A stretch of 64,000 nt of DNA from an uncultured Spirochaetota bacterium (GCA_963820525.1 CAWGAA010000003.1:320001-384000), one strand, 5' to 3'. Shown: positions 1-64,000, numbered from the stretch's first letter. The notes: generated by a model from the letters alone, not told the origin. Translations and numbers: made by a program.

Positions 1-1452
1 GCGAAAGGGTTCCGCGATCCCGCCCGGGCCTTCGTCAATCTGAGGGAGCTATCGGGGGAGGCCGAGCGGCGCTCCCAGTTCGCCCGCCTGGCGATCCTTG
101 CCTGCGACATCCTGTCCCAGCGGCCCGATCCCGACATGGCCTTGAACAACTGGGAGAGGTTCCTCCGCTCGCTTGACGATCCCCAGGGGCATTTCAGGGG
201 GATGCTCTCCCAACCCATGCGCCTGGAGATCCTGCTCAGCATCTTTTCGACGAGCCAGTTCCTCGCGGATGCGCTTGTCAGAAACCCCGAGCTCCTTGAT
301 TATATCGGGGCCTCCGAAGTCCTGCGCTCCCTCAAGGGGCACGTCGAGATCCAGCGGGAGCTCGCCTCAATTTCGAACCTGACCGCCCAGCGGGAAGGGT
401 GGCGGGACGAGCTTCGCCGGTTCCGCCGCCGGGAGATCCTGCGCATCGGCGCCCGCGACATCTGCCTGGGAATGCCCACGCGAACCGTCATGGAAGAGCT
501 TTCCGAGCTGGCAGATGGGGTCGTCTCGGCTTCCCTGGGCCGGCTTCGCGGAGGCACGATCGGCCGCGGAGGCGAACCGGGCGCGCCCCCCTGGCGGTTC
601 TGCGTCATCGCCTTCGGCAAGTTGGGCGGCAGGGAGCTCAACTACAGCTCCGACATCGACCTCCTGGGGCTCTACGACGGAGGGACCGAAGGGGCCGATC
701 CAACCGAGGATGCCGCCGCGCTCATGGAAGCCCTTAGGGCCGATCTCTCGGACCACACGATGGAGGGCTACGCCTACCGCGTGGACCTCCGCCTCCGCCC
801 CTATGGAAGCTCGGGACAGCTCGTCTTCTCCCTGAAATCCCTCCTGGATTACTACTTCCGCTCGGCTGCGATGTGGGAGCTCCAGGCCCTGCTGAAAGCG
901 AGGCCGGTGGCAGGGGATCTGGAGCTCGGCCGGGAGTTTCTCGACTCCGTGCGAACGCTGCTCTTGGCCCCCCGGGAGCCTTCCGCGGTGGTCTCTTCGA
1001 TCGACAGGCTGCGAAAGGAAGCCCAGAAGAGCCTCTCGAGAAACTCCATTGTCGCGACGGACATCAAGGTCGGCCTCGGGGGCCTGCGTGACGTGGAGTT
1101 CCTCGTGCAGGGACTCGAGCTCATCCACGCGCACGAGCATCCGGAGCTCCTGATCGGCAACACCCTTGCCGCCCTCGAAGCCCTGGGGACGATGGGAATA
1201 CTGCCTACGGATGAGGCCGACCGCCTCGTCGGAGATTACATCTTCCTGCGGCGTGTGGAGCACTTCCTGCAGATCTACGAGGACCGGCAGACTCACAGCC
1301 TGCCCAGGGATCCCCTTCAGATGCTCGCCCTGGCGCGGCGGATGCTGGGAAGCGGGGCGACAGAAGGGCAGTTCCACTCCAAGCTGGCCAAACGTTTCGA
1401 GCGGGTGCGGGAGGAGTATCGCAAGTTCACCGAGACGGGCTTTCGGCAGTAG
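1..1452 (+). CDS. glnE: Glutamine synthetase adenylyltransferase, C-terminal part (5' end outside the window)
   Basis: Frame is open from base 1. Motifs GKLGGRELNYSSDIDL, YRVDLRLRPYG, WELQALLKAR and DIKVGLGGLRDVEF. Confidence 0.9.
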   Translation, partial: AKGFRDPARAFVNLRELSGEAERRSQFARLAILACDILSQRPDPDMALNNWERFLRSLDDPQGHFRGMLSQPMRLEILLSIFSTSQFLADALVRNPELLDYIGASEVLRSLKGHVEIQRELASISNLTAQREGWRDELRRFRRREILRIGARDICLGMPTRTVMEELSELADGVVSASLGRLRGGTIGRGGEPGAPPWRFCVIAFGKLGGRELNYSSDIDLLGLYDGGTEGADPTEDAAALMEALRADLSDHTMEGYAYRVDLRLRPYGSSGQLVFSLKSLLDYYFRSAAMWELQALLKARPVAGDLELGREFLDSVRTLLLAPREPSAVVSSIDRLRKEAQKSLSRNSIVATDIKVGLGGLRDVEFLVQGLELIHAHEHPELLIGNTLAALEALGTMGILPTDEADRLVGDYIFLRRVEHFLQIYEDRQTHSLPRDPLQMLALARRMLGSGATEGQFHSKLAKRFERVREEYRKFTETGFRQ

Positions 1453-1496
1453 AATTAACGTACGAGCGTGGTTCGAATGGAAAAGGGAGGTTCGAT

Positions 1497-2783
1497 ATGT
1501 CTCTCACGCCGGGGGATAGGAGGACCGTAAAGGCCGCCGAGAATGTGCTGAGGGGGAAGAGCCGCAAGGGGTTCTTTCTCCGGCTCCTTCCCTTTCTGGG
1601 TCCGGCTTTCATAGCGAGCATAGCCTACGTCGATCCCGGAAACTTCGCCACAAACATCTCCGGCGGCGCCCAATTCGGGTATACGCTCCTGTGGGTGATC
1701 ACGGTCAGCAACCTCATGGCCATGCTCGTGCAATCCCTCTCGGCCAAGCTGGGGATCGCCACGGGAAAGAACCTCGCGGAGATGTGCGCCCAGTCCTACT
1801 CCAAACCCGTCTCTTTCATCCTCTGGATAATAATGGAGCTCGTGGCAATGGCCACGGACCTGGCGGAGTTCCTGGGCGCGGCGGTGGGATTCAACCTCCT
1901 TCTGGGAGTGCCGCTGTGGATAGCGGGGCTCATGACCGCGGTGGCCACTTTTCTCATTCTTGCCCTGGAGCGCTACGGCTTCCGCCCTCTGGAAGTGGTG
2001 ATCACCGCCTTTGTCGGAATCATCTCTCTCTGCTACTTGGTCGAGATTGCAATCGCCAGGCCTGAATGGACGCAGGTGCTGACTCACTCCGTCGTGCCGA
2101 GGTTCGCCGGCCCCCAAAGCGTGGTCCTGGCGGTGGGGATACTCGGCGCCACCGTGATGCCCCATGCAATCTTTCTGCACTCGGCGCTGACTCAGAATCG
2201 GATCGTCGTGCGCAAGGACAGGCTGATGAAGCGGCTCTTCCGCTTCGAGATCATCGACGTGGTCATCGCCATGGGGGTGGCGGGGCTGGTGAACGGGGCC
2301 ATGCTCACGATGGCGGCCACGACCTTCCATCAGAGGGGGTACATGGACGTGGGAAGTCTCGAGCAGGCGCACCGCACGCTGCAGCCGCTCCTCGGGCAGG
2401 CGGCAAGCTGGGTGTTCGCGGTTTCCCTGCTCGCCTCAGGCCTCTCTTCCTCCTCCGTGGGCACGATGGCGGGCCAGATCATCATCAAGGGCTTTCTCAA
2501 GAGGGAGATCCCCATATGGCTGCGGCGCCTCATCACGATGATTCCCTCGCTCGTCGTGATCTTCATAGGACTGGATCCGACACGCACCCTGGTGATCAGC
2601 CAGGTGATCCTGAGCTTCGGCTTGCCGATGGCGATAATCCCTCTTGTCATGTTCACCGGCCGAAAGCACCTCATGGGGGTGCTGGTCAACAGGCCGATCA
2701 CGAAGCTTCTGGCAGCGGTGGTAACCGCGGTGATCGTGGCCTTGAACCTCTACCTGCTTTTCAGCGTATTCAAGGGAGGTTGA
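1497..2783 (+). CDS. mntH: Nramp family Mn2+/Fe2+ transporter
   Basis: YVDPGN and GATVMPH signatures; multi-TM; RBS GGGAGG upstream. Confidence 0.93.
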   Translation: MSLTPGDRRTVKAAENVLRGKSRKGFFLRLLPFLGPAFIASIAYVDPGNFATNISGGAQFGYTLLWVITVSNLMAMLVQSLSAKLGIATGKNLAEMCAQSYSKPVSFILWIIMELVAMATDLAEFLGAAVGFNLLLGVPLWIAGLMTAVATFLILALERYGFRPLEVVITAFVGIISLCYLVEIAIARPEWTQVLTHSVVPRFAGPQSVVLAVGILGATVMPHAIFLHSALTQNRIVVRKDRLMKRLFRFEIIDVVIAMGVAGLVNGAMLTMAATTFHQRGYMDVGSLEQAHRTLQPLLGQAASWVFAVSLLASGLSSSSVGTMAGQIIIKGFLKREIPIWLRRLITMIPSLVVIFIGLDPTRTLVISQVILSFGLPMAIIPLVMFTGRKHLMGVLVNRPITKLLAAVVTAVIVALNLYLLFSVFKGG

Positions 2784-2784
2784 C

Positions 2785-3693
2785 ATGTTTAGCCGTATCC
2801 TGGTGCCCCTCGACGGCTCCCGAATGGCCGAAGCTGCGCTGCCCGCCGCGGAAGCCCTTCGCAGGGCATTCTCGTCCTCCGTAACGCTGATCCACGTGCT
2901 GGAGAGCGGCCCGCCGCGGGAGGCCCACGGAGAGCGCCACCTCCAGGACAAGCAGGAAGCGGAAGCATACCTCGCCGAAGCGGCCGCGCGCTATTTCCCG
3001 CCCGATGTGAACATCGCGCTGCATGTTCACGCCGAGGGCATATCGACCGTGCCGGAGAGTCTCACGGAGCACTCCCAGGAGCTGGAGCAGGACCTGATCA
3101 TCATGTGCGTGCACGGCAGGGGCGGGTTCGACAGGATGGTCGGGGGAAGCCTCGCCGAGAGGATCATGAGCACGCAGACGGTGCCCGTGCTCCTCGTGCG
3201 CGCAGGCCTGGGCGGACCCATCGCTCCGTCCTTCCGCCTCGTCCTGGTGGCGCTGGACGGGAAAGCGGATCACGAGCAGGGACTTGTCGCCGCCGAGGAG
3301 CTCGCCAGAAAGACGGGCGCCCGGCTTCTCCTTGTGTCCATTGTGCCGACGTGGTTTACTCTCAGGGGAGAGGGAAGGGAAACGGGACGGCTGCTCCCCG
3401 CCGCCACGGCGGAGCTTCTCGCGCAGACCGAATCTTCGGCCGAGCGCTACCTCCAGGAGCACGCCGAGCGGCTTCGCGCCGACGGCATCCAGGTGGAGAC
3501 GGCGATCAGGCATGGAAATCCGCCGAAGCAGATAACGCGCTTCGCCCGGCTGACGGGCTCGGATCTCATCGTGCTGGGGACCCACGGCAGGACAGGAGCG
3601 CGCGCATTCTGGGCCGGCAGCATCGGCTACATGATCGTGGGAAGAACAGCCACCCCCATCCTCCTCATCCCCGCCGCGGAGAAGAGGAAATGA
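2785..3693 (+). CDS. Tandem-domain universal stress protein
   Basis: RILVPLDGS start; two USP domains with DLIIM..HGRGG and DLIVLGTHGRTG..GS motifs. Confidence 0.9.
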   Translation: MFSRILVPLDGSRMAEAALPAAEALRRAFSSSVTLIHVLESGPPREAHGERHLQDKQEAEAYLAEAAARYFPPDVNIALHVHAEGISTVPESLTEHSQELEQDLIIMCVHGRGGFDRMVGGSLAERIMSTQTVPVLLVRAGLGGPIAPSFRLVLVALDGKADHEQGLVAAEELARKTGARLLLVSIVPTWFTLRGEGRETGRLLPAATAELLAQTESSAERYLQEHAERLRADGIQVETAIRHGNPPKQITRFARLTGSDLIVLGTHGRTGARAFWAGSIGYMIVGRTATPILLIPAAEKRK

Positions 3694-4022
3694 GCGTCGT
3701 CACGCCCCTGGAAAACAAGGAGCTCCCGGAGACCTGCTGCGTGTACAAGCACTCCACAACCTGCCCTCTTTCAGCGGCGGCGGTCCGGGAAGTGGAGGCG
3801 GCCGCGATAGATATCCCGGTCTTCAAGATCGACGTCCGCGTGCAGCGTGAGCTCTCCGCCTGGGTTGCCCAAAGATACGCTGTGGAACATGAATCTCCCC
3901 AGCTCATCCTGATCCGCGCGGGAAAGGCGGAGAAGGTTTGGAACCATGGGGACATACGCAGGGAGAAAATAGAGGGGATAGGGGGGATCGCGGGCGTCAC
4001 CCCTTCAGGGCGAACGGGTTGA
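3690..4022 (+). CDS. ytxJ: YtxJ/BrxC-like thioredoxin-fold protein
   Basis: KHSTTCPLS and VEHESPQ motifs; ATG overlaps the usp stop (ATGA). Confidence 0.8.
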   Translation: MSVVTPLENKELPETCCVYKHSTTCPLSAAAVREVEAAAIDIPVFKIDVRVQRELSAWVAQRYAVEHESPQLILIRAGKAEKVWNHGDIRREKIEGIGGIAGVTPSGRTG

Positions 4023-4716
4023 AATCGGTTTCATAGTCGTAGTAATCCTCACGCTCCACGCGCTTGAGAAACGCCACGATGCGGTAGGTGACCGGGGTCA
4101 TCACGGCTTCCACCGCGCACTTGAAGATGTAGTTGGTGAGCACGAGGGTCACGAATATCTGCCAGGGAAAGACCCCCGTGAGCGTGGAGATGAGCACGAA
4201 TAAGCAGGTATCCACCGCCTCGCCGACCAGGGTGCTCCCGATCGTGCGGGCCCACAGCCAGCGGCCTTTCGTGAGGATCTTCATCTTGGCGAGGACGAAT
4301 GAGTTGGAGAACTCCCCCGCGAAGAATCCGGCGAGGCTGGCCGCCACGATCCCCCCGCTCGACATTCCGCCCAGCACCTTCACGAACGCATCCTGGCCGA
4401 CCGCGGCGTTCCAACCCGCCTCTCCCGGCATGATGCGCACCAGCCACAGCACGAAGGCGCTGGCCGCAAGGCAGGAGAAGCCCGCCCAGATGACGCGCCG
4501 CGAGCGCCGGTAGCCATAGACCTCGGTGAGAACGTCTCCAAAGATGTAGCTTATGGGAAAGAGGATCGTCCCGCCGTCGAACGCCAGCGGCACGCCGAAG
4601 AGCGAGATTGCCCAATCGATGATCTTGGCGGACGAGGCAATGTTGCTGACGATGAGGATAGTCACGAAAGCCGCCATCACGAGGTCGAAATAGCGGTACC
4701 TGCGTTCAGCGCCCAT
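3997..4716 (-). CDS. yhhQ: Queuosine precursor transporter (VUT/YhhQ family)
   Basis: FPISYIFGDVLTEVYGY and RTIGSTLVGEAVDT motifs; start taken at MGAERRY. Confidence 0.85.
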   Translation of the reverse strand: MGAERRYRYFDLVMAAFVTILIVSNIASSAKIIDWAISLFGVPLAFDGGTILFPISYIFGDVLTEVYGYRRSRRVIWAGFSCLAASAFVLWLVRIMPGEAGWNAAVGQDAFVKVLGGMSSGGIVAASLAGFFAGEFSNSFVLAKMKILTKGRWLWARTIGSTLVGEAVDTCLFVLISTLTGVFPWQIFVTLVLTNYIFKCAVEAVMTPVTYRIVAFLKRVEREDYYDYETDFNPFALKG

Positions 4717-6772
4717 CCTTCTCCTTCTTGAACCGTGAGAACAGCCTGCTGAATACTCCGGGAATCCCCTCCCGCGCCGCGGGAAGCTCCACCTTGGCGA
4801 ACTCTGCGATGTTCTCTTCCTTGCCCGCCACCAGGAGGATGTCCTGCTCCTGCAGCCTGTACTCGGGCAGGAAATAGGTGTATTCCTCATCTTCGTTCCT
4901 GCGCAGGGCGATCACGTTCAGCCCGTGCTGCTGGCGGAGGTTCGCTTCGATGAGGGTCTTTCCCAGGTACTTTTTCGGAGACTTTATCTCCGCTATGGCG
5001 AACTCGCGGCTGATGGGGAGGAAGCTGAAGAGAATGGAGGAGAGCAGCAGGGGCGCGATGCGCCGCGCCGCCTCCCTGTTGGGAAGGATGATGTCCGTGG
5101 CCCCCACGAGCTCCAGGATCTCGGCGTGCTGGTTGCTTTCCGCCTTGGCGATGATGCGCCGCACCCCGAGCTTCTTGAGGTAGTTGGTGACAAGGATCGA
5201 CGCCTCCAGGTTGTCCCCCAGGTCCACGATGGCCGCGTCGATGGTGCTGGGCACGATCCGGTTGATCACTTCCTCGCTGATGGCGTCCGCGATGTAGGAG
5301 GCGGCCACCTGCTCCTTGTACTGCTCGATGACGTCGACGTCCTTGTCGATGATAAGGATCTCGCAGCCGGTATCCACCAGCTCCTCGAGCATGCGCTTGC
5401 CGAAAAATCCAAGACCGATGATGGCGAATTGCTTCATTAGCCTATGAGTGACCTCCTCCTCAGGAACATCGACGATTCGCTTCGGGAGCCTGCGCGGCAG
5501 CGAAATAGCCAGGGCGCTCATTCCGACCCGGCCCGCGAACATGGTGAGGATAATGATAGCTTTTCCCGGGACGCTGAGTAAGGGGGTGATTCCCAGCGAG
5601 AGGCCCACCGTGCCGAACGCGGAGAATGTCTCGAATACGACGTCGATGAAGAGCTTCTTCTCATGATGGCTCAGGAGAAGCTCGGTCACGGTGAGAGCGA
5701 AGATGGCCAGCGCGAGGATCGCTATCGCCCGCAGGGCGAACATCATGCCCCGGCTTACCGAGCCCTGGGAGACCTTCTTGTGGAACACCCTGATGTCTTC
5801 GCGCGCCTGCGACCCACGGATGATCATGACGAGCACGATGAAGAAGGTGGTGGTCTTGATCCCTCCGCCGGTGGACGCCGGGGAAGCGCCCACATACATG
5901 AGCAAGAGCGTGAAGACCTTGGATGGGAAGGTCAAGCCTGCCTGCGCCACGGTATCGAACCCCGCCGTCCTCGGAGTGACTGACTGGAAAAAGGCCGCCA
6001 TGATCTTCTGCGGGGCGCCCAGCGCCGCGTAGCCGTCGTTCCACTCGAACAGGAGGTACACGGCGGCGGCGCCGAAGATAAGAGCCAGGGTGATCAGGAC
6101 AACGAGCCTGGTGTGCATCGACAGCCTGTGCCTCCTGCCGAGGGCGCGCTCCAGCAGGTCCTCAACAACGACGAAGCCGAGCCCCCCCAGAACGATGAGT
6201 GACATGATCGCGAGGTTGATCGTGGGATCGCCAACGTAGCCTTCGAGGTTGTCGCTGAAGGTGGAGAATCCGGCATTGCAGAAGGCAGAGACCGCGTGAA
6301 AAAGCGATGTGAACAGGGCGCGCGATCCCACCGTGCGGCGGAACACGGTGTACATGAAGAGGGCACCCGCGATTTCTATTGAGATGGTAAGAATCACGAT
6401 GTTTCTGACGATCTTCAGCGGATCCCTCTCCACGGAGGAAATGTAGTAGTCTCCGATGAGCTTCCTGTTGGCAAGCGATATCTTTCCCCGCGGATTGGCG
6501 AGGTAGATCGTCGTGAAGCTGATGATTCCCAAGCCGCCGAACTGGATGAGGAGCATGATGACGATCTTGCCGAAGAGGCTGTATTGCGCCGTATCCACGC
6601 TCACCAGCCCGGTCACGCAAACCGCCGATGTTGCGGTGAACAGGGCGTCTATGTACGGGAGCCTCGCCTCCCCCTTCCAGGCGCTGGGAACCCAGAGGAG
6701 AAAGCTTCCTGCGAGGATGATTGTTATGAAATATGCGAAGAGGAAGAATCTGTCGCGGTTTCTGACTCTCAT
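4706..6772 (-). CDS. trkH: TrkH/KtrB K+ channel fused in frame to TrkA/KtrA RCK subunit
   Basis: Pore motifs SAVCVTGL, SAFCNAGF, TPRTAGF, SAFGTVGL, then GLGFFG Rossmann RCK domain from 5437. Confidence 0.85.
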   Translation of the reverse strand: MRVRNRDRFFLFAYFITIILAGSFLLWVPSAWKGEARLPYIDALFTATSAVCVTGLVSVDTAQYSLFGKIVIMLLIQFGGLGIISFTTIYLANPRGKISLANRKLIGDYYISSVERDPLKIVRNIVILTISIEIAGALFMYTVFRRTVGSRALFTSLFHAVSAFCNAGFSTFSDNLEGYVGDPTINLAIMSLIVLGGLGFVVVEDLLERALGRRHRLSMHTRLVVLITLALIFGAAAVYLLFEWNDGYAALGAPQKIMAAFFQSVTPRTAGFDTVAQAGLTFPSKVFTLLLMYVGASPASTGGGIKTTTFFIVLVMIIRGSQAREDIRVFHKKVSQGSVSRGMMFALRAIAILALAIFALTVTELLLSHHEKKLFIDVVFETFSAFGTVGLSLGITPLLSVPGKAIIILTMFAGRVGMSALAISLPRRLPKRIVDVPEEEVTHRLMKQFAIIGLGFFGKRMLEELVDTGCEILIIDKDVDVIEQYKEQVAASYIADAISEEVINRIVPSTIDAAIVDLGDNLEASILVTNYLKKLGVRRIIAKAESNQHAEILELVGATDIILPNREAARRIAPLLLSSILFSFLPISREFAIAEIKSPKKYLGKTLIEANLRQQHGLNVIALRRNEDEEYTYFLPEYRLQEQDILLVAGKEENIAEFAKVELPAAREGIPGVFSRLFSRFKKEKDGR

Positions 6773-6842
6773 ATAAGAGGAAAGCTCAACCCCGGAAAGA
6801 TCGGGACTCCGACGTCCACGAGCACAACGCGGTCAAAAAAAA

Positions 6843-7032
<190 letters not shown>

Positions 7033-7157
7033 ATTGATTTCTTGAAAACTGTATAACAGAAATTGCAATCTTAGGGAAGTAGGTGAAGGATATTCTGCTG
7101 CTGCGCGTCTTCAGCGTGCTTGCGGCATATCTGCTCTCGGCGTTTCAACCTCCGGCC

Positions 7158-7706
7158 TTATTGGGCCAATAAAGGTTTCAACATTTTTGCATACTGGTCC
7201 TTTGTCCGGGAACCAATCACATTGTCGGCGATCTCGCCCTTTTTATCTATGAGTATGGTGGTTGGAACAACTCTGACCTTTCCGTATTTTTCCATCAGTT
7301 CATAGGACCCCATGATGACGGGATAATTTATTTCATAATCCTTATAAAACTGCTCTATGGCCGCTGTGCTGGAAAAAACAGCTACTCCAATAATTACCAA
7401 TTTGTCTTTATAAATGTCCTGCAAATCTTCCAGGGCTGGAATCTCCGCCCTGCACGGTGGGCACCATGTCGCCCAAAAATTGAGCACCACGACCTTGCCC
7501 CGATAATTATTCAAAGAAATGGTTTCATTATTCTTAATATCCTTTTCCGTGAAATCAGGAGCGATACCTGAAGCATCGGTCTGCAGGGATTCCGCCTGAT
7601 TGCCGACTTGCCCGGTTGTGTTGCTCACCGGACTTTTTGGCGCACAGCCTTCAGCAGAGAGAAGCAGAAGTAATACAGGAAAAATATAGATGATATTTGA
7701 TTTCAT
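7158..7706 (-). CDS. TlpA/ResA family thiol-disulfide oxidoreductase, probably exported or a lipoprotein
   Basis: LNFWATWCPPCRAEIP motif; N-terminal hydrophobic stretch ending AEGC; visibly AT-richer than its flanks. Confidence 0.9.
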   Translation of the reverse strand: MKSNIIYIFPVLLLLLSAEGCAPKSPVSNTTGQVGNQAESLQTDASGIAPDFTEKDIKNNETISLNNYRGKVVVLNFWATWCPPCRAEIPALEDLQDIYKDKLVIIGVAVFSSTAAIEQFYKDYEINYPVIMGSYELMEKYGKVRVVPTTILIDKKGEIADNVIGSRTKDQYAKMLKPLLAQ

Positions 7707-7707
7707 A

Positions 7708-7830
7708 TTATCCTCCGGGACTCAAGGCTTCGGCGACATTTGATTTATGAATTAAACAATCAACTGTGTATTGTCGCTCCGGTATTCCAGCAGCTTCGCA
7801 GATGCAATCAAGCTTTTTGGCAAGACCCGC
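7708..7830 (-). pseudogene. 3' remnant of an unidentified gene upstream of tlpA
   Basis: AT-rich open frame ending 1 nt before the tlpA ATG; no start of its own before the 5S gene. Confidence 0.3.
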
Positions 7831-7884
7831 AATGATAGTCTCGAGGGACCATAGAGCCCCGCTTCCGGCTCCGCGCAAAAAAAA

Positions 7885-7999
<115 letters not shown>

Positions 8000-8247
8000 A
8001 ATAATCAACTGAAGTGGGTGAAGGATGTTCTTGCGCTGTCGCCCCTGCGGCGCGCTTGGCGGTGTCGCGTTTCGCGGCTCTCGCAACTTGCTTACGAAAG
8101 TTGCTGCCGCCCAATGGCCGACGCCGCCGTTGGCATTTCCGCTGTCGCGGTTGGGATTCCCCATGGCTCTCGCCGTTTCTTCGAAACGGCTGCCGCCCTG
8201 GGGCCCCGTCGCGGCGTGCATAGCACGCCGCTGGAATACTCGAAAAT

Positions 8248-8817
<570 letters not shown>

Positions 8818-9487
8818 CGGGGGAAGGGGTGAGTGAGAAATGAAGCTCTGGGCGTACCCCGCCCGAGGGGATTCACTCTCAACCGAGGCACCTGTTCCGT
8901 GGCAGCCCTCGGGCGGGTCGCGTGCTCCGCTACAAGTCCTCGGCGCAGTAGGAGATCCAGAGGAATGTCACACCCCGGTCGGCCTCGGTCGCTGTGATTG
9001 CGCGCCTCCGGGCTTTCCGCTGCGCCCGCTCACGCGGAGGTGACTGTACATGCCCTCTGCCTTCGGCTACTCGCGAAATCGAGGCGGAATCTGCTCGGCA
9101 CCCCCTGCCCGCACTGCCATCAAGCAGCCGTATATGCCTCCCGTTTTCTTGATGCATGCAGTCGGCATCAGCGGCAACTACCCTCCCCGCCGCAAAGCTG
9201 GCTTACGCCCAGCGGGGCACCAACACCCTCCAGCTTATCTTCCGCCTCCACTTCCCCGCCTTCGCCGAGCTCTATGAGCAGCGCTATGCAAAGGAGTCCG
9301 GCCAGTTCCGCCTACACCGCATCACCCGGGTGACAGAGAAGTTCCTCCGCTGCGGGGATTACTCCCATGGGGTCGCCCGTATCCAATGCACAAACCCCGA
9401 CTGCCGCCTCGAGCTGTTCCGCCCTTTCAGCTGTAAAGGATTTTACCTTTGCCCCTCTTCATATGATAACCAAACGAAAGGGTATGA

Positions 9488-9618
9488 TGGAAAAGGCAGG
9501 GAAAGCTAAGTCCTACTCATGCTCTGCACTGGAGAAGCTGAGAGCACCCGTGCTTCCCTGCCTTCCTTCTGACCGCTTGTAGTGGGGTGGTTGTCCTCAT
9601 ATGAGGGGCGCGGCAGGA
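9488..9618 (+). ncRNA. Putative IS110 bridge RNA (target-binding and donor-binding loops)
   Basis: Stem AAGGCAGGGAAAGC/GCTTCCCTGCCTT, then stem CTGACCGC/GCGGCAG enclosing TAGTGGG and TCATATGA, which equal the two element ends. Confidence 0.7.
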
Positions 9619-10298
9619 GGGCATTGTAATACCGGGAGGATCGTCATGAAGCAGTTTGTCGGAATCGACATGGGATCGCAGAAGCATTCTGTTTGCATCC
9701 TCGATGAACAGAGCGAAAAGATCAAAGCCCTTGAGATCGGCAACACCCTCGAGCAATTTCGAATGCTTGAGCAATACCTCGACGGCAAAGAGGATGTGCG
9801 AGTGTGCTGCGAGGGAGTACATGGGCCCCTTCTGGGATATTTGAAAAGCCGCGGAGTACTGCTCTATCCCGTCAACCCTTTGAAGATCAAACGGTTTCGC
9901 GAGATTCGAGCTCTTTCGGGAGACAAGCACGACGCCTTGGATGCCCGCTGCCTGGCAGAGTACCTGCAGACCAATCACCAGCTGATGCGTCCATTCAGCC
10001 ACTACAGTGATGCTGTGGAGGAGTTGAACTTGCTGCGCATCTCCCATGATCGGGTGACCAAAGAGCACGCTCGCTATGCGAACAAGCTGATATTCCTTCT
10101 GCGTGAATACTTTACGCTGTATGAAGGGCTTTTCAGCACCGCAGTGCCGCAAATACTGCTGGATTTGATACTTGCCTACCCCACCTGGGGGAGCATCAAG
10201 GGCCTTCCAGAGCCCATCCTATATAAGAGGCTCTAACATAAAGACTGCTAGACTTTTTCTCAAAAACAAGGAATGATCCTCCCAACTGGGAGGAATAT

Positions 10299-11119
10299 GT
10301 GAAGCTCGAAAGTCTACTTCCCAACGAGCTATGGAAGGTAGTGCAGCCGTTGCTACCCCCGCCAAAACCAAGGCGGTTCAAGTTTCCCGGGAGAAAACCC
10401 ATGGATCCCCGAAAAATCCTCACGGGAATCTTATATGTTCTCAAGAGCGGCATTCCTTGGGAAATGCTGCCCCAAGAGTTAGGATTTGGTACAGGGATGA
10501 GCTGCTGGCGATACCTGCGCGCATGGCAAGAGCAGGGCGTCTGGCAACGCATCCATAAGGTGTTGCTATCCAAGCTGCGAGGAGCTGATAAGATCGATTT
10601 CTCTCGTGCTGTTGTTGATAGCTCATCTGTACGAGCCGTCTTGGGAGGGCCAAAACGGGGCCGAACCCGACAGATCGCAGGAAAAAGGGGACAAAACACC
10701 ATCTCATTACCGAAGCTCAGGGGATTCCCCTTGTGGTCTGTGTCACGGAGGCGAACAGACACGACGTGACTCAACTATTGCCTCTGCTTGATGCGATTCC
10801 CTCGATCGGAGGCAAAAGGGGTCGGCCCCTCAAAAAGCCAAAAACACTTCAAGGTGATTGTGGCTATGATTCTGATCCGCACCGACGTGAAATAAAGAAA
10901 CGCTGCATTGTCCCCCTTATCCGTAGGCGTAGAACTGCTCACGGCAGTGGACTTGGTAAGACACGTTGGGTGATCGAGCGCACCCATTCTTGGTTACATC
11001 AGAACAGGCGCCTGCGTGTTCGCTTCGAGAAACGAGCAGACATTCATGAAGCTTTTCTTGTTTTAGGGTGCATTATGATCTGTTGGTCTGCATTCACAAC
11101 ATGGAGCTCATTATGTTAG
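10299..11119 (+). CDS. IS5 family transposase, two ORFs joined by a -1 frameshift near 10645-10655
   Basis: ORF1 GILYVLKSGIPWEMLP; -1 frame AKTGPNPTDRRKKG..DCGYD..RWVIERTHSWL. Confidence 0.85.
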
Positions 11120-12861
11120 CCCGCATTTCTCACAAATGGATATGAAAAAGCCTTTCGCTCTGGTATAATTGCTTTGCAACAAACAAAATAAACCAGAACA
11201 GAAAGGCTATACGATGCAAACAGACTGTACACCATCCCTGTTTAGCTTTCAAGACCTTGGCAAGAAAAAGGTAGTCGGAAACTTCGACGGAGGCGCGATC
11301 AGTTCCGATGCCGGCGCTCTCATTCTTCGAGAGGTCGAACGCGCCACAGGCATCATCAAAGCATTCGCGGGCTGTTTCACAGACTATCGAGAGAAAGGCT
11401 ATATCGAGCATTCCATCGAGCAATTGATAAGCCAAAGGGTATTCGGCATTTGCCTGGGATACGAAGACCTCAACGATCACGACCAGCTGCGCAAAGATCC
11501 CGTTCTGGCTGCCGTTTGCGGGAAACTCGATGTCAACGGGGAAACGAGGAGGCAGAAACGGGACAGAGGCAAAGCCCTTGCCGGAAAAAGCACGCTGAAT
11601 CGGCTTGAGACCGCCGGCGGGGCAAGCCTCTCTACGCATCGATACAAGAAAATCACGGTGAACGAAACAATGGTTGGGATGTTCCTGGTGAACACATTCC
11701 TGGCCAGTTATGAGCAAGCTCCTGAAGAAATCGTGTTGGATCTGGATGCAACCGACGACCCTCTGCACGGCAATCAAGAGGGCAGGTTCTTTCATGGCTA
11801 TTATGATTGTTATTGCTACCTGCCGTTGTACATCTTCTGCGGGGATCATCTTTTATGTGCGAAGCTACGTCCCTCCAATATAGACGCATGTTCGGGTGCC
11901 GAGAAGGAGTTGGCGAGGATCGTTGCGCAGATCCGTGAGCGATGGCCGCAGGTACGTATTGTTGTGCGGGCCGACAGCGGGTTCTGCCGGGAAGCGATCA
12001 TGGTGTGGTGCGAGTCCAACGACGTGGATTTCCTGTTCGGAATCGCGAAAAACGCACGCCTCTTACGCAAGATCCGCAAGGAGCTTTCAGAAGCCCGTAG
12101 GCAGTATCTGTCCACTGGTGAGCCGTCGCGAAAGTACGCGGAGCTGATCTATCGGACGAAAAAGACATGGTCGAAAAGCAGACGTGTTGTCGCCAAGGCG
12201 GAGTATCTGCGCAAGGGAGAGAACCCTCGGTTTGTGGTGACTTCACTTATGCAGGACCGCTTCCCTGGCCAGCAGCTGTACGAGCAGCTCTATTGTGCTC
12301 GCGGAGACATGGAGAATCGTATCAAAGAACAGCAGCTTTACCTTTTTGCAGATCGAACCAGTTCCGCCACGATGAGGGCGAATCAGCTTCGGTTGTGGTT
12401 CTCCTCTGCGGCCTACGTAATCATGAGTGCCCTCAGAAGGACCGCTTTGAAGGGGACAGAGCTGGCCTCGGCACAGTGCGACACGATTCGTTTGAAGCTA
12501 TTGAAGATTGGCGCACAGGTGCGCGTCAGTGTGCGCCGGATCTATGTGAGCTTCGCAAGCGGTTATCCATATCAAGAGCTTTTCCGTCAGGTGATTCTGA
12601 GTATTCACGAACTCTCCCTTCAATCGGGTTAGCGTGTATTGAGCCTTGTCTTGAGTAGTTTATTGGGAGAAGACTGTCCTGAAGTCGCCGAATCTTCCCT
12701 TATGAGCTGTAAAGTGCGCTCAATCGGGCGATTGGACTGACTCGGGTCACGAAATCGATCTACGTGTAGGGGCTGACAGCAAGGAATAGACCGTTTTTCA
12801 AAGTTGAGCCCCGCCTCATGATGATCAGACTGCGCAGAGTGCCGTTTGTGAGAAATGCGGG
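11120..12861 (+). mobile_element. IS1380 family element (1742 bp)
   Basis: Perfect 17-bp TIR CCCGCATTTCTCACAAA; TTAG duplicated at 11116-11119 and 12862-12865. Confidence 0.95.
11214..12632 (+). CDS. IS1380 transposase, intact
   Basis: FDGGAISSDAG, LDLDATDDPLHG, RADSGF, RGDMENRIKE motifs. Confidence 0.95.
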   Translation: MQTDCTPSLFSFQDLGKKKVVGNFDGGAISSDAGALILREVERATGIIKAFAGCFTDYREKGYIEHSIEQLISQRVFGICLGYEDLNDHDQLRKDPVLAAVCGKLDVNGETRRQKRDRGKALAGKSTLNRLETAGGASLSTHRYKKITVNETMVGMFLVNTFLASYEQAPEEIVLDLDATDDPLHGNQEGRFFHGYYDCYCYLPLYIFCGDHLLCAKLRPSNIDACSGAEKELARIVAQIRERWPQVRIVVRADSGFCREAIMVWCESNDVDFLFGIAKNARLLRKIRKELSEARRQYLSTGEPSRKYAELIYRTKKTWSKSRRVVAKAEYLRKGENPRFVVTSLMQDRFPGQQLYEQLYCARGDMENRIKEQQLYLFADRTSSATMRANQLRLWFSSAAYVIMSALRRTALKGTELASAQCDTIRLKLLKIGAQVRVSVRRIYVSFASGYPYQELFRQVILSIHELSLQSG

Positions 12862-13583
12862 TTAGAGCCTATAAGTTTTTTATCTACCACAACTACCGAC
12901 GCACAAGGTCCATCGCCCGGATCCTCACGCGGATTTATTCCTACGATCAGCTGCTGAGCAGCGAGGTGCAGCTGGTGTTGGCAGGGGAAGCGCAGATGGT
13001 CGCCCATATCCTGCAGGTTCTCAACGAGCGGCTGAAGCAGCTGGAGGCACGCATGAAGGAGATCATGCTCACACATCCGTTGGGACCCGTATTCGATTCC
13101 ATTCCCGGAGCGGGTAAGGTACTGGCGGGAAAGCTCATGGCACTTTTTGGGGATGACAAAGATCGGTTTGTCAAGGCAGGGGAGATCCAGGCGTTGTTCG
13201 GCACCGCACCGGTGAACTTCCAGACCGGCAATTACCACAAGGTGCATATGCGCAGAGGATGCAATCGAGAAGCGCGGGCCACGTTGTATTATTTCTCTTT
13301 CTGTTCGATGCGCTACTGCAGCTGGGCGCGAGCCTACTATGACCGACAAAGAGCGCATGGGAAAACACATGCGGTATCTGTTCGGGCACTTTCAAACAAG
13401 TGGATCAAGATCCTGTTCCAGTTGTGGAAACACGAACTGGAGTTCCCCCGATTTCGTGGACACCCTGAATTGCACCTGCGTCTCGGTTTCGGGGGGGGTA
13501 TCCAAACACCACCTGCCTTCCGAAAACGCAACCACGGCCCTCTACGCGCAAGGCTTTTTCCTCACTCTGGCTTGGATCGTCAA

Positions 13584-14453
13584 TCATGCCGTCTTCCGCT
13601 CCTCGAGCTCCTCATATTCGGTCGGTGTGAGGTAGCCGAGGTACGAGTGAAGCCGCTTGCGATTATAGAAGATCTCCACGTATTCGAATATTGCTCTCCT
13701 GGCCTCCTCTCTGCTTCGGTAGATCTTGTCCCGAATCAACTCTGCTCTCAAGGTCTTGAAAAACGTCTCCGCGCACGCGTTGTCCCAACAGTCGCCCTTA
13801 CGGCTCATGCTTTGAATGAATCCGTGCCCTTTGGCAAACTTTTCAAACTGACCGCTGGTATACTGCACACCGCGATCGGAATGAAACATCAGTCCCCGCG
13901 ACGGGCGGCGACGAATCGCGGCCATGACTACCGCCGCCAGCACCAGCTCGGCGCTCAGCTCGCAGCTCAGCGACCAGCCCACCACTCGACGGGAGTACAG
14001 GTCCAGCACGATACAGAGATACATCCACCCTTCGGCTGTCGCAACGTAGGTTATGTCGGACACCCACACGCGATTCGCCGCGGAGGCTTCGAAGTTCCTG
14101 TTCACTATGTTTTCGGCCACTTCCTGGCCGTCTTTCGAGTGCGTGGTCACTACAAACCGCCTCTTCGGCTGCGGCCCAAGGGCATTCTCTCTCATGATTC
14201 GGGCAACTCGGTTCTTCCCCACATGCCGCCCACGCCTCAGCAGTTCTTCCCGCATGCGCGGGCTTCCGTAGCTGTGACGCACCTCGCCCTGGATCTTCCG
14301 GATCTGCTCGACCAGCTCCTTCTCCTCAACTGCTCGTGCACTCTCTCCACCGTCGAGCCAGGCATAGTACCCACTGCGCGCTACTCCCAATACTTCCGCC
14401 ATCTTCTCCACGCCGTGGGTTCCCCGCTGTTTACTCATGATCTGGTACTTCAT
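13584..14453 (-). CDS. IS3 transposase OrfB (DDE)
   Basis: WVSDITY, HSDRGVQY, DNACAETFF, YNRKRLHSYLGY. Confidence 0.93.
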   Translation of the reverse strand: MKYQIMSKQRGTHGVEKMAEVLGVARSGYYAWLDGGESARAVEEKELVEQIRKIQGEVRHSYGSPRMREELLRRGRHVGKNRVARIMRENALGPQPKRRFVVTTHSKDGQEVAENIVNRNFEASAANRVWVSDITYVATAEGWMYLCIVLDLYSRRVVGWSLSCELSAELVLAAVVMAAIRRRPSRGLMFHSDRGVQYTSGQFEKFAKGHGFIQSMSRKGDCWDNACAETFFKTLRAELIRDKIYRSREEARRAIFEYVEIFYNRKRLHSYLGYLTPTEYEELEERKTA

Positions 14454-14740
14454 CTCGGGGGTCTGGAGAAGATGGCTGTTGCTTTTCTTAGGATGTCCCG
14501 TTCCTCACGCAACTCCTTGACCTCTTTGCGCAAGGCCGCCAATTCCTCGTCACGGGACCTGCCGTTGCCTGGGAAAGCTCGTGTCCCGTCCTCACTGAAT
14601 TGCTTCCTCCAGCGGTAGATCTGTCCGCTGCCGATTCCCAGATCCCGTTCAATCTCATGTCCCGGCTTTGTCCCTGACTCCAGGAGCCGGATAGCATCGA
14701 GCTTGAACTCTTTGGTGTATTTCTTCCTCGTATCTGCCAT
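14450..14740 (-). CDS. IS3 transposase OrfA (HTH)
   Basis: RKKYTKEFKLDAI..ERDILRKA; ATGA overlap with orfB. Confidence 0.92.
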   Translation of the reverse strand: MADTRKKYTKEFKLDAIRLLESGTKPGHEIERDLGIGSGQIYRWRKQFSEDGTRAFPGNGRSRDEELAALRKEVKELREERDILRKATAIFSRPPR

Positions 14741-15936
14741 TATCTTTCCTTACCCCTCTAAAATACTGCTTAACCATGTGTCTATGAAATCGGGGTAGGT
14801 CCAAACAGCCCTACGATGAAAAGAGGTGCAATGCCGAAATCTCAATGAACGTTGCTTGACATAGTGGGCGTGCTCCCAGAAGCGCACCCTCCTGTTCGCC
14901 GAATACCTCGACCAGCAGCTCCTGCTCACCCTTCCCCATCGACAATTCGTGTTCTCTATCCCAAAGGCGCTCCGCGTTTTCTTCCGCCATGACCAGCGTC
15001 TGTTCTCCGATGTCTCATCTCTCATCTTTGCCCTGATCTCGGAGTTCTACCGGGCATCGGCAAGATCAACCATAAGGAGCGCGGCGGTCGTGGCTTTTCA
15101 ACCCTTCGGGGACATGCTGCGAGCCAACTCCCATTGGCATGCCCTGATTCTGGAAGGAGGGTTCGCCCCTGAGGGGCAGTTCGTATTCCTCCCAATCCAT
15201 AATACACAGAAACTCACCGAGTGCTTCCGCCGACGGGCCATCGCGATGTTCCTCGACAAGGGTCTCATCGCCGAAAGCTTCGCAGAAATGCTTTTACGCT
15301 GGAAACACTCCGGCTTCAGTGTGGACAACACTGTTCGGATTGCAGGCGACGATCACAAAGCACGAGTTTCGCTGGCGCAGTATATCGCCCGTGCCCCTCT
15401 GTCCCTGGAGAAGCTGCGCTATGATCCCCTCGGCGAGAAGGCCGTCTACCACTCCACCTTTAACCCCTACCTCGGAGAGAACTTAAAGGTCTGGGATGCG
15501 CTGGACTTTCTCGCCCTTGCAACCTCTTTCATTCCGCCCCATGGCGTGCGTCTCATCCGCTACTTCGGATTGTATTCCTCGCGCAGTCGCTGGAAATGGC
15601 CCCTCTGGAAACACGTGGCAGCTCATGCTCCACGGGGATGGAAGAAGATTCACGAACGAGACAGCGCGGAGCCAGAACCCAAGGCGCCCACTTGCACCCT
15701 CCGTGAATCTGCCTCACGTTCCGCATGGGCGCGACTGATAGCCAAAGTATACGAGGTCGATCCTCTGGTCTGTGCTTGGTGCGGATCGCAGATGCGGGTA
15801 CTCGCCGTGATCACCCATGCGGCGGAGGTGAAGAAGATCCTGCGCCATTTGATTAAGATTGGCCGCCCTCCGCCCGGCCTGGACCCCTCGGCGTTGAACT
15901 GATTCTTCGCAGCCCAACTCACATCGTCGGCCCTAG

Positions 15937-16170
15937 TACAAGGAGAGGGAGATCCTTGATCTCGGTCTTCAGTACGAGGCCGATTCGCTACTATCGAGAG
16001 TGTCTTTCACCTCGGGTGCCGCTGGATTTCCTGGGCGGGCTCGCGCTTTGCGCAGCCTACTTCGACTGCCGAATGTATTGCGTGCACCACAAGGGCATCG
16101 CAACCAGCAGGAATTCGACTTACTGGATCTAATGGGGAAAATGGAAAAACGTCGTTTTGCCTATCATCTA
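15937..16170 (+). repeat. 234-bp direct repeat (oriIS-side end), second copy 29489-29722
   Basis: Read by eye: identical except 2 substitutions. Confidence 0.95.
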
Positions 16171-16425
16171 GAGGTAGGGCCCTTAAGACCTCTCGATGAC
16201 CAGGGGAAAGGGGTAGTTGAACGCGAGATTATGCTGCGCTCCCCCGGGGATGTACTTCTTTGCCTCCTCGGTCTTCTGTCGGGATACGGGACATGTCTCG
16301 TTGAAGTACCTGAGATAGCACTCCATTGCGTCTTTCTTGATCCTCATTGGGGGGAGAGACATGAGCCTGTCGAGCTTTCTATAGATCTCTCGAGCATCCG
16401 GGTATTGAGAAATTCCGTAAGCCAT
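16171..16425 (-). pseudogene. 5' fragment of a class-III aminotransferase (GSA aminomutase-like), cut at the transposon end
   Basis: AKKYIPGGAQHN..FPLVIERS*GPYL runs to the junction at 16170; RBS GGAGG. Confidence 0.7.
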
Positions 16426-16590
16426 TAGCCTATCCTCCGTTCCGGCGAGGAAAGAGAGTGAGTAATCACTCACACAAGAGCGCAGCAGAACCCGGAGGAA
16501 GAATCAAGACCCCCCAACGCAGGATTTCCTCGATCGAGGGCAGCGCTTTCTGGTTGCTTAATATCAAATTATCCTTTTTTCACCTTCGAG

Positions 16591-16681
16591 TCTTATCGAA
16601 TCTTAGCAATTATATAGAAAATGCTATTGACTTTTACTGATTCATAGTCTAATATCGCGAATTTATGAGGATTCGATAAGA
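16591..16681 (+). promoter_or_regulatory. Sigma70 promoter of the sugar operon flanked by a 12-bp inverted repeat
   Basis: TTGACT(16627)-N17-TAATAT(16650); TCTTATCGAATC 16591-16602 and GATTCGATAAGA 16670-16681. Confidence 0.65.
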
Positions 16682-16744
16682 AAAAGTAAGCTCCGGAGAT
16701 CAGTACGCAGGTGCTGATAAAAAACCTATGAAGGAGGTAGAGAG

Positions 16745-17938
16745 ATGAAAAAGAGGATCTGGCTCGCATGCGCCGGCATTCTGCTGGTTTTCACATTCGT
16801 TCCTCTGGTATTTGCCGGAGGAAAGGTTGAGCCGGCACCGGTGACAGCCGAAAAGCGCTGGCAAAAGCCCATCGTGATAGGCTGGACGCCACCGGACATT
16901 ACCGGCGTCTTCAAGACTGCTACCGATTTCTTTGAAGCTTCCGCCAAGAATGGAAACGACCATGGTTTTAAGATCATGGTCATTTCGCAGTCCCCGGCAA
17001 CTCATATCGCCTTTGCCGACCAGGTAGCGATCATAGAAGACTACATCCAGCGGGGCGTCGATGTCATCGCAATTTCACCGATAGAGGTTGAGGTAGTCAA
17101 GCCGGCGATAGCCAAAGCCAATGCCAAGGGCATTCCCGTGATAATCGTCAATCTGCTGGAGCCCATCGCGGGAGTGAATGTTGCTTCGTACATAGGGTTT
17201 GACAATACCGTGGGAGGAGAAGTAAGCGCCTACGCGATGCTCGATTATTTTGGGGGCCCAGGCGTTTTGGGCGCCGGGAGGAAAGTGGATGCAGCCCGCG
17301 ATCAGTACCTGGATCTCGCCTTCTGGGAAAAGCTCTACAAAGACCTTTCCCCGGCGGAAAAGGCTGCCATCAAAGCCAGGGGGGCCATCATTGAGGGGGT
17401 TGCCGGTGGATTCTTCTCTACGGCGCGTCTGAACGGCTTCCATAAAGTGATTGACCAGTTCCCGGGAATCAAAATTGTAGGGGTTCCCTGTGCTGCGGAT
17501 TGGAACCGTGAGAAGGGCATCAAATGCACCGAAGACATACTTCAGGCCAATCCCACCGGTCTCGACTTCATCTGGGCCGCCTCTAATGAGATGGGCTTGG
17601 GAGCCATGTTGGCCAGTGAAGCGGCTGGGCGGCTGGAACTTGCCACGGAAGGTCCAGTTGTCGGGGATACGAAAGTGGCAGTATTCACCAACGATGTGAC
17701 GCCGGAGTCCGTGGCCCGCATTGGCGAGGGCAAGATCGTCGCCGAGACCACCCATGGTTTTGCCGATTGGGGTTGGTTCGGCACGGAGTTCGCCGTCCGG
17801 CTCGCCTGCGGGTTGGACGTCCCGAAGACATTCGATATCCGCCCGCGCACCGCGTACAAGACCAACGCGACGCTGTTCTATCCCAGTCCCGTTTTGCCCG
17901 CCATCGATTGGGACGGTATAAAGCAGAAGAGCAAATAG
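16745..17938 (+). CDS. Sugar ABC transporter substrate-binding protein (RbsB-like)
   Basis: Signal peptide ending VFAGG; GVDVIAISP, KGIPVIIVN, YIGFDN, RLNGF, ADWNRE, ASNEMGLGA. Confidence 0.9.
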   Translation: MKKRIWLACAGILLVFTFVPLVFAGGKVEPAPVTAEKRWQKPIVIGWTPPDITGVFKTATDFFEASAKNGNDHGFKIMVISQSPATHIAFADQVAIIEDYIQRGVDVIAISPIEVEVVKPAIAKANAKGIPVIIVNLLEPIAGVNVASYIGFDNTVGGEVSAYAMLDYFGGPGVLGAGRKVDAARDQYLDLAFWEKLYKDLSPAEKAAIKARGAIIEGVAGGFFSTARLNGFHKVIDQFPGIKIVGVPCAADWNREKGIKCTEDILQANPTGLDFIWAASNEMGLGAMLASEAAGRLELATEGPVVGDTKVAVFTNDVTPESVARIGEGKIVAETTHGFADWGWFGTEFAVRLACGLDVPKTFDIRPRTAYKTNATLFYPSPVLPAIDWDGIKQKSK

Positions 17939-18067
17939 CGTTCGTTGAACGCGCCTGTGGTGAGCTTGGGAGTCCCTGCGGCTCCCAAGCCTTTCCATCC
18001 ATGGTTTTCTTGGGATGATGCTCTCTTTTCTGTTACGATGGAAGATTGAGGCATGAAGGGGACAGCC

Positions 18068-18829
18068 ATGAGGTTCAAGGGGAAGGTGGCCATCATAACG
18101 GGTGCTGCGTCGGGAATCGGACGGGCGACCGCGCTGGGTTTCGCCCGGGAGGGCGCCGCGGTGGGCATTGTCGACAAGGATAGCGCCGCGGGAGAGCAGG
18201 TCGCAAAGGAAATACGACAGCAGGACGGCGACGCCGAAGCGTACGGGACGGACGTTTCCCGGGAGCCGGAGGTGAAGGCTTTCATCGAGGCGGTCCTGAC
18301 CCGCTGGGGACACCTGGACGTGCTCGTGAACAATGCCGGCATCTACTATCAGGCTGATGCAGTCGACACCCCGGAGGCGGCGTGGAGCCGCGTCATGGCG
18401 GTAAACCTGACGGGCCCCTTCCTCTGCATCAAGTATGCCGTACCGGCCATGGAGAGGGGAAAGGGGGGCGCGATCGTGAACGTGTCCTCCGAGGCCGGGC
18501 TCGTGGGGATCAGAAACCAGGTGGCCTACAACGTGTCCAAAGGCGGTTTGATCTCTTTGACCAGGAGCTGCGCCGTGGACCTCGCTCCCCGAGGGATACG
18601 CGTGAATTGCGTCTGTCCGGGCACTACCGACACGCCCCTCGTGCAGGCGGCTGTCGGCAGGGCGCGGGATCCCCAAGCGGCCCGCCGCGCTCTGGAAGAG
18701 GTCCGCCCCGCGAACCGCCTGGGTACACCGGAAGAAATCGCCTCGGCAATACTCTACCTGGCCGGCGAGAGCGCCGGGTACGCCACGGGTGCCGTCTTGA
18801 GCGTGGACGGCGGCTACACCGCGCAATAG
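18068..18829 (+). CDS. SDR family oxidoreductase
   Basis: TGAASGIG, NNAG, YNVSK. Confidence 0.92.
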   Translation: MRFKGKVAIITGAASGIGRATALGFAREGAAVGIVDKDSAAGEQVAKEIRQQDGDAEAYGTDVSREPEVKAFIEAVLTRWGHLDVLVNNAGIYYQADAVDTPEAAWSRVMAVNLTGPFLCIKYAVPAMERGKGGAIVNVSSEAGLVGIRNQVAYNVSKGGLISLTRSCAVDLAPRGIRVNCVCPGTTDTPLVQAAVGRARDPQAARRALEEVRPANRLGTPEEIASAILYLAGESAGYATGAVLSVDGGYTAQ

Positions 18830-18864
18830 CGGCCGCGTGGAACACGCCGGAAGGAAGAAGCGCG

Positions 18865-20349
18865 ATGGAAGCCAATCAGCCGATCCTGCGCATGGTACAG
18901 ATCGACAAGAAGTTCCCGGGAGTCCACGCCCTCGATCACGTCGATTTCGATCTGGAGGAGGGGGAGGTGCACGTCCTCCTGGGGGAGAACGGCGCAGGCA
19001 AGTCCACGCTCATGAAGGTGCTGAGCGGCTCGATCCAGAGCGACAGCGGGCAGATCTTCATCCGGGGAAAGGAGGTCCACAACCTCGACCCGGAGCGCGC
19101 CCTAGATCTGGGAATCGGCATGGTGTACCAGGACTTGAGTCTTGTGCCGGCCCTCAGCGTGGCGGAGAACATATTCCTCGGCAAGCCCCATCGTACCGGG
19201 CTCGGGGCCGTCGACTGGCGGCGGATCTACAGGGAGGCCGAGAAGAGCCTGTCGAATCTTGGGGTGAGCATTGATCCGAAGAAAGAAGTCCGCAGGCTTG
19301 ACGTGGCGGAGCAGCAGCTCACCGAAATCGCTCGGGTGCTGACGGCGCAACCGAAAATCGTGCTGCTCGACGAGCCGACCTCGGCTCTCTCCGACGCGGA
19401 ACGGGAGCGGCTCTTTGCCTGCATCCGGCGTCTGCGGGAGCGCGGCGTGGGCATCGTGTACATCTCCCACCGCCTGGCCGAGGTCCCCCTGATCGGCCAG
19501 CGCGTCACTGTCATGCGGGACGGCAGAGTCATCAGGAGCCTGCCCGTGGAGCAGACCGACGAGCCCACCCTTGTTGACATGATGGTGGGGCGCCGTCTCA
19601 CCGAGCAGTACCCCAAGGAAGCACAAGAGCCCGGAAAGTGCGTGCTTCGCGTCGAGGATCTTTCTTTGAAGGGGAGCCTGCGCACTATCTCCTTCGAAGT
19701 GCGCGCGGGGGAGATCCTGGGGATCTTCGGGTTAATGGGTGCCGGTCAACCGGAGCTGACCCGCGCCATTTTTGGATTGGACAGGATCAGTGCGGGGCGC
19801 ATCTGGATAGAGGAGCAGGAAGTGCACATCCACAGCGCGACAGATGCGATTCGCCACGGGATCGGTTTGTTGACGCGGGATAGACGGCAGAGCCTGGTGC
19901 CGGCCCTGCCGATACCCCCCAATGTCACGCTTGCGAACGTCAGCACGCGCGGGATGCACGAATCCCTCAGGCTCAGATCGGAAATGAGGACGGCCTCGGA
20001 ATATGTCAAGAGCCTGCGTATACAGCCCCCTCGTCTGGACCGGGCCGTGATGTTCCTTAGCGGAGGCAACCAGCAGAAAGTCGTCCTGGCACGGTGGTTG
20101 TGCTGCAAGGCGAAGATACTGATTTTCGACGAGCCGACGCGCGGTATCGATGTCGGAGCCAAGGCGGAAGTATTCACTCTCATGAACCAGCTGACGAAGA
20201 GCAAAGTGGCGATCGTGATGATCTCCTCCGAAATGCCCGAGATACTCGCGATGGCCGACAGGATTCTCGTCATGCGCGGGGGCCATTTCACTGCGGAGTT
20301 CAAGGCCGGCGAGGCCACGCAGGAAAAGCTTCTCAGATGCGCAAGCTGA
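18865..20349 (+). CDS. Sugar ABC transporter ATP-binding protein (RbsA-like)
   Basis: GENGAGKST, LLDEPT, LSGGNQQK, DEPTRGIDVGAK. Confidence 0.93.
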   Translation: MEANQPILRMVQIDKKFPGVHALDHVDFDLEEGEVHVLLGENGAGKSTLMKVLSGSIQSDSGQIFIRGKEVHNLDPERALDLGIGMVYQDLSLVPALSVAENIFLGKPHRTGLGAVDWRRIYREAEKSLSNLGVSIDPKKEVRRLDVAEQQLTEIARVLTAQPKIVLLDEPTSALSDAERERLFACIRRLRERGVGIVYISHRLAEVPLIGQRVTVMRDGRVIRSLPVEQTDEPTLVDMMVGRRLTEQYPKEAQEPGKCVLRVEDLSLKGSLRTISFEVRAGEILGIFGLMGAGQPELTRAIFGLDRISAGRIWIEEQEVHIHSATDAIRHGIGLLTRDRRQSLVPALPIPPNVTLANVSTRGMHESLRLRSEMRTASEYVKSLRIQPPRLDRAVMFLSGGNQQKVVLARWLCCKAKILIFDEPTRGIDVGAKAEVFTLMNQLTKSKVAIVMISSEMPEILAMADRILVMRGGHFTAEFKAGEATQEKLLRCAS

Positions 20350-20363
20350 TGAGGGAGGAGCCC

Positions 20364-21446
20364 ATGAGCCTGAAACCGAAGACGAGCGTTGAAGCCGCAG
20401 AAGGCAAAGAAGCGGGGGCAGCCGGTGGCCGCAGCGTGCTAGGCGTGGTTCGTGAGGTGATCACACGGCTGGGGCCGGTTATCGCCCTGGTTCTCCTGGG
20501 CGCCTATCTCGCTATTGCGAGCCCGCACTTCCTTAAGACCGACAATATGGTGAACATCACGCGTCAATCCGCCATCACCGCCATTCTGGCCGTGGGTCAG
20601 ACGCTGGTCATACTCACCGGTGGAATCGATCTCTCCGTAGGGGCCGTGGCGGCGATCTCCGCCTCGGCGGCGGCAGTTCTGATGACGCAAAGGTTCGTAT
20701 TCCTCGGGATGGTCATCGGGCCGGTGAGCTTTGTGTTCGGCTTTCTCATCGCTTTCGCCATAGGCGGCCTTGCCGGCGCGATAAACGGTCTCATCATCAC
20801 CAAGGGGCGCATTCCCGATTTCATCGCCACCCTGGGCACGCTGACCATCTTTCAGGGCATCGCCCTTCTCATCACCGGGGGATTGCCCGTGCCGTCGCAC
20901 ATCACGGCCACGGAATTGAAGGGCTACCTGCCTCACCAGATGATATGGATGGGAGCGGGCGACGTTCTCGGCATACCGGTGGCCGGCCTGATCGGCCTTG
21001 CGATCGTCGTGCTCGGCTGGCTGTTGCTGCGCTACACGGTACTCGGAAGGTCGGTATTCGCCGTGGGCGGAAACCGGGAGGCCGCGCGCGTATCGGGGAT
21101 CAACATCGACAGGACGAAGATCGCCGTGTACGTCGTGTCGGGCCTGATTGCGGCGATCGCCGGGGTTGTATTGGCCGGCCGCATGAACTCCTCAAATGCC
21201 CTGATGGCCGGCGAGGAGAACCTCCGGTCCATCGCGGCGGTGGTGATCGGCGGCACCAACCTCTTCGGCGGGGAAGGAGGGGTTTTCGGCTCCACGATCG
21301 GCGCCATCATCATGGGGGTGCTCGGAAACGGTCTCAATCTCCTCAGCGTGAGCGCTTTTTGGCAGCGGATCGTTCAAGGCATGGTCATCATCCTGGTGGT
21401 CATGTTCGATCAGTGGCGCCGCAGGAGTTTCCCGACTTCGAAATGA
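20364..21446 (+). CDS. Sugar ABC transporter permease (RbsC-like)
   Basis: TGGIDLSVG, FAVGGNREAARVSG, IAAVVIGGTNLFGGEG. Confidence 0.93.
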   Translation: MSLKPKTSVEAAEGKEAGAAGGRSVLGVVREVITRLGPVIALVLLGAYLAIASPHFLKTDNMVNITRQSAITAILAVGQTLVILTGGIDLSVGAVAAISASAAAVLMTQRFVFLGMVIGPVSFVFGFLIAFAIGGLAGAINGLIITKGRIPDFIATLGTLTIFQGIALLITGGLPVPSHITATELKGYLPHQMIWMGAGDVLGIPVAGLIGLAIVVLGWLLLRYTVLGRSVFAVGGNREAARVSGINIDRTKIAVYVVSGLIAAIAGVVLAGRMNSSNALMAGEENLRSIAAVVIGGTNLFGGEGGVFGSTIGAIIMGVLGNGLNLLSVSAFWQRIVQGMVIILVVMFDQWRRRSFPTSK

Positions 21447-21467
21447 GGGATGGGGGGTGCATGTGCC

Positions 21468-22499
21468 ATGAACCGCGGTGAAGCGTGCGGGCCCGGGGTC
21501 TGCGTGATCGGGTGCGGAAGGGCCGGGATGATTCACGCGAGGAATTTCGCGAACAGGATCGCGAACGCACGGCTCGTCGCCCTCGCCGACGCGAGAGAGG
21601 AAGCCGTGGAAGAGTCGCGCCGCGAACTGGGCATGGAAACCGCGTACCGGGACTACCGTGACGCGCTCGCCGACCCGAAGGTCGACGCGGCCGTGGTCGC
21701 CAGTCCGACGGCCTTTCACCGGGATATCGTGGTCGCGGCCGCGCGCGCCGGCAAACACGTGTTCTGCGAGAAACCCATGGCCGTGACGGCGCGGGAATGC
21801 GACGACATGATCCGGGCGTGCGACGGGGCGGGCGTGAGGCTGCAGATCGGGTTCATGCGAAGGTTCGACGAGGGCTTTGTCGCGGCGAAGAGCCGTATCG
21901 ACGGCGGGGAGATCGGGGAGGTCGTTCTCGTCAAGTCCCTGACACGAGGCCCGAGCACCCCCCAGGAGTGGATGTACGATGTGCGCGCGAGCAACGGCCC
22001 TCTCGCGGAGGTCAACAGTCACGACATCGACACGCTGAGATGGTTCGCGGGGTGCGAGATAGAGGAGGTGTACGCGCTCGGGGGGAACTTCCGCTGCCCG
22101 GAGGCCGGAGAGCGGTATCCGGATTTCTACGATAATGTCGCGATGGTGTGCAGGTTCGCGGATGGAAAGCAGGGCTTTATCGACGGCGCCGTCTCCGTGG
22201 GGTACGGCTACGATGCCCGCACAGAGATCGTGGGCACGCGCGGCGTGATGTTCGTTGGTCATATGGAGCAGGATTCCGTCGTGGGCTGCTCGATCGACCG
22301 GGGAATTTCCCGGCCGTTCGTGAAGAGTTGGCGCACCCTTTTCGCGGAGGCGTACCTCGCGGAAGACCAGGCCTTCATCGATTGCGTCATCCAGGGCGGG
22401 CAGCCGAGAGCTCGGGGCATCGACGGGAGGATGGCGGTCGCGGTCGTGGAAGCGGGAAACCGCTCGATTGCGGAACGCAGGCCCGTGCGGGTCGGGTGA
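21468..22499 (+). CDS. Gfo/Idh/MocA family oxidoreductase (inositol 2-dehydrogenase-like)
   Basis: IGCGRAG, HVFCEKP, GFMRRFD, HDID. Confidence 0.9.
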   Translation: MNRGEACGPGVCVIGCGRAGMIHARNFANRIANARLVALADAREEAVEESRRELGMETAYRDYRDALADPKVDAAVVASPTAFHRDIVVAAARAGKHVFCEKPMAVTARECDDMIRACDGAGVRLQIGFMRRFDEGFVAAKSRIDGGEIGEVVLVKSLTRGPSTPQEWMYDVRASNGPLAEVNSHDIDTLRWFAGCEIEEVYALGGNFRCPEAGERYPDFYDNVAMVCRFADGKQGFIDGAVSVGYGYDARTEIVGTRGVMFVGHMEQDSVVGCSIDRGISRPFVKSWRTLFAEAYLAEDQAFIDCVIQGGQPRARGIDGRMAVAVVEAGNRSIAERRPVRVG

Positions 22500-22517
22500 A
22501 ATGCAGGAGAGACTGGG

Positions 22518-23582
22518 ATGAGCGCGGAACTCATGCGGGCTGCGCGGCTGTACGGCAAGGAGGACCTGAGGGTAGAGGACGTGCCGGTCCCCGAGGTGTC
22601 CGCCGGCGAGGTCCTCCTTCGCGTGAGGGCGGCCGCCGTGTGCGGAACCGACATACGGATGCTCCGCAATGGCTCGCGCGGCGTGACGGCGCTGAATCCC
22701 CTGATCCCCGGCCACGAGATCGCGGGGGTCATCGAGCGTGTGGGGCCGGGGGTGGCGGGTTACGGGGAGGGCATGCGGGTCGCGGTCGCGCCCAACATGG
22801 GCTGTGGGGTCTGCGACAGGTGCGTCGGCGGCAACACGCAGCTATGCGCCGGTTACAGGGCGCTGGGGATAAGCCTCGATGGTGGATTCGCCGAGTACGT
22901 GAAGGTCCCGCGGGCCGCAGTGCAGCAGGGCAATCTTATCCAGGTCCCCGCCGGCGTGGATTTCGCGGAAGCCGCTCTCGTCGAGCCCCTCTCCTGCGTC
23001 TACAACGCCTTCCTGCGCTGCGCGATATCCCCCGGCGATACGGTGCTCGTCATCGGAGCGGGCCCGATCGGCCTCATGCACGCCAAGCTGGCGCGGATGG
23101 CGGGCGCCGCGTCGGTATTCATGAACGACACGCGGGCGGAGCGGCTCGCCCTGTGTCGGGAAGTGGAACCCTCGATCGTCGCCATCGCGAGCGCCGGCCT
23201 CGCGGAAGAGATCGGGGACAGGACGCAGGGCAGAGGGGTCGACGTATGCATCACCGCGTGCGCGGCGCCCGAAGCGCAGGCGGCGGCCCTCGAGCTCGTC
23301 GCGCTGAACGGAAGGGTCATGTTGTTCGGCGGGCTTCCCGAGGGGAAGAGCGGTGTGACGCTCGACACGAACATCGTGCATTACAGACAGATTTCGATTA
23401 CCGCGACGACGCGCTCCAACCTTGCCCAGTTCCGCAAGGCTCTCGCCCTGGTCGCTTCGGGCCTCGTGAGGGTGCGAGACCTGATCACGGGGAGCTCGAC
23501 GATCGACGGAATCCACTCGTCCTTCGAGCAGGCGATGCAGGGCAGGGGGCTGAAGAACGTCATTCTTTTCCCGGGGCCGTGA
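22518..23582 (+). CDS. Zn-dependent polyol (sorbitol-like) dehydrogenase
   Basis: CGTD, GHE, CGVCDRC..C, GAGPIG. Confidence 0.9.
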   Translation: MSAELMRAARLYGKEDLRVEDVPVPEVSAGEVLLRVRAAAVCGTDIRMLRNGSRGVTALNPLIPGHEIAGVIERVGPGVAGYGEGMRVAVAPNMGCGVCDRCVGGNTQLCAGYRALGISLDGGFAEYVKVPRAAVQQGNLIQVPAGVDFAEAALVEPLSCVYNAFLRCAISPGDTVLVIGAGPIGLMHAKLARMAGAASVFMNDTRAERLALCREVEPSIVAIASAGLAEEIGDRTQGRGVDVCITACAAPEAQAAALELVALNGRVMLFGGLPEGKSGVTLDTNIVHYRQISITATTRSNLAQFRKALALVASGLVRVRDLITGSSTIDGIHSSFEQAMQGRGLKNVILFPGP

Positions 23583-23609
23583 AACAGGCCGCCGCGTCGC
23601 GAGGAAGCC

Positions 23610-25154
23610 GTGGGTGAGAAGCTGCTGATCGGTGTCGACATCGGGACCCAGGGAGTGAAGGCCGCCGTCTTCGACCTTCGAGGGCGGGGCATTCATGAGG
23701 CGCACCGCGCGTCCGACCTTCGCCGCCCCTGCCCCGGCGCGGTCGAGGAGGATCCCGAGCTCCAGGTGAGGTCCGCCTGCGAGGTCATCGCCGAATGCGC
23801 CGCTGCCGTGGCCGCGGGAACCGGCGGGAGCGGGATCTCGGCCGTCGCGATAGACGGCCAGATGGCGGGCGTCATCGGCGTAGGCGAGGACGGGAGAAAT
23901 GTAACCCCCTACGACTCGTGGCTGGACACGCGGTGCGCCCCGTACATCGAGGTAATGAACCGCGAGGCCGGGGCCGCGGTCACGAGAAGGACCGGCGGTC
24001 CTCCGAGCTTCAATCATGGCCCGAAGATCCTGTGGTGGAAGCACGAACGGCCGGAAGTCTTCAAAAGGATTCGGGCTTTCGTTCCGCCGGGCGCGTATGC
24101 AGCGATGCGGCTCTGCGGACTGGACGGGTCCCGGGCGTTCATCGACGGAAGCTACCTGCACTTCTCCGGCTTCGCGGACAACCGCGCCGGCCTCTGGGAT
24201 GGGGACCTCTGCCGGCGCTTCGGCATCGAAGCGGCGGTGCTCCCCCGAATCGTCAGGTCGCATGACGTGGTCGGCGAGCTGTCACCCGCCATGGCCGGCC
24301 GATGCAACCTGCCGTCCGGCGTGCCGGTCGTGGCGGGGTGCGGCGACACCGCCGCGAGCTTCCTTTCCTGCGGCGCCACCCGGCCCGGCATTTGCGTCGA
24401 CGTTTCGGGCACCGCCTCGGTCTTCGCGGGTACGGAAACGGATTTCAGGGTCGACGAAGAAGCCATGGTTCTCAGTTGCGGCCGCTCCGCCGCGCCCGGG
24501 CTCTGGCACCCGTACGCGTATATCAACGGCGGCGGCCTGAACCTGGAGTGGTTCAGGACCGAGATTTCCGCCGGTTTCCGTCCCCCGGATTTCCCGCCGG
24601 TGCCCCTGGACAGGTTGAACGAGATGGCCGCGCAGATCGAGCCGCGGGACGATGACCCGCTTTTCATCCCCCACCTCGGCGGCCGCGTGAGCCCGAGCCG
24701 GCCTGATCTGCGCGGCGCGTGGGTCGGGCTCACCTGGAGCCACGGCCTTGCCCACCTGTATCGTGGAGTTCTCGAGGGCGTCGCCCTCGAATACGGCCTC
24801 TACCTCCGCCGACTGGAGAAGCTCTATGGAGCGGGAAGGATATCGGAAGTGCGCGTGACGGGGGGAGGCGAGAAGAACGCCCTTTGGAACCGCATCAAAG
24901 CGGATGTGCTCGGCGTCCCGATGGTGCAAATTCGCGGGGGAGGGGGTGCTCCGCTCGGGGCGGCCCTTCTGGCGGGCTACGGAGTGGGGCTTCTCCGGGA
25001 TCTCGACGCTGAGGCGCGCCAGTGGATAGAGACCGGCACCGTCACGGAGCCCGATGCCGGGCGCGCTTCCGCGTGTCTGCGCAGGCTCGCGCGCTACGAA
25101 GAGCTCCTGGGATGTCTGGAAAGGCTGAGCGGGAAGGGGTGGGAACAGGGATGA
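23610..25154 (+). CDS. FGGY family carbohydrate kinase (xylulokinase-like)
   Basis: GVDIGTQG, WLDTR, GCGD, VTGGG..W..IKADVLG. Confidence 0.9.
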   Translation: MGEKLLIGVDIGTQGVKAAVFDLRGRGIHEAHRASDLRRPCPGAVEEDPELQVRSACEVIAECAAAVAAGTGGSGISAVAIDGQMAGVIGVGEDGRNVTPYDSWLDTRCAPYIEVMNREAGAAVTRRTGGPPSFNHGPKILWWKHERPEVFKRIRAFVPPGAYAAMRLCGLDGSRAFIDGSYLHFSGFADNRAGLWDGDLCRRFGIEAAVLPRIVRSHDVVGELSPAMAGRCNLPSGVPVVAGCGDTAASFLSCGATRPGICVDVSGTASVFAGTETDFRVDEEAMVLSCGRSAAPGLWHPYAYINGGGLNLEWFRTEISAGFRPPDFPPVPLDRLNEMAAQIEPRDDDPLFIPHLGGRVSPSRPDLRGAWVGLTWSHGLAHLYRGVLEGVALEYGLYLRRLEKLYGAGRISEVRVTGGGEKNALWNRIKADVLGVPMVQIRGGGGAPLGAALLAGYGVGLLRDLDAEARQWIETGTVTEPDAGRASACLRRLARYEELLGCLERLSGKGWEQG

Positions 25155-26107
25155 GCGGGCTCAGGCTTCACCCAGCTCGCAAGCCGACGATGCTCTTCAT
25201 CGGGGTGAGCACGGCGAAGTCGACGATCATGCGGGTCTTTCCCGCGTGGGCCCGCTACCTGGGCTTCGGCGACTGCGAGATCAGGGGGATCGACCTTGCT
25301 CTCCACGACCGTCCCGAGCGTTACCGGGAGGTCGTTCGCTTCATCAGGGACGATCCCCTTACCCTCGGAGCCCTGGTGACGAGCCACAAGATCGATCTCC
25401 TCCACGCGAGCCGCGACATGTTCGACGGCCTCGATGATTTCGCCGTTCTCATGGGGGAGGTCAGCTCGATTGCCAAAAGGGACAGCGCCCTCCTGGGGGC
25501 CGCGAAGGACGCGGTCACCAGCGGACTGGCCCTCGAGGCTTTCCTGCCGAAGGGGCATTGGCAGCGGACGAGGGCCGATGCGTTCCTCATGGGGGCGGGA
25601 GGCTCCAGCGTGGCCCTGAGCTGTTACATCTGCCGTCCCGCGCACGGGTCGAACCGGCCCTGCCGCGTTTTCGTCTCCAACCGAAGCAAACCCCGTCTCG
25701 ACGAGATGAGGGAGATCCACCGCCGGCAGAAGGTCGATGTCCCCATCGAGTACCTGCTGACACCGCTGCCCGAGGATAACGACGAGGCGATGCGGAGACT
25801 CGCGCCGGTCTCCCTCGTCGTGAATGCCACGGGGCTGGGGAAGGACGCTCCGGGATCGCCGATCACCGGCGCCGCGGTCTTTCCCGACGGCGGCCTCGCA
25901 TGGGATTTCAATTACCGGGGCGAGCTGGAATTCCTGCGGCAGGCGGAAATCCAGGCGCAGGCTCGGAGGCTGCACGTCGAGGATGGGTGGCTGTATTTCA
26001 TCCACGGATGGCTCGCCGTCATCGCCGAGGTTTTCGGCCGTGACATACCCTCACAGGGCACGGTCTTCGACGAGCTGTGCCGCATCGCGGAGAGGGAAAG
26101 GAAGTGA
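25151..26107 (+). CDS. Shikimate dehydrogenase-like oxidoreductase
   Basis: LVTSHK, MGAGGS, VVNATGLG, WDFNY, EDGWLY. Confidence 0.75.
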   Translation: MSGLRLHPARKPTMLFIGVSTAKSTIMRVFPAWARYLGFGDCEIRGIDLALHDRPERYREVVRFIRDDPLTLGALVTSHKIDLLHASRDMFDGLDDFAVLMGEVSSIAKRDSALLGAAKDAVTSGLALEAFLPKGHWQRTRADAFLMGAGGSSVALSCYICRPAHGSNRPCRVFVSNRSKPRLDEMREIHRRQKVDVPIEYLLTPLPEDNDEAMRRLAPVSLVVNATGLGKDAPGSPITGAAVFPDGGLAWDFNYRGELEFLRQAEIQAQARRLHVEDGWLYFIHGWLAVIAEVFGRDIPSQGTVFDELCRIAERERK

Positions 26108-26709
26108 AGGAGAAGGAAGCGGGGGAAATGGGGGAGGCCTCGGGGGCAATGATGCCGTTTGCGACGGATCTGGACCTTCTTCACGGGATCATGAAGGATC
26201 CCGAGAGGCACGTGGTGAGGCTTGCTTCGAGCATGCGCGGCTGCTATGCGGACGCCGATGCCCTGGAGGAGTTGATTGCGAAGGGAGATCCCGTGCACTA
26301 CGAGGTTTTCGAAAGGAGAATCCCGGAGGCACGCGGGCATCTCATGTTCTGCATCAGTAAGATTCATGTCGGCGCGGTGGGCGGCGAATGCTTCATGACC
26401 AAGGGCCACTACCACGGAGCGGCGGAAACTGCCGAGATCTATCTCTGCATCAGCGGCGAAGGATACATGATAATGCGGCTGCCGACCGGGGAGTGCGCGT
26501 GGGAACGTTTTCTGCCCGGCAGGCTGGTCTACGTGCCGCCGTTTTGGGGGCACCGGTCGGTGAATACGGGATCGGATCCCCTGGTATCCTTTTGCGTGTA
26601 TCCCGCGGAGGCGGGGCACAACTACGGGGACATCGAAAAGGCGGGATTCCCCGTCCGGGTGTTCAAGCGTGCCGGGCAGATCGAGCTCGTCCGCCTTGGG
26701 GAGGGGTGA
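26104..26709 (+). CDS. Cupin-type glucose-6-phosphate isomerase family protein
   Basis: FMTKGHYH..AEIY..GEG..YVPP.WGHRSVNTG..AGHNY; start uncertain. Confidence 0.85.
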   Translation: MKEKEAGEMGEASGAMMPFATDLDLLHGIMKDPERHVVRLASSMRGCYADADALEELIAKGDPVHYEVFERRIPEARGHLMFCISKIHVGAVGGECFMTKGHYHGAAETAEIYLCISGEGYMIMRLPTGECAWERFLPGRLVYVPPFWGHRSVNTGSDPLVSFCVYPAEAGHNYGDIEKAGFPVRVFKRAGQIELVRLGEG

Positions 26710-26713
26710 CGTC

Positions 26714-27643
26714 ATGAGCAAGATCCTGGTCACGCCGCGCTCCCTGACTAAGGGAGGAGATCCCTCTCTGGGCCTCCTTTGCGCGGCCGGGCACGAGCTG
26801 GTTTTCTGCGCTCCCGGGAAGCAACCCGATGAAGAGGAGCTCATCCGGCTCGTCGGCGGATGCATTGGCTGGATCGCGGGCGTGGAGAGGATCAGCGCGC
26901 GGGTCCTCGATGCGGCAGAGGAGCTGCGGGTGATCAGCCGCAATGGGACGGGAGTGGATGCCATCGATCTCGAGGCGTGCCGCAGGCGCGGCGTGGCGGT
27001 TCTCCGGGCGGAAGGTACGAATTCGCGCGGGGTTGCCGAGCTCACCCTGGGCCTTCTCCTGGCCCTGGCGCGGTCGCTCCCCTTCGGGGATGGGTGCCTG
27101 AAGGCGGGAAGCTGGCAAAGGAGGCTCGGGACCGAGCTCGAGGGGAAGACCCTCGGGATCATCGGCTGCGGCAGGATCGGAAGGATCGTCGCGCGGTTCG
27201 CCCTGGCAATGGAAATGGCGGTGATCGCCCATGATCCTTTTCCGGACACGGCCTTTGTCCCGTCGTCCTCCTTCCGTTTCGCCCCTCTGGATGATCTGTT
27301 CGGCTCGGCCGATTTCATCAGCCTCCACTGTCCGCTGCGGGAAGGGGAGATGCCGCTTATCGGCCGGGAAGCCCTGGCCAGAATGAAGCGAGGCGCGTAT
27401 CTGGTCAATACGGCGCGCGCGGGGCTGGTCGATTCCGACGCCGTCCTCGAAGCGCTTAGAAACGGTCATCTGGCGGGATACGCCGTGGACGTATTCGACT
27501 GCGAGCCGCCGCCGGCGTCCCCCTTGCTCGCGCACGACAGGGTGATCGCCTCACCCCATATCGGGGCCTACACGTTGGAGAGCGTGGCGCGCGCCAGCCG
27601 GCTCGCAGTCGAGAATCTCCTCTCGGCCCTCGGGAGGTTGTGA
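26714..27643 (+). CDS. D-2-hydroxyacid (phosphoglycerate-like) dehydrogenase
   Basis: RNGTGVD, GCGRIG, NTARAG, DVFDCEP, SPHIG. Confidence 0.9.
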   Translation: MSKILVTPRSLTKGGDPSLGLLCAAGHELVFCAPGKQPDEEELIRLVGGCIGWIAGVERISARVLDAAEELRVISRNGTGVDAIDLEACRRRGVAVLRAEGTNSRGVAELTLGLLLALARSLPFGDGCLKAGSWQRRLGTELEGKTLGIIGCGRIGRIVARFALAMEMAVIAHDPFPDTAFVPSSSFRFAPLDDLFGSADFISLHCPLREGEMPLIGREALARMKRGAYLVNTARAGLVDSDAVLEALRNGHLAGYAVDVFDCEPPPASPLLAHDRVIASPHIGAYTLESVARASRLAVENLLSALGRL

Positions 27644-27649
27644 GGGCGA

Positions 27650-28543
27650 ATGATGGAGATCTGTGAGACGAGGGAAGACTTTTCCCTGGAGGAGGCTTTC
27701 AGGGTTTGGACGCCCCGCCGCGGCCGGCTTTTTCTTTGGTGGCTCGGGCAGGCGGGGTTCTTGGTACGCACCGCAGACAGGCGCCTGATCATTGATCCCT
27801 ACCTCTCTGACTTTCTGGCCAGGAAGTATGCGGGGAGCAGATTCCCTCACGCGCGCATGATGCGTGCCCCCGTGGATGCGGCGATGCTCCTCCGCGTGGA
27901 TGCCGTACTCTGCACGCATGCCCACTCGGACCACATGGACCCCGAGACACTGCCCGTGATCGCGCGGCGAAATCCGCAATGCCTGTTCGTCGTGCCGAGG
28001 GCGGAGAGGGATCGGGCGCTCGCCCTCGGGCTGCGCGCAGACCGCCTGGTCGAGCTCTCCGATGGGGAGGCGGTCACGCTGTGGGACGGCCTCGGCGTGG
28101 AGGCGGTCGCGGCGGCGCACGAAGGGCGCTCCCTCGACGCACGGGGCGACGATCGCTACTTCGGGTACATCTTGGACACCGGTCGGCTGCGGCTCTACCA
28201 CTCCGGAGACTGCGTTCCTTACAAGGGTCTCGCCGGCCGCCTGGCGCGCCCGGGGATAGACGCCGCGTTTCTTCCGATCAACGGGAGGGACGAGAGCAGA
28301 CGCCGCGCGGGGATCATGGGGAACTTCGACCTTGCGGAGGCGATGGAGCTGTGCGGGCGCGCGGGCATCCGGGCGCTTCTTTGCCATCATTTCGGGATGT
28401 TCGAGTTCAACACCATCGATGCGGAAGAAGCCCGTCGCCGCCTCGGAGGGACGGAGAGGGAGGTCACGACCTTGTTCGCCCGGATCGGTGTACGGTATAC
28501 AATAGGAGAGAGGCCGGCGCTTGCAACGGGAAAGGAGACGTGA
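27650..28543 (+). CDS. MBL-fold hydrolase (UlaG-like lactonase)
   Basis: WLGQAGF, IDPYLSD, THAHSDHMD, YHSGD. Confidence 0.85.
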   Translation: MMEICETREDFSLEEAFRVWTPRRGRLFLWWLGQAGFLVRTADRRLIIDPYLSDFLARKYAGSRFPHARMMRAPVDAAMLLRVDAVLCTHAHSDHMDPETLPVIARRNPQCLFVVPRAERDRALALGLRADRLVELSDGEAVTLWDGLGVEAVAAAHEGRSLDARGDDRYFGYILDTGRLRLYHSGDCVPYKGLAGRLARPGIDAAFLPINGRDESRRRAGIMGNFDLAEAMELCGRAGIRALLCHHFGMFEFNTIDAEEARRRLGGTEREVTTLFARIGVRYTIGERPALATGKET

Positions 28544-28549
28544 TCGACT

Positions 28550-29344
28550 ATGGCCATGACCGATGGGGCGATATTCGTCGAGGAAAGGAAGATGATGATC
28601 CTCGCGTACATCGAGGAGCATCGCAAGGCGACCGTCGCGGAGCTGTGCGAGCACTTCAGGGTATCCAGCGCGACCATCAGGAACGACCTGCGCGACCTGG
28701 AGAGCGCGGGACGACTCATCAGGACCCACGGCGGGGCCATGGTAAAGTCGAAGACCGGCCTCGAGCAGGACATGAACCAGCGCAAGGTGCAGAACCTTCG
28801 GGATAAAGAGATAAGGAGGATCGCGGAGGCCGCGATCCTCCTTATCGAGGATGGAGACACGATCATACTGGACACCGGTACGACGACCTTCGAGCTTGCC
28901 CGCCTGCTTGGCCAGAAGCAGGACATCACGGTGGTCACCAATGATTTGGCAATCGCGCTCTTTCTTGAGGACTTCGAGTCGGTGAAGGTCCTGTTCATGG
29001 GCGGTATTGTGCGAAAGAAGTTTCACTGCACCGTCACCTACGGGCCATCGTATGGGGAGACCCTGTCGGGCCTTACGGTGGACAAGGCGTTCATGGGCCT
29101 GAACAGCTTCTCACTGGAGAAGGGGGCGAGCACGCCCGACGTGAACCACGCGGAAACCAAGAAACTCATGATGTCGATCGCGGCCAAGGTGATCCTTCTC
29201 TTCGACTCGATCAAGATGGGCCGTAACTCCTTCGCCGTGTTTGCGCCCCTCGACAAGGTCGATGCGATCGTCACCGACTCCATCGGGGATGAGGATCGAC
29301 GGAAGCTGGAGGAAAGCGGCATCGAGGTCGTGACCGCCGGCTGA
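28550..29344 (+). CDS. DeoR/GlpR family regulator
   Basis: VSSATIRNDL, RTHGGA, ILDTGTTT. Confidence 0.93.
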   Translation: MAMTDGAIFVEERKMMILAYIEEHRKATVAELCEHFRVSSATIRNDLRDLESAGRLIRTHGGAMVKSKTGLEQDMNQRKVQNLRDKEIRRIAEAAILLIEDGDTIILDTGTTTFELARLLGQKQDITVVTNDLAIALFLEDFESVKVLFMGGIVRKKFHCTVTYGPSYGETLSGLTVDKAFMGLNSFSLEKGASTPDVNHAETKKLMMSIAAKVILLFDSIKMGRNSFAVFAPLDKVDAIVTDSIGDEDRRKLEESGIEVVTAG

Positions 29345-29446
29345 GATCTCTTGCTAGCCGTGCTGCAGGGCAAGACCGTGGGTATCGATGATCGCGAGGG
29401 CCTCTTGTGGAGAGGCCGCAGCGAACAGGGTCCCGCCGAGGCTTCT

Positions 29447-29722
29447 CACCTGTTCCGTGGCAACCCTCGGGCGGGTCGCGTGCTCCGCTACAAGGAGAGG
29501 GAGATCCTTGATCTCGGTCTTCAGTACGAGGCCGATTCGCTACTATCGAGAGTGTCTTTCACCTCGGGTGCCGCTGGATTTCCTGGGCGGGCTCGCGCTT
29601 TGCGCAGACTACTTCGACTGCCGAATGTATTGCGTGCACCACAATGGCATCGCAACCAGCAGGAATTCGACTTACTGGATCTAATGGGGAAAATGGAAAA
29701 ACGTCGTTTTGCCTATCATCTA
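29447..29722 (+). mobile_element. Non-autonomous mini-derivative of the IS91/ISCR-like element
   Basis: 29447-29494 matches 8889-8936 (1 mismatch) and 29489-29722 matches 15937-16170, joined at a shared TACAAG. Confidence 0.85.
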
Positions 29723-30057
29723 TCATCTCATCTACGGACTCGTACGCACGGTGGTGTTACAGGGAAAGCCCGTGAGGGCTCACCTCTGTCGATTGCTTTG
29801 GGCATGTTTGACAGCGGGTATGCAAGCCCCCGCGGTAACCGTCAAATTAACCGCACCCTCTGCTACTGCGGCCGGGAAGGCGGCTGTCGTTCGCGAGTTC
29901 AGGCCAGCCGCCCCGTTTCGAAGTCCAGCAGTGAGCCTTTGGCGATGCTCCAAGGCAAGAGGAATCGATAGTTTTCTGGATCGTCACTGTCGGGTTACAG
30001 AAGAATCATCGCCTCATCAAATGGGCGGCTCTCGCCCGTCGCGGTGGGACAAAAAAA

Positions 30058-30172
<115 letters not shown>

Positions 30173-30316
30173 AATAATAGACAGAGATGGGTGAAGGATT
30201 GTTTTGCGCTGTCGCGCTGAAAGCGCGCAGCTGGCATGACCCTCTCGGCGTTTGCTCGCGCAAACGCATTGCCCGTGTCGCGCTTCGCGCCGACGCGGGC
30301 GGGAATACTCAAAAAT

Positions 30317-33332
<3,016 letters not shown>

Positions 33333-33736
33333 ATTTTCAAGTATTCCATCTCGTGCGCGTCGGCCGAAGCGCGGTATTCCGCGCGGAGGCGACACGCACA
33401 CGCGGGCTCTGCCCGCGCGTAACCGCGTCAGCGACTTGCGCAGCAAGTCGCGAGAGCGGTCTCCTGCGCGCGCCCCCTCACGGAGCCGCGCAAGTTCCAA
33501 GCCACGCCGCCTATGCCGAGACGTCGTGACTCTCTAGCAGCACGCTCAGGCCAACCGGTAATCCGTTGGCGTCGCCGCAGGGCGGTACTTCCGCCCAAGG
33601 GACACCAACTTGCCTGGCGCGCTGCCGCGGCTCCGGCCCTTGGGCCGACGCCGCAGTACTGCTTCCCCGTCTCTCAGGCCAACGGTTCCACAGTATCCTT
33701 CACCCTTCCCTAATGTGTGTCAAAGATCACGTACTC

Positions 33737-33809
33737 TGGAGGTAAGGGGACTTGAACCCCTGACCTATGGCTTGCAAAGCCACCGCTCTAGCCACTGAGC
33801 TATACCCCC
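33737..33809 (-). tRNA. tRNA-Ala(TGC), CCA not encoded
   Basis: Cloverleaf GGGGGTA..TTGCAA..GTTCAAGTC..TACCTCCA with G3-U70. Confidence 0.96.
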
Positions 33810-33949
33810 AGGTAATTGTGCGAACTATGAGGAAAGGGAAGGGAGATGGAGGAACGGGTCGACTCAAGCCCTCTCGCTGTCCCGCTTGCGCGGGCCAGCT
33901 GCCGGGCTTTCGCCTTTCGCGTATTCGCTTCCGCGAATACGCTAGTACT

Positions 33950-35505
<1,556 letters not shown>

Positions 35506-35876
35506 ATAAGGGCTGCCCTTGCGGGCAGCTTTTATTATCGATGCAGAGCCGCTCTCGCGGGTTTCCCCATGGAAACCGCGGGATTGACTTCGAAGCTCGC
35601 TCACCGCCACCGCTGACGTGCGGACGGCTCGCTCGCTTCTCGCAGTGCCCTCAGGCACCACGTTGACCCGTTCTCTCTTCTCTCCCCTTCCCTATTCCTG
35701 TCAAAGACCGGTGCCGTGGCTCTCCACGGCGGGCCCAACATCCGTTTCTTGGAACCGGCGCCGGACCTTGGCTGCGCCCCAAAGCCCCTTTCGGTGCCCT
35801 TGACGCGCCAATCTCAAGGACGGCTCTCCCCCCCTCTGAAACTGCCAGGGGATCGCGCACCCTTGAGGCAAGAACG

Positions 35877-35905
35877 AGTATAACCACACCGGGAACAATT
35901 GTCAA
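35877..35905 (-). promoter_or_regulatory. rRNA operon promoter
   Basis: TTGACA-N17-TATACT; boxA-like TCTTTGACA at about 35699-35708 and 33718-33728. Confidence 0.85.
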
Positions 35906-36474
35906 CTGCTTTTCTTGAGAAAGTTCCTTAAAAATGCTCCGTAATCGGCCAAAGTCCAAAGAGCAACGGCTCCGCAAGCCAGGAAAAGAACGAATGCCGC
36001 CGTTCGGGCCAAACTCATATATGGGCTTCCCCAGCCGAGCTTGTCCATGGTGAGAAGCGCAATTCCAGCCCCTCCGCCCACCCCGTAGACCCAGGCCTTG
36101 AGCTTTCCGCTCAAACGCGCTGCAAGCATCACCCCTTGCCGCGAGACCACCACCCTGAGGTAGGAGACCGCCACGTCCCGATAGACCAAAAGCAGAAGAA
36201 TCCAGAGCGGTAGATACCCGGATCCAGCGAAACATATGAAGTAGGTGATTCTGCTAATGGAATCGGCAAAAGGATCCAGCACTTTACCGATTTCGGACTC
36301 CTGTTTCAAAGCCCTTGCCATGTGTCCATCGAGGAGATCCGAAGCCTCAATGAGCGCGAAGACGCCCCAGAGCGCAAAGACTGCCGCAGACCCGCTCCCG
36401 GCGGAAGAATAGAGGATGAAGAAGATCGGAGCGAGAACGATCCTCCCGACGGTGAGGGCCATGGGCAAAGTCAT
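35902..36474 (-). CDS. pgsA: CDP-diacylglycerol--glycerol-3-phosphate phosphatidyltransferase
   Basis: DLLDGHMAR..GKVLDPFAD; GKLKA. Confidence 0.8.
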   Translation of the reverse strand: MTLPMALTVGRIVLAPIFFILYSSAGSGSAAVFALWGVFALIEASDLLDGHMARALKQESEIGKVLDPFADSISRITYFICFAGSGYLPLWILLLLVYRDVAVSYLRVVVSRQGVMLAARLSGKLKAWVYGVGGGAGIALLTMDKLGWGSPYMSLARTAAFVLFLACGAVALWTLADYGAFLRNFLKKSS

Positions 36475-36555
36475 GGAGCCATAATAGTTTTCTAGCGTCG
36501 TTCGTCAATCGGTGCCGGCGCGTCCGGCGGCGAGCCGAACGCCGGAAACTCGCGC

Positions 36556-36705
36556 TTATCCGCCGATGCCCTCTCTTCTTCGATGGGCCGGAGCGTTTTT
36601 GAACGCGGCGAGCGCGGCGGCCACGCAGTGCTTGCAGAAGATGTCGCGGCGTTTCGTTGTGCAGGTGCACTCCCATGCCAAGCCCAACGGCGTCACGGTC
36701 GCCAT
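36556..36705 (-). CDS. 49-aa SWIM-type zinc finger protein (not in the ORF track)
   Basis: MATVTPLGLAWECTCTTKRRDIFCKHCVAAALAAF..; CxC-x8-CxH; RBS AGGGAG. Confidence 0.55.
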   Translation of the reverse strand: MATVTPLGLAWECTCTTKRRDIFCKHCVAAALAAFKNAPAHRRREGIGG

Positions 36706-36823
36706 GAATATTCTCCCTAGAGTGAAAAGTAATGAAAAAAGGGCGTTGCGGCCGCGAAAATGGCATGATCGGCATCCACCGCGAGCTTGACATCACAGGT
36801 GCCGCCCTCTTACAGTGCCTCCG

Positions 36824-37606
36824 ATGGCAGCGAACAAATCCTTGAAGAGGAGCATCGCATTCCTGCTCTCGTCGCTGTGCATCGCGCAGCTCGTCATCTT
36901 CGCGGCCATCCTTCTCGGCTACGGGATACGCTTGAGGGAGCTGGGCTTGTTCGCTGGTGTGACGGTCGCTTACCATGCCGCGCTTTCCCTGTTTCTAACT
37001 TGGCGAAGCGACGATTTCCGAGTCGACGGCACCTCCCAGGTCCTCTCGAGGGTCAATCCTCCAAACTCCCTGACAATCGCCCGGCTGAGCTCCATCCCCA
37101 CGGCATTGTTCCTCATCCTTCTCTCCCGCAGGATCCAGCTCCTTCCCGTAGCCTTGCCGTACCTCGGCCTCGTATTCCTCACGGATTTCCTCGACGGGGC
37201 GCTCGCCAGAAAAAGGAAGGAAATAACCCTCGTAGGAAGATACCTGGATTCGGTGAGCGACTACCTCATCATCATTGCCACGTCCATTGTTTTCATCGCC
37301 TTCTCCCTCATCCCCCTCTGGTTTTTCATCCTCGTCCTTGCCCGTCTGGTGCTTTTTGCGTTCATGATGGGTCTCGCCGCCCTGAAGCAGGGCAAGGCAA
37401 GCCCTATGAGCACCTTCTTCGGCAAGGCATCAATCTTCGCCGTCATGGTGCTCTACCTTCTGGAGGTGGCGCAATACTTCGGGATTCCCTTCATCGGAGA
37501 CCGCCTCGTGGTGCGGATCGTGGAGTACGCGGCTGCAGCCGTCATTGGAGTTTCATTCGTTGACAAGGCGATCTTCCTGAGAAAGCTCTTTGCCGGCTTG
37601 ATTTGA
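36824..37606 (+). CDS. CDP-alcohol phosphatidyltransferase family protein
   Basis: PNSLTIARL, TDFLDGALAR..GRYLDSVSD. Confidence 0.85.
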   Translation: MAANKSLKRSIAFLLSSLCIAQLVIFAAILLGYGIRLRELGLFAGVTVAYHAALSLFLTWRSDDFRVDGTSQVLSRVNPPNSLTIARLSSIPTALFLILLSRRIQLLPVALPYLGLVFLTDFLDGALARKRKEITLVGRYLDSVSDYLIIIATSIVFIAFSLIPLWFFILVLARLVLFAFMMGLAALKQGKASPMSTFFGKASIFAVMVLYLLEVAQYFGIPFIGDRLVVRIVEYAAAAVIGVSFVDKAIFLRKLFAGLI

Positions 37607-37682
37607 GCGTGGCCTGCCCCCGACGTGAGCGGGCCCGGCACCGGTCCAGCCGTCCTGGAGCGGTAGAGGCTCTGCCCCCGCC

Positions 37683-38504
37683 TCACAGGTTGAGTGGCAC
37701 TACCTCGACGCCCCCGTCGTTCTGGACCCGGATCGAGTAGGAGGCGAGCTCGCGGGCTTTCTTCATATCCACCTCGATCTGGACCGACTTCACGCCGGGA
37801 ATTCCTTTTTCATTATTTTCGAAGAACGAATAGACGGCCTCCGCTATGCCGGAGGGGTTTCCAAAATAGAAATCCGTGTTCCCTTGCCGAAAGACAGTCT
37901 TGTCCCCTTCCCGTATGGCGCGGAAGGAGGTTACGCCGACAAAGCGATACCAGGTCTTGGCGCCGAGAAACACCCAGGAATCGTCGAAAATCACCACTTT
38001 GACGATGGGGGCGAAGTAGCCGCCTTCCATGTCGAGCATCTTTGCCTCGCCCTTTTCGGGGATGAGCTCGAGCTTCATGCGGGAATCGGTCGCGCCGATG
38101 ACGCGCACCGTCGCGATTTCGGTCTCTCCCGTGAAAGCCTGGAGGCTTCTGAGAAACAGCCCCGTGACCATCACGAGAAGCGCGGCCAGGAGAATGACGG
38201 GGATCCCGAGCGCTTTCTTGAACCGGAGCGCGAAAAACGAAACACCCGCCGCCCCGACGGCGAGGTATGCCAGCCGGACATCCCGGATCTTCTCCGGCCC
38301 GGGGATGAGCACGGCGGCGAGGCCCAAAAGGATCGCGGCCGAAAGGTAGAGGCAGACAAAGACCCATTTCCAGGTCCTCGCCCTCTCCGGCTCGGCTTTT
38401 CGGCCCGTGGACATCGTTGCCCTGCTGAGCGCGGCTGCGAAAGCGATGGCGCCGAGAAAGACCCATGGGAATGGACTCGCCACGAACGCAATCCCCGTGA
38501 ACAT
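37683..38504 (-). CDS. Hypothetical membrane protein
   Basis: About 4 N-terminal TM segments; host-like codon usage; operonic position. Confidence 0.7.
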   Translation of the reverse strand: MFTGIAFVASPFPWVFLGAIAFAAALSRATMSTGRKAEPERARTWKWVFVCLYLSAAILLGLAAVLIPGPEKIRDVRLAYLAVGAAGVSFFALRFKKALGIPVILLAALLVMVTGLFLRSLQAFTGETEIATVRVIGATDSRMKLELIPEKGEAKMLDMEGGYFAPIVKVVIFDDSWVFLGAKTWYRFVGVTSFRAIREGDKTVFRQGNTDFYFGNPSGIAEAVYSFFENNEKGIPGVKSVQIEVDMKKARELASYSIRVQNDGGVEVVPLNL

Positions 38505-38538
38505 GAGAATCCCCCTCGCCTGCGGGGCGAGCCCCGCA

Positions 38539-39873
38539 TCAATGATATCTGTACGCGCTCCCGCCGATGAACTCCCGCAGGAGCGAGGTTTGCGGAACCA
38601 GGCTCTCGTCGCTCACGGTGGGGATCTGAGAGAACATATCCATGACCCGGGCCGACCTCTCGTAGGCATCCTTCCTCTCGGGGTCCGCCCGAAACTCGTC
38701 CAGGAGCGGGGCCAGGTGACTCTCGACCCTGTTCTTCATAAAGGGAAGCTCGTAGGGCAGGAAGCCGTTGACGATCACGTGGGCCCTCTTGAGCTCGGGG
38801 ACGATGTAGCGAAGCTCCGCCCTGCGCACCAGGTGCCAGTGGCGGATGGTTTCCCTCGGAGAGTAGTTTCGAAACTGCATGTCGCGCACCATGCGGCGAA
38901 GGAGCCGAACGTCGGCCCACCTGATGTAGCGCTTCTCCCTGTCCTTCAGGGCGGAAAGGGTCTCGATATAGAGGCGGAACTTCATCCGTTCGGGCACACG
39001 TGATGTCATTTCTGGGAAGAGCCCGTGAAGCGAGTCGATGAGGAGAACCTGGTTGCCGCCAAGGGAAAGAGTTTCCGCCGTCCCTTCGCGTTTGCCCGTC
39101 TTGAAGTTGTAATGCGGCACGGAAACAGGCTTTCCCTCGATGATCGCCGTGAGGTGCTCGTTGATCAGCGGGAGATCCAGGGCCTGGGGGGTCTCGAAGT
39201 CATAGTCGTCCTGCCCGATCCTGGGGTGGTAGGCGAGGTCGAAGAAATAGTTGTCCACGGTCAAGGGCACCGTGTCCAGCCCGGCGGCCGAGAGCTTCTC
39301 TCGGATCTTGATCGTGGTCGTGGTCTTCCCCGACGATGAAGGCCCGGCAATGATCACGATTTTAAGTCCATCCCTGCGCTCGAGGATCCGCTGGGCGGCA
39401 TCTTCCAGCTCGTTCTCGTAGAACCCATCGCTGGCGCGGATGAGATCCGGCAGCTTCCCCGCGTTCACGATCGCGGAGAGCTGTTCGAGCGTGACGCAGT
39501 CATTGTCCGTGGCCCATGAGAGCGCCTGCCAGAGCTTGCGGTAGGGGATGTTCTCCGCCGAATAGGTGAGGCTCTCCCTGCCCGCGCGCTTGAGGGCGTG
39601 TTCGTATCGATAGACGATGTATGCCTTGGCCGTGCGGGCATGCCCGCGCTCGATGAGGGCCTTCTCCACGAGGTCCTGCACCTCCTCGACGGTCGGAAAC
39701 GTCCCCCGATCCTGCATCGATTCGAGCATTGCCAGGACGTCGTCGGTGACCCTCTCCGCCTCCTCCTTGTCCCTTCCCCCAACGGAGATCGCCGCCCGAT
39801 AGACCGCGGAGGTGATCTTCTCGCGCTTGAAGTCGACGAGCCTGCCGTCACGCGTTATGATCTTGTCGATCAT
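38539..39873 (-). CDS. ATP-cone domain plus uridine/nucleoside kinase family protein
   Basis: IITRDGRLVDFKREKI..VEEVQDLVEKAL..AKAYIVYR; AGPSSSGKTT; RLLRRMVRD. Confidence 0.85.
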   Translation of the reverse strand: MIDKIITRDGRLVDFKREKITSAVYRAAISVGGRDKEEAERVTDDVLAMLESMQDRGTFPTVEEVQDLVEKALIERGHARTAKAYIVYRYEHALKRAGRESLTYSAENIPYRKLWQALSWATDNDCVTLEQLSAIVNAGKLPDLIRASDGFYENELEDAAQRILERRDGLKIVIIAGPSSSGKTTTTIKIREKLSAAGLDTVPLTVDNYFFDLAYHPRIGQDDYDFETPQALDLPLINEHLTAIIEGKPVSVPHYNFKTGKREGTAETLSLGGNQVLLIDSLHGLFPEMTSRVPERMKFRLYIETLSALKDREKRYIRWADVRLLRRMVRDMQFRNYSPRETIRHWHLVRRAELRYIVPELKRAHVIVNGFLPYELPFMKNRVESHLAPLLDEFRADPERKDAYERSARVMDMFSQIPTVSDESLVPQTSLLREFIGGSAYRYH

Positions 39874-39877
39874 GCTG

Positions 39878-41620
39878 CTACTCCAGCGATTTCAGCGCCG
39901 TCTCCTTCTCCATGAGGGCGAGGAACTCTTCCAGGGGGACCATGTTCTTCTGCTCCCCGCTTCGGGAACGCAGCGACACGGCTCCCGCCTGCTGTTCCTT
40001 TTCCCCGAGGATCAGCATGTAGGGGATCTTCTGGTTCTGGGCGTTCCTGATCTTCGCGTTCATCCGCTCGTCCCCCTTGTCCGCCACAGCCCGGACTTCT
40101 CGCGCCTTCAGCGCGCCCACAACCCGGTCAGCGAAGTCGTTGAACGGCGCGGCGACGGGAATCGCGGCCACCTGCACCGGCGCGAGCCACGTCGGGAAAG
40201 CGCCGCCGTAGTGCTCGATGAGCACGCCGAAGAACCTCTCCAGCGATCCCAGGAGCGCCCGGTGTACCATGAAGGGCCGCTTCTGCGTATTGTCCGCCGC
40301 CACGTAGGTCATTTCGAAGCGCGCGCTCATGTTGAAGTCGAACTGGATCGTGGTCATCTGCCACTCGCGGCCAAGCGCATCCTTGATCTTGAGGTCGATC
40401 TTGGGCCCATAGAACGCCCCGCCGCCTTCGTCCAGCACGTAGGGAAGCTTCTCCGCATCGATGGCCTTCTTGAGCGAAGAGATCGCCTTGTCCCAGCTCT
40501 GGTCGTCGCCCACTGCCCCGGCCGGCTTGGTGGCGAGGTACGCCTTTACGTCCTCGAAGCCGAACGCCTTCCAGATCTTCAGCGAGAAGCGGAGGACCTC
40601 CAGGATCTCGTCCTCGATCTGCTCCTGGGTGCAGATGATGTGCGCATCGTCCTGCGTGAAGCCACGCACGCGCATCAGCCCGTGCAGGACTCCGGAGCGC
40701 TCGTAGCGGTACACGGTCCCCAGCTCAGCCCAGCGCAGCGGCAGATCACGGTACGAGCGCAGCTGGCTCTTGTAGATCATGATGTGGAAGGGGCAGTTCA
40801 TCGGCTTGAGGTAGTAGTTCACCTCGTCGATGGAAAGGGGCGAATACATGTTCTCGGCATAGAATCCCAGGTGACCGGAGGTCTCCCAGAGCCAGGACTT
40901 GCCGATGTGCGGTGTATAGAGGATCTCGTAGCCGTTCTTTAGATGCTCGCGCCGCCAGAAATCTTCTATTGTCAGGCGGACCCGCGCGCCTTTCGGGTGC
41001 CAGTAGATGAGCCCCGCTCCCGCCTCCTCGTGAGTGGAGAAGAGGTCCAGCTCCTTGCCCAGCCTCCTGTGGTCGCGCTTCTCGATTTCCTCCATCCGCT
41101 TGAGGTGTGCCTCGAGATCCTTCTTCGATTCCCAGGCGGTCCCGTAAATCCGCTGGAGCTGGGCGTTCTTCTCGTCGCCCCGCCAGTAGGCGCCGGCAAC
41201 CTTTGTGAGCTTGAAGGCATCCGGGGAAAGCTCCGCCGTGCTCTTCACGTGGGGCCCCCGGCAGAGATCCGTGAAGGTATCCTGCGTATAAGTCGAGATC
41301 TCCTCTCCCTCGGGCAGGTCCTGGATCAGCTCCAGCTTGTAGGGCTGGTCCTTGAAGAGCGAGCGCGCTTCCTTTCTACTGATGCTCTTCCGCGTGAATG
41401 GATGTCTGGCCGCAACGATCTCGCGCATCTTCTCTTCGAGCGTGGAGAGATCCTCGGTCTTCAGGGGCCGGGGGAGATCAAAATCGTAGTAGAACCCGTC
41501 TTCGATGGCGGGTCCGATCGCAAGCTTAGCGCCGGGGAACATCTGAAGCACCGCTTCCGCCATGACATGAGAGAAGGAATGGCGGATCTCTGAAAGCCGG
41601 TCGCTCTGAGCGCTTTCCAT
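39878..41620 (-). CDS. thrS: Threonine--tRNA ligase (short form without TGS domain)
   Basis: RHSFSH, DLCRGPH, RDHRRLG, KPMNCPFH, GAFYGPKID. Confidence 0.97.
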   Translation of the reverse strand: MESAQSDRLSEIRHSFSHVMAEAVLQMFPGAKLAIGPAIEDGFYYDFDLPRPLKTEDLSTLEEKMREIVAARHPFTRKSISRKEARSLFKDQPYKLELIQDLPEGEEISTYTQDTFTDLCRGPHVKSTAELSPDAFKLTKVAGAYWRGDEKNAQLQRIYGTAWESKKDLEAHLKRMEEIEKRDHRRLGKELDLFSTHEEAGAGLIYWHPKGARVRLTIEDFWRREHLKNGYEILYTPHIGKSWLWETSGHLGFYAENMYSPLSIDEVNYYLKPMNCPFHIMIYKSQLRSYRDLPLRWAELGTVYRYERSGVLHGLMRVRGFTQDDAHIICTQEQIEDEILEVLRFSLKIWKAFGFEDVKAYLATKPAGAVGDDQSWDKAISSLKKAIDAEKLPYVLDEGGGAFYGPKIDLKIKDALGREWQMTTIQFDFNMSARFEMTYVAADNTQKRPFMVHRALLGSLERFFGVLIEHYGGAFPTWLAPVQVAAIPVAAPFNDFADRVVGALKAREVRAVADKGDERMNAKIRNAQNQKIPYMLILGEKEQQAGAVSLRSRSGEQKNMVPLEEFLALMEKETALKSLE

Positions 41621-41631
41621 GAAAACCTCCT

Positions 41632-42006
41632 AAAAACAAAGCCTTTTTCGGCCGTTCATCCCTGGTCCGCGCCGCGACCTCTCGCGGCGGGCGCATTCAA
41701 GGACGAAAAGCCGAAAAAGGCTTTCCGCGGTTCCACCTTGTTTCGCGCGGCTCTGGAAACCTCACCGCGCGCGCTCGATCAAGCCCGTATCGGGGGCCGG
41801 CCGGCTTCTCATACTCGGCTTCATCGCTCGGTGCCCGCTCACTCGATGCCGCCTTTCCGATAGCTGCTCCGGAGTGGTTTTCGGCGGGTCCCGGTCAGGC
41901 GCCTTCCAGCCCAAGGGGAGTTGGCCGCGCTTGTGCGGCGCCTTCCCGCCCTTTCGGGCGCCCTCTCTCTCGGCCCGGATGACCGCTTACTCGTCTCCTT
42001 CGATGC
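41632..42006 (-). ncRNA. T-box riboswitch, Thr specifier
   Basis: Stem I AGTA..AGAGAG..GCTGGAA..GAA-A-ACC (ACC at 41876-41878); T-box AAGGTGGAACCGCG..TCGTCCTT; terminator hairpin plus U-tract. Confidence 0.85.
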
Positions 42007-42015
42007 GTGAGAACC

Positions 42016-42044
42016 AGTATCGGAAAAAACACCAGGGGTGTCAA
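42016..42044 (-). promoter_or_regulatory. thrS promoter
   Basis: TTGACA-N17-GATACT directly before T-box stem I. Confidence 0.7.
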
Positions 42045-42260
42045 CCCGGCCGCGTCGGCGCGAAGCGCGACACGGCCAGAGGGGGCCCCAGCGCGGCAGC
42101 GGTTTGCGCAGCAAACTGCGGGAGCGCTGGGGATGGTCTGGCGCCCCGGAACGCCGCACCTGCGTCTAACACACCGCGAGCGCGGCTTATGGGGGCCCCA
42201 ACGCGCGGCGCTAAACGCGACATCGCCTGAGCTCGACAATCTCTGTGTCGTTGACACCCC
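42035..42260. repeat. Hairpin-module mosaic bounded by an 11-bp inverted repeat
   Basis: GGGGTGTCAAC/GTTGACACCCC; 42050-42075 is the exact reverse complement of 30273-30298. Confidence 0.7.
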
Positions 42261-42279
42261 CTTGCACCGACACTACACT
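42251..42279 (+). promoter_or_regulatory. Glycosyltransferase promoter (near-leaderless mRNA)
   Basis: TTGACA-N17-TACACT ending 9 nt before the ATG. Confidence 0.7.
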
Positions 42280-42288
42280 TAAAGGCGA

Positions 42289-43428
42289 ATGAATCGCATT
42301 GACATCTACACAATCGATATCGGCGGGGGCCATATTGCGCCCGCCCAGGCAATAAAGGAGCAGTTCGACCTTCTCGGCTACAAGGATCTGGACGTGCGCG
42401 TCGTAAACGTCGGCGTGCAGCTCAACGCGCGCTTCCTGCGCGCCGTCTACAAGATCTATTGGGACTTCGCGCTTCGCTATCCCCCCCTCATCAATGCCTT
42501 CTATAGAGGCGCCGACAACCCCATCATGATGACCGTCCTCGACAGGCTGTTCGGAATCACGTTCCTGCCCCGGTTCATGCACTACCTCGAGAAGCAGAAG
42601 CCGGACCTTGTCCTCTCCACCTACTTCACCTTCACGCACTACCTGGAGATGTTCAAGCGAGTAGGGCAGCTCGACGCAATCACGGTTGCGCTCAACCCGG
42701 AGCCGTTCGACGCTCACTTCATCTGGTTCTCCCACGCCTTCGACTACAGCCTCGTGTTCTCGGGCAAATCACGCGATGAGATCGTCAAAAAAGGGATCTC
42801 GAGGCGAAAGGTGAAGGTCTTCCCGTTTCCCGTCAAGCCCACCTACGCCAAGAGGTGGGAGTCGAAGGAGGAGCTTCGGACAAAGCTGGAGATTGCCCGC
42901 GAGCCTTTCACGTTCCTTTTCGTCTTCGGGGCTGAAGGCAAGGGGCCGGTGAAGAAGTTCCTCGCGGCGCTGGCGCAGCACAAGCTGGACTGCCAGGTCA
43001 TGGTGGTCTGCGGGAAGAACCGCCCTCTTCAGCAGGAGCTGGAAGAGCTGAGCCGAACCTCCAGAGGGGGTCCTCGCATCCGCGTGCGCGGATTCGTCCG
43101 CAACCTGGGGGACTACATCGCGGCCTCGGACGTCGTCGTGGGAAAATCAGGCCCCAATCAGGTATTCGAGACGCTCATTCAAGAGCGGCCGATCATCATC
43201 TCCAGCTTCCTCGCCAATGAAAAACGGACATCGGATTGGGTGCTGGAAAACAGGGTGGGCTGGCTCTGCAGGACTCCCGAGCAGTTCGCGCGGCTTGCCG
43301 CCCGGATCATCACGCATCCCGCAATCCTCGACAGCTACGGCCGGAACATCCGCTCGCTCAACCTGAGGTCCGGAACGCCCGATATCTGCGCCTTCCTCTA
43401 CGATCTTCTCAAGGAGAAGCGGGGGTAG
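42289..43428 (+). CDS. MGDG synthase/UgtP-like glycosyltransferase (GT28)
   Basis: GGGHIAPAQA, VVCGKN, GFV..ASDVVVGKSG..E. Confidence 0.85.
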   Translation: MNRIDIYTIDIGGGHIAPAQAIKEQFDLLGYKDLDVRVVNVGVQLNARFLRAVYKIYWDFALRYPPLINAFYRGADNPIMMTVLDRLFGITFLPRFMHYLEKQKPDLVLSTYFTFTHYLEMFKRVGQLDAITVALNPEPFDAHFIWFSHAFDYSLVFSGKSRDEIVKKGISRRKVKVFPFPVKPTYAKRWESKEELRTKLEIAREPFTFLFVFGAEGKGPVKKFLAALAQHKLDCQVMVVCGKNRPLQQELEELSRTSRGGPRIRVRGFVRNLGDYIAASDVVVGKSGPNQVFETLIQERPIIISSFLANEKRTSDWVLENRVGWLCRTPEQFARLAARIITHPAILDSYGRNIRSLNLRSGTPDICAFLYDLLKEKRG

Positions 43429-43548
43429 GAAGCTCGCCGCGGCGGGGCTTTCGTGGACGAGCCTTTGCCGCCTTGGCGACGAACCGCGGCCGCGCCGACG
43501 GCCTCGGCAGCTTCTCGCGGTACTCACCCAGCCCGGGCCGCTCCCCGC

Positions 43549-45528
43549 TCAGAGCCCGGCTATCTTTTTTGCGAGCGCTTCAGCGGTGATTCCGAGGTGC
43601 TCGGCAAGCTTCTGGCAAGGGGCCGACTCGCCGAAGCGGTCAACGCATACCGTGAGAACCGAATCGTCGAAGGGGCTCTTCCAGCCCATGGACACGCCTG
43701 CCTCGAAGACGACCTTCTTCGCCTTTAGAGGCACCAGCGCCGACCGGAAAGCGGCATCCTGGGCGAGGAAGAGCTCGCGCGAGATCATCGACACGACGCG
43801 GATCTTCTTCTTGGGCAGGGACTCGGCGGCCTTCACGGCCGCGTGCACCTCTGAGCCCGTGGAGACGATCACGATCTGGGGCTCGCCCGCGCAATCCCGC
43901 GCGACGTATGCGCCGCGGCGAATCGTCTCCCTCCACCGGGCATCGGCTTTGGCGAGGATGGGAAGCCCCTGACGGGTTAGGGCGAGCGCGGTGGGGCCGT
44001 CGAGCCTCTCGTAGGCCATGCGCCATGCCATCTCCGTCTCTTCCCCGTCCGCCGGCCTCAGGACCCGGAGGTTGGGAATGGCGCGCAGGCTCGCCACGTG
44101 TTCCACCGGCTCGTGCGTGGGCCCATCCTCACCGACGAACACCGAGTCGTGGGTGAGAACGTAGATGACGGGAAGCTTGGCGATGGCCGCCACCCGTATC
44201 GACGGCCGCATGTAGTCGGAGAAGACGAGGAACGTGGCGCAGAAGGGCCGAAGTCCGCCATGATAGGCCATCCCGTTGGCGATGGCCGCCATGCCGTGCT
44301 CCCGGATGCCGAAGTGGAAGTTGCGCCCCAGGGGATTGGCTTTGGAGAAATCCCCCATGTCCTTGAGGTTGGTGCTGTTCGACGGCGCCAGATCGGCCGA
44401 GCCGCCGAAGAGGTTGGGCACCAGCGCGGCAAGAGCGTTCAGCACCTTCCCGCCGGCCGCCCGGGTGGCCGGGCTCTCGCCCTGCTTGAACTCGGCGAGG
44501 GCGGCTTCGGGAAGCTCGAGGCGGGGCTGCTCCACCCACTTCCGCCACTCCTCGAAGAGCTCGGGGTTCTCCTTCTTCCACGCCTCGAAGCTCTTCTTCC
44601 ACTCATCATGGCGCGATTTCAGGCACGGGGTCTTCTCATTGAAGTAGGCGCGCGCCTCGGGAAGAACGTGGAACTGGCAGCCCTCGGGGAGCCCGAGGGC
44701 TGCCTTGGCCGCCTTCACCTCGTCGGCCCCCAGGGGCTCTCCGTGGACCTTGGAGGATCCCGCCTTGTTCGGCGCCCCCTTGCCGATGATCGACTCCAGA
44801 CGGATTATGCTGGGCTTGTCCGTGACGCGCCGCGCTTCATCCGCGAGCCGTACGATGCCTTCCAGGTCGTACATGGAGCCGGACAGCGTGTGCCATCCGT
44901 ACCCGTGGAAGCGGGCCAGCACGTCCTCGGAGAACGCGAGGTCCGTGGAGCCTTCTATCGTGATCCTGTTGGAGTCGTAGAAAACGATGAGCTTTCCCAA
45001 TCCCAGATGGCCCGCCAGGGAAGCGGCCTCCGAAGCCACCCCTTCCATCATGTCGCCGTCGCTCGCCAGGACATAGGTGTAGTGGTCGATGATCGCGCGG
45101 CCGGGGGTGTTGAAACGGGCGGCCAGTATCCGCTCCGCAATGGCCATGCCCACAGCGTTGGACAGCCCCTGGCCCAGGGGGCCTCCCGTCGCCTCGACGC
45201 CCGGCGTCAGACCCCACTCGGGGTGGCCGGGAGTGATGGAGCCGAGCTGGCGGAATGACATCAGGTCCTCGAGGCTCACCGCGTAGCCGGAAAGGTGGAG
45301 GGCCGAGTAGAGGAGCATGGAGCCATGACCGGCGGAGAGCACGAACCGGTCCCTGTCGATCCAAGCTGGATCGGCGGGATCGTGCTTGAGAATCTCTCCG
45401 TAGAGCACCGCTCCGAGCTCGGCGCAGCCCATGGGGAGCCCGGGGTGCCCGGATTTGGCTTTTTCCACGCCGTCCATCGCGAGGGAGCGAATGGAGGTAG
45501 CGACCGCGGAAAGCTGTTTCGTGTTCAT
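43549..45528 (-). CDS. tkt: Transketolase
   Basis: [36 protein letters not shown]. Confidence 0.97.
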
Positions 45529-46181
45529 CTTTTTCTCCAGAGAATCGTGGATGTGCCGCCTTCGATCCGCACCAGCGCGTAGCGGCCGCTCTTGTAGGGT
45601 CCGATATTGAGGCAGAGGGTCCGGCCCACCGTGTCCTCCCCCGAAGACTCGTGGATGTGGCCGCTAATGCACAGGTGGGGTTCCCGCACCCGGATGAACT
45701 CCAGGACTTCGAGGGAGCCGACGTGCATGCCCGTGAAGCTCCTGTCGAGCTTCGTATCCTTCGGCGGAGCGTGGGAAATCAGGATGCGGAAATCCCTGTC
45801 CGCGATCTCGGCGTGACCCCTCTCCAGAAGGCTGCGTGCCTCGTCCGCCGCGATCTCGAAGGGAGTGTGAAAGGGAGAAGGATTGCTCCCGCCCAGGCCG
45901 TGAAACCCGACCGGGCCAATGGCGATCCCGCGGCCGTGGATATCGATTCCCCGCTCCTGGAGGAAGCGCTGAACCCCTTCGCCGTCCATGTTTCCCGCCA
46001 CCGCCACCACGGGCTTGCCCGACTCGACAAGAGGGGCGAGCACTTTCTCCGCCTCCGCATATCCGCCGAGGTGGGTCACGTCTCCCGCGACGACAATGAC
46101 ATCCGCGTCGGTCGCCGCGGAGAGAACTTCTCCAAGCCCCTTGCTCTCACCATGGATGTCGGAAATGCACAGGAGGACCAT
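45525..46181 (-). CDS. Metallophosphoesterase
   Basis: DIHG, GD, GNMD, SHAPP, GHIHE. Confidence 0.9.
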
Positions 46182-46188
46182 TGCTCGA

Positions 46189-47751
46189 CTAGTGGTGGTG
46201 CCTGCCCTTGTGCCTCTTGTGATGATGGCGGTAGGCCTGCTTCTGCCCTCCGGGGAACGAGAGGATCTTTTCCTGCGGGGCTTGGGCCTGCTGGCCGTCC
46301 TGGGCGGTGGGCTCGGCTTCCGCAGTCTGTCCGCCGTCCGAGCCGGCTTCTACGGCTCCCGCGGGGGCTTCCTGGGGCGCTGTCCGGGATGTCGCTGAGG
46401 CGAGCTCGACGGGGGCCTCCTCGGCTTCCGCTTCCACCTCTTCGGCCTCCAGCTCCTCTTCCTTGGCGGCGGCCGGCTTCATCCCGTATTTTTCCTGCTC
46501 CAGCTTCTTCCTGCGGCGCTCCCTCCAGTTCTCCCATTCCAGGACTATGGGGGAGGCGATAAAGATCGTGGAGTAGCTTCCTTCCACGATGCCGACCAGC
46601 ATGTTGAGGGAGAAGATCTTCATGGATCCGGTTGTGAGGAGGAACAGGGAGAGAACCGTGAGAAGCGTCGCTCCCGAGGTTATGAACGTCCGGCCAAGGG
46701 TCTGGCTGACGCTCGTGTCGAGCATGGTCTCCAGGCCGGCCCCGCGCATGAGGTTGGAGTTCTCCCGCACGCGGTCGAATATGACGATCGTGTCATTGAT
46801 GGAATATCCGAGGATGGTGAGGATTGCGGCGATGGTTCCCGCGTCCATCTCGATGTGGAAAACCGAGTTGTAGGTGAGCATGACCAGCGCGTCGTGAACC
46901 AGCGCCAGGACCGCGGCCACGGCGTAGATGGGCTTGAAGCGGAACATCATGTAGATGAGGATCAGCACGACCGCGATCAGCACGAGCCAGATCGACTGCT
47001 TGGCCAGCGCCTGGGAGAGGCGGGGCCCGACGAAGTCCGTGCTCTTCATGAGAACCGAATCCGCTCCGAACTTCTCTCCCAGCAGCTCCTGCGCCCTGTT
47101 CTGCGTGGAAATCTGGAAGTTGGGGTCCTCGCTCTTCGCCTCCACCCGCGCTATGAACTCCTGGTCCGACGGCTTTCCGGCCACCTGAAGGTCGAGCTGG
47201 CCCATGGGCGCGAGAGCCGCCCTGACGTCGGCAATGCCCACCCTCTGGCCCGTGCCGGGCTGGGGCCGGGGCTGGACATTGAACGTGTACGGCTTGCCCG
47301 ATATGTCGGCCACGCTCACCGGCGGAATGATCTGCGAGGGCGGCATGCTCATGTCGCCCTTGGGCTGGACGGTGATGCCCGGAATCTTCGATGCAATAGC
47401 GTCGACCAAGTCCTTGACCGTCTTGTAGTCCTTGTAATGGAACGGAGAGGGCTGCTTTATTCCGGTCTGAGGATCCGTGACGGAAACGATGACGTCTCCG
47501 GCGGCGGTGAGGGCCTGCTCTCCGGAGGGCACCGAGACCTCGGCCTTTCCGGGGCCCGTGTACTGCAGGGCGAAGCTGGCCGGAGCGATCTGGAACTGCA
47601 TCGCGATTCCGGCCTTGAAATCCACCCCGAGGTTGAAGCCGCGGAAGAGGTAGAACGCGCCGCCCGTGATGAAGATGGAGGCCGAGATGGCGAAGAAGAT
47701 GTAGCGCGTGCGCTGGAAGCGGATTACCCTTTTCATGCGATCTTTCTCCAC
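46189..47751 (-). CDS. secF: Protein translocase subunit SecF
   Basis: LGVDFKAG, GYSINDTIVIFDRVREN; start may be 47736. Confidence 0.93.
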   Translation of the reverse strand: MEKDRMKRVIRFQRTRYIFFAISASIFITGGAFYLFRGFNLGVDFKAGIAMQFQIAPASFALQYTGPGKAEVSVPSGEQALTAAGDVIVSVTDPQTGIKQPSPFHYKDYKTVKDLVDAIASKIPGITVQPKGDMSMPPSQIIPPVSVADISGKPYTFNVQPRPQPGTGQRVGIADVRAALAPMGQLDLQVAGKPSDQEFIARVEAKSEDPNFQISTQNRAQELLGEKFGADSVLMKSTDFVGPRLSQALAKQSIWLVLIAVVLILIYMMFRFKPIYAVAAVLALVHDALVMLTYNSVFHIEMDAGTIAAILTILGYSINDTIVIFDRVRENSNLMRGAGLETMLDTSVSQTLGRTFITSGATLLTVLSLFLLTTGSMKIFSLNMLVGIVEGSYSTIFIASPIVLEWENWRERRRKKLEQEKYGMKPAAAKEEELEAEEVEAEAEEAPVELASATSRTAPQEAPAGAVEAGSDGGQTAEAEPTAQDGQQAQAPQEKILSFPGGQKQAYRHHHKRHKGRHHH

Positions 47752-49463
47752 CCGACGACGATCCGTTTTACCTTGAGGACCTCGACGTTGAAATCGAAGA
47801 TGAGCCGCGAGACGAAGACCGCTGCGAACAGGGTCGAGACGTTTCCGATCATGAGCGTCATGGCGAAGCCCTGGATGCTGCCCTTGGCGAGCTGGGACAG
47901 AACCAACGCAGCGATGATCGTGGTGATGTTGGAGTCCGCGATGGCCCAGAAGGCCCTTTCGAAGCCCGCCTTTACCACGGCCGCCGTGGACTTGCCCAGC
48001 TTCATCTCCTCCTTCATGCGCTCGAAGATGAGCACGCTCGCGTCCACGGCCATGCCGACGTTGAGCACGAGGCCGGCGATTGCCGTGAGGGTGAGGGTGA
48101 AGTTGAATACGGACAGGATGGCCACGATGAAGTAGAGGTTGAGCAGCTGGGCGATGATGGCGTTCAGCCCGGACCTGCGGTAGTAGGCGAGCATGAAGAG
48201 GAACACGAGCCCCAGGCCCAGGGCGCTGGCGTTCACCCCCTGGTTGATTGCGTCTTCACCGAGGGAGGCTCCAATGGCCTGCTGGCTGATGATCTCCAGG
48301 GGAACGGGGAGGGAGCCGGTGCGGAGCACGCGGGCAAGGTCCTGCGCCTCGTCCTCCTTGAAGCCCGTCACCCGGACCTGGTCCCTGATGGGCTCGCTGA
48401 TCCTCGCCTGGGCCTTCACCTTGTTGTCCAGGGCAACGGCGAGGAGCTTGCTCACGTTGGCGCTGGTGAGCTTGTAGAACTCTTCTCCGCCCTGGGCCGT
48501 GAGCACGAAGTTGACCGTGGGCTGCCCCGAGATGGGATCTCGTGCCACCTGGGCATCGCGGATCTCGGTCCCGCTCAGGCCCACATCCTGGTAGAGCACG
48601 GTATAGCCTTTCAGCTCGTCCAGGCCGTAGGCGTCGTTCTGATAGACCCCGTAGAGCTGGTCTCCCTTGGGGATGAGCTCCGCCACCTTGGGGTCCCTGA
48701 CGTTCCCCGCGGCATCCAGGAGCACGCTCCCGGTCTGGGATTCATACTCCCGCACCTTGGTGACGGCGTCCTGGTCCACGATGTGGAAGGTGAGCAGGCC
48801 CTTGCCCATGACGAAGCTTCTCACCTTCTCGGGGTCCTGCGTGCCGGGGATCTCGATGACTATCTCCTCGGTGCCCTGCCTGCGGATGGAGGGCTCGGTG
48901 AGACCGAACTGGTCGATGCGGTTTCGAAGCGCCTCGAGGGCGCCGTTCATCTTGTCTTCTTTTTGAGCGTCGGTGAGCTTCTGGCCCGAGGTCTTTTCCA
49001 GGGCGGCGAAGTCGGCGCGGAGCACCACGTACATGCCGCCGCGCAGGTCCAACCCGAGCTGCAGCGTCCTGTTTCTGAGGTCCTTGAGCGCCAGGATCCG
49101 GGCGCGGTAGTAGTCCTCGATGTCCGAGGAGAGGTCGCTCCTGCTCGCATACGCCGAAAGCGCGTCCCGCACGTGCCACGAGGCGGGGCTCGGGGTATGG
49201 GCCTCCGCGTAGCGCGCCTCGGCCTTGGGGATGAGGAAATTCTCCTCGGCGGGCAGTGGATCATCCGGGTTCATGGCAACGAGCTTCTTGATGATCTCGT
49301 CCGCTTTTTCCTGCGCGTAGACCCTGATCTGGTTGCGCGAGCTCTCGGCGATCGACTTTTCGCTCAGGGGTACAATGAAGTACCATCGCAGCGAGGGCCA
49401 GAGAAAATAGAAACCGACCGCCATGAGGGCGACCGTGAGGAGCAACCGATACCGCTTCTTCAT
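47733..49463 (-). CDS. secD: Protein translocase subunit SecD
   Basis: LGLDLRGG, RIDQFGLTEP, GMAVDASVLIFER. Confidence 0.95.
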   Translation of the reverse strand: MKKRYRLLLTVALMAVGFYFLWPSLRWYFIVPLSEKSIAESSRNQIRVYAQEKADEIIKKLVAMNPDDPLPAEENFLIPKAEARYAEAHTPSPASWHVRDALSAYASRSDLSSDIEDYYRARILALKDLRNRTLQLGLDLRGGMYVVLRADFAALEKTSGQKLTDAQKEDKMNGALEALRNRIDQFGLTEPSIRRQGTEEIVIEIPGTQDPEKVRSFVMGKGLLTFHIVDQDAVTKVREYESQTGSVLLDAAGNVRDPKVAELIPKGDQLYGVYQNDAYGLDELKGYTVLYQDVGLSGTEIRDAQVARDPISGQPTVNFVLTAQGGEEFYKLTSANVSKLLAVALDNKVKAQARISEPIRDQVRVTGFKEDEAQDLARVLRTGSLPVPLEIISQQAIGASLGEDAINQGVNASALGLGLVFLFMLAYYRRSGLNAIIAQLLNLYFIVAILSVFNFTLTLTAIAGLVLNVGMAVDASVLIFERMKEEMKLGKSTAAVVKAGFERAFWAIADSNITTIIAALVLSQLAKGSIQGFAMTLMIGNVSTLFAAVFVSRLIFDFNVEVLKVKRIVVGWRKIA

Positions 49464-49472
49464 GGAATGCCT

Positions 49473-49838
49473 TTACTCCTTGGACTCTCCCGGCTCTTCC
49501 TTGCGTTCCAGCACCTGGGAGATGGCCCCCTTGTTGAACTCGATCTTCGTGGTGTCGTCTACCTTGAGCACAACCGCGTCATCCTTGACGGAGACGACGG
49601 AACCGCGCAGCCCGCCGATGGTGGCCACGCGGTCTCCCTTGTGCAGGGAGTCAAGCATCTTTTTGGCTTCCTTCTGCTTCCTGTTCTGGGGCCTGATCAT
49701 CAGGAAGTAGAACACGACGATGATCAGGGCGAACATGATCAGCGTCCCGTAGATGGAAACGCCGCCGCCCGTTCCCTGCCCGCCCGCACCTTGGGGCGCC
49801 CCCAACATCAGAGGGAGTAGATCGAATATGCGTGTCAT
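49473..49838 (-). CDS. yajC: Preprotein translocase subunit YajC
   Basis: FYFLMIRPQ, LHKGDRVATIGG; upstream of secDF. Confidence 0.95.
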   Translation of the reverse strand: MTRIFDLLPLMLGAPQGAGGQGTGGGVSIYGTLIMFALIIVVFYFLMIRPQNRKQKEAKKMLDSLHKGDRVATIGGLRGSVVSVKDDAVVLKVDDTTKIEFNKGAISQVLERKEEPGESKE

Positions 49839-49899
49839 AATTTGTCCTTATGATGAAGATGGATAACCGCGAAAACATACCACTAAATCAAAGAAAGCG

Positions 49900-50565
49900 T
49901 CAAGGCTGCTTCTTCTTTGCCTTGAGGGCGCGTGAAACGGAGCGCAGCCTGCGGCTGAAGATTCCCTCCACCCTGAGGGAAGCCTCGCGCACCTCCCGCA
50001 TCTTGCTAACGAGAAACTCCAGGGACGAGTCGAGCTTCTCCAGTTCCTCCAAGAGAAGTGCGTCAAGGTCCCCGGACGCCGCGCCGGGCTCCGGGCCCAT
50101 CAGGCGAAGGATGGTGCCGATCTCCGCAAGCGTGTAGTTGAAGGTCTGCAGGTCCTTGATGAAGGAGAGAAGCTGCACGTCCATGGGACGGTACAGCCGG
50201 AAGCCGCCCTCGGTGCGCCTGAAGGGCGCGATCAGCCCCTTCTCCTCCCAGAACTTGATGGTTCGGACGTTGATTCCGCTCCTCTCGGCAAGCTCCCCGA
50301 TGGTGAGAAACTCGCTCTTGGAGACGTACCTGCCCGTCTCGTCCTTGAGGGGAAGCCCGACGTTCTTCTTGATCTTGGCTATCTCGGAGAGCGCGTAGCC
50401 CAGGGAGCTGAACTTCTTGATCAACTCCCCCTCTTCCAGCGCGGACTCCGGGAAGAGGTCGGTGAGCCCGGGCAGCGGGGAGAGCAGATCGTTCTCGGTC
50501 CATTCCTCGAGCTCTCGAAGCGAGATGCGCAGCCTCTGGATGAGCTCCTGGCGGGTCAGCTCCAC
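49900..50565 (-). CDS. MerR family regulator with two HTH domains
   Basis: TIGELAERSGINVRTIKFWEEKGLI plus a degenerate N-terminal MerR HTH. Confidence 0.85.
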   Translation of the reverse strand: MELTRQELIQRLRISLRELEEWTENDLLSPLPGLTDLFPESALEEGELIKKFSSLGYALSEIAKIKKNVGLPLKDETGRYVSKSEFLTIGELAERSGINVRTIKFWEEKGLIAPFRRTEGGFRLYRPMDVQLLSFIKDLQTFNYTLAEIGTILRLMGPEPGAASGDLDALLLEELEKLDSSLEFLVSKMREVREASLRVEGIFSRRLRSVSRALKAKKKQP

Positions 50566-50576
50566 CGCGACGTCCT

Positions 50577-50870
50577 TCAGACCGTCGTGATCCTGTTGAC
50601 CCCTTCGGGAACCCCGAAGGTTCCATAGGTCCGGGTCAGCTCTTCCACCGTGGAGCAGCGGTGTTCGGTGCGCTGGTTGTAGATGGCAAGGACCTCGGCA
50701 AGCTCCTCCGGCTTTCCCGAGTAGAGCGCCGAGCAGACCGCCTGCTTGAAGAGTCCCGCCTCGGCGAGCTGTCTGGTGGAGTACGAGGCATAGCGCGAGC
50801 GAAGCTTTCCGTCGACGATCGCCGCGCTGCCCTCGTAGCCGATGCAGAATACGTAGTCCTCCCTGCGCAT
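50577..50870 (-). CDS. Hypothetical protein
   Basis: Host-like codon usage; start taken at MRREDY. Confidence 0.65.
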   Translation of the reverse strand: MRREDYVFCIGYEGSAAIVDGKLRSRYASYSTRQLAEAGLFKQAVCSALYSGKPEELAEVLAIYNQRTEHRCSTVEELTRTYGTFGVPEGVNRITTV

Positions 50871-50946
50871 GGCTCGATCTTGGCAGATAGCCAATAGATG
50901 TTCAAGTGAAGGGGATCGCCGGCGCCGGCGGGGCAAGCGGGGGTCA

Positions 50947-50978
50947 AAAAAAGGGGCGCCTTATCGGCGGCCCCTTGT
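50947..50978 (-). terminator. Intrinsic terminator after groEL
   Basis: AAGGGGCCGCC-GATAA-GGCGCCCC followed by T7. Confidence 0.8.
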
Positions 50979-50997
50979 CTCGAATGAAAGCCCTCAC

Positions 50998-52653
<1,656 letters not shown>

Positions 52654-52796
52654 TCACACTACAGTCTTATGTCAGCGAATGAATTGAAGCGCGTCGCTTT
52701 TGCATATAACATACAAAAGGATTCGAAGAGCATCAAGTGGTATTTTTTCGCCTCTTCGCACTTGACTTTCGAATCCCATCTGATAGAAAAGACGAA

Positions 52797-54464
52797 GTGA
52801 GAAGCAGGAGCGGGCGAAAAATCCTCCTTGGGCTCCAATGGGGCGGTCCATCATGGGAGCGGGCATCCGTATGGTGCTCTTCCCTGCTGCTCCGGCTCGA
52901 ACGGGTCCCCCTCCATTGGTGCTTTCCCGCAATTCCGCCTGACGGCCGGGGCGAGGCGGCGCGGCCCTTCATCCGAGCGGTAGCCGGCAGGCTCGATGAA
53001 GGCCTGGACAGGCTGGTTCCCATGGGCTTCGCCGGCGCGCTCCACCCCCTCCTCACCCTCGACGAGCTGGACAAGGAGCTTTGCTGGACAACGCGAAACC
53101 CCTGGTCTACGGGGGTGATGGACCTGTTCGACGCCAAACCCTCCGCCCTCGCCCCCCGGCTCTCGGATCTGGAAAGGCCGGCGGCGTTGGAGCTGTACCG
53201 TTCCAGCGGGTTCGGGCGGCTGTGCGTGGAACTCGAGCGCGCGGCCCGGCCTCGTTCGCTCGACGGCCTGACCCTCGTTCCCGTCATCCGGCTTGCTCCC
53301 CGGGCCGGTCCCGCGACCGAAACCTCGCGACGGATTCGGCGGGCAGCCGGACAGGACGCCCTGCTCATGATCGAGCTTTCCGCCTTCCCCTCGGAGCAGG
53401 CTTTTCAATCGTTCTTCGATGAGCTTCTGAAAGCCGTTTCTTCATCAGGGATCGTGCTCTCGACAATCGAGGACGTGGATGGGCGCGCGGGGACTTTGAC
53501 GCCGACATCCGCTCCCGGCGCTCCCTGGGATGAGCTGCCGGCGAGCCTTCTTCGACACAGGCTTTCCCTCGCCTCGGCTTATCAAAGGAAGAAAAAGAAA
53601 AAAAACGAGGATTACAGAAAGATCCTGAATCTCCTCGCCTTCCCCCCGGGCTTCGCCGAATCGCCGATGGAGGGAAACGCCGTTGCCCCTTCCGCCAGGA
53701 AAGACAATGGAAAAACCCTGGTGGCTCACATGCAGGGAGATGTGGCGCTTGCGGGAAGGGATTTCGACGTGAGGCTTTCCGGAGGAAGATTCAGCGGGAT
53801 CGTATACCGAGGAAGGTATTTGCTTCCGAACATTCCTGCCTCATCATTCATGACGATTTGCGGCAAAACGTTTCATTTCAAGACTCGAAGCTCGATTTCG
53901 TTCGAGGGCGACGATGGAACGGGACTCAGGGACGAGTTGTCGCTTGAGACTGGCAATGGGCGCCGGCATCGCGAGGCCGTGGATGCGAGCCGCTGCAACC
54001 TGGCTATCGAGTACGAGTTTCGAGGCGATGCGCCCGAGCTTTTCATCGGAGCGGTTCTCTCCTACCCGCTTTTCACGGCCGGCCAGATCGTCGAGGCTCT
54101 TGCCCCTCTGGCAATTCCACTGACCGAGCTTCGCGGACACGGCCCTGCCCGGGTGGAGGCGATCTGCCCGGACGGCTCCCGAGCGGTCCACGTAATCACG
54201 GAAAGGGACGGCTGGAAGCCGGTCTCGGCCATGACCTGGCTCGTGGAAGCTCAGGGGGCCAGGATCCTCCTGCACACCGCCCCCCCCGCCGAGAAGAGAT
54301 GGGGCCTGGGGTTCTTCCGCATAACAAGGAGCAGGAGGCGAAGGCTTCTGGAGGCGAACCCGTTCGGAAGCGCAATCCCGACGCCCGGGCCGCTGATCAG
54401 CGGAAAGACCGAGGCTTTCACTCTTTTCATTGGAATCGAAGAAGACCGGAAAGGCGCCGGTTGA
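52797..54464 (+). CDS. Hypothetical protein
   Basis: Long ORF filling the gap and abutting the HAD gene; start uncertain; no family recognised. Confidence 0.65.
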   Translation: MRSRSGRKILLGLQWGGPSWERASVWCSSLLLRLERVPLHWCFPAIPPDGRGEAARPFIRAVAGRLDEGLDRLVPMGFAGALHPLLTLDELDKELCWTTRNPWSTGVMDLFDAKPSALAPRLSDLERPAALELYRSSGFGRLCVELERAARPRSLDGLTLVPVIRLAPRAGPATETSRRIRRAAGQDALLMIELSAFPSEQAFQSFFDELLKAVSSSGIVLSTIEDVDGRAGTLTPTSAPGAPWDELPASLLRHRLSLASAYQRKKKKKNEDYRKILNLLAFPPGFAESPMEGNAVAPSARKDNGKTLVAHMQGDVALAGRDFDVRLSGGRFSGIVYRGRYLLPNIPASSFMTICGKTFHFKTRSSISFEGDDGTGLRDELSLETGNGRRHREAVDASRCNLAIEYEFRGDAPELFIGAVLSYPLFTAGQIVEALAPLAIPLTELRGHGPARVEAICPDGSRAVHVITERDGWKPVSAMTWLVEAQGARILLHTAPPAEKRWGLGFFRITRSRRRRLLEANPFGSAIPTPGPLISGKTEAFTLFIGIEEDRKGAG

Positions 54465-54466
54465 AG

Positions 54467-55117
54467 ATGGCGGGAATCGACTTTTTCGACGTGGACCACA
54501 CCATTACGCGGCGTTCGACGGGGGCCCGATTCATCACCCTGGCCATTCGGAGGGGGATCCTTCCGGCCCGCCTCCTGGCCATCCTTCCCTATTATACCTT
54601 TACATACCGCCTCGGGGTCTTTCGTCTTCGTAAGTACGCCGAGGGCTTCCCCTATCTCTGCGGAGTGGCGAAGAAGGATCTGGAAGACGTCGCGCGGGAG
54701 TGCTTTCAGACCTACCTGCGCACGGACGTTTTCCCCCAGGCGGTTTCCCTCATCGAAGAGAAGAAGAAGAGCGGAAGAAGGGTGGTGCTGGCCACTTCCT
54801 CCCTCGACATCATCGTGAAGCCGCTGGCCGAGTTCCTCGGGGTAAGCGCCACGATCGCGACGGCGCTCGAGTTCAACGACGGGGTGGCCACCGGGATGGT
54901 GAAGGGCGTGCCCATGTTCAGGCGGGAAAAACGCTCCCGGGTCCTTGAGTTCATCTCGGAGGCGGGGGAAAAGCGGGCTGATTGCTCCTTCTATTCCGAC
55001 AGCATCTACGACCTTCCGCTCCTGGAAGAGGTTGGAGATCCCGTGGCGGTGAACCCGGATTTCCGCCTGCGCAGAATCGCTCGACGAAGAAACTGGCGGA
55101 TCATCGACTTTCCCTGA
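54467..55117 (+). CDS. HAD-IB family hydrolase
   Basis: FFDVDHT, LATSS, FYSDSIYDLPLL..VAVNPD. Confidence 0.9.
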   Translation: MAGIDFFDVDHTITRRSTGARFITLAIRRGILPARLLAILPYYTFTYRLGVFRLRKYAEGFPYLCGVAKKDLEDVARECFQTYLRTDVFPQAVSLIEEKKKSGRRVVLATSSLDIIVKPLAEFLGVSATIATALEFNDGVATGMVKGVPMFRREKRSRVLEFISEAGEKRADCSFYSDSIYDLPLLEEVGDPVAVNPDFRLRRIARRRNWRIIDFP

Positions 55118-55844
55118 TCTCTCCCTGGGCAATCCTCCGCCGAGCGCCTCCCTCCACGACCACAAGCAAAGCCCCGTCCTGGTCCACCCCCTCCAGAACG
55201 CCCCGGACCGTCTCGCCGGACCCCGGCGCCTGCACGCTCACGGCGTGACCGCGAAGGCACAGACGGCGCTCCAGCTCTCCCATCCAGCCTCCGTCGGACA
55301 GCACCCGCTTCAGCTCTGCCAGGAGCCTGGCGCACGGCTCCAGTGGAGGGACCTCCCGGCCCGAGGCCTGCCGCAGGGAGCAGGCAATGTCCGCCAGCTC
55401 GTGGGGGAAAGAGGCCTGATTGCAGTTTAGGCCGACGCCGATTATCAGAAACCCGCCCCTGCTCTCGCAGAGGATCCCGCAAAGCTTCCTGCCCTGAAAC
55501 AGCACATCGTTCGGCCATTTCACCCCGGCGGGTCGGGAGAGCCAGGGGTCAACGGCCCGACAGACCGCAACCGCGCTGGAGAGGGGGAGCAGGGAGAGCG
55601 GGAAGCCGACCTCCCGCGGCTCGAGGACCACCGAAACAAGGAGGCTCTCCCAGGGAGACGAGACCCACTCCCTTCCGGGCACCCTCCCCCTGCCTCGCTC
55701 CTGATAGCCCGCGACCAGGGCCGTTCCGGAAGGATAGCCTTTTTGCGCGAGGGAGAGGGCATCGTCCATCGTGGAGGCCGTCCGCTCCTTCATGAAGACC
55801 CGGGCTCCCTCCCACGGGTTGGGCACCTTCAGGGTCATTTCCAT
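55101..55844 (-). CDS. birA: Biotin--protein ligase without HTH
   Basis: QERGRGR..W, KWPNDV, KLCGILCE, IGVGLN. Confidence 0.92.
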   Translation of the reverse strand: MEMTLKVPNPWEGARVFMKERTASTMDDALSLAQKGYPSGTALVAGYQERGRGRVPGREWVSSPWESLLVSVVLEPREVGFPLSLLPLSSAVAVCRAVDPWLSRPAGVKWPNDVLFQGRKLCGILCESRGGFLIIGVGLNCNQASFPHELADIACSLRQASGREVPPLEPCARLLAELKRVLSDGGWMGELERRLCLRGHAVSVQAPGSGETVRGVLEGVDQDGALLVVVEGGARRRIAQGEIRESR

Positions 55845-55886
55845 CTCTTCATTGACCTTGCACGATTTCTATACCATTTTTCTTCC

Positions 55887-57383
55887 ATGCAGGAAAACCC
55901 TCTCGCCGCGGGTCTTGGGCTTCCGCGCGAGCCGCCTCCCCTGTCGATGGTCATCTTCGGGGCGAGCGGGGACCTCACGCAGCGGAAGCTCATCCCTGCC
56001 CTCTTCTCGCTGTACCTCAAGGGCCACGTCCCGCGCCTGCGGGTCATCGGGTTCGCCCGGCGGGAGTGGACGGGGGATGAGTTCAAGAGGCTCGTCCGCT
56101 CGATGCTCGACACGGAGGAGTTCTCCCGCGCCAGCGCGGAGGTCAAGGCCGCCTTCACCGCGAACGTCGGCTACGTCCGCTCCTCATTCGAGTCGCCGGA
56201 CGGCTACCGCGCCCTGCGGGAGCTCTCTGCCGATCCCTCCAACCGCCTCTTGTACCTGGCCGTGCCGCCGGACAGCTACGAGACGGTCATCGACCGCGTC
56301 CGGGAGTCGGGCATCGCGGACCAGTCCCGCGGCTTCTGCCGCATCATCGTGGAGAAGCCCTTCGGACGGGACCTTCAGAGCGCGCGCAGGCTCAACGAGA
56401 GGATCTCCTCCGCGTTTCCCGAGGACAAGATCTTCCGCATCGACCACTACCTGGGCAAGGAGACGGTGCAGAACATCATGCTCCTGCGCTTTGGAAACGA
56501 GATTTTCGAGCCGGTCTGGAACAACCGCTACATCGACCACGTGCAGATCACCATGGCGGAGACCATCGGCGTGGAAAGCCGCGGCCGCTACTACGAGAGC
56601 GCCGGGGCCCTGCGGGACATGGTGCAGAACCACATGATGCAGCTGCTCTGTCTGGTGGCCATGGAGCCGCCGGTGGACCAGAGCCCCGACAGCATCCATG
56701 ACGAAAAGGTGAAGGTGCTGAAGTCCATCCAGCCCATACGCGCCGAGCGGGTGGAGACAGAGACTGTTCGCGCACAGTACGCCCGGGGGATCGTCGGAGG
56801 CTCGGATGTCCCCTCCTACCGCGAGGAACAGGGGGTGGACCCCGCCTCCCCGGTGGAGACCTACGCGGCGGTGCGGGTCCACCTCGACTCCTGGCGGTGG
56901 GCGGGCGTGCCGTTCCTCCTCAGAACGGGAAAGAGGCTCTCGCGGCGGACCACGGAGATCTCCATCAACTTCAAGCGGCCGCCCCTCGCCCTGTTCGGCG
57001 ACAGGAGGCTTTCACCTCCGCCCAATGTCCTGGTGATCCGGGTCCAGCCCCGCGAGGGAATCACCATGAGCTTCAATGCCAAGGTCCCGGGCTACGCGAC
57101 GGACATGCGGACCGTCAACATGGACTTTTCCTACGGTTCGGCGTTCGGCGACGAGCTTCCCGAGGCATACGAGAGGCTCCTCCTGGACGCCATGGTGGGA
57201 GATTCCACCCTGTACATGCGCGCGGACGAGGTGGACTCGGCGTGGCGCTTCATCACGGATATACTGGACGGATGGAGCGGGCGCGGCAGGCCCGCGCTCT
57301 CCTTCTACCGGGCGGGCAGCTCGGGGCCGGAGGAGGCGGCGCAGCTGATGGGAGACGAGGAGAGAAGATGGCGCAGACTCTAG
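55887..57383 (+). CDS. zwf: Glucose-6-phosphate 1-dehydrogenase
   Basis: GASGDLT, EKPFG, RIDHYLGKE. Confidence 0.97.
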   Translation: MQENPLAAGLGLPREPPPLSMVIFGASGDLTQRKLIPALFSLYLKGHVPRLRVIGFARREWTGDEFKRLVRSMLDTEEFSRASAEVKAAFTANVGYVRSSFESPDGYRALRELSADPSNRLLYLAVPPDSYETVIDRVRESGIADQSRGFCRIIVEKPFGRDLQSARRLNERISSAFPEDKIFRIDHYLGKETVQNIMLLRFGNEIFEPVWNNRYIDHVQITMAETIGVESRGRYYESAGALRDMVQNHMMQLLCLVAMEPPVDQSPDSIHDEKVKVLKSIQPIRAERVETETVRAQYARGIVGGSDVPSYREEQGVDPASPVETYAAVRVHLDSWRWAGVPFLLRTGKRLSRRTTEISINFKRPPLALFGDRRLSPPPNVLVIRVQPREGITMSFNAKVPGYATDMRTVNMDFSYGSAFGDELPEAYERLLLDAMVGDSTLYMRADEVDSAWRFITDILDGWSGRGRPALSFYRAGSSGPEEAAQLMGDEERRWRRL

Positions 57384-58447
57384 GCACGGCCCTCGACCCG
57401 CGCCTCATCGAGGAGGAGATTTCCCGGGTCCGCGAGCGGGAGTCGGACCCGTATGTGGCGGGGACGAGAACATCGCTTTTCAATCTCGTCATTTTCCGTT
57501 CCGGGGGCGCCGGAGGCGGAGCCGCCGCGGGGGGCGGAGCCGCCGGCACACGGGATCCCGTTACGACGGCTCTCGATTCACTGTTGGGAAAAAGGCCGGC
57601 GCGGATCATCTCGATGGAGGAGGGCGGCGGGGAACGCACATCCGTTTTTGTGAGCGGGCGCTGCTTTCCCGACGTCCGAAACCGCGGGGTCTGCTTCGAG
57701 GAGATCCGCATCCAGAACGGGGCTGACGGTCTGGGCAGAGACCTGGGCACATGGTCTCCCCTGCTCATCAGGGACCTTCCGGTCTTCGTCTGGTGGCTGG
57801 ACCGCCTTTCGCCGCTTCCGCCCCTCCTCCTCCAGGCGGCGGAGCTTATTGACAAGCTCCTGGTCGACACGGCTTACTGCCTCTCTCTTGGTGAAAGCCC
57901 CCTCACGGGGCTCGGAGAGCTTGCCCGGCTGCGCGCCCGGACGCGGGGCATTGTCACGGTTTCGGATCTCGCATGGAGGCGGATCTTGCCGCTCCGGCTG
58001 CACGTGGCCCGCCTCTTCAACCCCGAGGAAGCGCGGTCCAGGCTGGACAAGATTTCGCGCGTCTCGCTTTCGGGGGGGTCGCGCGCCGAGGCCCTTCTGT
58101 TCTTCCTCTGGCTGGCGGCGCGGCTGGGCTGGAAGGCTCGGAGGATGGGGGGTCCGTCCACCTCCTTCCTCGACCCATCGGGCGGGAGAATCGAGGCCGT
58201 TCAGCAGAAGGAGGCGGCGCTGGACGCCGGATTCGGCGTGGGTTTCTCCTTCAGCGACGCGGGGCGCGATTTGAAGCTCTCCTGCGGCGCCGGCGGATGC
58301 GTCGAGATGGGAGACGAGAAGGGAGTATACCGCTTTCTGGAGGACGGGGAGCTGCTCCTCCAGGAGGTGGACGGCTTCAAGCAGGATCCGCTCCTCATCG
58401 AGGCCATTGAGGCGGCCTCCGGGATCCCGGCGGCCGGCCCGGCGTGA
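57368..58447 (+). CDS. opcA: OpcA-like G6PDH assembly/activator protein
   Basis: Between zwf and pgl; DLPVFVWW, LLVDT, SDLAWRR, WLAARLGW. Confidence 0.8.
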   Translation: MAQTLGTALDPRLIEEEISRVRERESDPYVAGTRTSLFNLVIFRSGGAGGGAAAGGGAAGTRDPVTTALDSLLGKRPARIISMEEGGGERTSVFVSGRCFPDVRNRGVCFEEIRIQNGADGLGRDLGTWSPLLIRDLPVFVWWLDRLSPLPPLLLQAAELIDKLLVDTAYCLSLGESPLTGLGELARLRARTRGIVTVSDLAWRRILPLRLHVARLFNPEEARSRLDKISRVSLSGGSRAEALLFFLWLAARLGWKARRMGGPSTSFLDPSGGRIEAVQQKEAALDAGFGVGFSFSDAGRDLKLSCGAGGCVEMGDEKGVYRFLEDGELLLQEVDGFKQDPLLIEAIEAASGIPAAGPA

Positions 58448-58460
58448 CAGGCGCGCGCTC

Positions 58461-59228
58461 GTGGTGCAAACCAGGGTGTATTCGGACCGCGCCGCCATGG
58501 CTTTTGCCGCCGGCGACCTCGTGCTCAAAAGGATTCTTGCCGCCCTGGAGGCGCGCCGGCGCGCCGCAATCGTCCTTTCCGGCGGAACCACGCCGAGGGA
58601 AACCTACAGGCTTCTGGCGCGTGCCATCGTGGATGAACGGGTCCCGGTGGAGAGGCTGCTGTGGATCCTCGCCGACGAGCGCTGGGTGCCCGTCACGCAC
58701 CCCGGCAGCAATGAGGGCATGATCCGCGAAGCGCTCCTCGCCCCCATCGGCGCGCCGGAAGATTCCATCCTGTCATGGCAGGCGGGAAGCGGAGATCCTG
58801 TGGAGCGCGCGGACCGATACGGCAAGGAGGTGAGTTCCCGAATGGCGGGCGGAGACAGGCCCGACATTCTGGTCCTCGGCATGGGGGCAGACGGCCACAC
58901 CGCCTCGCTTTTTCCCGGCGCAACAGCGATACTGTCCGACGGCAGGAGGATGGCCGTTTGCGCCGACATCCCCGGCGTGAGCGTCGCAGTCCTTCGCCGC
59001 GACGGGACATGGAGGCTGAGCCTCTGCCCCTGGTTCATGAATACGGCGCGTCTGGCCGCATTTCTCGTGGCGGATGCCCAGAAGCGGGAGAAGCTCGAAG
59101 CGGCGCGGCATCGTGACCCGGACGTGCCCGCCTCCTGGATCCGGGGCGAGGAAACGTTGTTTCTCACGACGCGGGAAGTCCAGGGAGAAGGGCCGCCGGA
59201 TCTCGGAGGGGAGGTGCGCTTCGCGTGA
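58461..59228 (+). CDS. pgl: 6-phosphogluconolactonase
   Basis: LSGGTTP, DERWVP..SN, LGMGADGHTASLFP. Confidence 0.92.
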   Translation: MVQTRVYSDRAAMAFAAGDLVLKRILAALEARRRAAIVLSGGTTPRETYRLLARAIVDERVPVERLLWILADERWVPVTHPGSNEGMIREALLAPIGAPEDSILSWQAGSGDPVERADRYGKEVSSRMAGGDRPDILVLGMGADGHTASLFPGATAILSDGRRMAVCADIPGVSVAVLRRDGTWRLSLCPWFMNTARLAAFLVADAQKREKLEAARHRDPDVPASWIRGEETLFLTTREVQGEGPPDLGGEVRFA

Positions 59229-60034
59229 GCGGCCGCGGAAAGGAAGAAACGGGCATGGATGAGAGGTTGAGCGCTTTCGTGCGCTCGCTCTACTTCGACA
59301 TTCACAGAATCGACGGAGTAAACCCCCTGGAGATCTGGAACGGAATCCGGGAGATCTCCGATCCCTTCGAGAGGACCAGCCTCATCAAGAACCTCTTCAA
59401 GATCGTGATACCGCTGGTCAACGGGGAGATGTTCGACATGCCGTTCGCGGAGCAATCCCGGGCGGCCAGGCGGGCCGTCTCGTCGCTTTTTGCCCTCTAC
59501 CGGGAAGACCCCGTTTCATCAATTTTCAGCCGCTTCCCCGATCCCCCCGTCAGAGACGAGGACCAGAAGGCCCTCTATGCCGCCGTCAAGTCGGATGCGC
59601 TCCCGCTGGCCAAGGAGGCCGCGAAAAAGGCCGCCGGAAATCCGCCGGAGAGCCTCTTCCGCGGCGGCCTTTTCGATCTTCGGGAGATGAGGGTGGTTGA
59701 CAACGAGCTTCCCTACATCATCTTCACGGACAAGGAGTTTCGGGTCATCCATGGAATGGTAATCGTCTATCTCTGGCTCATCGACCTCGGCCCGGCCTTC
59801 CTGTCGACGCTGGAGGACAACGGCGTGGGCGGAGAAATCCCGGACGAATACCGTCGCTTCGATCGGCGGGTGTTGAAGGAAGCGCCCCTTGTGATCCAGG
59901 GAAAAAAGATCGAGCCGAGCGCCCTTGCCTCGCGCCTCGGAGAGAAGCTGAAGTACGAGGAATACCACGACGTGTTCGAAGCCGTGTACCGGTGGCTCGA
60001 GGGGGCGCGGGAGCGGTTCGACTCTCAGGGCTGA
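59225..60034 (+). CDS. Hypothetical protein
   Basis: Coupled to the pgl stop; host-like codon usage; start could be 59255. Confidence 0.7.
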   Translation: MSGRGKEETGMDERLSAFVRSLYFDIHRIDGVNPLEIWNGIREISDPFERTSLIKNLFKIVIPLVNGEMFDMPFAEQSRAARRAVSSLFALYREDPVSSIFSRFPDPPVRDEDQKALYAAVKSDALPLAKEAAKKAAGNPPESLFRGGLFDLREMRVVDNELPYIIFTDKEFRVIHGMVIVYLWLIDLGPAFLSTLEDNGVGGEIPDEYRRFDRRVLKEAPLVIQGKKIEPSALASRLGEKLKYEEYHDVFEAVYRWLEGARERFDSQG

Positions 60035-62331
60035 GCGCGGCAGGCGCGGATGGCGTCGACGAGCGCGCGGGGGGAGCCGCCCTTGCTGACGGAGCCGGAC
60101 GCCCCAGCTTCCCGCATGACATCGGCAAACTCGCGCTCATCGTACATCGAGAGCGCGATGACGCAGATTTCAGGGCGGCTCGCGCGCAGAGCGCGCGTCG
60201 CCTCGATTCCTCCCATCCCCGGCATCTGCATGTCCATGAGAACGACGTCGGGGCGAAGCTTGCCCGCGAGATCCAGCGCGGCCTCTCCCGAATCCGCCTC
60301 CCCGACCACCTCGATTCCCGGCTCCTGGGAGAGAAGCTCCGCCAGCCCGCGCCGCGCTATCCTGTGGTCGTCCGTGATGAGCACGCGGATGACAGGCGCG
60401 CCCTCTGCTGGGGACGGATCGCCTTTCTCTTCGGCATCCGGCCGCCTTTCCGGATTCCCGGCAGAGCTTTCCCGGGAGCCGTCGAGAGGGACACTCAGGC
60501 TGAAGACGCTCCCCTTTCCGGGAGCGCTGCGTATCTCCATCTTTCCGCCGAGCAGACTCAAACGCTCGCGAATGTTGAAAAGCCCGAACCCGCCCGCTAC
60601 GGCCTTCTTGTCCAGGTGAGTGGGATCGAAGCCGCTTCCGCGGTCCGAGACGAGGATGCGAAGCTCTCCGCCGGAAAAGGAAACCTCCAATCCGGCGGAT
60701 TTGACACCGGCGTGCTTGACCACGTTGAGCAGGAGCTCGCGCACGGCCTGAAAGAGAAGCACCGTGATGTCATTCGCGGCCGGCGGCGTGTCTTCGGCAA
60801 CCTTCAACCGGACGGACAGCCCATGGGTCTGCGACATCCAGCGCACCAGCCATCCGAGCGCCGAGATCAGGCTGCCCTCGCTCAAGGCCGGAGGGTTGAG
60901 CTCAGAGGTGAAGGAGCGGGAAACTTCTAGGGATTGGGCCAAGAGCTCCTCCGCCCTCCCCACCTCCTCCCGCGCCTCCTCGCCCGCCTTGAGCTTTACG
61001 ATCTCCACCTGGTAGCGGGCTCCCACAAGAAGCTGCTGCAGATCGTCATGAAGGACTTGCGCCAGGCGGCGGCGCTCCCGCTGCTCGGCGAGGCCGAGCT
61101 CTCCCACCAGCCTTCGAAGCAGGAAGGCCAGACGTTCCAGTTCTTCGTTGGTCTCCCGCAGCTTCTCCTCGGCGCGCGTGCGGGTGGCCGCCTCAAGCCT
61201 CATCTCGCTCACGCTCCTTGTCAGCTCCGCCGTTCGCTCCTTGACGCGCTTCTCCAGCTCCGCCTTTGCCTGGCGGAGCGCCTTCTCCGCGCCGATGCGC
61301 TCCATGGCAATGGATACCTGGTCCGTCATGGTCTTCATCAGCGCCACGTCATCCTGGGAAAACGTGCCGCGCGTTCTGGTTCCGAATGAGAGGGTCCCGA
61401 TCACCTTCCCTCGAGCAATAAGGGGATGACAGCAGTAGGCCTTCAGCCTGAAGGAACGTGCGAGCTCCGCCCGTGGATCCGCCCCGCTGTCTATATTCTC
61501 AGCAACAATGGGCGCTCCGTCCCTGGCAACGATTCCGCAAATGGCCTGGCCGTAGGCGATCTCCCTTATCCCGTCCGCCTGGCTCTTCGTGATCCCCAGG
61601 GAGGCGTTCAGCCGCAGGCGCTCGCTGTTGGCAACCGACAGGAAATTCAGGCATACCTGGCAGTCGAGGATCTCCATGACCCTGGCGCAAAGGGACCTGA
61701 CGATGCTCTGCGGCGCGTGGGATTGAAGGAGCCGGCTCGCGGTCTCGCTCAAGACCTCGAACCTTTCCATACTGGCTTTCAATAGCTCCTGCTGCCGCTC
61801 GAGCCTTTCCACCATGCCCAGGGACGCCTCCAGCTCGGAAAGGTCGGAGGCAACGATGCAGATGCACGGATTGTCAGCCAGGCCGAGGAAGCTTGCCGAG
61901 AAGTGAGCGGGCACCGGCCCCCTCGCCGCGGCGAACACGATGCGTGCCTTCACCGGCGAACGCTCGGCGTTCGCCAGGAGCCGGGAGAGATTGTCGCGGT
62001 CTTCAGCGGCAACGAAATCGGCCAGGGGCCGCCCGATCAGAAGCTCGAGCGGCTTGCCGAGCATCCTGCTCAATTGGCCGTTGGAATGGAGAATGGTGCC
62101 ATCCAGTGTGACCGTGAAGGCCGCCTCACTCATCGTTTGGATGATGAGCCGGTACACGGCGTCGGAGCCTGAAATTGAAAAGATCTGCTCTCCGCGGGTG
62201 CCGGAGACGACGATCGCGTCCACTTCGCCCTCGCGGATGGCGCGCAGCGCTTCCTCCGCCTCCTGGAGGCGCCGCGTGAGCTCTTCCATCCCCGCCTTCG
62301 GCTGGCGCCGGGCGCGCCGTGTGCCTTTCAT
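60025..62331 (-). CDS. Hybrid sensor kinase PAS-GAF-HisKA_3-HATPase-REC
   Basis: LHDDLQQLL, NVVKHA, DRGSGFD, GFGLFNIRER; C-terminal receiver DMQMPGMGG. Confidence 0.9.
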   Translation of the reverse strand: MKGTRRARRQPKAGMEELTRRLQEAEEALRAIREGEVDAIVVSGTRGEQIFSISGSDAVYRLIIQTMSEAAFTVTLDGTILHSNGQLSRMLGKPLELLIGRPLADFVAAEDRDNLSRLLANAERSPVKARIVFAAARGPVPAHFSASFLGLADNPCICIVASDLSELEASLGMVERLERQQELLKASMERFEVLSETASRLLQSHAPQSIVRSLCARVMEILDCQVCLNFLSVANSERLRLNASLGITKSQADGIREIAYGQAICGIVARDGAPIVAENIDSGADPRAELARSFRLKAYCCHPLIARGKVIGTLSFGTRTRGTFSQDDVALMKTMTDQVSIAMERIGAEKALRQAKAELEKRVKERTAELTRSVSEMRLEAATRTRAEEKLRETNEELERLAFLLRRLVGELGLAEQRERRRLAQVLHDDLQQLLVGARYQVEIVKLKAGEEAREEVGRAEELLAQSLEVSRSFTSELNPPALSEGSLISALGWLVRWMSQTHGLSVRLKVAEDTPPAANDITVLLFQAVRELLLNVVKHAGVKSAGLEVSFSGGELRILVSDRGSGFDPTHLDKKAVAGGFGLFNIRERLSLLGGKMEIRSAPGKGSVFSLSVPLDGSRESSAGNPERRPDAEEKGDPSPAEGAPVIRVLITDDHRIARRGLAELLSQEPGIEVVGEADSGEAALDLAGKLRPDVVLMDMQMPGMGGIEATRALRASRPEICVIALSMYDEREFADVMREAGASGSVSKGGSPRALVDAIRACRAQP

Positions 62332-62669
62332 TTTTTCGGCTTCAAGTCCAGCCCGACGAGGACCTTGTCCTTGTTCGCCATGTCGCCGATCAGCCGGCGA
62401 AGCGGAAGGGGAAGTTTTTTGATGAGCGTTGGGGCTGCAATGATCTGCTCTCCCCTGGCCAGCGTCGGCTGCTGGTAGATGTCGATGACCTCAAGCGTGT
62501 AGCGTCCCTTGAGGTACTCATCACAGATCTCCGTCACCGCGCGGATAGCCTCCCTGGATTTGGTGCTCAGCCCCGCCACGTAGAGCTTCAGGGAATACCT
62601 GGTCTTGCCTTCCCGGCGCGCCGCGGACGCCAGCGCCTTTTTCGCGCCGTTCTTCTTGTCCGAAGGCAT
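62328..62669 (-). CDS. kaiB: KaiB-like protein
   Basis: YSLKLYVAG..YTLEVIDI..IIAAPTLIKKLPLPLRRLIGD. Confidence 0.93.
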   Translation of the reverse strand: MPSDKKNGAKKALASAARREGKTRYSLKLYVAGLSTKSREAIRAVTEICDEYLKGRYTLEVIDIYQQPTLARGEQIIAAPTLIKKLPLPLRRLIGDMANKDKVLVGLDLKPKK

Positions 62670-62686
62670 GCCCCTCTCTCCTTTCC

Positions 62687-62908
62687 TCAAGGCCTCCGCC
62701 GCAGGTCGAGGCCTACGAGGAGGCGTTCCGTATCCGAAAGGTCCCCGATGATCTTCCTCACGGGCTCGGGCAGCTTTCGAACCAGGGTGGGAACCGCGAC
62801 TATCTGGTCTCCCCGCTCAAGCCGAGGCTCGACCAGCAGGTCAATGACCTCGATGTTGTAGCGGCCCGCCAGGTGCTCCTCACAAACGCGCCGTAAGTTT
62901 TCAAAGGC
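62687..62908 (-). pseudogene. kaiB: Second kaiB lacking its 5' end
   Basis: Hand translation AFENLRRVCEEHLAGRYNIEVIDLL..IVAVPTLVRKLPEPVRKIIGDLS; no start and no LYVAG. Confidence 0.85.
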
Positions 62909-62910
62909 TC

Positions 62911-63340
62911 CTTCAGGACGCGCAGGCGCCTTGTAGAGATCTGGTTGGAAACCCGATGGTCGAGGAGGATCACGCAGTCGCTCACGTACTCCTCCAGGCC
63001 GTGCCGGGTAAGGCTGTTCACCCCCTTCTCCCCGGTGATTATGGAAGTGACGCCGCGTTCCTTCAGCCAGCGGAACAATCGGCGCAACTCCGCCCGCAGG
63101 ATCGCCTCGTTAGGGATGCCGGTAAAAAGGGCCTCGACGGTATCCAGCACGACCCGCCTGGCCCCGATCTCGCGAATCAGGCTGTCCAGGCGGATGAAAA
63201 GCCCTTCCAGGTCATACTCGCCGGTCTCTTCGATTTCGCTTCTTTCTATATGAACATAATCCACGGCGAGCTTGTTCTTTTTGACCAGGTCGTGAAGATC
63301 GAAGCCAAGGCGCGACGCTGGAAACTTTCCGATCCGGCAT
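62911..63340 (-). pseudogene. kaiC: kaiC remnant (middle of the CI domain only)
   Basis: EETGEYDLEGLFIRL..RVVLDTVE..GLEEYVSDCVILL..RRLRVLK; Walker A and the CII domain are absent. Confidence 0.85.
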
Positions 63341-63679
63341 AATGGTCCCTCTATTTGCAGCACGGTCGAGTCCGAAACATTGGGACGACTACCTGCAGAT
63401 CGTATCACAGCGGCAACGTGCACGCAACGCTGTCCCGGCGGCGGCTACGACTTTTTCCGCCCCTTCTCCTTAGCGGGGATCTCCTTCCCAACCACCGAAG
63501 TCAGTCGTGATGTTCGCACGGATCGTGAGCATGCAGCTTCACTCAGCTGCGGTCCCCTCCTGGTATGAGGTCGATGACCCTCTTTTTCCAGAGCTTCACC
63601 TTGGAGCGGTGGGCGCCGCGGGCGATCCGTTTATAGCGGTATTGTTCTTCGCATTGGGCTGACCGCAAGTCAGGGCCTC

Positions 63680-63717
63680 TTGACAAATTGTACTAATACA
63701 ATTATTATTGTATTAGT
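63680..63717 (+). promoter_or_regulatory. Promoter with overlapping palindromic operator
   Basis: TTGACA-N17-TATTAT; ACTAATACAAT-N4-ATTGTATTAGT at 63692-63717. Confidence 0.75.
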
Positions 63718-63785
63718 TTTCTAGTACATTTAGCGATTGATATAGTACAAATCGATTTCGCCAGAGGTCTGAGAGCGGGGGAGCC

Positions 63786-64000
63786 ATGAGAGACGCGGAG
63801 CAGAAATGGCACGTCGAGAGACCACCGTTCCTGAAGGAGTTGGGGACCAGTTTCGCCCTGGATACGAAAAGCGGTGTCCCGTTTTACAGGCAGATCATCC
63901 AGCTTGTGGAGAGAATCACCGTGGAGAGGAAGCTCAAGCCGGGTGACAGGCTTCCCACGATCCGCGCCCTTTCCATCGCGCTGAAGGTGAACCCCAACAC
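63786..64000 (+). CDS. GntR family (YtrA-like) regulator, runs off the window
   Basis: SGVPFYRQII..LKPGDRLPTIRALS..LKVNPNT. Confidence 0.88.
   Translation, partial: MRDAEQKWHVERPPFLKELGTSFALDTKSGVPFYRQIIQLVERITVERKLKPGDRLPTIRALSIALKVNPN

What the first reader, a model, noticed from the sequence alone, without database searches (positions are those of the whole stretch)
9457..9645. IS110 bridge RNA with readable guides matching its own donor junction and insertion site
Seen: the predicted circle junction is TAGTGGG(14862-14868)-CT-TCATATGA(9459-9466). The second stem-loop of the left end contains TAGTGGG (9580-9586) and TCATATGAGG (9597-9606), the reverse complement of CTTCATATGA with one G-T wobble. 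The first stem-loop contains GAGCAC (9542-9547), the reverse complement of target flank GTGCTC (14870-14875). The left-target guide (about GTCCTACT vs GCCCCTCG) matches only loosely. The core reads CT at the left junction and CG at the right. Known: this is the IS621 bridge-RNA architecture. Inference: a new bridge recombinase/RNA pair with an 8-nt palindromic right donor arm, caught at an imperfect target.
Basis: partly seen in the sequence, partly recalled or inferred. Interest (0 to 1): 0.75.

Follow-up and report, generated by a model that had tools for sequence, protein, structure and literature searches.

The report
Dead IS110 element with bridge RNA
This is the left end of an IS110-type jumping gene that encodes a two-loop guide ("bridge") RNA naming the element's own ends and its landing site inside another transposon's gene; it is a new but broken member of a kind described in 2024.

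Summary
Window 9459-9645 is the left end of an IS110-family element inserted in an IS91-like transposase gene.

A covariance model built only from 43 distant relatives finds this stretch, and nothing else in the 64 kb (9490-9624, 61.4 bits, E 3.6e-13). It folds into a target-binding loop followed by a donor-binding loop.

- **Donor loop:** it repeats both element ends, far beyond chance.
- **Right target guide:** it pairs 8 of 9 with the right flank.
- **Left target guide:** the match cannot be told from chance.

Three points need correction:

- **No duplicated CT/CG core.** An empty isogenic site shows that CG belongs to the element and CT/CC to the target. Only one T is shared.
- **Not an odd target.** Three diverged IS91 copies are hit at the same nucleotide.
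- **This copy is dead.** Three nested insertion sequences split its 398-codon gene, and Thr sits where 80 of 80 relatives have the catalytic Ser. An uninterrupted copy occurs in a wetland metagenome contig.

Verdict: a new member of a known kind, of moderate interest.

The parts
9156..9458 (+). 5' part of the IS91-like transposase gene (the target). Its last bases, TGCCCCTCT at 9450-9458, are the left target arm.
   Evidence: Pfam Zn_Tnp_IS91, E 4.5e-06. The reading frame continues at 14871 as Cys-Pro-Ser|Cys-Ser-Gln-Lys-Arg. An empty paralogue was found.
9459..9645 (+). Left end of the IS110-family element, which encodes the bridge RNA. Its first 8 nt, TCATATGA (9459-9466), form the right donor arm, a palindrome.
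   Evidence: The boundary comes from the occupied and empty sites. The family model matches 9490-9624 at 61.4 bits, E 3.6e-13.
9495..9562 (+). Target-binding stem-loop. Basal stem 9495-9506 with 9552-9562; 5' loop 9507-9520 (left target guide); upper hairpin 9521-9538; 3' loop 9539-9551 (right target guide plus handshake-like bases).
   Evidence: Covariance-model alignment. Helix covariation in the family. Guide-flank covariation in the family. The reverse complement of 9539-9547 matches 14870-14878 at 8 of 9 positions.
9565..9620 (+). Donor-binding stem-loop. Stem 9565-9576 with 9610-9620. Left donor guide GTAGTGGG at 9579-9586. Right donor guide plus extension TCATATGAGGGG at 9597-9608.
   Evidence: Covariance-model alignment. 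TAGTGGG equals the right-end terminus and TCATATGA equals the left-end terminus. Matched changes in relatives.
9646..10227 (+). Recombinase gene, piece 1 (194 codons): RuvC-like DEDD domain.
   Evidence: Pfam DEDD_Tnp_IS110, E 1.1e-27. The acidic residues D8, E56, D96 and D99 are conserved in the alignment.
10228..12869 (+). Nested IS5-like element (DUF4096 transposase) flanked by the duplication TATAAG. It carries an IS4-like element (11117-12864) in its right inverted repeat.
   Evidence: Pfam. The IS4-like unit recurs 4 more times in the genome at 99.7-99.9% identity. A metagenome contig joins 10221 to 12870.
12876..13437 (+). Recombinase gene, piece 2: Tnp (Transposase_20) domain. The Thr codon at 13224-13226 sits at the catalytic-Ser position.
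   Evidence: Pfam, E 3.8e-14. Alignment to IS621 chain 8wt6_A, E 9.5e-10, puts the Thr opposite chain residue S243, which is native S241. 80 of 80 relatives have Ser there.
13438..14802 (-). Nested IS3-family element (rve integrase core), flanked by the duplication AAC.
   Evidence: Pfam. Copies at 98% identity elsewhere in the genome. A metagenome contig joins 13434 to 14804.
14806..14870 (+). Recombinase gene, piece 3 (last 17 codons, stop at 14857-14859) and the right end. TTGACA at 14856-14861 is a -35-like hexamer. The terminus reads CATAGTGGGCG.
   Evidence: Read directly. The C-terminus ...NVA* is shared with P0001 and P0002. The right-end terminus is conserved in relatives.
14871..15902 (+). 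3' part of the IS91-like transposase gene. The right target arm TGCTCCCA lies at 14871-14878.
   Evidence: Pfam Y2_Tnp, E 1.1e-12.

Best explanation
Window 9459-14870 is one copy of an IS110-group insertion sequence, about 1.4 kb without its passengers. It sits in the Cys-Pro-Ser-Cys coding motif of an IS91-like transposase gene.

Its 187-nt left end encodes a bridge RNA with two stem-loops. In the second (donor) loop, the 5' side repeats the last bases of the right end (TAGTGGG). The 3' side is the complement of the first 8 bases of the left end (TCATATGA) and runs on with GGGG, which is complementary to the target bases next to the left junction. In the first (target) loop, the 3' side pairs with the right flank (GTGCTCCCA, 8 of 9). 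The 5' side pairs only loosely with the left flank.

By analogy with IS621 (inferred, not shown here), the circularised element would place TTGACA of the right end 17 nt upstream of a -10-like TAACCA in the left end and so transcribe the RNA. Recombinase dimers holding the two loops would then join the circle junction to the IS91 site.

This particular copy cannot move. Its recombinase gene is cut by an IS5-like element (itself carrying an IS4-like element) and by an IS3-family element, and it has Thr at the catalytic Ser position. The only other copy in the genome is truncated.
For: Locus anatomy: searches give Pfam DEDD_Tnp_IS110 (1.1e-27) and Transposase_20 (3.8e-14) on the pieces, and name the nested IS families.

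Boundaries: the left flank of the occupied C1 copy is 150 of 150 identical to an empty site 15 kb away. The insert is exactly TCATATGA...CATAGTGGGCG.

Site specificity: the window and C1 copies are 365 of 368 identical in the element but 104 of 150 in the flank. The peat copies are 142 of 143 identical in the element against 79 of 150 in the flank.

RNA family: model R1, built from 43 relatives and not from this element, has 27 pairs. 94.7% of cells are paired, and 17 pairs show changes on both sides; 0 of 500 shuffles reach that. R1 gives one hit in the window, two in the 5.05-Mb genome, both of them the IS copies, and 70 hits in 84 sources searched.

Guide covariation in relatives: the left guide matches its own flank at 7.1 of 9 positions against 5.13 +/- 0.14 after permutation, with 0 of 5000 permutations as high. 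The variable part of the right guide matches at 3.14 of 6 against 1.63 +/- 0.15, again 0 of 5000. The result is the same with one pair per distinct guide (33 and 27 pairs). The position matrix shows an antidiagonal with z 3.5-7.5.

Donor loop: matched changes between the left donor guide and the right end occur in L032, L087, L089 and L035. Matched T-to-C and A-to-G changes between the left end and the right donor guide occur in the window and in L089, and L094 also shows compensation.

Chance figures for the window itself.

Dead copy. Uninterrupted form elsewhere: one contig of run X3.
Against: No RNA has been seen. No listed sequencing run holding the stretch is on record as RNA, and Rfam has no matching family.

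The left-guide match in the window is no better than chance. With wobble allowed, 613 genomic sites score at least as well as the IS91 site on a simple 16-position count. So the pairing as I scored it does not explain the repeated choice of IS91.

The window RNA is a divergent member of the family: 61 bits against 104-137 for most relatives, with a 2-nt insertion in the left guide.

The -10-like hexamer TAACCA is weak.

The relatives used for the permutations are related to one another, so the permutation counts overstate independence.
Confidence: 0.9

Rival explanations
1. This is an IS621-like element with a shared CT core duplicated at both junctions. The right copy has mutated to CG, and the element was caught at an off-target or imperfect site.
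For: CT and CG do flank the element. The left-guide match is loose. IS621 uses a CT core covered by all four guides (PMC11208160, passages seen).
Against: The empty isogenic site holds a single CC. Both right junctions in the genome read CG. In relatives the corresponding bases are TG in 29 of 31 loci, and in 0 of 31 do they equal the left-junction pair. An empty site in a relative's genome (G092) likewise shows no duplication. Three diverged IS91 copies are hit at the same nucleotide.
Confidence: 0.07
2. The repeats of the element's ends inside the left end are DNA sites (subterminal repeats bound by the recombinase), not RNA guides. The stem-loops are incidental.
For: No transcript has been observed here. 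The donor-loop strings are also direct and inverted repeats of the termini at the DNA level.
Against: Helices flanking the repeats keep pairing through changes on both sides: 17 of 27 pairs and 107 cells, with 0 of 500 shuffles reaching that. The first loop covaries with the flanks outside the element, which a DNA-binding site for the element's own ends would not do. The family's recombinases align with IS621 and ISCro4, whose RNA-guided complexes are solved.
Confidence: 0.03

Closest known systems
IS621 bridge RNA and recombinase (Durrant et al. 2024, PMC11208160; Hiraizumi et al. 2024, PMC11208158; PDB 8wt6)
   Same: The recombinase has the same two domains, and its C-terminal piece aligns to 8wt6_A at E 9.5e-10. 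The RNA is encoded in a long left end next to a short right end. The target loop comes first and the donor loop second. The 5' sides read like the top strand of the left arms, and the 3' sides are complementary to the right arms. The bases 3' of the right guides pair with the other DNA, as the handshake guides do. A -35 hexamer lies in the right end.
   Different: Protein similarity is remote: the N-terminal piece does not match IS621 at E 0.01. No Rfam family matches. No dinucleotide core is repeated at the two junctions; only one T is shared. The right donor arm is an 8-nt palindrome. The target is a coding motif of another transposase rather than a REP element. This copy is broken.
ISCro4 transposase (PDB 9t56)
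   Same: Both pieces of the window protein align to it, at E 6.7e-4 for the N-terminal piece and 2.2e-9 for the C-terminal piece.
   Different: The similarity is distant, and its RNA and target were not compared here.
ISPpu10 and other IS110 members that target stem-loops (bioRxiv 10.64898/2026.03.19.712850, abstract only)
   Same: Most relatives of the window element sit in the loop of an inverted repeat. Examples are L072, L093, L109 and L110, where the loops read TCC, TCCG or TCCA followed by TG.
   Different: The window element's own site in IS91 has no such inverted repeat, and its two target guides are not alike, as they are in the relatives.
IS1111-group elements with seekRNA (group contrast from an Extended Data legend of PMC11208160; the name seekRNA seen only in a search listing)
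   Same: They belong to the same protein superfamily and also use an RNA guide.
   Different: IS1111 elements have short left ends and long right ends. This element has 187 nt on the left and 11 nt after the stop codon on the right, so it belongs to the IS110 group.

Membership tests
IS110-family bridge recombinase element | Recombinase with an N-terminal RuvC-like DEDD domain and a C-terminal Tnp domain | tested here: met
   PF01548 at E 1.1e-27 on 9646-10227 and PF02371 at E 3.8e-14 on 12876-13436. D8, E56, D96 and D99 are conserved.
IS110-family bridge recombinase element | Catalytic serine in the Tnp domain (IS621 S241) | tested here: not met
   Thr (codon 13224-13226) aligns with chain residue S243 of 8wt6_A, which is native S241. 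80 of 80 relative loci have Ser there. I read this as decay of this copy, not as a family trait.
IS110-family bridge recombinase element | Intact, mobile unit | tested here: not met
   The gene is in three pieces, split by three nested IS. The second genomic copy is truncated at the position matching window 9826. An uninterrupted form is seen only in a contig of run X3.
Bridge RNA (IS110 group) | Non-coding RNA encoded in a long left end next to a short right end | tested here: met
   The left end is 187 nt (9459-9645). The right end is 11 nt after the stop codon (14860-14870).
Bridge RNA (IS110 group) | Two stem-loops, each with an internal loop, conserved with compensatory changes | tested here: met
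   27 pairs, 94.7% of cells paired, 17 pairs with changes on both sides; the family model finds only the IS copies.
Bridge RNA (IS110 group) | The donor loop holds a copy of the left donor arm and the complement of the right donor arm | tested here: met
   TAGTGGG is a 7 of 7 match, plus a G-A wobble one position upstream. TCATATGA is an 8 of 8 match. Matched changes occur in relatives.
Bridge RNA (IS110 group) | The target loop's 3' side is complementary to the right target arm | tested here: met
   8 of 9 positions in the window. Family antidiagonal with z 3.5-7.5.
Bridge RNA (IS110 group) | The target loop's 5' side reads like the left target arm | tested here: inconclusive
   The family shows covariation. 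In the window, the family register with a 2-nt bulge gives 6 identities and 2 wobbles out of 9 (my reading). The best ungapped match is not beyond chance.
Bridge RNA (IS621 type) | A core dinucleotide shared by donor and target, repeated at both junctions and covered by all four guides | tested here: not met
The empty and occupied sites show no duplication.
Bridge RNA (IS110 group) | The RNA is transcribed from a promoter formed at the circle junction and is bound by the recombinase | not testable with these tools
   Read from the sequence only. TTGACA at 14856-14861 lies 17 nt upstream of TAACCA at 9467-9472, and relatives have TATACT in that place. No RNA run is listed.

The most novel reading that the evidence does not exclude
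This subfamily may work without a core shared by donor and target. The two bases 5' of the crossover are (T/C)G in the element and C plus any base in the target.

The junctions always keep the top-strand arrangement: the target's bases stay on the left and the element's on the right. 0 of 31 relatives show a repeated dinucleotide there.

The bases 3' of the right-hand guides pair with the incoming, non-cognate strand. For the target loop this is 53 of 62 against the donor and 11 of 62 against its own target. For the donor loop it is 49 of 62 against the target and 34 of 62 against its own donor.

That would make these insertions a natural record of top-strand-only, handshake-driven transfer. 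Recent preprints propose such transfer for CazIS110-1 and IS621 (abstracts only).
Probability: 0.3. Interest if true: 0.6.

Novelty: new member of a known kind. Interest (0 to 1): 0.4.

Why it matters
Bridge recombinases are being developed as programmable DNA-insertion tools, and each natural recombinase-RNA pair with readable guides adds to the parts list.

This one belongs to a small, little-sampled branch. Only 2 full-length proteins reach 51% identity, and 9 clusters score E <= 1e-30 among 1.84 billion representatives.

It has three features worth noting:

- Its natural target is another transposon's transposase gene.
- Its right donor arm is an 8-nt palindrome.
- It has no repeated core at its junctions, which bears on how strand exchange is set up.

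The copy in this genome is a fossil, so any test needs an intact homologue.

Tried and rejected
**Searches that found little**

- Rfam at E <= 1 on 8000-16500 gave no bridge-RNA-like family, only a 23S fragment and two chance-level hits.
- A single-sequence locus search in genome contigs found nothing. The alignment A2 was needed.
- Within the host's order, 8 of 91 other genomes have IS110 proteins at E <= 1e-10, but only at 29-33% identity. There are no close relatives there.
- No RNA holder is listed for the stretch, so nothing can be said on expression.
- A full-text search for the right-end string found only unrelated primer sequences.
- The scan's earlier notes held nothing for this place or for these words.

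**Analyses that did not settle a question**

- The single-strand fold of 9459-9645 is not unusually stable (z -0.93). The fold alone says nothing; comparative data were needed.
- I tried to fix the IS621-style register of the core by testing three registers and a single-base overlap. Sequence alone cannot settle where the strands are cut.
- A genome-wide count of sites pairing with both target guides, wobble allowed, gave 613 sites at 14 or more of 16. The IS91 sites are therefore not singled out by that score.
- The contig of run X3 that joins across the IS3 element places the joint 1 nt from the position the AAC duplication predicts. At depth 6 I did not interpret this.
- The run tables did not show whether the intact contig has Ser or Thr at the nucleophile codon (the list was cut).

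**Rows dropped before counts**

- In some searches I dropped the window, L002 and L113-L116 (the same element), and L088, L107, L122, L026 and L089 (target loop cut off or poorly aligned).
- In one search I dropped the same rows but kept L089.

Full report
**1. The observation**

In the whole window, TAGTGGG occurs only at 9580 and 14862, and TCATATGA only at 9459 and 9597, counting both strands. In 200,000 shuffles of the left-end interior, the two never occurred together in that order within 40 nt.

The reverse complement of 9539-9547 equals 14870-14878 at 8 of 9 positions, and 147 of 20,000 shuffled loops do as well.

The loose left-guide match (GTCCTACT against GCCCCTCT) is not beyond chance: 4,303 of 20,000 shuffles reach it with wobble allowed.

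**2. The locus**

The element lies inside an IS91-like transposase gene. Zn_Tnp_IS91 covers 9156-9458 and Y2_Tnp covers 14871-15902. Across the insertion the frame reads Cys-Pro-Ser | Cys-Ser-Gln-Lys-Arg.

The IS110 recombinase gene is in three pieces:

| Piece | Coordinates | Content |
|---|---|---|
| 1 | 9646-10227 | DEDD_Tnp_IS110, E 1.1e-27 |
| 2 | 12876-13437 | Transposase_20, E 3.8e-14 |
| 3 | 14806-14859 | last 17 codons and the stop |

- Between pieces 1 and 2 lies an IS5-like element, flanked by TATAAG. An IS4-like element (11117-12864) sits in its right inverted repeat and has four further copies in the genome at 99.7-99.9% identity.
- Between pieces 2 and 3 lies an IS3-family element (13438-14802), flanked by AAC, with 98%-identical copies elsewhere.
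- With the passengers removed, the frame is 194 + 187 + 17 = 398 codons. It ends in ...NVA, like the two closest full-length relatives, which are also 398 aa long.

**3. Boundaries and target choice**

The genome holds one more copy, on contig C1. It matches the element at 365 of 368 positions and is cut off by an IS3 copy at the position matching window 9826. It sits in a different IS91 copy, whose flank is only 104 of 150 identical to the window's.

That flank is 150 of 150 identical to an unoccupied IS91 copy 15 kb away, which reads ...CTGCCCCTCC|TGTTCCCAGAAGCGC. An orphan right junction elsewhere on C1 reads ...CATAGTGGGCG|TGTTCCCAGAAG. The insert is therefore exactly TCATATGA...CATAGTGGGCG, and nothing is duplicated.

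Four peat-metagenome loci (L113-L116) carry the same element with an internal deletion. They match it at 142 of 143 positions, in a third IS91-like flank that is 79 of 150 identical, and at the same point.

Three diverged copies hit at one nucleotide speak for a preferred site, not an accident.

**4. The RNA family**

Close relatives are rare:

- 2 proteins at 51% identity.
- 9 clusters at E <= 1e-30 among 1.84 billion representatives.
- None above 33% identity in the host's order.

With an alignment of 12 proteins I fetched 128 loci. By their record titles, most are metagenome-assembled genomes of Spirochaetota and Leptospirales. 57 of the 128 hold TTGACATAG and 49 hold ATAGTGGGTG near the end of the gene.

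The sequence upstream of the gene aligns well across 43 distinct loci. A structure with four helices is kept in 94.7% of cells, and 17 of 27 pairs change on both sides; 0 of 500 shuffles reach that, and slid controls pair at only 40-58%.

The covariance model R1 was built from these 43 sequences, none from the window's element. It gives:

- One hit in the window: 9490-9624, 61.4 bits, E 3.6e-13, full length.
- Two hits in the 5.05-Mb genome, both of them the IS copies.

Rfam has nothing matching.

**5. The guides**

Passages of Durrant et al. (PMC11208160) state the rule. [quoted passage not shown]

*Target loop.* In the relatives, the 5' side of the first loop matches its own left flank at 7.1 of 9 positions, against 5.13 after permuting flanks (0 of 5000 permutations as high). 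The variable 3' side pairs with its own right flank at 3.14 of 6, against 1.63 (0 of 5000). The result is the same with one pair per distinct guide. The position-by-position matrix shows the expected diagonal and antidiagonal. These loci are kin, so the counts overstate independence.

*Donor loop.*
- Changes in the right end are mirrored in the left donor guide in L032, L087 and L089 and in L035.
- The window and L089 both have C instead of T at the second base of the left end, and both have G instead of A in the right donor guide.
- In the window, the reverse complement of 9597-9608 is CCCCTCATATGA. The left junction reads CTCTTCATATGA, and CTCCTCATATGA in the C1 copy. The 3' side of the donor loop therefore pairs across the recombinant junction, with one or two G-T wobbles.

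*Left target guide in the window.* The model places a 2-nt insertion in it. In the family register this gives 6 identities and 2 wobbles out of 9, which is within the family's range but not significant alone.

**6. The 'core'**

- The element-side pair is CG in both right junctions of this genome and TG in 29 of 31 relatives.
- The target-side pair varies with the target: CT, CC and TC here, and CC, CG, CA or CT in the relatives.
- In 0 of 31 relatives do the two agree. One register to the right, 7 of 31 agree. A single T (9459 and 14871 here) is shared in 29 of 31.
- An empty site in a relative's genome confirms the geometry: AGCTCAACATCCG|TGTTTCGCTTG.

The two bases 3' of the right target guide pair with the element's last two bases in 53 of 62 cells, but with the target's own in 11 of 62. 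Those of the right donor guide pair with the target's in 49 of 62 and with the donor's in 34 of 62.

This resembles the handshake pairing and post-exchange core pairing seen in the IS621 structures (PMC11208158, passages). It also fits the top-strand transfer proposed in two preprints (abstracts only). Where exactly the strands are cut cannot be read from sequence.

**7. State of this copy**

Besides the three nested elements, the codon aligned with the catalytic Ser of IS621 is Thr, while 80 of 80 relative loci have Ser there. The DEDD residues are present.

A contig of a wetland metagenome run (X3; 1,050 nt, depth 6) runs from 9799 to 10221, on to 12870-13434, and then to 14804. An uninterrupted gene about 97% identical therefore exists elsewhere. 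Contigs of three runs read C at 9458, which is the C1-type flank.

**8. How it most likely works**

*Shown:* the element's boundaries, its site preference, the conserved two-loop RNA structure, and the correspondence between guides and DNA.

*Inferred from IS621:* circle formation; a junction promoter (TTGACA, 17 nt, then TAACCA preceded by TG, where relatives have TATACT); recombinase dimers on each loop; and strand exchange next to the shared T.

**9. Verdict**

The element is a new, divergent member of a known kind, preserved here as a fossil.

The absence of a repeated core, and the pairing of the right-hand guides with the incoming strand, are the only parts that go beyond the textbook picture. 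They rest on 31 related loci, and the cut positions could not be fixed.

Noticed in passing
G000 C2:9505 and C2:5745 (loci L153, L154): Two IS91-like 3' halves begin at exactly the nucleotide where the IS110 is inserted (|TGTTCGCAGAAACGC). Unrelated genes lie directly to their left, and the left context of the first (…GGGCCCCTGTT|) resembles the left target arm. This may be a trace of an IS110-mediated rearrangement followed by excision.
   Followed up: partly
window 8261-8940 (-): Only the last third of a 23S rRNA (model positions 2046-2912, 538 bits, with an internal gap) lies next to the start of the IS91-like gene. It is a truncated rRNA fragment in a region full of insertion sequences.
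   Followed up: no
loci L072, L093, L098, L109, L110, L084 and others: Most relatives of the element are inserted in the loop (TCC, TCCG or TCCA) of an inverted repeat, just before a TG. Their left and right target guides carry nearly the same sequence, as expected for a hairpin target. The window's IS91 site has no such repeat.
   Followed up: partly
G000 C2:98356 (-): An unoccupied site in a gene unrelated to IS91 reads TTGCCCCTCT|TGCTCTCA. It shares 15 consecutive bases with the window's reconstructed target and matches the right target guide perfectly.
   Followed up: no
G000 C1:1111557-1111621 (locus L155): An orphan 65-nt right-end fragment of the IS110 (65 of 65 identical) starts at the very point where the IS3 element is inserted in the window copy. 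It is preceded by an unrelated ORF, so this region too has been rearranged.
   Followed up: partly
window 11117-12864 within 10228-12869: The IS4-like element sits inside the right inverted repeat of the IS5-like element. That IS5-like element has no other copy in the genome.
   Followed up: no
loci L036 and L087, right junctions: These two relatives read TA instead of TG after ...GTGGG / ...GTAAG at the right junction. They are the only such exceptions among the right ends listed. They might show the other way of resolving unlike bases at the crossover.
   Followed up: no
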